From: Pocillopora damicornis
Lineage: Eukaryota
DNA length: 64,000 nt
Assembly: GCF_003704095.1 (NCBI RefSeq)
Contig: NW_020847607.1
Location: 124,001 to 188,000 of the forward strand
Direction of reading: 5' to 3'
Shown here one piece after another: positions 1 through 64,000 of this stretch (positions are counted from its first letter, which is position 1; every line of letters starts with the position of its first letter). The notes under the pieces were generated by a model. The model made no database searches, was not told the DNA's origin, and saw only the letters and a program-made list of their open reading frames with translations. Made by a program: the position numbers and the translations under genes.

Positions 1-203
1 GACTGGCAACATTCCGCCATTTTTCGCCTGCCCATGCCACCTCTTTTAAATTGGTACCCCTAACTGATGACCTGACACAGGATATGTTTGTGGAGGAAAG
101 CACATAAATTTTAAAAGAACGAGAGGGATGTTTCTCTGAAACCCAGTGGAAACAGTAAAAGTTACGAGTATGAGAAAAGTAAATAACTGTTTTTCGGTCT
201 TAC

Positions 204-3200
204 TTCTTTTCCACGTCTTCCCGGCCGACCAACTGGTCCTATCAAACCAACTTGGCCCTACGAAAAAAGATAATTGACATCAGTTTTTCGGAGTCGTCTT
301 TTCATCAACCTTTCTCTTCCTCATAACTTCTTACCTTAGATCCTCTGACTCCTATGCGGCCTCGATTCCCTGGGATACCTGGGGGACCCTGAGAAATACA
401 GAGACACGCGATTCACATCGAATAAAAATGCACTTCAGTGAAATGCAGAAAAATTCAAGATATTAATCCACGTTTTTTGAAAGATTCAAGGCTAATTCGC
501 GCACCCACCATTTAATTACATAACTTCCGTGAAGATATGTAAGACATTCGTCATATACCAGCCTGTTCTGCAGGCAGGTATATGACGAATTCTGAAGGCC
601 AGCATAAAGTAAAAACAACTTACTCGAGGTCCCCGCGGACCAGGCATTCCAGGACGACCTGGGGGTCCCTGTATCAAGAGAAAGAAAGAAAGGTAAATTA
701 TTAAATCATCAACATCATTTCATTTTCGAGTAAGTGACGCAACGGAATAAAACTAAGACCACAAAAATGAACCGAAAGTCAATGTTCATGGTCATAACCC
801 GGCAGCGATTCACTTCGATTCAGATCAAAGCGTCCCGTCCATTCCAATTTTGCCACGATCAAAAGGCATTCTAATGGCTATATTAAATCACATTGCGGTA
901 CCTGTCTAGCTTGTTGTTGTTGTCTAGGAAGGATCACCGGCGGCACAGCGGGACCTTTCTCATTCTAAGAAAAGAAAAAACAGTTTGTCTTGAATCCACC
1001 ATTTATACAGAGAACAAAATTTGTTCATAAGATCAAGTGGCCAATGTGGGTCTGTGTTTATTCTCGCTTTCTGCAGCACTAAGTTACTTCTCTGATCGCC
1101 ATACATTTTCTGAGGCGCTGACGAGGAGAATTTGTTTAACGATCAATAGCTCCTTAAGATGGTGATCATTTTCTTTATTTTCACGACCTTAATGTTTGAT
1201 TCAGGGGTGATATTGTAAGGAGAAATTAGATGCTAATCACTCTTCGGGATCAAAGGGTTAAGGCGATACTCTGATTGCTTTTATATTTTTCTAGGATATA
1301 ATTTGCTTGTTTAGGTACAATTACGCTTGAAACTTTTAGCCATGTAGTTCGTGTACAAAAAACCATCCCCTGTTTACAGTTAGCAAAATCTTCAAAATGA
1401 TTTACTCATTGAAATCACGCACAACACGATTATACCACACAGCACACCAAACAAACCTTACATTTGCAGGTCCTTTCTCCCCCTGGGGCCTCAGCGAACC
1501 TATGTTTCCCCCTCCTCCTCCACCCGGTGGTCCCGGTGGTCCCGGAGGTCCGGGAGGCCCTGATTCTCCGGCTTCTCCCTAGAAACGGGCAAAGCAACAG
1601 GAAGTGAAAAGACGGGATAGCGCGAAATTATATTTATTTTCCCTTTAAAAATAACGATTAAAACAGCAATAAGTTTCTCAATGAGAATCACCGGCTCTCC
1701 GGGGTCCCCTGGATCGCCTCTTGGTCCGGTTGGTCCCTCTGGACCCTAAAGAAATTGAAAGATGTTAATATGTAACTTCTTCTATATGTGGAATGCACTC
1801 AGTCGTAAAGTGCTTCTAAGAAATAATGCAAGACAGTTATGCTCACAGGGGAACCAGCGGGTCCGGGATCACCAGGTGGTCCAATGATCTTCAAAAACAA
1901 AGAATTTGCAAAGAATTAGGCGGCAAATAAAATATTACTGCTTATTTAAAGGAGGAAGAAAGGCAAAACAAGAAAAAACGAACCAATTTTCAACCTGTTT
2001 ATTTTAACTATTATACACTTTTTTTTTGACATGGAAGGCAGCACCCTTATCACAGAGTTACACCTTTGACACTATGTGATACTGGATTTATCGACTTCTT
2101 GATTTCCTGGCAGCAATTTGCCAGGGAATCGAGAGACCTTTCAGAGCGGCATACATGTGCAAACATGTACACTTTTAAAAGTATAGCTAAAATATTTCGG
2201 TCAATTCAAAGCCAAAAAAACATTTATATACCACTGTAACAGAATTAAGCACTCACCTGTGAACAATCGTGAAGAGCATTACAGAGGCGTTAGCGTTACT
2301 TATCGTTTTGAAACGTAACATTGACACTCTGTCTGTCACGAATTCCCAGCGAAAGATTAAAGATGAAAATCAGCAGACATTGATTCGACAGAAGAAATAC
2401 ACACTGTGTACTTACCGTTGACATTTTCTCAGCTGAAAGAGGAAAACCAGAAGGAGAGAAAATTAAAAGTCTATGTTAAAGAAAATTGATTATTCTCCTT
2501 TAAACATCGAAAGTGGACCTGAACAGACCGCAAAGTAACTGATGCGGAATGACAGCCTTACAAAAACGATGATGTACACTTCCCTTTATTGTCTACCGCT
2601 GAGAAAAAAATTTACACAGCAACTAGAGCACTCAACCTCCGTCAAGTAAGCGTGTTGTAAGAGCAAAACCATCGTAAGCAAAGCTGCCAGTCAGCAAAAA
2701 CATAATACCTATTATGAACCAATGAGAAAAGGAACAAACGAATTGCTTGAAGCGCGGGAAAACGCTTGTAACCATGTCGCGAACGGACTCAGTGTTGCAT
2801 CTGATCGGTAAAAAAAACGGAGCGAGTTTCAACGCAACTGATAGATCATGGCGAAACAAAGGGAATGCCAAGAAGGATTGTTTTTAGTGGTAAACGAAAA
2901 ATTATTCTAAACATTTGGAATATTTCTATCCTACCTCCTTCACAGACTGTGTCCGTAATTGCCCGCAAGCTGGGTCGTAAGCCGCCAGAGGTGGTCGCCA
3001 AAAACACGTTGTTTTCAGCTGGTGGCGACACCATTTGAACAAGAGTGTCCAAATCCGGGTCTTCACCGATCGCTATCACAAACAAGTCAGCAGGCATGGC
3101 TCTGATATCGATAGCGGCATCGACAGCCGCCACGGGGTCCGACAGATTTCCCGCAGTTATAAGAACGACTGTCTAAGGAGAGATATCATTTTAGTATTAA

Positions 3201-6200
3201 CCCTTCACTATCCAACAAAAATTATCAGATACTAACGACACATAGTTCCTGGCTGGTATGGCACGGCGTGTCGTTTTGTCGTCTCGTGTCGCTAGGAGAC
3301 TCACGAGACACCTTGTAGGATTTTTAGGCAAACATGTTGGGTATTGCAGTCACTTTCCCGTTATTATAGCAGTCAAGATGTTAACAGTTATAATAACTGT
3401 GGGATTTAGCGGTGGACATTCCACGAGGTGACACTTCTTCTCCACAGTTTCCAAGTGGAATTGGATTTTGGAATGTTGGTTTTGGTGGAGGAAGGAAAAC
3501 CGTTGAAACCGAAAAAAAGACCCACAGCGCTGGGACGAGAACCAAAAACAAACTCAACCCACATCTGACACCAGGTCCTCTCGCCGCTGCAGCGAGAAGT
3601 AAGGGCTCTAACGACTGCGACATCCTCGCCACCAACCTATTACAGGTATTACAAAATTGGGCACTATTGTCGAAAATCGGATACTAGAGTCTAAAATCGG
3701 AAACTAGTGTCCAACATCGCACACTATTGTCTGAAATCTAAAGTCAAACTCTGGTGTCCAAAATCAAACTCTAGAGTCCAAAATTTATAACTGAAATCGG
3801 ACACTAGTGTCTGAAATCTGACACTGGTGTCTAACATCGGACACTTGCGTCAGATACTAGTTTCCAAAATCGAACACTTAAGTCCAAAATCAGACTCTAG
3901 TCTCTACAATCGGACACTACAGTCATGTCTAAAATCGGTCACTTGTGTCCAAAATCGGACACTAGTGGCGATGGAGGAATCTAAAGTTACCTAACTGACC
4001 ACTTTTTTTCTCTTTGTCTCAACCACTTGTCTAATTGTAGACAAGGGACTTATTTGTTTCTCTGCCGTTTGTTCATAATAATTTTAAGGGAGTCATACTC
4101 ATGGCATGAGTTAGGCACCAAGAAGTATGTTAAATAAGGGTCACATCCCCTCCACCTCCCCCTCAGGACACAAACACCAGAGCATATCACCTTATTGGTT
4201 CCATTCCGTGCCCCATTTCCGTCACCATAAACTGTCTTGAACACCTCTGTCAATGCAGTGTTTGTTATCACAGCATTCCCACTCTCCAAGGCAATCTTGT
4301 CGATTTCATCCGTGATTGTTCGTTTATTGAGCACAGAGCCACTGTAGGAATCAAGCCGAGTATGAACAACTGGCGTGGTTCCATAGCTAACAATCGCCAC
4401 ATGCGTCCCTCCCTCGCGGATATCAAAAGCATTGATGAACTGCTTGCTGAAGTCTTTTACTTGCTCAAACTGTTCTTCGCCAATTCGAGCTGAATTTTCT
4501 ATCGCTATCGTCAGATCAAATTGTTTGCTGCAAACTGGCATGAACAAATTAAACAAATATGGACAATAATAAGTAATTACAATAATATCACAATAAGTTA
4601 TTACAATAATATTACAATAAGTTATTACAATAATAAGCTGCTCTTAATCAAATTAAAATATGGAAGAAAAGGTTTAAGATTTCAGCTAAAACTACGCAGA
4701 AACAAAGCTCGCGAATCACTTGCAAAAATTACTCAACCATTATGTGTTCCGTCAAAAAACCTAGTTCGATTAAATAACAACATTTCCACTTGTCTGTTAA
4801 GTATTTACACCGTTTGTCACCTTTTCCGCACTGAATTAACACTTTTCCGTGCTATACTGCCTTTCCTCTGCATGGCTTTTAGTGAAACCCGCATTTCTTA
4901 CAGCAAATCGGAATTAATCGGAATTTTGCCAGGTTTATTATTAAAGAAAGTAAAGGCCTTTAGTTCGATCTCTCGTGAGGGATTCAGACTCATCCTTTCT
5001 CCCATTTTTGTGATAACTGAATAACCTTTTTCTTCATTAAAATCAATACTTACCATTCTGTGGCTCGAGGCAAACTTGAAAGCAGCCGGTTTGCGGATCC
5101 AAACAGCACTTCGTCTCCCCAGGACAGTCCCAATCATAATTTTCCGAGAATCCACTTCCGTTTGCCGACAAGCCACAGACTATGGTCTCTTCCGGGTCTG
5201 GCTGCTCCACTTGGCACGCAAGTGGGTCTGGGGTCGCGTCAACTGCTGGACATTTTCCAGGCTTCTCTGAGAGGAAATGTCAAATAGCAGATAAACAGAC
5301 AAATCTCTGGCCACATGAAGAGTTCCGTGAAGGCATTGATGCAAAATTACTGAATAAAGACTCGCAGGGGAAATTTAATACCTACACTAACCTGTACACA
5401 TTTTTCGCGACAAATCTTCTAACACTATGGCACCCAATTGACTCGGCTCCGCGGCTCTGTAGATGAAACGACTGTCGCCTGCTAGCTTTTGAATAAAAGC
5501 CCCTGGGACGCCCCTATTTGTTCCTATGGCAACAAAGGTCACGCCCAAATCACGTAGTTTTTTTCCAGCACCCTCCAGAACTTTGAACTCCGCAGTTGGG
5601 CCACCGGAGCTTACGAAGACAAGGTATCGTGGATGTCCATGTCTAATTCCTCCTGCCAAGCTGAAAATCTCCTCTTTGGTCGTGTTCAGAGCAGCGTCCA
5701 CTCTGCGTTCAGAGTCATTGCGTTTAGCTATATTATTTATGAGGTTTTCCAGATAAATTTGGTCCCAAAATCTGCGAAAATCTGTAATTACATTTGCAGT
5801 GTTGCCATATTCAAGTAAGGAAAACCGAACCTCCGAACTTGCAAGTTGGTTGATGAATTGCTTCAGAAATCGTTTCACGTTGTTGAATTCGCTGCTGGTT
5901 GTGGCGTCGGAATTGTCCACCGCAATGGCAACATCCATTGGAACAAAGCAATCTGTTGGAATTAAAAGTACCATTTATGAAACACACAATTAATTCTGAA
6001 GCCTAGACCCCACAATAATATTTAAATTAATTCATTCCAATGGTCACCTGGGTCTACGAGTGTAAGTCAAAAGAAAGTGGGTCGAGTACATCAAATAGAG
6101 GCTCCTTGTAAAATTGTCGCAAAAAAAAACCCAGGAGTACAAAAGGCTATCTGCGAACTGTCAGGGAAATCTTACAAAACGCTGGGAAGTGACCCTCCGA

Positions 6201-8017
6201 TGAAGTAAGATATAGCGTGTTCCAGACGTTCAATGAGTAAAACGGAGTGAAATAGCGAACAGCCCAACAATATCAGCTGAGAGAAAAAAGAGAGATGTTT
6301 GGTTCGAGTTGCGAAGTTTATTATGCAATCCAACCCAGACCTCCCTCGGCTCTTCACTCCTACTCACATTGTTGACCATCGCGCTTCGTTTTAGAGACTG
6401 AACGCCTGGAACAGGCTAAGTAATATCCCATCTAGAGAGAAGTAACACTAATCCCAGTCGCTTCATCCCATAGAAGCTTTGATTAGCTCCCGGAGGATAC
6501 ACAACTAAGTAGATATGCTTATGATATCTGAAATTTTGTTTACGTTAAATCCATACTTCTGATTTGCCCCAGACATTGCCGTCCACCACAGCTGTTCGGG
6601 CAACACAGTGGGGACCCCCCACCCGAGTTACAATCTGCATCGACTTCACATTCTTCCTTGAGAGTTCTTGGACAGCCCAGTGAAGGCAGTAGAGGGGGTA
6701 GAGGACATTTGCCAACTTTGCCTGCAAAATACAAAACCATCAAGAGCATTGAAGACCCCCCTTTGTCACGACTTCCTTCCTAACCAAATTTACCTTGCTT
6801 GATGACGGTGCAAGGCTAAGGTTGAGAAAGCTGTCGCGTTGTGAATACAATGTTATAGAAATAACCCTAATTCCCAAGATCTAATTGTCAATTCTCCCTT
6901 CTAACTGCTACACATTTTCTTGTAAATCAGTAACGAGAACTTGTTTTCAAAGTTTAAATTAGTAACGAGAACTTGTTTTCAAAGTTTAAATTAGTAACGA
7001 GAACTTGTTTTCAAAGTTTCAATTAGTAACGAGAACTTGTTTTCAAAGTTTCAATTAGTAACGAGAACTTGTTTTCAAAGTTTCAATTAGTAACGAGAAC
7101 TTGTTTTCAAAGTTTAAATTAGTAACGAGAACTTGTTTTCAAAGTTTCAATTAGTAACGAGAACTTGTTTTCAAAGTTTCAATTAGTAACGAGAACTTGT
7201 TTTCAAAGTTTCAATTAGTAACGAGAACTTGTTTTCAAAGTTTAAATTAGTAACGAAAACCTGTTTTCAAAGATAATGTATGGATGTCATAGAGAGAGGT
7301 TACATGTTCATCACTTCTGAGAGTTAATGGTTAATGTCAATTTGTATAAAATGTTGCCAGCTTAATCTCTGAGTTCGTCACTTGCAATCACTGTTAAAAT
7401 CCTTTCACTTTTAAGATCTCATCAGTAATTCTCCTTACTGTCTACCAGGCGATTCTCACCGTATCTATTTTTTTCATCTACCTAAGTTTGCGGATCGCGT
7501 GAAAGTGCATGAACTAACAGTCAAAAGATTAATTTATAAAGTTCCACCTCCTTTAGTATAGGCCGCTCGAGTCACAAGTAAACAGAAAGACCGTAAACGG
7601 TGGTTTATTTCATCTTAAATACTCAGTTTTTCTGCGAGGTTCAACAAGAACTTTTAAACAATTCAGTTTTAAAGCTTTGAAGTTTGAATTGTAAGCGAAC
7701 TGACATATTAGACGAAGGCGAACCGACCCTAGACGTAGGCGAACAGACGGTAGGCGAAACGACCCGTAAGCGAAACGACCGGTACCGCGTCAGATGTGTG
7801 CCCGACATTGTATTGTTATTATGAGGAGAAATTCTGTCTTACTCACTCTTTCAAGGACTCATCTGGTCCATTGTTAACCATCCTTGTTCCCTCAAGGAGT
7901 TTATCTTGTCTCTCTGGTGTTTCTCTACCTCAACAAACGATTCTTTCACGATTTCACTCTATTCAAAGACGATTCGTTTTTCGTTTGCTTTCTTGCTTGT
8001 TTGTTTGTCTGATTGTT

Positions 8018-8056
<39 letters not shown>

Positions 8057-11000
8057 CTTTCTACCTGTCTTTCTATCTATCTGTGTATCTTGTTTGATTC
8101 TTTGGTTTACTCCGACAAGATTTTCTAAAAGCTGAAATCTTTAGTCTAGCGACGAGTATATGACAAAGTGAGCGTGGAATAAACTTGGTCCTATTTTTTT
8201 CATTTATTGCCTAAAAACAACCCAGTACCAAGTCACGAGGAGGAAAAAAAGTAATCATAGAATGAAGTAAATTCCTTAACCTTTGCAAAGCACATCAGCA
8301 ACAGCCCTGCTTTTCCCGATCAGTTCCTTGTGATCTGAAACGCCATAGAAGAACTTTGAAGAGGGCTGAGTTGACGCAAGCGCATAAAGGTTTTGGTCAA
8401 TGTTTTGCCCGACTCCAACAGTAAGCAACCTTACTCCAAGGCTCTTAAGCCTCGCTGCGCCTTGTAGTACCTCCTGTTGACCACCAACTGAACCCTCTGG
8501 GACAATAAGTACAAACACCTTAGGTTTGGACTGTCTTACACCGCCATACATGGTGAAGGCACTGCCGTAGGCTTCATCCAGTGCAGAGACCACGTTGGCA
8601 CTATTCCCTTGTTGACTCAGACTAGACGTAAAGGATTCAAGGTTCTCTTTTGAATTCAGTTGGTTGATGGCCAAAGTTATCTGCGCGGAGGAACTGTACG
8701 TAATAAGACCAACATGTACTTTCAAGGGACCCACATCGAATGAATCGATCGTTTGATTCACGAAATACTTCATATTCTCAAACTGGTCCGCAGGAATAGA
8801 TCGGGAAGTTGGGATTCCAAATACTACATCAACCGGCTCAGAACAAGCTGAAAGAAAAATGCATTTTATTTTTGTTAGTTTAGCATATTTATGCCAGATC
8901 CAGCTATCTTTATAGCAAAATCATCTATGATGAAATTATATCAAATATACGAGATACTACGCGCGTGCACTTTGGTTGCTCCAAGGGGTTTCTCTACGAG
9001 TTTCTCGGGCCAACTCCTTGAAAGAATCAGTGCCTCTACTGAAATTCCCCAAAATACTTAATCTTAAATAAAAGAAAAAGCGAAATTCGGGATCGGAAAC
9101 GACCAGGCTTTCAGAGAGGCGGGACTCATGGAGCCCGTTTCACGAAAGATCCTGTCAAGTTCAATAATCGATCTCTGGTCATAGAAGTAGGAGGTGAAGA
9201 CCCTTCACCTCCTAGCTCTGCGTTATCTTTGACAGCGGTTCAATTAGGAACACAAAAGTAGAAGCGCAATGTTATAACTTACCTAGACACTCTCGCCTGG
9301 TCAGTTCTCCTACGACACTAGTCAAGATTTCTTCAAAGACTTCTGCCGAGTATAAGTTGTCTTCATCAGATGCTATGTTTAGCAGCTGGAAGGGGTTGAC
9401 GTTCTTTCCGATGCCGAGCGCAATTACATCAATTCCTTTCTCATGCAACTTCTCGGCTGCAGCAATAAGGTTTTCTTCTGATGCTATTGGACTGGGCTCA
9501 GGGGTCTGGGTACCGTCTGTGACCACCAGAGCAATCTATAAAATGATGGTAAGCTATCAAGGTCAGGGAGGAAAAGCGTGATACAGCATGCGCAATTTTT
9601 AAATGTATCAAAAACTTGTTAAGATTTCTGGTGTTGCTATACCTCGCTCCGTGATTGGCGAAGAAAACTCGCACCGCGCTCTAAACTAATCTAATCGAAA
9701 AGAATTGCGATTTGGTCAGCCATTGGTTTTGATTGAATTATTCAACCCGTGCAAGGATCTCTGCAAGGGAAAAAGCAAACGCATGAAAGAGCAGCGAGGG
9801 TCGTCAGGCAACCACTGCACTTTCGCTCGTCTCTTCTTAAGATTTGCGTGACTTGGTGATTCGCACTTTCCGCGAGACAAGACGTTTCACGCGTTTATAC
9901 CGTTGGACTTCTCGTAAAATTTCCTATTTTTCTCTCTTAAAAGTTCAAATGATATGGACATTATTCAACTTGAGGAAAGCTGTTACCAGCATATTCTTAT
10001 AACTTAAAACGATTCCTGTAAATTTCTCTAACCTGTTTGACATCTGGTCTCATGCCACCTTCTGTAGTGAAAATTTCCTGATTTGCTAACTCCAAAGCTT
10101 TATCAATGAATGTTTTTCCTTTCGATTGTAAGATTTCTTCCACCTTTCGCTTGACATTCACATCATTGAGCTGTGCATCGGCGAAATCGTTAAATCTGAG
10201 GTAAACTTTAGGGTCTGTACTGTACTCGAGCAGTGCAAAGTGGGTGCCGTCTGGAGAAACGTCGAACGCGTCCACTATGCGTTTGACAAACTCCTTAATT
10301 CGACCCCAGTTTTTTTTGGAGATACTTCCTGAGCCGTCCAAAATGAAGGCGAAGTCCACAGAAACAGGGCAAGCGGCTTGAAGGACGAAAGAGGAAAAGA
10401 TTACAACCACATAGGGGATTCTTCTGGAGCTTTTACGGCCAATTTTCACCGTTGAGTTGAGATTTCTAAGATTTCTATCTTAATCATGCAAAGAATCGCA
10501 CCCAACGAGGTGGGAGTCAAATGTTTTTTTCCTTTCCCCTTAAAGCAATGCTAGCGAGCGTGCGCGGTCGTATTCGGATTGAGCTCAGCTGTCCCACATA
10601 GGCGAGATTAAGTGTTTACTTTATTAATCAAACAGTACTAAACTGCAGTAACAGTGACAAACTCCCTTCGGAGTACGAGATAAAAGAATAAACCCAATCT
10701 ACAGATGAAAAAGGTTACATCTTACTTTGAGGTTCTGGTTCTAAGCAGAGCAGTTGACAAGCTTCATCATCAAATATGGAAGGACAGCACTTGAGGCCAG
10801 CAGAACATGCCTGGTCTGATTCACATTCATTGTCAACGTCCAGTGGGCATTCTGCACCATATTTGGTGACTTTCGGGCAGACAAACTCTGCAATGTTAAT
10901 AATGGTTCTTCGTGAAAAGAAATGCTTACAGAAAAATAGCTCATTGCAGACCTAAAACTTTTAAACGAGTCTTCTAGAGGAGCGGGGGAGGGGAGGGGGG

Positions 11001-12172
11001 AAGAAGGAGGAGCAGTTCCAAATATGGCCAGTGTGGCACCAAATAGACGAAACGAGTATGATAGCGGGGTTGTGAAGGTCACCCCCCCGCGACTAAACTT
11101 CCCTAAAGTGCATCCCATATCCTACTCACCAGTGGAAGAGTCTACTTTATAATAAATTAATCGAAAAAAATCGCAATACTTTATTTATTTTCTCAACTGA
11201 GGCTCTTATGGAAGTCCTAGTACGAGTTCCAGCCGCTATCATGTCTGTTGGTTCCCTTTAAATTTGTTATACATCATAGATTCAAAATGGTAGTTCCGTG
11301 AAAGAAACAGGATTTGAAGTCTTGAGGGGCAGATTCTTCTATTCCTATTCATTTTGCGGATCATGCTTAATTCCTTGCCAAATAACATTACCTGACACAT
11401 ATTTTTTGTTTATGACAACTGACGGATGAAAATTAATATTTACGAAATAGGGTGTTGTGTGACACAATCCATGTCACACAATCTTTTTCAACAAAACGTC
11501 ATGCCTTCCACGAACGGTCGCACAAAATAATGCATATTCAACATGCTTGCCTTATTTTCAAAGCGTTCGATGACATCGTAACATATGTGAGATCTGCCTT
11601 TCACTGATAACTCTAGCGATCGGCGCCGTCGCAAAATTTCTCAGCGAAGCGAAGTTTCCGTAGCTCAAGTCAACGACTACAATCGATTCGTTGTTTAAAA
11701 AAGATTACACTCCATGTTACACGGTATTCAGGAGAAAAAAAACATAGAAATCGAATAGAATGATGTAAGTATTCGTCAGCTAACGAGAAGTATTGTAAAA
11801 TATCGTCATATTTTACAATTTCAAAGTTTGAACGGGCAAGGTTTTATTAAATGGAGAATTGCCAAGATGGTCAGATTTCGATTAATTTTGTAATCTTTGC
11901 CCATAACCCTTCGCTAAATCCGTGGATTAGTAAATTATAATGACTCATTTCGATGGAAGTTTCTTAATAGAAACTTAAATTCCCCTCTGTTAAGCACAAA
12001 ACTCTTTTCTTTATCCTTGCACAAATTAAAGTCTAACACATCTCGCGTGAGCTAAAATTTATACGATAGCGTTATTATTTTCAGTCATGAATATTCATTA
12101 CTCACGGGCGCGTATTCTTGCGAGAAGCAATCCGAAGACAAATACCGTCGTTAATGCCTTCAATGGAGCCAT
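204..12172 (-). CDS. Gene A: fibrillar collagen alpha chain with WAP/VWA N-propeptide (5' part; continues past position 1)
   Basis: Phase-consistent GT-AG exons: 12172-12106 (signal peptide MAPLKALTTVFVFGLLLARIRA), 10887-10726 (WAP1), 10376-10033 + 9535-9283 (VWA1), 8847-8281 (VWA2), 6721-6557 (WAP2), 5952-5392 (VWA3), 5266-5054 (WAP3), 4534-4191 + 3172-2935 (VWA4), 2432-2416 (17 nt, AEKMST), 1888-1847, 1745-1692, 1578-1462 (minor helix then GGGGGGNIGSLRPQGEKGPAN), 964-902 (NEKGPAVPPVILPRQQQQARQ), 668-624 (45 nt), 388-335 (54), 257-204 (54). Minor helix + telopeptide + 45/54-nt exons is the fibrillar collagen layout. Confidence 0.9.
1998..2256 (-). other. Candidate alternative terminal exon of gene A (VSA-stop plus AATAAA)
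   Basis: Minus strand reads gctaac...ctcttcacgattgttcacag|GTG AGT GCT TAA (stop 2247-2245), with AATAAA at 2003-1998 followed by a U-rich tract. Phase 0, compatible with the upstream 17-nt exon. Confidence 0.45.
2935..4534 (-). other. Gene A VWA domain 4 (two exons, degenerate MIDAS)
   Basis: VCSKQFDLTIAIENSAR...THVAIVSYG...GARNGTNK|TVVLITAG...TVCEG; exons of 344 and 238 nt. Confidence 0.9.
3652..3968. repeat. Degenerate ~21-bp minisatellite with palindromic core
   Basis: About 14 units like tccaaaatcGGACACTAGTG; core GACACTAGTGTC is a perfect palindrome. Confidence 0.85.
4563..4637. repeat. Short 24-bp AT-rich tandem repeat
   Basis: tacaataatat(c/t)acaataagttat, about 3 copies. Confidence 0.7.
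5054..5266 (-). other. Gene A WAP domain 3 exon with extended loop
   Basis: EKPGKCPAVDATPDPLACQVEQPDPEETIVCGLSANGSGFSENYDWDCPGETKCCLDPQTGCFQVCLEPQN; 8 Cys; ctcag acceptor and gtaagt donor. Confidence 0.88.
5392..5952 (-). other. Gene A VWA domain 3 (single 561-nt exon, degenerate MIDAS)
   Basis: CFVPMDVAIAVDNSDA...VRFSLLEYG...GGIRHGHPRYLVFVSSG...KMCT. Confidence 0.9.
6557..6721 (-). other. Gene A WAP domain 2 exon
   Basis: GKVGKCPLPPLLPSLGCPRTLKEECEVDADCNSGGGSPLCCPNSCGGRQCL; 8 Cys; phase 1-1. Confidence 0.9.
6862..7334. mobile_element. TTAA-type MITE hosting the 32-bp array
   Basis: Ends taaccctaattccc ... tcacttctgagagttaatggttaa; flanks align with the element at 49741-49928. Confidence 0.6.
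6929..7272. repeat. 32-bp minisatellite, ~10.7 near-identical copies
   Basis: AGTAACGAGAACTTGTTTTCAAAGTTT(A/C)AATT starting at 6929, 6961, 6993 ... 7249; no spacers. Confidence 0.95.
8022..8054. repeat. (TG)n microsatellite
   Basis: Run of about 16 TG units. Confidence 0.95.
8281..8847 (-). other. Gene A VWA domain 2 (single 567-nt exon, MIDAS lost)
   Basis: CSEPVDVVFGIPTSRS...VHVGLITYS...GVRQSKPKVFVLIV...VLCK. Confidence 0.9.
9283..10376 (-). other. Gene A VWA domain 1 (two exons, intact MIDAS)
   Basis: DFAFILDGSGS...GKTFIDKAL...GMRPDVKQ|IALVVTDG; exons of 344 and 253 nt. Confidence 0.92.
10726..10887 (-). other. Gene A WAP domain 1 exon (phase 1-1, 162 nt)
   Basis: QFVCPKVTKYGAECPLDVDNECESDQACSAGLKCCPSIFDDEACQLLCLEP: 8 Cys in the four-disulfide-core spacing; not in the ORF track frame. 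Confidence 0.9.
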
Positions 12173-13138
12173 GTTTCCAGGATCTTTGTAGAAACCAAAG
12201 CGCTGAAGTTTGGTCAGGATGTTGTCAAATTCATCCCGCTTTTACTGAGGCCAGGCAAGGCCGCGAGAGTAGAATAGTGGTCTTTGTGAGGTAACATGAT
12301 ACTTGACTGACTGAATCTGTAGTCATGGAGTGGAGCCGTCTGCAGGTCTTCGATCACCGCGGTGTTTCTATCGTTCTAGTTTCAGTGTGATGGTTTCAGC
12401 TTCTGTGTGACTAGCAAGGGGCATTATACTTCCTACAGCTCGAAGATGTTAGTTAAAATGACAGCTGTCCCAAGAGAGATATCAAGGATTTTTCTAAGGG
12501 AGCTGTCAGATTTGCGTTAAAATGAATTGACTCCGAAGACCAATTGAAATATTTGGTACATGCAGCTGAACAAATATCAAAAGATAAAGCCAAATTATCA
12601 ATGGCATTAAGCTCGCAAACCCTGACACACCTACTCCCCCCCCCCTCCAAAAAAAATTAAACAAATAAATAAATAGATTAATTTATAATTTAAAATATAC
12701 TAAGTAATTAGCGTGAGGACGTGTCAATACTGTGACAACCGCGCATAAACAGTGCCAATTGATTGTATTAGATAAAACATCTACGACAGGCCGTAAAAAA
12801 ATCGGTTTGGCATGTTTTGCATAGCCAAGAAACCAGGCCAGGAGCAGGAGTAAGCGGGGAATCATATAGCTTGTTCTTAGCTGAAGCACAGGGTCTGAAA
12901 AGAGGATGTAGGCTCACGGTTATTATAAGTTGTACATACTCGTTAGAAAATTAACGTGGAACGTCCAGTTGGTCCTGAAGACTAGAGAAAGTCGTAGGTT
13001 GAACTCTGAAGCAGTGGGTGGAGAGAGAGGGAGGCGCTTTTTGTAGCATTTGGGTTAGGAAGTATGCCAGGATTTTTATTGTCATTGGCTATGAGTCAAC
13101 TTGACGAAGAGAGAATCAGTTGCACCCCAGTACCCCTG

Positions 13139-13255
13139 AACTCTTTAACTCCCGTGAGTGACCATGACAGAATTTCTCCTTACCATATCTAAACTGATAT
13201 CATGCAGACAAGCAATGAGAATTAAGAAAAGTATCAATTATAGGATTACTAATAA
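13139..13255 (+). mobile_element. Truncated copy of the 38794 MITE
   Basis: ctttaactcccgtgagtgaccatgacagaatttctccttac matches 38796 onward. Confidence 0.7.
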
Positions 13256-14062
13256 ATTAAGCGACCTCCCACATACACACTGGTATGTGCCACTAAACAG
13301 AGCATGGTTTTCGATATCTTGAACGGTAAACAGAGTGTGCAATTTCCACTGCCTAAAGTGCCAAAGAGGATCTGAGGTTTGGCCTGCTAGCCTTGAACAG
13401 ATTACGTACCTGAATGTGCACCTTTTATATGCATGCTACTTGCAGGAATTTTCGTCGCGGCAAACATAATTAATGCGCGACAGGGAAACTCTGTTTTGCG
13501 GAAAAAAGGGAAAGGAAAGCAGAACGGCAAAAAAGCGAGTCTTCTCGGGCCACATGGTTCAAGTTGGTGGTCTATTTTACTACTGATTCAATTCAAATGT
13601 TGAGACGATTTGCCATAAAAAGTCCATTTGAGAGTGAAATCATTCCACAATCAGAAGTTTTATTTTCTGGAAAGTGCGATGTAACTGCGCCTGAGTCGGC
13701 GGGCGTTGAAACAGAGGAAAAGAACATTTAAAACTCTATCTTGAATTGAAGCCTTAAAGGGGTTCGGGTTTATCTCTTTATGTGGCTTTCAGTTCACTGA
13801 TAACAATACGTCCGACTGAGCCGAAAAGTGCTCCCCTATAGCATTCAATTGAATCAACTTTTGTTCGATGTGTTTGTTAATGAAATCAACCGCTATTAGG
13901 CGGCGAAATTCTCTCACAGTCGATGACGCGTTAAATTGTCGATGTCACCAACTTGTCACGGAATGTTATTAAACTTTATCAAATCTGTTCGCTCTAAGCA
14001 TAACCTCAAACGAAAGATGTTTGTCGTCCAAAGTGGTACACGGTGAATCCGCATCAGAAATC

Positions 14063-16854
14063 ATGCGTTACACCAAACTACTTCTAATCTGCAGCGTTTT
14101 GTTCACGTCGAGAGCAGGAACGCTTGCTCAAGAAGGTATGTTATCATGGGCAGGTTTGTTTTTCTTGCACCGGAATTGAAGGACAGAAATTAACAATGTC
14201 TTCTAAGTGCATATGAACTGTAACCCGTACTGAACGTTTGCCTTCACACTGAGGACAAAATGAACGGTGACGTAAGCTGACTTAGGATCTATGTGTTTGC
14301 GCAAATGTGATCAGTTTTACAAAGCAGTTTAAATGATTGAGTCAGTGATCGATCTTCACTTGAGCCAAAAATCACTTTGAAATTCATCTCTCTTCATGGC
14401 CTTTACGTTCTTCTGAGTTTTCAACCAATTAATTTCTTTTTCGCTTGGCTTCCAACCCCTAAATGATCATTTAAATTGTTATGGCTAGACCATAGTCTGT
14501 TAGAGCAAAGCGCGTCAGATTTACACCGCATGACTTTTCGCCTCTGGAGCTGGTTCCGTTCGAAAGGGATGTGATGTTATCTTACAAACTTTTGGTTCAC
14601 TTGTCAAGTAAGTTTGACAGGTATCACGGGCATAAGTTGCTCAACACTGCTCTTCCTGAAAGCACTACATGCAAAGTTCCTAATCATTGTTCAGTCTAGG
14701 TTCGGTCCAAGATCACCATAACAAGGCTAAGAAAAATATAAAACTGATTTCTGAATGAAAAAAGAATTACTGCATTACATGATGCTTGCATTGCTTTGCA
14801 TTATTGTTGACTTAACGACTACTCTATGTAAATTAGGCCATAATGTGTGTTTTCTTCATATTCTTACTCTTGACGAACAATCTTAATTCTAATAACAACT
14901 TCTGAGTTCGTGTCAAAGTCAACAAATCGTTTTGTTTTAGAAATTCTTTGTGCGGAGCCAACAGATCTTGGAATCATTTTAGACTCATCCGATACGGCTA
15001 GCAGCAAATGGCGAGAGGTTTGTAAAGTACAATTCCTTTACCCAAAAATTCTCGCCCCAAATTGATAATCAAATACGGTTTATATAAATTATCACATTGT
15101 AAGAATTGTCTTGGTTATCTCCGTCTTATTTTTTGAGCGGCTATGAATTTTCTTTTTTTTTTTCAGAAATTTTCTGCTCTGTTTTTATTTATTCCCTTTT
15201 AAAATTTGTACAGGAAGACTAGAACAAGTAATGATGCGCCTAAGTGTTATGTCGAGCATTTCACGAAAGACTGGGCGATAACTAGTCACGTGATCGACAC
15301 TTTATAAATTGCTTTACGTCATCTACGTGCACGTTTTCTTTCGATTGTCAGGTTCTGGACTTCACCACTTCTTTGGTGGACTTTTTCAACATAGGCCGCC
15401 TAAAAAGCCATGTTGGTTTAATCACCTACAGCACAGATGCACAATTGGTTATGGACTTCAAAACTTTTGAAGGTGACCGCCTAACTCCGGAAAATGTGAA
15501 AGACCTCATCGAAAAAGTAGTGCCGACCGGAGGTGACCGCTACATTGACAAGGCGCTAAAATTGGCGAATGAAAGACTGTTTACTGCAGAGGCGGGAATG
15601 AGGGTGAATAAAAGTGACATGAAAAAGGTCTGTCAAGAAAGTCTCACGGCGCAATAATTTTACAGCAGAACCAGAAAAATAAGGCAAATTTTGCACAAGG
15701 AGTATTGAAAGCTATATCTCTATATTTCTTTTGGTACGCTTTACTAGCGATGTCAGCAAGGTCAGTGGGCTAAAAACTCTCAATCACGCGCAATAAATTA
15801 TATCCTGTTTTCCTTTCATGTCTGGTTTGAGTTATTATACTGGCTCTCTAAATTTTTCCAGAGTTTGCTGTTGCGAAAACTTCAGCCGTTGTGATCATTT
15901 TAGTCACTTAAGTTGGGTTTATCCATCTCCTTTTATAAAGATAACTCTTAAGTTATCATGAAAATTACTGCGCTATTTGAAAACGAAACATTTTAATATT
16001 TTTTTGTCGTTTTATTCACAGATTATGATTCTGTTAACCACTGGTAAACAAACAGGCCAACAAAGCAGTGTCAAGTCATTACAGGAGGCGTCTGAGCCTC
16101 TGCGAAACAAAGGAATCAAGATTTATGTTGTGGCAGTTGGGAATAAGGAAGATATCGATGAAGATGAGCTGATAGAAATTGCAGGCGCTCGAGAAAATGT
16201 TATTACCGCGGAATCATACGACCAACTTGTAAACTTGGCAGAGGAAATATCCAAAGTTGCTTGTGGTACGAAAATTGAGTTCGTCTTGAGCATAATGATA
16301 TCAAAATCGTTATAGGCCAACAAAATCTTTAGAATACACGTCTTGTCGAGTATGAGCACATTTGCGATTTTCCTGTGAAAATATAAGCTTCAAATATCAG
16401 CTAAGATTGCCAATACCTCCATAGCAACGTCTAGCCATCGAACGACGCTCTCGGTCGTGAGCTCTAGGTACGAAAATGATCGAACCCTGGACCACCTCAA
16501 TTGCGACCAGATTCTCTACATATTTTACTGATCGTCTCCTAAATTTTATTTTTGTACTTTTTTCCTCCCCTTTCTGTAGGAATAAAGCTTATGGAGGTAA
16601 GCTATCATTCATTAGATGAGTTCCTCGCAATAGATATCTGATATGGAAGGCAGCCTCTGACAACATCCAGTAACTCGTCTCATTTGACATGCGCGTTACT
16701 GGTCGTGACTTCACTAAAGGCGACCAAGAAGTCGCCAGTAGTGAAAAAAAACAATATATCATTCTAAAATCCCAAAGAACAATTAATTTGCTTATTTGCG
16801 TTCATCTGTCTCTATACATTGCGTGTTTTGCAAGTTTTGAGGTTTTAGCTCTGA
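14063..16854 (+). CDS. Gene B: small secreted single-VWA protein (helix-less; 3' end tentative)
   Basis: Exons 14063-14135 (MRYTKLLLICSVLFTSRAGTLAQE), 14941-15017 (EILCAEPTDLGIILDSSDT...), 15352-15627, 16022-16265 (IMILLTTG...KVAC), 16580-16596 (17 nt, GIKLME), and a probable terminal acceptor at 16849 giving L-stop. All phases are compatible. Confidence 0.85.
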
Positions 16855-17134
16855 CAGCTTTGGTGAAGCCTTGGTTGATAATATCCAGCAACTTTGTCAA
16901 CGGAAGTTTACTCGGTGAGTGAACAAAATAATTTTTACCTCTTGGCAGTTTCTTACTTCTCTCAGACAAAGTATTGGCCATCAAATTTATTATTCCGTCT
17001 GTGTTCCTTTTTTTCAGTATGATCTGGAAAACAAAACAACCATTTTGGCGACGTGATAGAGTGACCGCAGACCACTTGAGAATTACTGTTATCACACTGG
17101 GTCTGGGAAAGAAGACAACATTTGTTAGCCATGA

Positions 17135-17234
17135 NNNNNNNNNNNNNNNNNNNNNNNNNNNNNNNNNNNNNNNNNNNNNNNNNNNNNNNNNNNNNNNNNN
17201 NNNNNNNNNNNNNNNNNNNNNNNNNNNNNNNNNN
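17135..17234. other. Assembly gap (others: 34948-34993, 42580-42979, 57086-57149)
   Basis: Runs of N. Confidence 1.
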
Positions 17235-17878
17235 TTTGTATTAATGCAGTTGAATCTACGTTTTTCCCGTGGCAACGCGGGCTGGATTAATTTAAAGACT
17301 AGCAGTAGGTTGGAGAACTTTAATTACTGGTCACTCATCCATAAAATCAGTTTCACGTGACGAACATCGATATCGTGCCTACTGCTGACATTTGGATCGC
17401 TAGATAATTGTCACAAGGACCCATAATTAGTCAAACGCAGCTATAACTCCAGTTTGATTCTTTAATATCTAACTGGCTTTCGACATGGAGACTCGGTAGG
17501 TTACGAAGAATTCGAAGAAGCTATAGGGTTTGTAGGGTCTATCCAGTTTGGTTTTATGAAATATATTAATTTTGTCTATTGTTAGAAATTTTGATTGACG
17601 AGTACTTAATGTTCTGAACCCGACCACGGATGCCATTTATTAGGGCACCTTCATACCTTAATTTCATTGGTCAATTTTATGACGTGTGAGTCAAGATTGC
17701 GAAGCTTATGCCAATCACATTGGCCTTCAAGAATATTATCAGTGACATTATACTCCGAGAAAAATAATATCCAGGTCATATGAACACAGTGGTTTAGAAT
17801 TTACTTGAAGCGCCGTCAGTTTAGGAACGTATAACCTTGCTACAGCGAATCTCTATCCACTGTATCAAGGAAGGCAAA

Positions 17879-20800
17879 ATGCACTTGTTCACAGCTTTGG
17901 CAGTTATGGTGTCTGTGTCTTTCTTTGGGTCTTCTGTTTGCCAAGACAGCGATGAAGAAGCGTGTAAGTTTAAGAGATGCAGGTTTTATCACTGATTCTT
18001 CAAAATTATCTGATCTTTAATCTCGTAAAGGCCCAAGGCCTAAAAAGAAAAAAAAATAGGCACTAACAGTTTGTTTACATCTTTCTACGCTATTTATTTA
18101 TCCACTCATTCCAGGATTCGAACTGTACACATATTTTTCTTGTTTTAGCCATCTATGTGCTTCGAATTCGTGTAAGATAGATAGATCATGGCTGCATTGC
18201 GTTGATATGAAAACATTTGGCTTGCTTTCTTAAGGATCTTAAGGAGGAAAGGACTTTAACATGAAATTTAACCCATTGTAGGAACAGGAAGGAATTTAAC
18301 TTAGCGCAGACCGCGCTAATTATAATCGGCAATTAGTTTTTTTAGCATCATGGATGGTTGTTTCTGATGAAATATCACATTGTTACAAAGATGAAATGCG
18401 AAATAACCCTTCTGTTACTGCAAGTAGATTAATAACAAGAGTGTTCTTAAAAACACGTAGAGTAGTTAACGCATCTGTGCAGTGTATACGCTTTTTCTTT
18501 GCTAGCCATTCCTGCTGTAGTTAAGTCTAGTCGGGTCAAAAGGAATCAATTAGACACAAACCGTGCGTTAATTTTTCAATTTTTCTGCATAACGGAAACG
18601 GCGCAAATATTTCGTGAAGAAGCAGTTAAAAAAGTGTGTAATCTGCACGAATTTTTGTGATAAGCTTATTACGAAGTTGGAATAATTCGTGTACGTCCTC
18701 ATCTTACCTATTCACGAAAGGTTTTCTTTTGGGGGGTTTTTCTGGGATTGTTTGAAAAGCTGTATTTGGTGTTTTGTTTAAATTTCTGGTTTAAGAAAGT
18801 GTTTTAATTATTTAGTTTGTTATTTCAGACTGAACGATTCATTCCATCAACAGCTTCTTGAGATGCCAAAGGGGAAACGAAGTTGACCTTGTAAGCAACA
18901 GAAATTTGAATGAAGCGGTTATCAAAATAATAATATCGGTGCCAAAAAAGAGTCGAAAAGGGTGGTATATCTGTACGCAAACGGAAACACAAACTAAAAT
19001 AAGATTTAAGATCGAGTAATCCTATTTAAGAAATCAAAATATGATTTGATGTCACGACATTTTTTTTTTTTACATCGACTGGGTTTAATCAAAAATAGGA
19101 AACAGGTCTGTAAACAAAATCAAACCACTCCCCGCTCTGCTCATTTGGTTTCCGTTGTTTTTCTTTTTCTTCGTATAATCGCTTCCCACAACTAGATAAT
19201 TAACCCAAACACGAAATCTAGCGTTCTTCGAATAGTACATATGCATTGTCTTGTCGACATATGTTTTATTTATTCTCGTAGTGCAAAATTCTGGCGATTG
19301 TCCTCGACTGACGTGGCATCACCGCTGTTCATTCCCAATCGTCCACGAATGTGCGGTGGATGTGGACTGCGGGGAGACTAAAACCAAGTGTTGTTACAAC
19401 GGCTGTAAACTAACATGCCAAACAGCTGTCAAACGCAAGCATGGCAAACGTCATCGAGGATATACAAGTAAGGGACGGAAGGGGGGGGAAGAGGTGGTCG
19501 GAGGATCTTTGGAGGAACACGTTATTTTCAGGAGAATAGAGGGGGGATTAGTCATAGTCGACAAAGTATATATAAGGAGGGGAAGGAGGGGACTGTAGAA
19601 ATTTAACCATTAATAACTGACAAAGAGGGGTAATCATACGTATATTACAGAACCTTATGGGAAGATCAGGTAAATTTTATTGCGATATGACCAAAATCCT
19701 CTGATCTAACTTGTTTTTTTCTCATTTTTAAATCTATGCAGTGTGTGAAAAACCCATGGACCTCGTTTTCATGATCGACTCGTCGGAGAGTGTTGGTGTT
19801 GAAAACTTCAAAAAGATTAAAAAAATGGTAGACAGAACCCTCACCCAGTTCACCATCTCGGAGAAGAAAACCCATGTCAGTATCATAATGATTGACAGTG
19901 TGCCACACATTGAGCTGAATCTCAACACCCTTAAAGGAGACAACATCACAAGTGATAACGTCTTTAAGGTAGTTGACAACCTCAAGTTTATCAGCGGGCA
20001 GACAAGGATTGATCTGGCTCTGCGCATGGCACGTAAAGAGGTATTCTCGAAATTGGGAGGTGGAAGGAAACACGCGCAGAAGGTGAGCTTCTGGGATATC
20101 AATTAATAACATAAGTGTCTGTGCAGATTTGTATGAACAAATCGTTTTATTTTATTTTTGCGAGAATGCGGTTGCTTCTTAAATCTTGCTTTAAAATTTT
20201 GCGGGTGAATTTTGTGTGCAGGAAGTCAGAATTGACCCATTTTGCCTACATTTAAGTGCTGTGTTCGAGAGACCAGTTCGCTTGAGAGGGGGAAGGGATT
20301 TTAGGCCCTTGATCAGTTACATACACGTTTCTCTTTGTCTTTTAGATCCTTCTTGTTTTTAGCGACGGAGGACAGACGTGGAATCCAACAATGCTTAATC
20401 TTAGGAACGAAGCAGAAGACCTGATGATGGCCGGGGTGCAGATTTATCCCGTGGGAGTCTGGGCCGACGAACTGAATATGAGAACGCTTCTCGATATCAC
20501 ATCCAGCCCGGACAACTTTTTCAACGCAGAATTTTTTGGGAATCTCCTGGCACAATTGAAGAAAATTTCAAAAGCGCCTTGTTCTGGTAAGTTGTGGCTA
20601 TAGGTGTCTTATATAAAAAATGTATCCCCAAAAAGATCTTCCAAAATCGGCTCCCTCTATCTTCACACAAAGTTTCCAAAGATGATGAGCAGTACTCCGG
20701 TAATCATTTCTGAGCAAAAGTAGCTTTTTCCAGTGAATCTCACACGTATCTAACAAACCTTTTGAAACGATCTTTTTAGGTTCCCTGAAACGTTTGCTGC

Positions 20801-21138
20801 TGAAATATGGACTGAGGGGACTAACCAAGAAAGAGTGAAGTACCGCACAATTAAGGCTGGGTTGATAACCGTCAAAAATAGCACCCAAGTTATGAAAAAG
20901 TGAAATGAAATTAAATCAAAAACCAATTTTAATACACGTACTTCCTCTTTGTTTAGCCAATGAGCAGACCCTCATTGTTAGCCCTGAAGGACGTGCGTTT
21001 CTCCTTTCGCGGGAAGATTTGAGACCAATTGGGGAGATGTTTGCCAGGAGTCTGGCACTAATAATAAAATGCTACTCGCTCGCTCGCGTTTCTCGAGGCC
21101 TCATATTTTCCCCGCGAGCGAATAAAAGCTCGCACTGA
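17879..21138 (+). CDS. Gene C: secreted pro-protein SP-(RVKR)-WAP-VWA (3' end uncertain)
   Basis: Exons 17879-17963 (MHLFTALAVMVSVSFFGSSVCQDSDEEA), 18506-18562 (SIPAVVKSSRVKRNQLDTN), 19282-19467 (WAP: CPRLTWHHRCSFPIVHECAVDVDCGETKTKCCYNGCKLTC), 19742-20082 + 20346-20586 (VWA with DSSES, GQT, SDG), then an exon from 20957 (ANEQTLIVSPEG...) that either reads to the stop at 21138 or splices at gtgcgt near 20993. Confidence 0.85.
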
Positions 21139-23630
21139 AGCGCTGATAATGATGGCTTTGCTCGCGACTAATTTAAGGATTTGAAGATTTTGTTAAAGAA
21201 TGAAATTAAATCCTCACACCCACGATCTGACGAAAAATTCCCCATGGCGACCCTTCTACATTTCCTTGAGTTGTAGTTTTGAAAATTTGATGCTATACCC
21301 GAACGGTTTTATTTACGGAGGACACGAACTGCCGTCACAAATTGCGCCTATGGCGAGAGATGTCGGAATAATTTCCAGTGGTAATGAATAATTGAAACGA
21401 AAACATCTCTAGAGTAATAATTTTGATACAAAGCAAAAACTGATTTCAGGGATATATTGGTTTTCATACATCGAGAATATTTTAAAACATTTTTGCTCTG
21501 GAAGTGAATCCTTCAAGTTTGTCTTTTAATCCCAACGCACTGGTTGAAAATTACAAACAAAAATAATGAAATATTCAAAAGAGTTCGACAAAAGTGTGAA
21601 CATCTTTGTTGCCACACATTTTAGATAATGCGATATTTGTTCGGAGCTCACAATATTTCTGTTTGTACATAATTCCCATGCACTCAGCTACGTGGATAAA
21701 TTTTACCTTAATAATCGATCAAAAGTGTAATTTACGTCTATTGTTTTCTATTGTTGTCAATAATGATGTTTGACAGTGTGGCGCTAAAAAAAACCCATGC
21801 ATTTGAACAGACAATCACAGATAGGCTCAGTCGCTATTACACGTAGTTTCGATGGTTCTCACGCGGTTGTAACAAACTTGAGTATGTAATTCAAACGGAA
21901 AGTCAGAAATCTTGAACGTGAAATATCAGTGAAGAACTTTCGCTTTCCCCAAATCATCTGAGAAATGTGCTAAGCGCATTGTGTGTCATTGGGGCGAGAA
22001 CAGGAAAATTAATAAGGTTAGTAAATGGTCACTTTTTAATTACGAATAAGTTAGGTTTGACAAGAGGCGATTGAATGAAAAACTCGGCCTGAAAATTTTT
22101 GCCCTTTCCACCGCAGTGAAGGAGGTGTTATCATACCTCAGCACCCCGCTCAAGGTAAGACACGTAACGAGTACTTAGTATCGTTAGCTTAAACCTTCGG
22201 ATTTCAATTCGGTCCGGCTCGAAGTTTAGTATTGTTTAAAACTATTAATCCGGATCTTCTTTGGCTTTTGATTTTTAAAATGGCTCCACAAGAGCATCAA
22301 GGTTTGGAAGCGACTCTAAGTCGTTAGCAAACCATTAGAGACATTGAAGTATAGCACCGTCGGGGTAACCTAGAGTATTCACATACTCGGGGTGTCGGAC
22401 CTTCCACGACCAAGCGGCTGTACATTACATTTCAGTCACAGTTACACGGTAGGACCTGGGTACGAGATTACTGTCGACATTTGCTGACACAGGAACACTC
22501 GCAGTTATTTCAAATAGGTACGAACCCCACCCAACTAGATTGGATGCTAGTCACACTTAGGCATCAAAGGAATAAACTAACAGCTATGAACACGACTCTG
22601 CTAAGTATGAACACGCCCTCCCAAAGTATAGAGCCGAATATCTGTGGTACCTTACAATCGATCAATTTAAGTCTTACTTACCTCAGTTATCATAGTTACA
22701 AAATGAAACCCCTTGTCAGCTCAGCTTTCTTTGAACAGAGGAAGAACCTCAGAAGAAAGACCGCTGAATCATGGAAAGTTCCTTCCTTCCCAGTCTCTCG
22801 TCATTTTTATAATTGACGGATGTATGACCTGGGAACAAGTCTTGAGCTAAATACTCGAAAGAGGCTATTTAAAATTCTTTGTTGTGATTATCTCGTGCTC
22901 AAAGAGAAAGAAAGGGTAGACAAACGGGTGACAAACGTCCTACAAAAATATTTACCTTCCTAATGAGTATTTATAAAATAACCTTAGGCTACAGAATGAC
23001 TTTGAATAATACCTCAAAGGCGACTCAACTTATGATTGCAAAGTTGCTCGCCCACTTGAACATCATTTCGAAATCGTGATTTAAAACGAAAGTGCGCGTA
23101 CAAAAATAAAACATTATAATACTAACATGAACAATATGGAGACATAAAGCTAGAATATTAGAGTGATCTTAAAACTTTCTGGCTACCAAGCAATTATGCA
23201 ACACTTTTGAGTTTTACACCATAGCGTATCCCATATAGTACATGTCTCTTAGGCAAGTGAGTGTGACAAGAAAATGTTCCACCACAAGAAAGTGCTCCAT
23301 GACTATTTTAAATCGCGTCATAAAAAATACTGGTTTTGAGCCGGCTTCGTAATCTCCTCGATCTTAACAAGGTTTTTCAAAACTCTTAAAACGCTTCTTG
23401 GTTAAAATAAATGGAATGGAAGATGAAAAGTGCATGTTAAAGACAGTCGAACTAAACCGGAAGTGACGTCCCTTATAATTCGGCGGAAATGAAATAGCAG
23501 CTTACGATAGGCACCGTACCTACAACGGTTTTCTTAAATTCGGAATGCCTGTTTCTGTTTGTATTTATGGCATGGGTTGAAAAAAAGATTCTACAAAAGA
23601 AATTTGAATTAAGACAGTAACATTGATAAT

Positions 23631-26600
23631 TCAAAGCGCATCAGAATTGCATGGTTGTTTCTCGAGCTTCTTCAGTTCGTTTAGCATCTCATCATCAACG
23701 TCAGGCCAAACGTAGATGTCGCTCGTAGCTATCTGCACCAGAGTCATCAGGCTCATTTCATCAGTAATTCCTACAGTCTGTACCAGAACGTTAGAATCTC
23801 TAAATTCTTGCGCAACCTCGTCCACGGCGTCGCTTTCATCAAAATCTATGTTTGCGTCGGACAAAACAAGGAGGACCTATGACAAAAAGCAAAAGACGTT
23901 TTTCCAGTTGCTCATAGTATTTCAGTCTGCCTTCATTTTCGACTTAGGTTGCTGTAAATGTAGTCTGGGATGTCATGCAGTGCTCAGGAGTGCGTGAGTG
24001 TAGGTTGACTGACATCCCACTTCCAAAAATTTCTCGATGTGAAAAATGAATCCATGGTGTCACAAAAATTTAAGCAATCCATATTTGAAGTAAGTGGGTA
24101 TACGTTTCTAGAGAAACTGACAGAGGTGCTGCGTATAACAAGGTAATTTAGTTTTATCAACTTAGTTTAGTGATAATGTGCACTGGCTTCCATAAAGACT
24201 TTCTAAAGCTGAAGTTTCGAGTGTTAGCCCATCTTCAAAGCAAAGAGAAGAATTGTGTGTTGAATAAGTGTTTATATACAGAAGAATGGAGTTTCGCTAT
24301 TGGAGAATAACTTAGTTGAATGAAAAGCGTTTGTCGCCCGGTTGATACCGCGAGGATTAAGAGTGTAGATTTGATATGTATGTTTACCTTCATGGCATTT
24401 TCTCTTGCCCCTTTCTTCTCATCAAACATGTGTTTGGCATTCTTCAAGGCTGTTGTTAGTTTTCCATTCTTTTTCGTGGGTGTAAATGCCTTCATAAATT
24501 TCCACACATTAACATGGCTGATATTTCGGCCCTTAAGTTGATCAAATCCAAGCAGCGGCTGACTCTTTTTGGAAATTGCTCCCAACGCTATGTGAGTATT
24601 GTCTTCTCCGATGGACATTTTGTGGACAATTTTGAGGACCATTTTCCTCACTTTTGGCCATGTGGAAATCTGCGCGTCAAATAGGATGGCGAGATCGACA
24701 GGAGCCTGACACCCTAAAGGCAAAGAAAGGAGATTGGATTAGAGCGCAATGTAGTCAAAGCAGCCAATCAGGAAAAAAAGGAAAGTAACACAAGAAGCCA
24801 ATTAGGAGAAAGCTTTGAGGGAAACATAAAACGAAAAAAGCAAGCGTTTTAAACAAGTTGCCGTCAAACTGACAGAAATATAGTTTACTTACAATGAGTA
24901 ACTGGATGTACGCATTTATTGTTACAGCCCATCATACAGCACTTCATCGACGACGTGCATTCATCGTCAGCGGAACACTCGTCTTTGCCTTCACTAGAGG
25001 AGAAGAGTCCTCCCAGTAATCCCAGTTCACCGGCACAGTCCACTGGAGGTCTCACATACGGGCATTCTCCAACAGGACTACTGCGTTTGCCTGCAAATTG
25101 TGACAGATTCGCCGAGTGAACAGGGTGTGGTGGACTAGTTTTCCGGCTTTTAGTCTATATGAAGGGAGGGGGGGTGGGGAGGGGTGTGAAGGGACGTTTC
25201 AAGGGGGTGGGGTTGAATCTTTTCATCTTGATATCAAGTTCAAGACGGAAAATGTTATAGATAGTAGCATATCGACCTCATCCAGTTACCAGTAGCGAAA
25301 TCAGGCCAAAAAAGGGTAAACTGATTGTTTTTTCATTAAAAGGCTACGTGTTGCTATCCACCAAAAAACACTCGAAAAACCTCTGGTATAGAAAAAAAAA
25401 ACCGAGCGGAAGAAAATTAATAACTAGTGAAATTACATATCCTTTTTTCCCCTGTTTCATTTTTTCCCTTGTTTTTTTATCATTGCTCTTTTCCACAAAG
25501 ATGATCATTGTTGGTTTAATTAATTCCAGCTGTAAGTACCATCTTGACCTTTCATCAAGGTGTTTTATCACACCAGTAGTTAACTGCATTGACGCAGACT
25601 CTGACGTGTTGCTTGGTATGTTCCCTGCTGCCAGCCAGATTCCTAGATCGATAAGGTGGCGTATAACTCTTTCTAGAGTGTTCTATGCAGTTTGATTAAC
25701 TCTCTGTTTATTGAGAACGGATTAACTACATATTTGAGGTTAACTTTCATGACAGTCGCCTGACAGAAACGTGAGTAATACGCAAGCGAGTGATCAGACG
25801 TGGTGAAGCTTCGCTCGCGCGTGCGTCTACTTCTGGCGTTTGTCGGTCTGAACCACACGCGCTTGTTTCCTTTACTCAAGTGTTGCATGTTTTTCCCGTT
25901 GGTTTTTCAACTGGTTTTGAAAGACGCTAATCTCAAGTATTTCCTACCAAAGGTGATGAAAAGTGGATATGAACTCACTTGAGTATATTCAAAGATATCA
26001 CTTTCTCTTTTTGTTTTTGTTTTGTTCTGTTTTTTTTACTGAAATTCGGCAGAAAAATGTGTTTTAGTTACAACCTAGCCGACGATATCGTGATTTCCCC
26101 TGTTTATCTCTATTGAGTCATTCTTCAATTTTCTTTTCCGTTTCTCTTCGCTCTTATATCATCACTTTTCAAGCCATCAAATTACTGCCCTCCACCTGTT
26201 GTGTTACATTTTTACAGATTAGTCCTACATAGAAATTTCAAGCAAAATCACACACTTGCGAGAACTGCCCTCGATAAAAACAATGTTAGTCGTCAGAAAC
26301 AATGATACGCTCGTTTCCTGTGAACTTTGATAAGCGAAGTTATCAACCTTTCAAATTACTATCCTCGTTTCTACTTCCAAAGAAATACTAAACTACCATC
26401 TATTCTATGAAATGGTTGGAAAGTCACAAACTGGTTTAAGAAATTTTTACTTTCATTCGTGCATGACGCAGGACATAATCTTCACTTTCCCGTAAACAGC
26501 TTCAGTAAATCTGTTTCTATCGATGTTTAGTCATAATGCGATCTGTTACTACAGTTCATGTTCAGTTATAATGCGATCCGATAAATTCAATTCATATTAT

Positions 26601-27525
26601 TGTATTAGCGGTTGCAGTTTTTCCTATATCCTCTATCAAGATTACATCTTGAGAGATACGTTGCCTTTTCTTTGCTACCTAACAGAATTGCAGAAACAAA
26701 TTTTATCGGTGTACAATATTCTACACACAAAAATATGGCTTAGTTGATATTTTGCAGTCAATCTGATCGCGAGAACCTTTTTGTCAAAGCTGTATAATCG
26801 CTGCGTTGATTGCTACAGATCGAGCGAATGACGTCCATAAACTCAGTCGCAATTCTACAAAACACTAAATTTGTCCATTTTGCAGTCAATTGCAAGAACC
26901 TTTTTGTCAAAGCTGTGTAATCACTGCGTTGATTGCTACAGATCGAGCGAATTACGTCCATAAACTCGCAATTCTACAGAACACTAAATTTGTCTTAATA
27001 ATCCGTAGACATTCAAGCACATAGTTCAACTCAGGTAATCGTACTTAGAAAAAACTCGCCTTAGATATGCCACTTAATTAAGCACAGCTAACAAGATTCA
27101 AAGTTGTTATGTCGAAGACGGTTTTGGCACTTTTCTTTATTATCTTAATTGTATCTAAACTTCAACTCAGTCGTAAACAACGTTAGGATGCAAGATTAGG
27201 ATGCGTCTGACCTACGGTATAAAAATTGAGGCTGAGAAAGGCGACTAGGCGTCTCCTAAATGCAGGCTATTTCACCACTGTATAAACTTCTCTAATTCTT
27301 ACCACCCAACCGATCTGTTTCTGTACTTTTTGTCACCCCTCAGTTTAACATTGTTTAAGTTAATTTTTCAAAAGACCGGTTAGCGCTGAATGTGCATCGT
27401 AAAGTAGCCATCTGCCTTCCAATTTCACCAAGTTCGATTTTGAAGACAAGAAAAGAAAGGAAAAGAGATATACCTTGACACAGCACAACTAACAAAGTTA
27501 GAAACAGCAAAGTGATTGCATTCAT
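23631..27525 (-). CDS. Gene D: secreted SP-WAP-VWA protein (complete, ~273 aa)
   Basis: Exons 27525-27474 (MNAITLLFLTLLVVLCQ), 25090-24893 (WAP: ECPYVRPPVDC...ECSADDECTSSMKCCMMGCNNKC), 24713-24388 and 23876-23631 (VWA ending QPCNSDAL-stop). Confidence 0.87.
26751..26995. repeat. Tandem duplication, 2 x ~120-128 bp, in gene D intron 1
   Basis: tttgcagtcaat...gaacctttttgtcaaagctg...cactaaatttgtc occurs at 26751 and again at ~26879. Confidence 0.9.
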
Positions 27526-27639
27526 CTTGACACAAAATCCTCGCTTCTTTTCTATCCTGTGTTATTGTTGTTTACTGAAGCCTGCCTTCTGAACGCTCAT
27601 ATAGGATGGACTGGAAAAACGCGCTGAGGGTCATCACTC

Positions 27640-27645
27640 TTTATA
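27640..27645 (-). promoter_or_regulatory. Putative TATA box of gene D
   Basis: Minus strand cagTATAAAgag, 115 nt upstream of the ATG at 27525. Confidence 0.45.
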
Positions 27646-30600
27646 CTGTTCATTTACGAGAGCTGGCTGTAATTACAGACATATGTCGAGAGCTAATGGC
27701 ATTCATCTGTCAAATAACCCAGCATATGGTGACATCTACACTTAAACACGATAAAACATGCACGCAAGCACCGCTTACAGACGAAAATACCTGATGTTAC
27801 CTTTGATATGACTCTCAAATGCAAAACAATCAGTTAAGGGGGGAGGGAGCATCAGACTAACAGTGCTCTCAAGAGGCTGGCATAGCCACAAGTATGAGAG
27901 AGTTGACTAATTTAAACTTGGATACCCTTGCTAAGGGTATTTCGGGTTTAGTTGTCCATGAAAAAAAATTGGTGTTTCCGGATCGTAATTAACAAATAGA
28001 GAAGCCTTGACTGTACTCTGTTCTGTTGTAAAAGCAGACAGGAAGCGGATAGAGCACGTTTTTCCCCACTTCTTGAACACGAAACTATATATACTATATG
28101 AGTGTTAGCTGTGTTTGATTTTTATTACCGTACGCAAGCTTGCAATCTATTAAACTGGGCGTGAAAACCTTCAAAACTCGGACTGTACATTCGTTTTCTT
28201 TTTGAGGATTTTTGTCTCTGCTCACGTTATAATAACGTAAATTATGGTGCTTGGCAGTTTATAAATCTCTGTTTGGTTCTTCTGTTGCTATTTGCCGGCT
28301 CGCTTGTTCCGAAATTTCACAGGAACAAAAAAAAAGGTCGATAATGGTCGATATTTGGCAGATAGCGTGACAACTCTAGCTCAGCTCTATGTTTTAGACT
28401 GTGATGGAGCACGCTTTTTAAACCAATGACATCACGCGTTACATAGTGAAGTTTTAGACCTTATTTGGTTCTATATCCTGAAAGCATTAACATAAGTATC
28501 TTTGATTTGACTAAATTTCGTCGCACTAGTTTAATTCGCCAGTATTAAGAAAGAGTAAATGCATTTTTGAACTGAATGAGCCACCAAAGCACAAGAGTGG
28601 AGGCAATAGACCAAAACATATTACATTAGCGAAAGAGTTATTTTTCGAAAGGCCAAGGTGAGAATAACAAATGGCCCTCCTTAAAAGATTTTGTTTTCAC
28701 AAACTCGATTCGGCTCCTGAAAATTTAAGTAAGATTTCCTTACACTGAGCCAACTGAACCTATGAAAGACATGAAACGGTTTCAAGTCAAAATAGTTTCA
28801 AAATAACCACACCTCTACCCTAAAATGTATTTCTTCTGTTTCCTGATGATAGGTCCACTCGCTCCAAAGATTTTCAACCATGCAATAACGGTGTACTCTT
28901 ACAGAAAAGGCTTTGTGATTGGGTGTTCCTCAAATATTTACGTTTTAAATTTCCGTTAGCCACGTTCGCTCGAGAAGAATCACGTTTTCGTGAGAAATCA
29001 CTTATTTTTAGAAGGTTGATCGCGTTTCAGTCTAATAGAACTCAGAAGGATAATTCCAAAATTCAAAACGTATCTGTTAGCAACCCCCTTAGCACGCAAT
29101 ATTTCCATTCAGAAATACACGACATTGGAAACTTGTTTAAGCGTGTTTAAGTGGTACTTGATGAGTAGCATACGCACACATGACACACAATGCATGGATC
29201 TGAGTTCTTTCACGTAGTTCTTTGTCATGGTTTCAAGAACCTCGCACGCATCGCGCATTTTTACTCTAAATCTCATCTAAATCTAAATCTACCACCTTGA
29301 ATCCATCTTTACCTAAGTATCCTTACGTCACCAATGCGATAGACATTAGTAAGAGACAAATTAAGTTTAAAATAATGATAAGTGAGATATAGCAGTGCAA
29401 CTTCTTCAATCTTAGCCTACGAGCACGCAAATCTTCTTTGCCAACGGACGATAAGTTTGGGAAAAATTTCCCCGTGTGAATCCTGAGAAACGTAGTGCGC
29501 ATAATATTTTGGAGGACAGAGAGGTATCGCCTGAAATTCTCCTCAATTTAACCAATAAACCTTTTCAGCCAATCTTTTTTGTTCTTGTTTCTCCAGCTTG
29601 AGCTGTTTTGTTTCACCTGATCACAGGTGCTTAAGCTTAATGAGTCTTATTCAAATTACATAAGGATACAATGGTTGAGTTCTCATGTGTGATCTCAGTC
29701 CTCTTACTTTCGGAGGTATTATTAGTAAAAGTTTCCGGCCCACGTTGATGGGCGTACCATATTTTATGAGGAAGGGTGTAACGTGCGATCAAAAGGTGGT
29801 TTTTTGTTACAGGTCCTGTCACCTGAGCGGACAACTTCTTAAGAACTGAGGCAGATTTAAAGCAAGATATACGCATCATCTACTTAATGGATTGGTTCAA
29901 TCGTAAAACACAAAAAAAATCGCAGTGAACCAATGACAGAAGAAAGAAATGAAAGCATGCTCGTTACCTATCTTGCTTAATCTTCACCTGTTTGATCTCC
30001 TTCTGCATGCGACCTAACTAAGCGTACACTTAATGATTTTCTTTCTTAAGTTACGACGTCCCTTTCCGCCGAATTTTCATATATTTTGATGAATTAGCAC
30101 CTAGAGAACTTGCAACACATATCAACACATTTTTCTGTGATTTCGCAGCCGTGACCCTCTATCAAATCCACAGGTCTACCTGCGTAAGTTTCAAGGTCAC
30201 CCCAAGTGTGGTGCCTCACGCTATATCTTTCAACAACGAACGAAAATACTCTTTCATATGGCTTGCCAGAAACATCTTCTTACACGTAACATGGAGATTT
30301 TATTCCCCCTTACACCCATGTAATGACTGTGCTCTTGGCAGGCCGAGTTTAAACTTTAAACATATGATATGTCATTCGTTTTGTGATGAGCGTATAATGA
30401 AGAATCGACCCCAGATCTGCGGATTTCTTACTTTGATCCTCTACCGGCGAGCTGCACATGTTAGCGAGCTAGTCTCAAAATTTACCATCTTTCTTATTTC
30501 GTTTTGCTCACAAGTTGCAACCTTGTTTTAGTGCTTTCAAAAATCGCAGATTGGCGAATTTGTCTAGTTTTCTCTCAAAGAAAGACCAGAGTCTATGCAT

Positions 30601-32099
30601 TTCGTTATTTGTAATTCGTTTTAAATTTCTCTTTTCGTGGCTTTCCTCGTTGATTCTCGCTTTGTTATTCACTCTTTTGAGTTTCTCTATTTTAACAAAG
30701 CATCATCTCACACACTGTGCGAGGACAGTATAGATGATGAGATAAAATAGAAGATAAGTCCCGACCTTGTCTCCTTACATTTATTTCAAAACTAACTTGC
30801 GTTCAGTTGACATAGCACCTCTAACCTGATGAAACCGCTAAAATATAGAGCCTTTTGTGATCCAAAGGCATATAAGCGGATGCAAGAAGTGGTTCTACCA
30901 TGAGAGAGCGATCCTTTAGGGAAAGTACACAGGTTTTTAAATCTTATAACGTTTTCAGTCCCCTTCTTTAAGAATTACACCACGTTGTGGATCAAAATCA
31001 ATCCTTTGGGCATGTTTGAGGCGCCACAGACTACAACAAGCGAAATGGACCTAGAATACTTCGCCTTCAACCGTTCTTGCTATCCAGTTTAGTCCCCTTT
31101 GGTAATTCGCCATTTTAGAGTGTACAGAGAGAACAAGGGGTTCTTTCTTTTAAGTTTGCTAGAAACGCTTTCAAACATGCAACGTTTGACCCCATCGAGC
31201 CCCACCCACGCAGTTTAAATTACAAGGTACAACTTCTGCCCACCAACATTGATGATCCCGTGGGGTCTTCCGCTCAATGAACGCTCTGTTGGGTTTTGTA
31301 AAGAAATGGTCGCTTCCAGAAGACCTAAGAGAAGGGTGGGTCCAAGCTGCCCAGCACGAAAGACGATGAGAAGGAGAGAAGTTACCTATGAAATTCTTTG
31401 TGAGAGGTTTGCGAAGTCGGAGGAGGGCTGTCTGAGTTCGGTTTAAGACGGCAAACGGCAAACGGCTGTAATCATGAAACCCACAAGGATATACCACCCA
31501 CTTTTTCGCGATCTCGAGAGAAAACCTTGAGTATCCGTTTTTGCTTTGGATTTTGTTAAAAATTACACATTACAGAAGACATGTCTAGCCACATGATTCA
31601 AACTGAATATTCGTTGCTCATTTCTTATGCATGGTTAGTTTTTGGCGCCATAATATCCTTTTGGCGCTCAAACAAAATGCGTACACCACTATTATTTCGG
31701 ATAACCTGGCTTGGTAATTTCAGATAATTGAAGCCGATATACAATTTATTGCAAAAACTAACAACAGTTAAAAAAAGGCGAACAAGATATTTCGCTCTCC
31801 ACCGCAAAGCCTAGTTAGCAGAAATTTTCTTTGCATGACCATGCTAGTAAAACAAGCGACAATGCTTTGACCCTTTCGCACAAATATTGAGGCTAAGAAC
31901 AGTTAGAACACAAAAATACGTCTCAAATTCATCTTCTCTTCTTCTTCTTATTCGTCCCACTCCACCAATTTGTTTCTTTTAGTCTTTAAACGTTTGTCCA
32001 TCGTTAATTTGATGTTTCATTAACTCTTTGATCAAACGGTTACGGCTGATTTTCTGCTCGAAGTAGCTCTACTATTCGACTTATAACAAAAAAATATAT

Positions 32100-32260
32100 T
32101 CAAGCTATGATCTTTGCTAGTGGACTGCCATGCCATTTAAGCAATTGCAGAAAAAACCCCGAAAAAAAACCAGGCTTTGATGGGATTCAAAACTGTGCCT
32201 CTTAGATACTAGTTTGGCGCCACTATCAACTGAGCTACGAAGGCACACGTTAGGAGCAAG
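32100..32260 (-). mobile_element. tRNA-derived repeat relic
   Basis: Reverse complement contains tagctcagttgatag and a degenerate B box (ttttgaatccc). Confidence 0.55.
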
Positions 32261-32297
32261 GCACTTAAAAAGAAAAAAGTTTTTAAAAGAAACATAC

Positions 32298-32364
32298 CTG
32301 GCAAAGTTTCTCCTTTACATAGCAAAGCCATCAAAGTTATTGACAGTAACGCAATAGCATTCAT
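32298..32364 (-). CDS. Orphan signal-peptide exon paralogous to gene D exon 1 (alternative first exon or remnant gene)
   Basis: aagATG MNAIALLSITLMALLCKGETLP G|gtatgt; phase 1; clearly similar to MNAITLLFLTLLVVLCQG. I found no WAP/VWA exons between it and gene D. Confidence 0.65.
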
Positions 32365-33673
32365 CTTCCTGTTTTCTTTTCTGCGGCGTGTGTTGTTGAA
32401 GGTTGCAGTCGGCTGACGTCTGATTGCACCGGATGAACGATAGCAAATGAGGATTATTTAGGATAATTCAAGATTATAAACTAATACATTAAGAGTTGTG
32501 AACATATTCACGATCATAAACGCATACAATTAAAGCTTTTGTACCTTTGAATTATTTTCTTTTGTTTGTAATAGATTTGATCAGTTCGCATGCAATAGCT
32601 CTCCTCTAGCTCTACGTCTACGAGAGAGGTAGGGGTGAGTTCAGGAGGATCGGGGATCGGAGAGCCTTCGTGGAAACAAAATCTTCTGTCCAAAATGCCA
32701 GATTTCACTATAGTATTCATCTGAAGTCGGCTGCCTTGTGAACGCTTCAATGATGGACTATTTAAAACAGTGAGGGTCTGCACCTCTGTCCGTTCTATAC
32801 CCACGAGATTGGGACTCTAAATATTCAAAACTGATTTGCAAGGCGTTGTTAATTTTTGTTTCACTGGCAAACTTTTGCCGCATAAAAAACGCGCGAATTT
32901 AAACCTTGCTGACTTGAAAAGTTAAGGGAAATGAGACACGTTCAAGACCGTCAAACCGAGGAGTCCAAGATTTCTTACTTAAATGATCGAAACGTACTTC
33001 AGAGAGATATAGCTTATGGTTCGAGTTAATGAGGTATTACTGTGTTTTAAGTCTCGCGTTACACTCCTATGGATATTAGACAAGTAGGACAAAAGTTGCA
33101 TACTAGCTAAGTATATTAATCCCGCCTCCCCTAATTATTTAGTCGAGACAAAACAAAATATTAGCCTACAGACAAAAGCCAACTTCTCAGAAAATGACTC
33201 AAGGACTGATGCCTTAATCGTGCGTGACTGAAAAACCTCGTTTACTGGCGGGAAAAACGTAAAACTTAGTCTGAAGAAAAAAAAAAATAGAAAAACAGCA
33301 GGCTTCAACTGGGCTTCAACCCAGGTCTTCCAGTAAGAAGTTGAGCGCCGCTTCTACCTTAACAACAAGAAATGAAACCACATTATGACGGGGTCTGTAG
33401 AAAATTTAGGGTTCAAGTATGAGGTTGAATTCATTTATAGCTTTAATTTATGCTATTGTTTCAGCTGCCTGCAGTTAAAAGTCAAATGTGACTGATTTTA
33501 CAAAACCAGACTTTCCAAAGAATATAAACTTACAGTTTATTTTCATAATAAAATATTTTGAACGCGGCGTAAGACAAAATAACTCCATGTCAAAATTACA
33601 ATTTTTAAGACTAGCTACTGTAACAAACAAAACAGAATCAACAGCATTCAGTAACGTCCAGTCAACCGCGTGC

Positions 33674-33679
33674 TTTATT
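33674..33679 (-). terminator. Putative poly(A) signal of gene F
   Basis: AATAAA on the minus strand ~120 nt after the stop; a second copy at 33541-33536. Confidence 0.45.
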
Positions 33680-33797
33680 CAGATCTCCTACAAGCTTTCA
33701 CACGATCTTTAATTGTTCCTTAGCTAATATATTAGGCAGAAAAATTGTCAATGTACAATACAGGTGGTGTTCTTCTCTTGTTTGACTCCGCGCATGT

Positions 33798-36648
33798 CTA
33801 ATACTTAAAACAAACTGGTCCTATTTCAAAAGTGAGCTTGGAGTCGACGCTGCTTTGTGGTGCCCAGTCCACTATCGGCAGGTTATTCTGCTGCGCGGTC
33901 GAGACTTCAATCTTCATTTTTTTATTTCCATTATCAGACGTCTGGATGGAGAAACAAAAATTAATTATTTGTAATATTTGTCATTTCAACGGTGCGGTTA
34001 TGCATCTGTAAAGGGGATAGATAGTTCGTCGACAAAATTTGCTCTCACACGAAACTCATTGCCTTCAATGCCAGCAATTCGTTCGGTTTCGTTCCCTCAC
34101 GAGCGCGGGCGAAACAAGGAGTGCCATGAATCGGATTTCCCAAAGGCGACAGTTCAAGATCAATAGTCCATTGTACAGTTGCTTGCTTGGTTTCCAAGCC
34201 TTTGAACAGAAATGAGGTTAAGGTTGACCATGTTATGATATTAACCTTGTTGCTTTTCAAATGAAAATTACTTTGTTATCATGCTAACTAGATACTGGTC
34301 TCTATCACAACAACGTCACCTTCAGTCTCACTCTAAATCAAAGGCTTGGCAACTAAACACACAACTGTAAAATGACCAACTATAGTAGTGTAACCACACT
34401 GTGTATCTTTCGACTTTAACAATGATTCAAACTTTTCTGGACCAAACACAGCGAAGAGAAGCCAAAACTATCAAATATCGTATTACTTTCGCCAATCATT
34501 TGAAAATTGCTCAAACGCACTTAATCGAAACGTGCTCTATTTACATTCTTTTAACATGATCTTCAATAATGATTACCACAAAAAAAAATTGAGGCATCAT
34601 GAAAAAAAAATCTACATCTAATCACGAGATGGTGATGAGCAGTGTATCTAGCAATGGAAATTTAAAAACATCAGTTGAACTCAAGATCTACACGTGTCTA
34701 AACATTGTCAACGTTATAGTTGTACCAGCCTACCTCTGTAACATCAAGGTCTATCTTCTCCAAGTTATTGACCACCATTTCATTATCGCCTTTAAGATCC
34801 ACCATGCAGCTCTTGTGTGAGTTTGCGCAACTGTAGCTCATCTCTTGGAAAGCGCTCTTGCTCAGAAGTCGCAAGTATGTCATTTGCACTGAGTTTAGTT
34901 TGTATTCGATCTATGAACAGAGGGAATAAAGGTTATAGGAGATTCAGNNNNNNNNNNNNNNNNNNNNNNNNNNNNNNNNNNNNNNNNNNNNNNGGAGGTA
35001 TTACAAGGAAGTTTGGTTTTATCAACTGAGTTGACGATGTAACCTGGCCTCTAAAGCTGTCGTTTCGAACGTTGGTCCATCGTCAGAGCGAATAGTGGAA
35101 TTGTGGGCCTTGTATAGTTTATAGACAGAAAAATGGAGCTTCGCTATGGGAAGGAACATGGTAACGTGAAAAACACGAGAATAAATTAGTTGAATGAATA
35201 GGATTCGTTGATACCGTGATCAAGAGTGGCGCTATGAAAGATAAACCATTGCTCTAGAGTTTTATGGCTTTCCGTACTGTTTAGATGTGGAAAAAGACCG
35301 CAGACTGCCATATTTTTCTTAAAATGATTGGCGAATATGATTTTGGAAAGATCCAAGAAGATCCTGGTCTGATGTAGAGAGTACCAAAGAGGCTATCAGT
35401 GGCATTACTATGCGCTTTTTTTGCTCAACCTGCTTCCTTTGTTTCCCTCTCTTCCATTCAGTCAGTTTCAGAGAAACTATTCATTTTCTGAAATATGGTA
35501 CTCAAGCACATTGGCAATAAAGTAAAAAATTAAAAGGCAAAAGAAAAATGTTATACCGGTTCATCCTCGTTTGTCCATTGTCCTGGACCGGTTTCATTGG
35601 CGTCGACAACAATCTATCACGCAAAAAAGAGAGCAATGAGATTTTGCTGTTATCACCTAATATTCGTGCATGATAGCATAGTACCAAGCAAAGAAATCCC
35701 TCCAGTTTTGACCTCTCGTAGTATTGAGAGCGTTAAGTTCAATATTCTCTTGTACCTTGGTCTTTTTGGGGTTAACGCAGGTAGCGTTCTTCTCGAAATC
35801 GCAGTAAACTTTGACAGCGTCACTACTGCAGCCTTCGTTGGGATCGATCGTGTACTCACCTACAGAACAAAACAAAGTTAGTCTGATATTACCATTTTGT
35901 GGCATGTAGAAAGTAGTTACCAGATGGAAGAAACGCACAAATGAAACAGCGAACGAAGAACGATTTAATATCAAGCAGTGCGAGCTGAAAATAAAATAAG
36001 CTACAGCAAACTGTAAGAAGAGAATGAAATGGTAAACTTCGGATAGAAAGATACGGATTAAAACACTGGCCATGTGTTTGTTCTTTGATATAACACTTTA
36101 CTCTCACAGTGCATCTCTCCACCCAGGAGTATAAAACCGAATGAGAAACCTTGTGAAATGAAAGAGAGAGGGTGTGGGGAGGGTAACCCTGCGATTGACA
36201 GACATCCATCCCTGAGTGTTTTGGCTGACTTTACTTTGACCTATAATACGACAAAGGCCATGATACCGAGATTACAAGTGTATCTTAACCTCCTGGTAAA
36301 GAAAATTCATCACCGCCCTTATCGCAGACAATTCAGTGTTATAAGTCAACCATCATCAACAGATCGCCACCCTTATTTATGTGCACTGATCTTTCGGTAA
36401 CAATCTACCACGCATGCTCAAGAGAGCCACTCTATGACGTCACGCAGAAATATTATGATTGCCCGCGCGACATAAATACATAAGAAGCTTGTCAATAAAC
36501 GTTTCAACAACAAACCGCTCTTAGATTCAGGATGATCTAGTTTGATTTCTCGGCATGATCGGGCAGGATGTTCCAGGTCCCCATTCTGTACTCGGAAAGT
36601 TTGAATTTTTCTGTCCAGAAGCGATATCATGAATTCGATATCCACTGT
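33798..36648 (-). other. Gene F COLFI (C-propeptide) exons
   Basis: 36648-36516 (…[19 protein letters not shown]), 35859-35756 ([31 protein letters not shown]), 35613-35557, 34910-34734 (IEY…[21 protein letters not shown]), 33941-33798 (…LPIVDWAP…[10 protein letters not shown]-stop). Confidence 0.95.
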
Positions 36649-39600
36649 CTAGGGGGAAAAAAAGACGACTATAGTTGAGCAAAAATTGTCTAAGACCTAC
36701 AAAATCTTGTCGACAAGTCCCCATGACCTGTTGCGCTGCAATATCGCGGCGACAATTAGCTTGGTGTATCAAGAGAGCTTCTTCTTTTAAAACGAAAAAG
36801 AATTTCGAATTCCATTTACATTCTCGGTTTAAGTTAGGTCAGATTTTACAAACCAAATGGGAGGAACCCGGGCTCCAACGTAGCACACAAATCAGCGATA
36901 AAAATCGTCTCGTGTACTATTACCGTTGCCGATCACGGCCGCAAAAAAATTGTGTAAAGTTGTTCCGTAAAACATGGATAACAAACCGACGTTAAAAATC
37001 GTCTCGTTTTACTTCTCCTTAAAAGCATACTATGGCTGCGCAGCTCAAGTGGGATACCGTCAGAACGAAGTATCACTTATACCTTGAAGAGTTGGGCTCC
37101 AACGTCATTATTTGAATCCTGTGATTTTCCAGATCCCTAAACGTAGTAAATGATAACATGAATATCGGATATATAAAAGCGCCGATCAAAGGTGTAAATT
37201 TTTTTTTGGCTGGACCAAGCTTTGTGGTCAAACAAATTGCACAAATATTTTTAAAACAGTACGGTTCTTACTTGGCTGGAGTACAATCTGTATGGGGGAG
37301 GTCCTTTTTCACCAGTGTTCATTTCAGCAAGCTGCAAGTGACAGATAAAGTAAAAATTAACTGAGTACAAGATGATATCTGTTGTAAAGTTACAGTGCTG
37401 TTCAGCGTTGAATTCTTAAGATCCTCTTCCCTCCAGTTATTATATATTTCCTTGTAGTTTGGCTAGCAGAATTTTAAATTTGATAGCAACCACTAAGAGG
37501 TTTGTGTTTCCTTGCATATGTTCATGCCGTTTTCATGCGTTTTCTCGACGAAGAGCATGAGTCTGTGGCTTACAAAACACAGCCCAAACTAATATTCTTG
37601 AAATGCTTTTCAAGGAGGGCACTTGATTCAGAGATGTCACTTCTCAACGTAAAAGTTTAATTTTGAGACTCGTCACAATGGACAATTTTTGGGCAACTCA
37701 CAACAATGGGCAAGACTTTTTCCTACGTAATCCTACAATGGAACCTAAATAGCTTTACACATCACGGTTTAACTTAGCTATTCATCTTAGCAGTAGTATA
37801 TAAAAAACATTGCGATGGACATTTGAATAAACTGAGACTCGAAGTCCCCAATAAAAACAACCTACCGCTTCCGCCAAACTCTGTCCTGGTGGTCCCTGAT
37901 AAAAAGTAAATAAGATAAAAGTTATACAACCGTTCCAGGGTGTGCATAGATTTAACCCGATTGCAGTTTTAGCAAAAAACCGCTTCGTGACGATGTCTCA
38001 CGGATATAATACGAACGAATTAACCTTTGCAAAAATTGAATTGTCTCCGATCTTCGGAAAGACCATTCGCAACCCGATTTCAAATCAAAAGTAAGCTTGT
38101 CGGTTCAAACAACTTTGCGTCTCGAATACAAAATTAACATTTTAACAATTTATATTCAGTTTTTCAGATATCACGGTGAATCGTTTCAGCCAGTCAAGAT
38201 TTCATTTTAGTGTTTGTAGGGAAGTAAACTGCCCAGTGGAAGGTAGAAACAGTAAAAAAAAATTAGGTATCCTTTTCTTTTCTGTACACTGCCCCTCCCC
38301 TCCGCCCCTCCCCCACACATACACACACAAACACAGTGTTGACAATTAAAAAAAGACATACCATTGGCCCTCTGGGACCGGCTATACCTGGAGGTCCCTG
38401 GAAACAACGCACACAATTGTATTGTTATGAAAATAATATTGTTAAGTTGTTTTCTCAAAAGTTCCCAAGTTCTCTACAAGCTAGCTAGTTACAGTGTAGG
38501 AGAAAATAGATAAATGTCGGAGTGATATTTGAGAAGTTTTCAAATGTTTCCATCGATGAGGAACACTTCCACTAGACTTCTTTTTCAATTCCACACTGAC
38601 GCCAGTCATTCGTGGAAGACTTTACTTTAAAGTGAAGCCATAAGTGATATTTTTGGATAAACTAAACTAAATTTTTGGCAATTAACCTATAAAACAAAAA
38701 CCAGTGTGTTAGAATCTCATGTATCTACTTCCTTTAATGAATTGAGATGAACCGATCACTTGCTAGGTAATTACGAAGACAGTAATCATTCAACCCTTTA
38801 ACTCCCATGAGTGACCAAGACAGAATTTCTCCTTACAATATCTCTACAATATCAACCAGATAAGAGACAAGAATAAAGAAAAAGATCAATTCGGGGATAA
38901 TTAGTTGATCCAATACTAAATTCTCTGAAGTAAGGGGAATTACAAATTTTATCTGGGACTTAAAGGGTTAAACATAATTTTACTTTCAAAACTTACAGGT
39001 AGACCGTCTCTGCCCTAAAAATAACAGAGAGGGAGAAAAAGAAAATAACGGATAAGAGACAATTAAGACGTAAAACTATAAAAAACATTTGAAGAACTGC
39101 CCACAGATAGCTAAATAAGGCTACTTAAGGAAGGAAATTTAAAATTTATCTATAGCACCATATCCATAGCACCATTTTAACACATTATTCCCCATAAAAA
39201 TAATCTAAACAGGGTTTAGAATTGTTTTCATCAACACAGTTACCTACACTGAAGTTTGGCGACTTAAAATTCCCCAAATTAAAATTAAAGCAAGTGAATG
39301 TTTGAACCGTCTATAAAATTCATTTTTCAGTATTCTGTGGCTAAATTTCATTCAGGTCAACGGGGTCTCACTTCACGTGCCTGGTTGGTGTGACTGCGGC
39401 AATTGTCTTCAACCGCGCCTAACCTAGTTTGCAATAAGCTCCTGATTGGTTAAGAAGACATCACGAATTTCTGCACCAATGACAGAGCGAATAAAGAAAA
39501 CTTGTGGAAAGTTGAAGCTTAATTGTTTCTAAGATAGTATACAACTCAGTTCTCTAAATTTATTCATCGAAGTCAGATAATTGGATGACAATATACCGGT

Positions 39601-42142
39601 TCTCCACGTTCACCCTGAAAATAAACAAAAACACATATGGGTTAAGTTTATCACGCATAATTTTTTTTTTACTCTCAGCAAAAAATCAAAAGTAAAAATA
39701 AAGAATTGACAAGGGAACTTGTTGAAAAGTAAAGATTTATTCTACGATAATTGCCTTAGTTTCATGGCTTGAGGGATTATCACAGCAAACACATTTCGTT
39801 TCAATCATATGTTCCTTTTTCAGGAACAAAAAACTAAAATAATAACAAAAAACGGGACGGTAGTTAAAATTAAAATATGAACGCATATGGCCAAATATGC
39901 ACATTCAAACCTGTGTGCCGGGATCTCCCTGAGCTCCGCCACTTCCCTAAAATGAAGACAATTCATCCTGATAATTAGAGTCGAAACGTTGTGAGCGAGA
40001 GGTAAAATGTGCGGAAAGCAGGAAAAAATCAACAGTAAACGACGGTGTTACAGTTTTCGTCAGGAGTTCGCAGATAAATGTTCACTTGATCACAGATTGT
40101 GATGATAATTAATTAAGAAGTTTTGATCAGTTCGTTAAAAAAAACTGTCAGGATTTCAACAACAGCACTAAACTAACTGTGGACGAATCGACAACGATTT
40201 GTGTGATACTTATAACCCTTCCGATTGTGCTTGTGTTTCGTGTAAAGAGTTTTGTTCACTATCAGTTACTTCAGCCGGTAAACTTTTTCAGTATCATCTG
40301 GTCCATACTTAATAGTATCTCCACGTAAATGCGATACAGTACAGACACGAAAGGTGTCAAATAACTAGCATTTAAATACCTCTGGTCCTTGAACTCCTGG
40401 TTGACCGGGAGGGCCTGCGGCTCCCATGCCACCCTAGCGAGAGGTAGATAGAAACGCAATGCGTACACATTCGGATGCGAAAGATAAATAAATAGGTACA
40501 ATAAATACTAAATACTCAAAGAAAGAATTGAGTCGAGCGGTCAATTAGTGAAACTCTTTTGGTAAAAGTCAAAGTGATGAGCATCTGTTTTCGTGAAAGC
40601 TGAAAGAGCTAATGTGTTAGGGAGAAGCAATCATGTTGAGCACAAAGACACGCTTAGAGAGCGACGACCGACAGACAGACAGACAGACAGAAAATAGAAA
40701 GACATGGACTGATATATAAATATATTGGCAGAAGTTCGACGGACAAAAACAGACATGTAGACGGATGGACAGACAGACAGACCAACAGACAGACAGACAA
40801 ACAGACAGACCGACAGACAAACGGGCGGACAAACAGACAGACAAAGTGACAAACAGAAAGATAAACACATAGAAAGACAGACAAACAGATAGACAAACAG
40901 ACAGACAGACAAACTATAGGTTACTGGTTTCTATAGACAGAATTCAGATGTGTCAACTCGGGAGTTAATAAAGCAATTTTCGATTGAGTGTCAAAAGTTG
41001 TAAAAATTGTTTTGGTTTCTACTTTACTTCATGCGGTGATTGGTTAAGAAAAATTGCAACATCCTCTCGACCAATCAGATTCAAAACTACAACCAATCCT
41101 GACTTGGTCACCCGCATTTTCCCGCGCTTTCAAAGTCTGCTTGTTTTTATTTCGAGTTCTCATTGGCTCCTTGTGATATCTTCTTTGGCTCTCATTGGCT
41201 GGTTTTACCTTAACGACACTCAATCAAAAATTTGCTTTACAGGTAAATAAACCGACGTACACTGTAACGAGTTTTTACAAGCTTACGCGTGAAACATGAG
41301 CTCTGAAAGAATGAAAAACCGACCCTCGGCCTGTTAACAGACTTATTCCTTTAAAAATAGGAATTCGGAATACCTTTGGTCCTTCAGGTCCCGTACTTCC
41401 GTTTCTTCCTTCAGGGCCATCCTCTCCCTAAAATGCATATTTAATTGCTTTAGTATTATCAGCGGGTTTATACTTGACGCGTGGTTAAGGGCAAACACCA
41501 ACGCATTCTAAAAAACCACTGTATCTCTATCGCTTAATTCGCTGATCAAATACATGAGTGAGGCAAGGTAAAAAGTCAAACAGCTAACAGTTGTGGTACA
41601 GTTTTGAAACCGCGAGAGGAGTGGGAAAGAGGGTTTTCTTGATCTTGTAACCTCCACTATTTATAACTAATTGGTAACCTCCACTATTTATAACTAATTG
41701 CAATAACGTTGTCATATAAACAATAAAATGCAAATAGTATTCATGAAAACCAAAAAACGATAAAAAGGAATTACTTAAATCACAAATGGATAATTTAAAA
41801 CATTAATCATTTTACTTACGTCAATTCCAGGGGGACCTGTCCTGCCAACTTCACCGGTATATCCTGGGTCACCCTGACAAAATGATAAGAAAAGAATTTT
41901 GAGTAAAAGTTCAGTACAAGTTTTACCAAAAGTGCTCCTACTACTTGACCAGTGGAAACGTTTCAGGGCCACCTTAATTTTTCGATATATCATGTTTGCT
42001 CTGAGCTTTGCCAAAAGATGAACGTTGATACGATGATGAAAAAAATCTGGGTCAACCATCTTGTTTCCGAGTTACAGAACTATTTGAACTAGGAGTGTTC
42101 CCTTTTAATAGGTTATAGTAAACAATTGCCTTTGAAAACATT

Positions 42143-42173
<31 letters not shown>

Positions 42174-45100
42174 CCGCAACTTGTTTAGAAATAACTGAGC
42201 ATTTCTTTTGTGCCGAATTTAAGGATAGAAGGGAACCCGTGTTTTAGGAAATGTTTTTGTCCATCTTGGTTCTGTAGATATATAAACCTTTAATGATCAG
42301 TCTCACGATGCGGAGTCAGGCTCATCAATCGTGTGTTGATCGTGACGTTTCGACTGCTATAGTGCCAGTCTTGGTCAGGCGAGGTCAAAAGTTGTGTTTA
42401 GGCATCGACTCGTCGTACAATTTGCGTTAAAAGAAAAAATAATCACAACAAATTTAAATCTCTATCCTGAACTAATACCGAAAAAAAAACCATTAACGCT
42501 TCTTACCTGTGTTCCAATTAGACCGTTTTCTCCCGTGTCACCTCTGTAACCGCGTGGTCCCTTTTGCCATCAGAATACANNNNNNNNNNNNNNNNNNNNN
42601 NNNNNNNNNNNNNNNNNNNNNNNNNNNNNNNNNNNNNNNNNNNNNNNNNNNNNNNNNNNNNNNNNNNNNNNNNNNNNNNNNNNNNNNNNNNNNNNNNNNN
42701 NNNNNNNNNNNNNNNNNNNNNNNNNNNNNNNNNNNNNNNNNNNNNNNNNNNNNNNNNNNNNNNNNNNNNNNNNNNNNNNNNNNNNNNNNNNNNNNNNNNN
42801 NNNNNNNNNNNNNNNNNNNNNNNNNNNNNNNNNNNNNNNNNNNNNNNNNNNNNNNNNNNNNNNNNNNNNNNNNNNNNNNNNNNNNNNNNNNNNNNNNNNN
42901 NNNNNNNNNNNNNNNNNNNNNNNNNNNNNNNNNNNNNNNNNNNNNNNNNNNNNNNNNNNNNNNNNNNNNNNNNNNNNNNCATCTTATTCCTCGATAAACG
43001 TCTTTCCCCCGATACCAAGATAAGAAAATCAGATACATAAATTGATTGACCATCAAAGAGTCGCTGAGTTGGATTAAAATCCCTCTCGGCTTTCCAGTCT
43101 AAATTAGTAAGCATTGCATCACAGAACAATTTGTCTACGTATGTACGATCATTAGTCACAGAATTTCCAAAAGGAGTGCAAAAACAACGGCAACAAGTTG
43201 TTATACTAGGCTTGGTGGGGCGACAATAAGTTTATCTTTTTACAATTTGTAATGAGGAGCTGACAGCTGAAACTAACACAACTTCACTCTGAAAACAACC
43301 CTCGTTGTGTTCTACTGAGACCACATGATCCTCTCTACAGCACGGGTTATTTTGCAGCCGACTAAATTTTTCACCGAAAAGGGAGGGGGGGGGGAGGAGG
43401 AGAGGAGGAATGTTTCAAAAATTCTTCCTAGGATTACATCTGTTACTTTAATGTGATGAGGACAAATGGCGATTTAATGTAACGAAATCACCAAGAAATG
43501 AGAAAACGATTAGATACCTTTAAATATGTAATACTGAGATTAAATATTAACTTACATTATTTCCTGGTTTGCCAACTTGTCCGAAGTTGCCGTTTCTACC
43601 AGGGTCGCCCTGCATGAATAAAATCCACACAAGAACAGAATTTAAAAAATTGACCAGCTGCGAAAAGGAAACCTTAATTTTAAATCAAAGTTAGCAATGT
43701 TAAGGGGTTCTACTCACATTATCTCCTTGGGGACCTTGTGGTCCCTTTGCACCAGCAGATCCCATTGGTCCAGGAACTCCCACAGTTCCGTCCACGCCGG
43801 GGGATCCCCGGGGGCCATTATCACCCTAAAAAAAATCAAAAGGTAACATTAACTTTCTTTTCTTCATTCCTGTGGAGCTGGAAGTTTATAAAATTGGATT
43901 GGTGAAAATTTCATACTTTGTGCTACAAAAACTGCAAATCCAGTTTAAGTTTTTGATTTCACCGAAAGACAATTCTATTCCACGTTTGTGTATTTTTGGT
44001 GCCAAAAGTGCACCTTTCACCCGTTGTCGCCTGTAAGTTCAACAATTAAAACTGTGAGGAAAGTGTACTAGTTGGTCGTCACCTTTGAGAGTAATCTTAT
44101 CTCCTGGCAATCATTTTTACCGCTGAACCTGCTTCATGGTGTTACTCATAACACATAAAAACTAACTCAGAGCTAGACTTATCTCTCATGCAGTTTGTAA
44201 CATGAAAAGGAGATTTGTTGTTTGCTTCGGTTTTTACTGTTCACTCCAGCTTTAGGTATCACCTTGCAAATTGTTGGTCCTTGGTAGAGAAGTACGTTTT
44301 ATAAACTATACGATTTTTATCTTCGCTACTCAAAAGTAGAAATAAAATTGTGATCATGACCGAGTTTTAAGGTTTCAAAGCAAAAAAAAAACCGTTTGGA
44401 AATTGCTGAGAACCCAAGATAATTTTTCAATAAGTCCTGGAGCATAATTCTTCTTTCATACCGCTGAAAAAAATTTAACTAATTACAATCACAAGCAGCC
44501 CTTCGAAAGAGCAGGCTTGTGTTATCATTGATTCCTACCTCTGTACCCCCAATACCACTCTGCCCATTTTCACCGTTTGCTCCCGGTGTACCCTGCAATA
44601 GACAAATAAAACGTTTATCAATCTCTGTGGCTGGCGGTGCTGTTAATTGACGTAAGGATTGACAGCGCATATTGTCAGAGCTACGAGTCTTGGTTCTTGT
44701 TCATCTTATTTTCTTGTACATTAATTCTTTTGTTTTTCTTCTATTGGTTTAAAATATTCAGGGTTTCTACTTTCGAAATCATTTAATTGACATTTTACAT
44801 GTGTCCCGTACCCTACGATCGAGAAATTAATCCCAGAGTACATCAGTGTAAACCATCATGTAGAGGAGACACTTTTTCTTTGCCGTTTTCGCTAAAAAAT
44901 TCGGTCAAACCCGTTGCTTTCCAAGACCCACGATCACATTCCATGACTGCCCAGGCCTGGAAAATGATTGTGCGGAATTTTATGACCTTCCAGGTTTTCC
45001 ATGACCTTTGCCAACCTGGCAGTGGTCTCTTGAGCTTTCTCCAACCTCGATATACGTTTGATGCGCACGCGACAAAAAGTTGAAAGCTTAGACCTACCGG

Positions 45101-48100
45101 TGATCCATTTGCGCCTTTCTCTCCAGAGGGTCCGCGAGCTCCAGGATAACCCTAAAAAAAAAAAATTTTAATGCTCAATTTTAATTTTTTTCAAACACGC
45201 CACGAAAATACCTGTCTCGTTTCAGTGGTAAAAAGACTGACCAATGAAATACGCGTCTTGAAGCTCTGTGAGTAGAATCCAGTATTCTCGGCCTTGTCGT
45301 TAACCAGCAAAAATGATTCAAGATAACGACTCGTGGTTTGATCTACCAGCTAAGTACAAAATCACTAAGGCGTTTGAAATACCGGAAGGGTTCAAAATAC
45401 TGACGGTGTTTGATACACCGGAGTGGTTCAAGATACCAAATGGGGTTTGCCAAACCAACGGGTTCAACAAACAGAAGACAATAGACACACTGTATGGTTT
45501 TCGAGATACTAACGGGGATTGAAATAACCACAGGTTTCAACATCCCAAAAGCGTTTACGTATCGGTGGGGCTCTAAATTACGGCAGAGTTTGACATCCCA
45601 AGGGTTCGATATTCTCCCTGTATTTGACTTAACAGCGTGATTCAAGAGACAAACGGGTATGGAAATATTGTCGTGGATGGATACACGAATTCTAAAATGG
45701 AACGTCTTTAGGATACGCCAAGCCACGAAAGTGCTCCTTTAACTGCGGTAAAAAAATCTATAACTTACTTCCCGTCCACCCTCGCCAGGGCTCCCATCAA
45801 AGCCGGCTTCTCCTTTTACGCCCTAAGGAGTCAAGTGACACTTATTTCGTTATTTCTACTACAGTTCGCATCACAGTTGCTAGCAGGGTACAGTGAAACC
45901 TGTGTTAAATGGACGCCATACCAATCGGCAACCTGCACTGAACGAACATTAGCTTGTTCACAAAAATGTTCCTACCACATTTATTGCACAAAGATCCTCT
46001 ATAATATAGTCTCTGCTGTTGACCCAGACAAAGACCTTAATCCAAAAGGCTTTTGCTGAGTGAAACATTCTGAAGAATGATAACTCGGTGAGAGATTCTC
46101 GTCTCACTTCTGTCAAGCCAGAGCTTAATTAACAATTCCTAACACGTTCAATATGTAACAGCAATGGGTAAACGTCAAAATTTGTTTATGGCGCTTTTCG
46201 ATCAAAAAGGAAGAAAAAAAAAATCAAAGTAGTCAATGGCCAATCAGAATAACGAAAAATATCTCGAGGAGCCAATTAAACCTCAAAGCAAAAACAAGCA
46301 AGTTGCCTGGAGCGCTGGAACTTGTAAATAGCGCAATTTTGATAGGTCCTTATTTAAACCTGTTTGGCTCAAAGAGAAGCGTAACTTTTGTAGGCCAATC
46401 AGAGTGCTAAACCAAATATCGACGAACCAAAACCAGTGATATTCCGATGTCGTTTCGACACTAACTTAAAAATTGCTTTACACTTTAAAGTCTGTATCCG
46501 AACACACAATAGACAAACAACTTAAAAAAAAAAAAAAAGAAACAGTTCCAAACCTTTGCTCCAGGAGGACCGAATCTTCCTCGCCTTCCTGGAATGCCAA
46601 CTAGGCCCTATAAGTAATAGAAATATGAAAACAAACTAACAATAAATGAATAAATTCTGTCAATTTTCACTGATGCACATCTGTATAAAAAACTTCTTAA
46701 GACTCCCAGCATGCATAAATGAGAGTTGCTATAAAGCAAAGGCTTCTTTTGGTTACTTTGAAGTTACATGACATCTATCAGTAAAACTGTTTCCCGCCAG
46801 TATTCATTGAGCGTTCAATATTTCAACATCCATTACGTAGGTGTGTAAAAGTGCATTGTCACCCGCGAATGTTGACTGACGACCGCCGTTTCACGTGACT
46901 GAAGGTAGCAAGAGACAGAGTATGACAGTCAGCGCGTTCCTCAGTCTTCAGGCGACCCCATCGCGTTTAGCTTATTTTTCCCGACAAGAAACTTTCGATC
47001 TTTGTTGTTCTGTATAACAAATAATTAAACGAACTCTTCCGCGGCGGAAACAATCAATTTTGTTGCAATCAAATTTCCGTGTCTTCCTCGGCTCCTACTC
47101 GGGTAACATCGAGTTTCTCAAGCCACAAAATCAAACGATTCCCTTAGCTTCAGTTTTAAATGGATAAATATTGCACTTTCATAAAAAAATAGCTAAATTT
47201 TTATTACGTTCTTTGTACTCTGGTACACTTGCAGATATCGGTATTCTACAACCAGCTTACTAAAAGTATATATGTACCTGAGGTCCTACGTCTCCCTTGG
47301 GCCCACGCGCTCCAATTGGACCGGTTGAACCCTGGGAATAAAAATAATTGGAAAAAGCCTCATCTTTAAGGAGTCTGATATATACTATGTAACCAAGCTT
47401 CGAGAAACATTGATTAACTGTTAAATGAATTTAAAGAAACTTCAAAAATATGGACTCTTCTCTCTTCTTCAACCGATCATATAGCATTATTATTTAGTTA
47501 TTGTATAGCCAACTGGTCTGCCTCTTGCCAATTGGGATAACGAAACATGTTTCCAAACCTGAACAGACCCATTGGTAGATTGGCCAATTAATTATAGAGT
47601 ACATTAAAATACACTTGTGTAAGCTTGAATCAACAACAAAATCTCATTCAACGGCAGCCTAAAGCGATCGTGCAATAAGAAAAAACCCTGCTATTATAAA
47701 AAAAAGGCCAAAACGCAACTAAAGGATCAAATGTTCTTCAACTCCCACTCTTCCCTTGAAAGTACCATATGCTCTACTTACAGGTCTTCCATCGGTTCCA
47801 GATAATCCCCGTAGGCCGTCACGTCCAGGTATTCCCTATGAATAAGACAAATAGTAGTGTCAATAAGGCGACAGATAGAATAAATCCGCCGAATATTTGC
47901 GAAGCGTGCGACTGATCTGAATTTGTCGGAAGGAGGCTACAACTGTGCTTGAAAACTTCCACCAGGGGTTCAGTCTACGTATAGCTCTCTCTCCCTTGCG
48001 GCACGGGGTTATCACTTGAACATGGAAGTTTCGCGGGACACCCAATAAGACTTAAGACCCGTTCTTCAGAATATCCGGTATAAGTTTTTTCTGGTTCGTC

Positions 48101-51100
48101 AATCGTCATCCGCGCTTATCTTTTCAATCTTTTAGCGTCCATAATCCTCTGTGTGTTTTCTTTGGAGTTTTTCTACTTTGGAAAACAAGGCACATACAGT
48201 TCCCTTCGGAAATAGAACGGAGAAGTTTTCTTGCAAGCCAAGCGATATGTGAACAGAAAGACGAAGGAACAGAGCTGTGTTCTCCACTAATATGTAGTTA
48301 TTTGTTTTGAATGACTTACCGGTCTTCCTGGTAAGCCTGGAACTCCTGGTTTACCACTAGCGCCACGCGAGCCCTGCAAATATTCAAGCGTTTGAGATGC
48401 AAAATCAAATGAGCATTTATGTCATGCTACACTACAATACGACAGCCTGGTAAGGAGCGTTCGCAAGGTCTAATCTTTACGTCCCCCAGGGAGCGAGAGG
48501 AAGACATATTGCCCCCTCTCCCTTATACCAAACAGGGAGATAGATAAGTTGTAGATCATAGTGCGATGTGCCAAGAATGTTCCGAAGAAACTGGCGCAGG
48601 TTTTAGGCACGGGGCAACTTTGTTTGCAATTTCAACCCCATTCCCGTAGGTGATCCCCATTCCAAAGAAACAATTAATATATCAGCTCCTAGCATTAAAA
48701 GCATATGGGACGTTTAACAATCTCTGGAAAAATTAGTCCAAATAGTGATTTAAGAAACTCAAAACTCATCTATGCGAAAGTGACTTGGATATCTGGCTTC
48801 GTTCAGCATAGATTGTCCGTCAATTCCTCGCTTCCAGCTTTCATCAAGGAAAGATCAAAGATGCGAAAATGTCTCAATTCATATCATTTGCGAGTGTTTG
48901 CCTCATGTGTTTCTCAGTGATAGGAAGTGCAGTGGTTGACTACCGCTTGCAATTGGTTTTCTGCTTAAATATCTTCTGCTGAGAGTTAAAAAACGCCACG
49001 AGCGCTACGTTGTGTCAGCGCCTTGAACTTCAAATTCTTCCCTTTTTACAAAATGTCCTGTAATCATGCAATATAAATCTTTAATCCGCCACATCAACTA
49101 TTTCTTCGATGACGCTGACATACCTTAGTTCCTGGGATTCCTGGTTGTCCTGTCAAACCACTATTGCCAGGTGGTCCCTAGAAAATCCAAATATATAAGT
49201 TATCACAAACAGACCAGAAAAGAAAAAATACAGGAAGAGTTAATTTCCAGACTGATCCAAAATATACGCAGGTGAAGGGTGACACAAGATACCCTCAAAG
49301 GCCCTCTGCACTTTAAACTTACAAACAGCTTTAAATTTTTTAATAGACTTCAAATATCTTCCAAAAAAACTGTAGTGACGTATAGCCTTGACGATGGATG
49401 TTGCAATCCTAAGACTGCTAAAAGGAATAACATAATTATCAATTTATACTCCTTATCCTTAACCACCACGATTTGTTTTTTTTTCTCTTAAGTGTTTTTC
49501 TAACTAAGCACAAACAATTCTTTTTAACTTTTTTTTTCTGAGTTGGCAAATTGTCTATCACAGGCGAAGGAAGAAAAATCATGCAATTTCTTCGATTACT
49601 GATCACTTTCAGGGATCCGTTTATTACTTGTTTTCAAATTATCTGTGCCGCAAAACGCTTCAGGGCGGATTCACTATTTTACAGCTGCTCTCTGAACTTT
49701 TGCCTGCATGCTGGCTTAAATACGCAAACTTTGACCCTCTAAGGTTTAACTCTCCCCTCTACCTGTTACAAATTTCCTTGTAAATTAGTTATGAGAATTT
49801 TGTGATAGATCAAGATAATCACTTCTACCCAAAAAGTTTGAGTATTCTCATTACCCGTTTGCTCCATAATGTAGGATGATTGTGGGGAAAAGTTACTTGT
49901 TAATCACTTCTGGGAGTTTACGGGTTAACAGGTGATTTTGGCTAAATTAGTAGGGAAATTGCAACTTACCGGTGGGCCCTGCGATCCAGGTCGCCCTTGT
50001 GACCCTGTGGCTCCTCTGTTACCCTTTGTAAAGAAGAAACATTTGTTTTAATTCACCTCCTAAAGTAGAACAGAATGTTAGAAACAGAGCATAAAGTCGT
50101 AAACGCCTGCATTCGTTAATAGATAATTTCCTCCATCTAAGATTTCTCTTCTGTGGTTAAACGAAGATGAAAGCTTCATAAAATACTTGGGCTCCACACC
50201 AGCATACCAATCTCACTTGGAAATTACGGTATTCTTTCAACATCCTCTCAAGCTCTCATAACATGATTAGTTTCACTTTCTAAATTTTACTCTTAATTCA
50301 AAACATTTTGTTTCAAGAACGTTCTCGCAGTAAGACGATGACAAAAGACAGGTTGCTTTGTTGTCAGGATTTTGTTAATGTCTTCAAATAAAAGTATTCT
50401 CTACTCACAGAAGCTCCTGGAGATCCAGGATTTCCTTTGGCGCCAAGAAATCCCACAGTTCCCTTTAAAAAAAAGTGAGTATAAATACAAGTTATGACTA
50501 GGGAGATAACAGAGTAAAGGCGAATAAAAAATTGGTCTTGACAACGACAAAACGTCTATATCAAGGGACGGACTTGAAGGTATTGTGCACGATCGCTTTG
50601 TCCCTTTCAGTTAGTTTAACAAGATGTGACCTATACGAATTTTACAAGCGTGCTGGTGAAATTTTTATGTCTATGAAATTCTTCCACCCTTTCCAAAAAT
50701 ATCTTTCTTTGTGCCAAGGAGATCTTTATTCGTGTACAACAGAAATCTTCTCACGTGTGCCCAGCAAATTGATCTCATGTGCTTAAGGAATTTGACTTAT
50801 GTGCCGTGTATTTTTTTTTCTAGTGCGCTAAGATAAACATGGAACTTTCAGCCGTGTTCGTTCGAAATTATTTTCCTGGGTGCCAGGGAAATTTCAGAAA
50901 AAGTTTTAAAAGGCCATGAAATAAGTTTGGACAAACCAAGTCCCCTGGTTCTCCTTTTGATCCAAATGGGCCTGACTCTCCTTTCGAACCCTGAAAAAGA
51001 GATCGTCACATTTCCATATAAAAGAGATATTTCTGTGAGTTAAATTTATCTATTGTCTTCAGGATTTCCATAAAAGATTTTTCCCAAGTCAAAAAATAGA

Positions 51101-54100
51101 TTTTATCAGGATCGACGCCTCTGTATACGACAATATAAATTCAAGAATATTAATGAAAGATGTCCACGTAGTGGTTTACGACAGACTATCGAGACTAAAC
51201 ACAAAGCGTTTCTTACAGACCCAGAGGATTGGATCAGTTTTATTAGGTTTTCCTACAATAATTCCAAATACCGTGAGAAAGCTCCTCAAGATTTGCAACG
51301 TTACCTTTTCGCCTGCATTTCCTTTTAATCCAATAAGTCCTTGAGGGCCAGTTGGTCCCTGAGAATTACAAATTAAATCAAGTCAGAGTAGAAACAAAAA
51401 GAAGCTTCCTGAATAAAGGACGGGGTCCAGGAGTTTTACAAGGTAGTATTTTTTATATGTGATCGTAGTATGTTTTATTGCTCCTGGAATTAAAAATGGA
51501 ATCTTTGGTCAGAACGTACCGGGGATCCAGGAATTCCTGGACTTCCAGGGGCACCAACTGATCCGCGGCCTCCCTACAAGGGAAAAAATTCAAGCGTAAA
51601 CACCTTAACAAAGGCCAAACGCTGCATCCAAAGAAAACGTATGTGATCGCGTATTGCTCTCGTAATCGAATTCAAAATCAGTGTAATGGTTACCGTGGCT
51701 CCACGATCTCCTCGTCTTCCTGGGACTCCTGGTGTTCCGTCTGTGCCCTGTAAGAAAGTTAAGATTGTGACTTATGTAGCACATACAGAGTGCTTTTTGA
51801 TTGTGTGTCGTTAGACTAAAACCAAAGTAATCGCAACAGCCAATCAGAAGAAAGGAATAACACCCCGAAGAGCCGATGAGAAAAAGTCGTGATTGGTTTT
51901 AGTTTTGCATCTGATTGGTTGAGAGATAGGCGGAGTATTCTGGACTAATCACAGAGCACCTTTGGGCAAAAACCAATGCAATCCCGGATAATTTTCACAC
52001 CCCATAGAAAATTTCTATGGGGTGAAGAAAAACCAAACCCAAAGCAATCATGGCAGATAATCATAACAAAGAAAATATCACACAGAGCCAAACTGTCTGA
52101 TGTGCGGAAAGAAACGAGTCACCAAGTAACAATGAATGACTTGCCAACAAAAGGATTCTTGTTTGCGCAAAGATTTTTTTTTTTCGGTTACGGCTAAGTC
52201 ACCAATATGTTCCGTTTGTAAGTGTTTTGTTAGGTCCTTAATAAAATGATGTCGTGTTCTTTTTATGGCACATAAAGCGCATTAATTGTGGGAGAGATTT
52301 ACCTTGAATTTAAGTTGCAAAAAATTAGTTGAACTAACTCACCTTAGGTCCTGGCAAACCTGGTTGACCAACAGCTCCTGGGGCACCATCACCGCCCTAA
52401 ATTGAAGCAAAATGATGAAAAAATTTCCAAGATGATTATCTTAGAAAAGGCAAACATGGGTAGAGATAATTTCACCATTAAGACTACAAACGTCGTACTG
52501 CCGGGGAGGAGTTTCGCTTCTAATCTCCAAAAGAAACACTCTCTATTTTATTCCTTTTTTATAGAATTTGTTAATGATCATCAGACAGGGACACTTGTTG
52601 AATCTGATTGAGGGTAAAGCTTAAGACTCATTACTATCCAGACAGTCCATCTTTCCACAAGGTATCTCAATTTAAATAGTATGAAGCGATAAAGAGTACC
52701 CCTACTTCTCCCTTAAGGAATTTCAGTTGCTCAAAGTTAATTCCAGCAGTTCAGGTTTCCCTGATAGTTAACTGGAACCGACCCGTTGTCACTCCTGATG
52801 GAGAGTGACGCTGGAGCACACAACACAATGAGTCGACCAGAACTACGCACTGGAAGTTTACTCAATGCAATGGACCTGCAATAAACCTGCAGTGACCCAC
52901 AATGGACCAGCAATGGACCTACAGTGGACCTGCAATGAACCTGCAGTGGACCAACAATAGACCTGTAGTGGACCTGCAATGGACCCGCAGTGGACCTGCA
53001 ATGGACCTATAATGGACCTACAATGGACCTGTAGTGGACCCGCAGTGGACCTACAGTGGACCTGCAATGGACCTACAGTGAACCTGCAGTAGACCTTTTA
53101 ACATTGCAATGGACAAGCCATTGACCTAGGTCCATTGCTGTGACCACTTATTTTCATTGAAAACAATGATAGACTAGTCACAAAAAGGAAGCATAACTCA
53201 CCGGTTCACCATCTCTGCCAGGTTCTCCAGCAGAACCTTGGTTGCCTTTCTCTCCCTGAACAAGACGAAAAAAACCGTGCAATCTTGAGATAAGAACAAA
53301 GTAATTTTATTCTACATTCAAGAAACAAACAACCAAATGAGGCACTCACATAATCACCCTTAGTTCCAGTAAATCCTGCTCGACCGGGCAGACCTGGCAA
53401 ACCCTGAAACAAATAGATCACGAGCACGTGTTACTCCAGTTACGTTGAAAGTGCACTGCAGACACCTAGTTATTTCACAAAAACCATATTTCGACCGGTT
53501 TATCACTGCTGGATCCTAAACAAAGAGCACTACGGTGTTTACTTTGGTTAAAAACACCGGCAGTGCTTGAGATCTTGCTTAAAACAGAAAACTTTGTAAT
53601 AATGCACCAAGGCAACTTGTATCAACACATAAAGTCACAAACATTACGCTTATCTCCTCACCGGTCCCCCTTCAGGACCTGATCCACCAGAGGCCCCTAT
53701 GGCTCCTCTGTCTCCCTGTCGAGAACAAAAGAAACATTTTTTACGTAACTTCACACAATTTCCGTGCATGAGGACAAATATTTGTTTTAGCAAAATTTCA
53801 AAGATTAAGCTCCAAATTCTGAGGATTAATAACACTGGGATTACGAGGAGCTAAGAAAAATTTGGACATAGTGTAGTGTCTAGTCGAGGTGATGGTATTC
53901 CTCGCAAAAATTATGCTGTTGGAAGTAGTGGGTGGCGTCGATGTTGCACCAGATTCAGTCAGATACAAATTATGGAGAAGTGATGCAAACCTACCGGCAG
54001 ACCATCTGATCCAGGTAATCCATTCTCGCCTTCACGGCCGGCAGCTCCCTAGAGGAAATAAAAGGCCACAAGAGAGAGCTACAAGGACTGACATGTCAAA

Positions 54101-57100
54101 CATGTCAAAAAAAGTATAACATCAAGGATAAATATCGCTCTTCTATCAAAATGTGAGAACTTCTGGCGTGGTATCCGTGAAAAATGTACATCTTCAGCTG
54201 TTTATTACAACCTATCATCACCATCAAACACTCTTTCTAACATCCTAGTCATTGAATTTAAGGCGCACCTGAAAATACTTTACGTATGATTCTTATGAAA
54301 CAAAAATACCAAAATGCCCTCATCTCTCTTCTATTATTCTTTTGCTTTTATTAGCAACATACCACAATGTGAATTTATTTCTTCCAGAGTTGATTGATAT
54401 CCTAGAGGGCCCTAACATTAAATGTAATTACCTGGGCTCCAATGGGACCCTGCTCTCCCCTTGGTCCACGTTCACCCTAAGAGACAATTAATGATAAATT
54501 AAAACCTAATTATCATAGCTAAAATTATCGACAGAAGCAGAAAACACCAGCAACTAGATTAACTTTAATTTCTCTTCTTTCAAAACTAGCCCGAAATGAA
54601 AAAAAATTTAAGGTTGCAAGTCCTACATTACTTAACTCTTCATCTCATAAGATATCATAATGATTTCTTTGTCCTACGTGAGGTTCCTAAACATTTCTTT
54701 TTGGTTCTATGTACCTGCTGGACTATTTAATCTGGAATAAATTTACTGAGATTCTAACAGGCTATTTTCGATATATTAAAATTCAAACTTGGCTCCGAGG
54801 CTTGGGGGAATAAAACCAAGGAAATCACATCGAGGTTGAGGGATGAATAATTAATTAATTTTGTTTTATTCCTCCTAGACTCGGAGCTATGTTTAAAAAT
54901 TTAATTAGTCGAAAATGGCCTATTAAATCCCCTGAAAGTTTTGAAGACCTCTGTTACACCTTTAACAAAAAAACCACCTTGTATGGTGCTTCATAATGTC
55001 TGACGAAGGGCGAACGCTGAACACGTCAGCTTTATGAACTCTCAACAGTGGTCACTTTACATTATCAACTCAGTTTAAAGACCAAATTATCTTGTATACT
55101 TTTGAAGGCAACCTTCACGTATATGTCAGACTTTATGTCTTCCAATCTCTGCAAGAGTCCTCCTTATTCACTCCACAACTCTTTTTTTAAGAAATACTTC
55201 TAATTCTCTGAGCACAAACAGTTTACCTGTAACCCTGGTGAGCCATCTTTGCCGCGCGTCCCAGGGAATCCCTAAAATGAGGAATAAACAGCGTTAATCT
55301 GTGTTCTGTATGACAATTTGGATAGCTTGCAAGTTAGAGTTCTGCACGATGGCAAGGCAAGTGGTTCCAGCTGTCAAACTCCTATAAATGATGTTTATAT
55401 TTCATATCAACGGCAATAGCTATAATATTAAGGTAAGGTCATGGTGTGGAGCGCTGGATTGCCGTGCGGGAGATACAGGGTCAACACTCAGGGTTTTAAA
55501 ATAACTGAGGAGAATTTTCTGCCTTTGCTACGACATCTGCAAATGGTTAGACATCCTAGTCTTCTTGGATAAAGGCAATAAACTGTAGGCCTCATGTTCT
55601 GCATCTTCTCTGTACTGGTTAACAGGGGGCGTTAAAGAACGTACGCACTTCTCGCAAAGTGTAGGGAATGTAGCTTCCGGTTGGGTGGCCTGGCCCTTTT
55701 GTTTATACAAGCCCCATTCCAACCAGCCTGAAAGCTGAACTGGGCCAGCCTGTCTTATATCGAAAATAAATGAATAAATGAATGAAAAGAATGCACGTCA
55801 AGAAAACCTTTGTCTTACTGTCGACTTCTCAGACACTCCCATAATTCACAGATCATTTTAAGATGAAGTACAGTGCTGAAGTCTTCCACAAATCTACTTT
55901 GCTTAGAGCCAGAACGACCTGATTGGATACTTACTGGATTTCCTAGTTTACCAGGTGCACCGGGGAGTCCTTGGATACCAAGCGGTCCCTTAAAGTAATA
56001 ATATGTAATGTAAGTGCAACGACCCTTTCCCCCCCCCCTCGCAGAGAATCAACATCTTCCATCCTCCACTTGGGATTCTTCTAACATTGCTTAATCTCAC
56101 TACAAAAACGGGCACTTTCTAAAAGTTCTCTGTAGCTAAGTCGGTTGAGAATTTGATTATAGAGTAAGAAGATCTGTTGCGGTGTCCTCGTGGAAACCCG
56201 TTTTTTTTTTTCCACAAGCTTGTATCAACTTTTTCCACCTTTTTGCAAGGTGCAAGTTATTAGAACACACAATAAGGGTCAACATGCCCGAGGACTTGAC
56301 GATGAGTTGGCTGGCATTGAAAAAGGTCAACTCTCAAGCCAAATATTTACCCTATGACGACACTATGAGTATTGATATCCACCCCTTGAATGGAATGCTG
56401 GTCCAACACAGTTAACCCCCAGTATTTATGCATGCTACTCTGACGGTTCACCAGTGCCTATGGGATCAATATCAGTATCTGGGCAACTGCCCACCTACCC
56501 CTTCCCTAACCCAACATTAACCCTAACTTGTTATCAATTGACTGCTGTTGGGTTAGAGGAGGTATAGTCAGATAGTCATGCCTTCTTTAAGCACTCTATT
56601 TTCTGCCCGCCCCAGGTTTACCTTGCCCCACAATCATACCTATTCCTAGTGTTCTCTTACCGTTGCTCCCATGCTTCCTTGAGCACCAGGGTCTCCTCTG
56701 AAACCTTGTCGACCCTAGAGGCAAAATCGCTACACAGTCATATGAATCCATGGATGGACTACATAACTACCATAACTACCATAATTACCACTGGACAGAT
56801 ATTCACAGGAATTGCTTTAAAATGCAAAAATTCCTGTTTAGAGGTTTGATCAAAGATTGCCCATAGACACTTGCTGACACCAAGCTTAAAAACTGACTGA
56901 AAAAAGCCTTTTCAAGGTTTTTCTTAAAATCGCACAACGAAGTTAAAGTTGCCTGGATCAGTAGGTCGATTGCCTCACTAACTAGCACCTCTGCATACTG
57001 TGTAACTTACACAAATAAACAAATATCTGCCACTCAACTTGTGCTGTAGCATAAACTTAAGGTCCGTTGTTAAGATTAAGTTTATNNNNNNNNNNNNNNN

Positions 57101-60100
57101 NNNNNNNNNNNNNNNNNNNNNNNNNNNNNNNNNNNNNNNNNNNNNNNNNAATATCTTGTTCATTACCGCCAGTCCTGGTGTGCCTGATTTACCAAACTCT
57201 CCTGTGGCACCTTGTTCACCCTGTCGAAAGAAATTGTTGCAGTCAAGAGACACTACTGACAGCTCCATAGGTTACATGTCGGCGACTCCTTAAGAAATCA
57301 ATAAAATAGTACTGCTTGAACTGGATTGTAAAATCCTTTTGATTACTGCAACCAGATGAAAGATATTTTCGTAAATTGTCACATCATTTTTTTAAAGAAT
57401 AATACAGAGATATAGAGAGAAAAGAAGAGAACCACCCAAAAATGGAGGACGTGATTATGAACCAACGAACAACGAATCAATTTGTCAAAAGCCAACACTG
57501 AGACAGATCTTAAAAAGGAAGAAGAGGTTAATCTTCCATGAATAACTAACACCTGCAAACAGCCTCAAGAGGAAAGCTCTTAATTGGAGCACTCCTTTAC
57601 CTTAAGACCATCTGCTCCTCGTTCTCCTATGCTTCCATCTCTTCCAGCGTTACCCTGAAAATAAACGAATTTCAATTACGTTGCTTGAAGGTTGCCTCAA
57701 CACTTGTTATCAATTAATCTTGAAGCATGCAATGGATATGAGATGGCTGATAGCCAATGGGGCATGTGGAACCCACACCAAGCATTATATGAAACATGTC
57801 ATGTCTAACAAACATGTCTGAAATGACAACCAAGCTCAAAATTGACCATCTTTCTTGATCCGTTTAGTGACTTATAGTCCATTTGGTATATTAAATCATA
57901 TTCTATGATGGCCGACCCAATCAAAATCCCCTAACTGGATCCTCTATTCACACCTTAGTTATAATATTGAATACAATGCCACCTCTTTAGGCAAAATTTA
58001 CAACCAAAGACACAATGAACCCCTACAGTGTATTTTCAGAAGATCTGTTACTGACATTCTTGCCATCTCCTCTTGAAAATTGATAACTGTTTGATGATTT
58101 CCAATTTTTAATTGGGCTTTTGGCTACTAATCCATTTCTTCTGTTATGTCAGCACAAACTCTGATGTAGCAACATTGTGAACATTCTTAACTGAGAGCAA
58201 TATCAGCCCTACACCAAGTTATAAGTAAATGATAGACAAAATGTCCATGCACATATACTGAAAACTATCCACATCATCAATAACATGAAACACACCACTG
58301 CTCCTTTAGGACCAGAGAAACCTGGTGTTCCTGGTGCTCCTTGAGGGCCCTGAAAGAAAAAATTAAGTCCAGAAGGATAAACAATCACAAAGTGAAATCT
58401 CTTAACTCATTAATCAGCATGATTTACATTATCAATGAACATCACTTGACTTATTGATCAGAGGCATAAGCTTAGCATTAACAAATGACTGCCTTTGCTG
58501 CAGCTGCAATAACTAACTAAGTGAAATTTCAACATCCCATCTGTGATGGGACACAAAATCCCACCAAAACTGTGTCTGAAATTCCACCAATCCCACCACA
58601 GACTGATGTTTGGTAGTATCCCATATTAACATTCCAGATTCCCAGTAGGACTACACAGAATCTACATGTAAAGCAACACGGTCAGGATATCCACACACAC
58701 CCCCCTCCCCATGCACCCCTTGAAATTTATTAGAATATTCTACAACAACACCTGGGATGAAACACAAAACCTCTGCAAGTTCCCACAGGAATTCCAGAAA
58801 TCCCACTATGGATATATTAAGGGAATGCAGATCTGTGAGGGATATATTCCAAGCAGGGACCTTTCAGGATCAAAAACAGAATGTGCTTTGATCCCACCAG
58901 AAAAAGAATGGTTACAGCCCTGCTGGTACTTGAAATTTACAGGATCTTATGTAGCACAGTCAGGATACTTAATGTGATCAGATGGATCCTTCCAGAAATA
59001 TAGGTAGTAGAGTCCAAAACTCTGGCTGGAATTTCAAACAAGAAGAGCCCATTCCCAAAAGAAAGTAATTTTTACCAGCAGCACGCAAACTCACAAACCC
59101 AAACCATTGAATAATCAAGATTTGAGCTTTGTGAGGTATCTAATTGTTGGGTGCAATAGTCAACTAATTTAAAGGTGGAAGAACCTAAGTTCTACCTGGT
59201 TCAAAAAACACACAATTTACAATAAAGTGAAAGGTAACATACAGGGACCCCAGGTATTCCAGGGGTACCATCCTCTCCATCAACACCCTAAGAAAAATAA
59301 AAATATTTTGAGTCAATTTTCCAATACTGTTCTTGCAATAAAGGACTGCAACATTTCACAAACTCTAAAATACAAAGAAAACAAACGCAAGCCCAAATAT
59401 TGCCTGTCATTTAAATAATTTCATACATTATGAAATCTGCAGTCACAACATTAGTACACCCACCAAAGAACTAAGCTGAGCTGAAAATTTGGTGTGATTC
59501 ACAACTGACTATATTTCCTGTTTGCGTTTGTTTTCATGCAAAATGCAGACTTGCAAAATATTAAGCTTAAAGGTATGTATACATAAAAGCTTCTTACACT
59601 GTATCAGTATGCAGATGTCTGTGTTTGTAACACTGATTACATTTTAAAACTTTTAAAAATTTTGACAAATTTTCTTTAAGATGTTTCCCTGGAAATGTGT
59701 CGTTGACACCACTTACTTTTAGTTAATCTTGCATCTCACTATAACGTTGTTAGTATAAGTTGTCAGGGTGCTAGACAGAATCTCAAATCTACCAAAAGGT
59801 GACACTGGTTGCTCTCTCACTTTGTATATTGATCACTAATCCAATTACTCTTTGAATTTCCTTTCACTCAATGCTACAACTGCATTACTATTGCTTTTAT
59901 TGACCCACCGGAATTCCTTGAGAGCCTGACTTTCCTGGTTTTCCTGCAGCACCTGTGTCTCCCTAAATATAATGAAACCACCAAGTTCCAGAATTTTAAA
60001 CCAAATTATTGATGTTAAAAATACTATTATTCATTGTGAACTTACCATATTTTAACCTAACACAAAGGTCTTGTTGCAATAGATGGAATGGTTCATTTGA

Positions 60101-63100
60101 TAAAACTTAGAAAACAACACTTGACAACAAACTAAACAGTAAACTAACAAGTATAAACAGGCAAAAACAATTAAGGAGGAAATGAACCAGTAGTATGTGT
60201 AGTGAGAATAGATGTAGTTGAGTTCACGCTCAAAGTAACTTCACTAAAATCAACAACTGCACAGTTCTTAACTACTTTGAGCGCCTACACGTATAGTGTC
60301 CACTTCAAACAGCCAGTGCTTATGACTGGTAAAAGCTGGCAAACAAGCAACGAATCCCTTCAGAAGGGAACTGAATCTAATATTCCAGACAATCAGGGTA
60401 AGAAAGAAAGGGAGAGGAGAATGAGGCTGAGAAACAACTCTTAGAGTAACACACTAGCTGAAACATAACCAGCACACTGTGAGGGACTATTGTGCATGCC
60501 CTTTCAAACAGACTGCTGCCCACTAGGCATATATGGCCTACTTGTTTGAAGGATAGATAACACAATGCACTCGATAATTCTCTACCCAGTGGATAAAAGA
60601 GAAGGTTTTGTTGAAACATCTAGAGAATTGCAATTTACCTGTTGGATAGTATTACCTGCCCTTCAAAAAAAATTCAGAAATGGGCATTCCACCAGTAATT
60701 CTTTCTGAGCACATTTAACTGTATTGATAACTTTAATACTTACCCGAGGTCCTGATCGGCCTGGATTACCAGGTTCCCCTTGCGATCCCTTAATAAACAA
60801 GCAAAAAATACCTTCATTTTTAAAATGCACCTGAGCAAGCTAATACTACAGCTGTAAGTAAAATATCTTTACTTGTTTTTGCAAGAGCCCATCGTTATAT
60901 AGGTTATATAGAGTTAAATGTCCTAAATCACGTCATTAACCACACATGACATTAATATTACCTGTTCTCCTTTTCCTCCATCCCGTCCATTCTCTCCATT
61001 TCTACCACTGTCACCCTAAACATTATTGAAGCAAAGAGCAAACTGTAAAGAGAGAACCTCATTGTAGACAGTACAAAGTCAATTTTGTAAAACAATATTA
61101 CTGCTGTTCTAGTATACTTGTCGTTCAGACTCCTATTGGTGAACAGCAATGGTAGAATTATTTCAAATGTTCTATGCATGATATTTTCTATTTGTTTGTC
61201 TGCCTGCCCTTTCATGTCCTTCTGCCCTTTCATTTGCTCAATTGGGGCTAGCGCTCAAAACATCAGCTTTCAAACTCTTTACCATGACCAATTTACATTA
61301 TCAACTCAGTTGATAATACTAAGTTAGCATGTATCACTCTTCCACCCATGCTGAACCACAGTTTTTTTAGAAACTTGCATCCTTTGCCCTTTTACAAGGT
61401 CTGCTTACCTTCACTCCTTGCCTTCCCTCTGCACCAGAATAGCCTCGATTACCAGAAGGACCCTAAAAACAAATTCATGCGAGTCCAGTCAAGTCAAAAA
61501 TTACACCACTTTCTACACATATTCCATGTATAGCTATCACATTGTACATTTAAGGTCAAGAAAACATGTAAAATATAGGACCATAATAAACCACTCATTT
61601 GTCACATGTTTTCCACCCCTTTGGGACTCAGAAAAATGTCTGGCCCCTCAAAAAACATATATCCATGGGTGTTAAACATTCGAGCCAGGAATAGGTATAA
61701 ACTGTACATATTTTTATATCCACTATGAAAAAGACAAAATGCTGATACTAAACTTAGTTCCAAAGAATATAAGTACCTTTAGTACTAACAAGTACTTAAA
61801 GATTGGTAGAAACTACTCTGGGGGATAGAAATGAAAAACAGAACTCTATAATCTCATGAAGTTAATTACAAAATTAGATGGTTAAAACAGCATGGGCTTG
61901 TAAAGTTATATCTCATTTGAAGAATATTCTTGATGTAACTCTCCTGGAAAATACAAAGTTCTATTAAGATGTCATCTTGGTCAACATACTATTGGACCTG
62001 GGGAACCAAGTCCTCCTGGTAGTCCTGTTTTTCCTGGTGATCCCTAGTGAACCAAAAGAGAGGACTGGTGAACTTATGTCAACCTTGAAGAGATCAAATC
62101 CCCTCAATAATTCTCAAAAGATGATAATTAAGTGGTTTCAAGTCAAGATGAGAATGATATGGCTCCACATAGGAGGGATGTGAACTAGTGTTGCGAGGAT
62201 TGATTCTATATTTGTTTCTTCAACTGCAGTGCATACATATGATTTTAATATGTTTACAGCCATTATTCACCACTTCAAAGGTTTGTTTGTATCCAACATA
62301 ATGACCAGCTCCAGTTGGCATGTTAGCTCAGTTGGTAGAGCACTGCACCAGTATCACAGAGGTCATGGGTTCAAATCCTGTATGGGCCTGAATTTCTTTC
62401 AGGCCTTATTTCAACTACTAGTTCAGTAGTGTTTGCAACTGTGAGGATCGATTCTATATTTGTTTTTTCAACCACAGTGCACACATGATTTTCATATGTT
62501 TACAGCCATTATTCACCCCTTTGAAGGTTTTTTTGGATCCAACATAATGACCCGCTCCCAGTTGGCTTGTTAGCTCAGTTGGTAGAGCACTGCACCAGTA
62601 TTGCAGAGGTCATGGGTTCAAATCCTGTGTGGGCCAGAATTTTTTTCAGGTCTTATTTCAACTACTAGTTCAGTAGTGTTCATAACTTCGAGGATCCATC
62701 ATTCTATATTCATTTAGTGCTCTTATTGTAACATATTTCAGGTAGTGAGTTAAAAATAGTACTTATTGATTTATGTTTATCTTTTCATGATTCAGGCATT
62801 ACCCGTTTTCCTTGAGGCCCAGGTTGTCCAGGTGGACCTGCAGTTCCAGCGCTACCCTAGACATAAAGAAACAAACAATACATGCAGGTAACATCAGAAT
62901 GAAAAAACAACAAACATGCACACTTGATAATATAACTTCCAAGAACCATTCTCCCCCTTACTAATATTTTGGTCAATTCTCATCACTTGTTTCCAATAAA
63001 ATTAATTGAGAATTCTGATAGAAATTTCCTTTCCTCACTTCTAGGAATACAAAAGTCAACCCCCCCCCCCCCCCCAAAAAAAAAGGGTTTCAATGCAGAC

Positions 63101-63803
63101 TTTGCATTCATACAATCCTTCTGCAAGTCTAACTGTTCTGTACATCTGCATTTAGCAGAGCAAGAAGTGGATCCTGTGTTCTGATTGGTAAGCTAAACAG
63201 GCAAAAAGCTCAGAATTGCCTGATATTATCAGGTAAAAAGGAAATAGATTGTTGTGGCTAATTTACATTCTTCCCTCTTTGAACCCACTTTTTTTTCCTT
63301 ATTTAGATAAAAGTTCTCTATCCAAACCACAATTAATTTCAGTTTACTTGGTGGATTAATTTCTTTGGTTATCTTTTGGAAAGGAAATAATTCTCATAAA
63401 ACTGTTGTTCAATTATGAAAGCCACATCTTCTATCTTGGCAATTAAAATGCAAGACAAAAGAACTTGGCCATTAGAGAACTATCTTGATGTTAATTAAGA
63501 TGCAAGGCTTTTTCAAGAAGCATAAACTGCAGCGTGAATGGTTTCCCTTTAAGATTCTGCAATCTTAACTTACTTAACAAGAGATATGAATTGCTCAGTA
63601 GTTTTAACCATTAAACAAGGTTCTTCATAACCAACCAAGGAAAACACAATGCCAACAATTAGTGAATCTTTAATTTTAACTCAAAATTTTGCTTGCGCTT
63701 ACAGCATGAACCTTAATAAGTGTATGAAGTTATGAGTCCATCAACAAACCAATTGTCCTTTGGCTCCTTCCAGTCCTCTTCTTCCAGGTACTCCAGGAGC
63801 TCC
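33798..63803 (-). CDS. Gene F: fibrillar collagen alpha chain (major helix, C-telopeptide, COLFI); 5' part lies beyond the window
   Basis: 45 phase-0 Gly-X-Y exons (35x54, 4x45, 1x108, 2x36, 2x18, 1x30 nt; ~768 helix residues), low coordinates: 63750, 62803, 61990, 61409, 60962, 60744, 59909, 59243, 58296, 57601, 57167, 56661, 55935, 55227, 54432, 53995, 53662, 53350, 53202, 52343, 51694, 51520, 51305, 50937, 50409, 49970, 49124, 48320, 47782, 47278, 46554, 45769, 45098, 44539, 43718, 43556, 42507, 41820, 41374, 40380, 39911, 39597, 38997, 38362, 37866. Then 37331-37272 ([20 protein letters not shown]), 37136-37083 and the COLFI exons. Confidence 0.95.
36065..36212 (+). mobile_element. CORE-like SINE relic
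   Basis: acactttactctcacagtgcatctctccacccaggagtataaa...gggtaaccctgcgattgac resembles cnidarian CORE-type SINEs (from recall). Confidence 0.5.
38794..38967. mobile_element. piggyBac-like MITE
   Basis: TIRs CCCTTTAACTCCC / GGGACTTAAAGGG flanked by TCAA and TTAA; truncated copy at 13139-13255; related ends at ~1110-1261 and 49741-49928. Confidence 0.7.
40665..40912. repeat. Imperfect (GACA)n microsatellite
   Basis: cagacagaca runs; source of the spurious CLSV-rich ORFs. Confidence 0.9.
40983..41235. repeat. CCAAT/ATTGG-rich dispersed repeat family (also ~2660-2860, 9625-9730, 46190-46480, 51790-52000)
   Basis: Recurrent gtgattggtt...ccaatcaga...tttcccgcgct motif set in several introns. Confidence 0.55.
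41648..41701. repeat. Direct repeat, 2 x ~26 bp
   Basis: gtaacctccactatttataactaattg twice. Confidence 0.85.
45317..45700 (+). repeat. Degenerate 18-bp (hexapeptide-like) tandem repeat in a gene F intron
   Basis: [60 protein letters not shown], continuing after a frameshift as [12 protein letters not shown] ... [17 protein letters not shown]. Confidence 0.7.
49741..49928. mobile_element. MITE copy (same family as 6862-7334, no array)
   Basis: Shares ttgtaaattagttatgagaa and aatcacttctgggagtttacgggttaa with the 6862 element. Confidence 0.6.
52867..53138. repeat. 11-bp minisatellite (~21 copies) with an inverted terminal unit
   Basis: (A/G)TGGACCT(G/A)CA units to ~53096; ggtccattgc near 53130 is an inverted copy. 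Confidence 0.9.
55008..55100 (+). mobile_element. Penelope-like terminal fragment (family also at 61243-61390 +, 24097-24365 -, 34994-35260 -)
   Basis: ctgacgaagggcgaacgctgaacacgtcagc...tttacattatcaactcagtt shared among four loci. Confidence 0.55.
55440..55700 (+). mobile_element. SINE relic with Deu/Nin-like central domain
   Basis: gtcttcttggataaaggcaataaactgtaggcc...cgttaaagaacgtacgcacttctcgcaaagtgtaggg...ccggttgggtggcc resembles the Deu-domain consensus as I recall it; preceded by a decayed tRNA-like head. Confidence 0.55.
62185..62710 (+). mobile_element. Two tandem ~247-bp units of a tRNA-derived (SINE-like) repeat
   Basis: tRNA-like cores at 62317-62389 and 62564-62636 with A box TAGCTCAGTTGG and B box GGTTCAAATCC; stems mismatched; flanks duplicated. 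Confidence 0.75.
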
Positions 63804-64000
63804 CTAAAGATGAAATGAACAAACCCTTTTTATAATCCTAGATACAAGGCTGATAAAAATCAGAACAACCCAACATCTCCAATGCAGGTTGAGAAGTACT
63901 ATTTCCAAAACGAGAGCGAGTGTTTCATCGGGGTATCCAAACACCAAGAAACAAATGAAAGCACGAGGCTGTGGGTTGAGTTTTTGTAAAGGAGCTAAAT

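What the first reader, a model, noticed from the sequence alone, without database searches (positions are those of the whole stretch)
1889..2432. Candidate switch exon turning collagen A into a helix-less WAP3-VWA4 protein
Seen: in the intron between the 17-nt exon and the first collagenous exon, the minus strand has a CTAAC branch motif, a pyrimidine-rich tract and CAG, then GTG AGT GCT TAA. AATAAA follows about 240 nt later, then a U-rich tract. Splicing here yields ...AEKMSTVSA-stop, i.e. the whole ~980-aa propeptide with no helix. The same junction (CAG|GTGAGT) is also a perfect regenerated donor, so it could act as a recursive splice point that decides between termination and continuing into collagen. 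Inference only; no transcript evidence.
Basis: partly seen in the sequence, partly recalled or inferred. Interest (0 to 1): 0.82.

Follow-up and report, generated by a model that had tools for sequence, protein, structure and literature searches.

The report
Conserved intronic splice motif, not exon
The suspected "switch exon" in a coral collagen gene is not used as an exon in the RNA data available; its core is a splice-donor-like motif kept across stony corals, inside an intron that is often left unspliced, together with its neighbour, around a 17-base exon.

Summary
As a bare motif it is at chance level, with 1 match in the window against 0.9 expected.

Assembled RNA from four runs shows only the path VWA exon -> 17-nt microexon -> first collagen exon. 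No 2416->2256 junction appears, and no transcript ends near 1975-1985. The intron appears only as whole-intron retention running on into the collagen exon.

Orthologous loci from at least five coral lineages keep the microexon and, 95-160 nt after it, a donor-like core G|GTRART. The pyrimidine tract, the position of the stop and the AATAAA are not kept.

Further downstream lies the only conserved non-coding block in about 11 kb of the gene (2144-2023). It is predicted to form two hairpins and is single-copy in the genome.

Transcript contigs from two other coral species have every other intron removed but keep both introns flanking the microexon. One carries a 980-aa WAP/VWA reading frame that stops inside the retained upstream intron.

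Best reading: a U1-type splicing-control module for a hard-to-splice microexon, with conserved selective intron retention. It is not a terminal exon. Recursive splicing remains untested.

The parts
2935..3172 (-). Last propeptide exon (C-terminal half of the fourth VWA domain); donor gag|gtagga, phase 1
   Evidence: Sequence; splice joints 3172->4191 and 2935->microexon in RNA contigs; matches residues 893-973 of the L016 reading frame
2433..2934 (-). Intron 1 (502 nt), retained together with intron 2 in part of the poly(A)+ RNA; read-through from the VWA exon stops at 2848-2846
   Evidence: Unspliced contigs X2 1860-2964 and X1 1860-2720; ORF 2846-3133; same retention in L016 and L023
2416..2432 (-). 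17-nt frame-essential microexon (A-E-K-M-S-T), conserved in all orthologues
   Evidence: 16 of its letters lie between the two sides of joint 1889->2935 in X1 and X2 (table 5c); conserved in 14 loci
1889..2415 (-). Intron 2 (527 nt; 527-638 nt in nine orthologues), which holds the finding
2289..2300 (-). UAAC repeats (gtaacgctaac), branch-point-like; (C)GTAAC repeats recur here in most orthologues
   Evidence: Alignments
2251..2259 (-). CAG|GTGAGT: conserved 5'-splice-site-like, U1-complementary motif; core G|GTRART kept in 9 of 9 sequences
   Evidence: the genome's own U1 starts AUACUUACCUG
2245..2247 (-).
   Evidence: Read off the alignment
2023..2144 (-). Conserved non-coding block, the only one in about 11 kb of the gene. 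Two predicted hairpins (about 2136-2095 and 2085-2039); single copy in the genome
   Evidence: conservation; structure; single copy
1998..2003 (-). AATAAA; not conserved, and RNA contigs run through it
1847..1888 (-). First collagenous exon (start of the minor helix)

Best explanation
Gene A is a cnidarian-type fibrillar collagen with a WAP/VWA N-propeptide. A conserved, frame-essential 17-nt microexon joins the propeptide to the helix. It lies 95-160 nt downstream of the microexon and is followed by a conserved block predicted to form two hairpins. I read these together as a splicing-control module for the microexon. At 17 nt the exon is too short for ordinary exon definition, and a U1 site about 100-160 nt downstream would give the spliceosome a normal-sized unit to recognise. 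Removal of the two flanking introns is slow or incomplete. A fraction of otherwise fully spliced, polyadenylated RNA therefore keeps both introns, in this species and in at least two others. Inferred: that U1 binds the motif; that the module helps or gates microexon splicing; whether retention is a by-product or a regulated step.
For: Only the canonical path was found (2935 -> 16 letters of the microexon -> 1888, at depths 75 and 56), with no joint at 2256/2257. Unspliced contigs span X2 1860-2964, X1 1860-2720 and X8 1951-2434, at depths about 7-10. Other introns are at about 0 in X2 and X8. L016 has at least 3 upstream and at least 24 downstream introns removed, yet both microexon-flanking introns remain colinear with genomic DNA over 1282 nt; L023 is similar. 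The L016 reading frame of 980 aa (WAP plus 4 VWA) stops 9 codons into retained intron 1. GGTRART sits at the aligned place in 9 of 9 sequences, with 6-10% chance each. The block at 2144-2023 is the only colinear non-coding match between the window and four distant orthologues over 11 kb, at exon-like identity of 71-77%. In the predicted structure 97% of cells are paired and 3 pairs are compensatory, reached by 5 of 500 shuffles. The genome's U1 5' end is canonical. By my count from the alignments, the motif forms 7-10 Watson-Crick pairs with it against 8 for the microexon's own donor: equal or more in every sequence except L009 (7 plus 2 wobbles). Background: exons under about 50 nt suffer steric interference between the factors at their two splice sites (review PMC8911335).
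Against: All RNA evidence is from assembled contigs, which drop rare junctions and cannot prove linkage beyond a read length. No binding or mutational data exist. Covariation in the hairpins rests on three single-lineage changes, and the structure was derived from the same sequences. The block could act at the DNA level. The retained fraction (roughly a tenth to a third by contig depth) is a rough figure. A donor-like motif this strong could also be used as a real alternative donor whose product is destroyed by nonsense-mediated decay and so stays invisible.
Confidence: 0.55

Rival explanations
1. The acceptor at 2257 is used, translation stops at TAA 2247-2245, and the transcript is cleaved after AATAAA. 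This would give a helix-less WAP/VWA protein ending ...MSTVSA.
For: All sequence elements are present in the window and in 98.5%-identical Pocillopora-like scaffolds.
Against: No 2416->2256 joint in four runs at a 1% reporting threshold. Contigs pass through 2003-1951 to 1860. The AATAAA, the stop position and the pyrimidine tract are not conserved, and L009 has TG where the AG should be. The U-rich run is more simply the pyrimidine tract of the true acceptor at 1889.
Confidence: 0.04
2. Two-step (recursive) removal of intron 2 through the AG|GT site, in either order. One order removes 2415-2257 first and regenerates a donor. The other uses the donor at 2256 first, treating microexon plus 159 nt as a 176-nt exon, and then removes 2415-2257 with the CAG acceptor. 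Both give the normal mRNA.
For: AG|GTRAGT with upstream UAAC branch-like repeats is present in 8 of 9 sequences. It would ease definition of a 17-nt exon.
Against: Recursive splicing is described for very long introns, over 24 kb (PMC8911335); this intron is 527 nt. The tract before the AG is only about 40-57% pyrimidine in most species. L009 has no AG. Neither intermediate junction (2416->2256 or 2257->1888) appears in any contig.
Confidence: 0.12
3. The motif works as a decoy site that actively promotes regulated retention of the flanking introns. Retention would then gate collagen output or yield a secreted helix-less propeptide-like protein.
For: The same two introns are retained selectively in three species. 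A cryptic splice-site motif is conserved inside the retained intron, as in the decoy-exon model (PMC6097662). The 980-aa reading frame has an intact start.
Against: Decoy exons were described mainly in retained introns over 1 kb. There is no evidence that the motif raises retention rather than lowering it. Nothing shows that the retained form is exported or translated. Retention may be a simple kinetic by-product.
Confidence: 0.18
4. The conserved block, and perhaps the motif, is a DNA-level element: an intronic transcriptional enhancer with palindromic factor sites, as known for first-intron enhancers of vertebrate collagen genes (from my own knowledge).
For: Exon-level conservation of a non-coding block. 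Both hairpins are also DNA palindromes.
Against: Three compensatory changes keep pairing. The block sits next to a conserved splice-like motif in an intron with unusual splicing behaviour.
Confidence: 0.08
5. Chance motif with no function.
For: One match in the window against 0.9 expected.
Against: It is conserved at the aligned position in 9 of 9 sequences from at least five lineages.
Confidence: 0.03

Closest known systems
Decoy exons / detained introns (Parra et al. 2018, PMC6097662)
   Same: Conserved cryptic splice-site sequence inside an intron that stays unspliced in polyadenylated RNA while neighbouring introns are removed.
   Different: Here the introns are about 0.5 kb each, not over 1 kb. 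The internal exon is a constitutive, frame-essential microexon. No junctions to a cryptic exon were seen. No functional test exists. The host is a cnidarian matrix gene.
Recursive splice sites (Drosophila ratchet points, vertebrate RS exons; review PMC8911335)
   Same: A juxtaposed AG|GTRAGT that would regenerate a donor after the first step.
   Different: The intron is 527 nt rather than tens of kb. The pyrimidine tract is not conserved. One lineage lacks the AG. No intermediate was detected.
Intronic enhancers of microexons (for example the downstream control sequence of the c-src N1 exon and SRRM4-dependent elements; from my own knowledge and PMC8911335)
   Same: Strongly conserved intronic sequence next to an exon too short for normal exon definition.
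   Different: The element is donor-like plus a structured block 95-390 nt downstream. The gene is non-neural. The exon appears constitutive.
Cnidarian fibrillar collagens with WAP/VWA N-propeptides (Hydra Hcol3 type; PMC2852846, PMC12549020)
   Same: WAP and VWA modules, then a minor helix, then a major helix built of 54/45-nt exons.
   Different: No alternative processing at the propeptide-helix boundary is mentioned in the passages I read. Nematostella is reported to lack an Hcol3-like collagen but to have a WAP/vWFA protein without a helix (PMC12549020). Whether that is related is not known.
Truncated isoforms made by intronic polyadenylation
   Different: The defining features were tested here and not met.

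Membership tests
Alternative terminal exon with intronic polyadenylation | Splice junction from the upstream donor (2416) into the candidate acceptor (2256) | tested here: not met
   No such joint in contigs of X1, X2, X7 or X8 at a 1% threshold, nor in L016 or L023. Contigs can miss rare forms.
Alternative terminal exon with intronic polyadenylation | Transcript 3' ends 10-30 nt after the AATAAA | tested here: not met
   Contigs continue past 2003-1975 to 1860 (X1, X2) or to 1951/1958 (X8, X7), with no loose A-tails listed. Contigs are poor at showing ends.
Alternative terminal exon with intronic polyadenylation | Conservation of acceptor, stop and poly(A) signal | tested here: not met
   The AATAAA is absent in L002 and all more distant loci. 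The stop position varies. The pyrimidine tract is weak.
Recursive splice site | A 3' splice site (branch, pyrimidine tract, AG) abutting GTRAGT | tested here: inconclusive
   Met in the window and L002. AG|GT is present in 8 of 9 sequences but the tract is 40-57% pyrimidine. L009 has TG|GT.
Recursive splice site | Located in a very long intron | tested here: not met
   The intron is 527 nt, and 527-638 nt in orthologues. The review gives over 24 kb (PMC8911335).
Recursive splice site | Intermediate junction, lariat or saw-tooth read profile | not testable with these tools
   Only Logan contigs were available for these runs and the single read-laying run is spent.
Retained / detained intron with decoy splice site | Intron kept in poly(A)+ RNA while the other introns of the same transcript are removed | tested here: met
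   X2 and X8 show depth 9-10 over 1860-2964 against about 0 in other introns. L016 and L023 are spliced everywhere else.
Retained / detained intron with decoy splice site | Conserved cryptic splice-site motif inside the retained intron | tested here: met
   G|GTRART in 9 of 9 sequences.
Retained / detained intron with decoy splice site | The motif is required for retention | not testable with these tools
   Needs a minigene or antisense experiment.
Microexon with intronic control element | Exon of 30 nt or less, conserved, with conserved flanking intron sequence | tested here: met
   The 17-nt exon is conserved in 14 loci. The block at 2144-2023 is the only conserved non-coding stretch.
Cnidarian WAP/VWA fibrillar collagen (Hcol3-like) | WAP and VWA modules in the N-propeptide, followed by Gly-X-Y exons of 54/45 nt | tested here: met
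   Pfam VWA on four window exons. WAP plus 4 VWA in the orthologous L016 frame. Gly-X-Y exons at 1888-203.
Cnidarian WAP/VWA fibrillar collagen (Hcol3-like) | C-terminal fibrillar collagen NC1 domain | not tested
   The 3' end of the gene lies outside the window.
Known RNA families (Rfam) | Match above the gathering score | tested here: not met
   Only a weak mir-23-like hit on the opposite strand, 23.8 bits against 52.

The most novel reading that the evidence does not exclude
Retention of the two introns around the microexon is a regulated, conserved switch in stony corals. Governed by the U1-like motif and the two-hairpin block, one fibrillar collagen gene would yield either procollagen or a secreted 980-aa WAP/VWA protein without a helix. 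That product resembles the helix-less WAP/vWFA protein reported in Nematostella.
Probability: 0.12. Interest if true: 0.7.

Novelty: new member of a known kind. Interest (0 to 1): 0.4.

Why it matters
It replaces an attractive but unsupported exon model with something testable. A 17-nt exon sits at the propeptide-helix boundary of an ancient collagen. Next to it lie the gene's only conserved non-coding element and a conserved U1-like site, and the same two introns are left unspliced in several coral species. This offers a compact natural system for asking how non-bilaterian animals splice microexons. It also allows a test of whether intron retention controls matrix collagen output, or produces a free propeptide-like protein, in reef-building corals. 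It also warns annotators that helix-less WAP/VWA gene models in cnidarians may stem from retained-intron transcripts.

Tried and rejected
- Rfam scan of 1400-3200: nothing above threshold.
- Paralogous copies of the block in the whole genome, searched by BLAST, by pattern and with a covariance model: only the locus itself.
- Alternative first exon ending at the donor-like site: read by eye, there is no in-frame ATG after the last stop, and the other frame would break Gly-X-Y. Rejected.
- U12-type introns as the cause of retention: both donors are GT-AG U2-type by sequence. Rejected.
- MicroRNA or snoRNA in the block: the stems of 12 and about 14 bp are too short for a pre-miRNA, and there are no conserved C/D or H/ACA boxes. 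Rejected as unsupported.
- Word search with the 980-aa L016 frame for other helix-less frames: one unrelated mollusc protein, uninformative.
- Exact look-ups of an intron-1 ORF and of P0019: not on record.
- P0001/L015 turned out to be an unspliced DNA contig.
- L021 from the pattern scan is a chance hit in unrelated sequence.
- The bacterial promoter/terminator scan is irrelevant for this eukaryote.
- My first pair count used a structure string shifted by one column in one helix. One search is the corrected run.
The only long frame used is the natural uninterrupted one of the fetched contig L016.
- The large representative-protein search was not used, because the question did not turn on protein identity.

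Full report
**What the window is.** The window is contig C4242:124001-188000 of a 234-Mb, 4393-contig animal genome. RNA runs that hold the stretch are labelled coral or marine metagenome, and Tara scaffolds are 98.5% identical. From my memory of its assembly size I take it for a Pocillopora stony coral; this is an inference.

Gene A runs on the minus strand. Pfam finds VWA domains in four exons. Gly-X-Y exons of 54/45 nt follow from 1888 down to 203. Cnidarian fibrillar collagens with WAP/VWA N-propeptides are a described class (PMC2852846; PMC12549020).

**The observation.**
- the 17-nt exon at 2432-2416;
- CTAAC at 2293-2289;
- a tract of about 69% pyrimidine at 2287-2260;
- CAG at 2259-2257, then GTG AGT GCT TAA at 2256-2245, in frame;
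- AATAAA at 2003-1998;
- a U-rich run at about 1979-1951;
- the collagen exon starting at 1888.

The upstream exon ends at 2935 in phase 1. As a string, CAGGTRAGT occurs once in the window against 0.9 expected, so in one genome it is at chance level.

**Transcript evidence in this species.** I laid four RNA runs from three studies on 1-6000: two poly(A), one oligo-dT and one random-primed. All are kept as assembled contigs.

The canonical path is confirmed. In X1 and X2 a joint connects 2935 to 1889 with 16 letters between, which are the microexon, at contig depths 75 and 56. All other listed joints are the expected GT-AG introns. No joint touches 2256 or 2257, although differences were reported from 1%.

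The intron is covered, but only by unspliced contigs: X2 1860-2964, X1 1860-2720, X8 1951-2434, and three pieces in X7. The ends at 1860 and 2964 are where a 31-letter word graph must branch between the spliced and unspliced forms. These contigs therefore represent retention of both introns around the microexon and run through the AATAAA into the collagen exon.

The X8 contig has 11 unlaid letters beyond 2434. By word arithmetic this fits 13 nt of the upstream exon, meaning intron 1 removed and intron 2 kept. This is my inference, since the letters were not shown.

In X2 and X8 the other introns have about zero depth (bins 401-600, 3201-4000, 4601-5000), so the retention is selective. X1 has some other intron signal. 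X7 covers introns and exons alike and is uninformative. By contig depth the retained form is roughly a tenth to a third of the spliced one, a rough figure.

**Orthologues.** Word searches with single exon ORFs and look-ups of the encoding contigs gave three groups of loci: near-identical Pocillopora-like loci (L005-L008); a closer relative (L002, exons about 80% identical); and four more distant loci (L009-L013, VWA exon 64-70% identical at the protein level). A pattern scan of JGI metagenome contigs added seven more loci.

The microexon and its donor are conserved everywhere.

| Locus or group | Sequence at the site |
|---|---|
| window | CACAG\|GTGAGTG |
| L002 | CCCAG\|GTGAGTG |
| L009 | GTGTTG\|GTGAGTA |
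| L010 group | GAACAG\|GTAAATA |
| L012 | GAAAAG\|GTAAATA |
| L013 | ACAAAG\|GTGAGTG |

The conserved thing is therefore a donor-like core, G|GTRART, 95-160 nt after the microexon donor. It is present in 9 of 9 distinct sequences, and each has a 6-10% chance of holding one in that stretch.

The tract before the AG is only about 40-57% pyrimidine in the distant species, and L009 has no AG. The in-frame stop falls anywhere from 4 to about 24 codons downstream. The AATAAA is missing already in L002. (C)GTAAC repeats upstream of the motif recur in most species.

The genome's own U1 snRNA begins AUACUUACCUG. By my count from the alignments, the motif variants make 7-10 Watson-Crick pairs with it, against 8 for the microexon's own donor: equal or more in every sequence except L009, which has 7 plus 2 wobble pairs.

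**A conserved block.** Its identity of 71-77% equals that of the exons.

RNAalifold predicts two hairpins. On nine sequences 97% of cells pair and three pairs show compensatory change, reached by 5 of 500 shuffles (one search had a mistyped structure). This is moderate support, because the structure was derived from the same sequences.

The block matches no Rfam family. It is single-copy in the genome by BLAST, by pattern and by covariance model.

**Transcript evidence in other species.** Two of the pattern hits, L016 (5769 nt) and L023 (3743 nt), are spliced RNA contigs. I compared each with genomic contigs of the same species.

L016 has at least 3 upstream and at least 24 downstream introns removed. 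It is nevertheless colinear with DNA over 1282 nt covering the last VWA exon, intron 1, the microexon, intron 2 and the first collagen exon.

L023 keeps these two introns plus the one before them, and has the next nine removed.

L016 carries a 980-aa frame from an ATG, with WAP plus four VWA domains. It maps exon by exon onto gene A and ends 9 codons into retained intron 1. The window's equivalent read-through stops at 2848-2846.

It arises by intron retention upstream of the microexon, and those transcripts continue into the collagen exons rather than ending in the intron.

**Interpretation.** The switch-exon model fails each of its defining tests that I could run. Recursive splicing fits the AG|GT core, but it is described for very long introns (PMC8911335), its acceptor features are weak in most species, and one lineage lacks the AG. 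It remains untested at read level.

The best-supported reading is a conserved U1-type intronic motif plus a structured block that serve recognition of a 17-nt exon. Exons under about 50 nt suffer steric interference between splice-site factors (PMC8911335). Removal of the two flanking introns is slow or gated.

Whether the motif helps inclusion or acts like a decoy that promotes retention (PMC6097662) cannot be told from sequence. A DNA-level enhancer role for the block is a minor rival.

**Limits.** All RNA evidence comes from assemblies. Rare junctions, true 3' ends and linkage over long distances are not shown by contigs.

Noticed in passing
window 1133-1250: RNA contig depth of 10^3-10^4 in all four runs, with many loose ends and short odd joints: an expressed repeat family sitting inside the collagen intron 1461-965.
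   Followed up: no
window 2748-2808: Contigs in X1 and X2 diverge from the window at 2748 into more than 255 other letters. Bases 2750-2808 also hit L002 elsewhere in reverse orientation. This is probably a transposon boundary or an insertion polymorphism in intron 1.
   Followed up: no
window 16265-17135 (+): Gene B also has a 17-nt microexon (16580-16596) after its last VWA exon. With the upstream exon ending in phase 1 at 16265 it reads G-I-K-L-M-E, not an immediate stop. GGTGAGTG follows at 16914-16921. A faint resemblance to the conserved block (TATCACAC ... ATTTGTTAGCC, 17090-17130) ends at the N run; the covariance model does not detect it. No Gly-X-Y exons follow on the + strand in the window.
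   Followed up: partly
window 38362-63803 (-): A second collagen gene's major helix, built of 54/45-nt Gly-X-Y exons.
   Followed up: no
window 1889-2415 and the orthologous introns in L002, L009-L013, L016, L018: The length of intron 2 is kept within 527-638 nt in nine sequences despite low sequence identity outside the block.
   Followed up: partly
window 4598: One X1 contig carries an 11-nt insertion (TATTACAATAA) in a short tandem repeat of the intron.
   Followed up: no
Literature: PMC12549020: Nematostella is reported to lack an Hcol3-like WAP/VWA collagen but to have a WAP/vWFA-repeat protein without a triple helix (NV2.11346). It is worth checking whether that model is truncated by the same kind of retained intron.
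   Followed up: no
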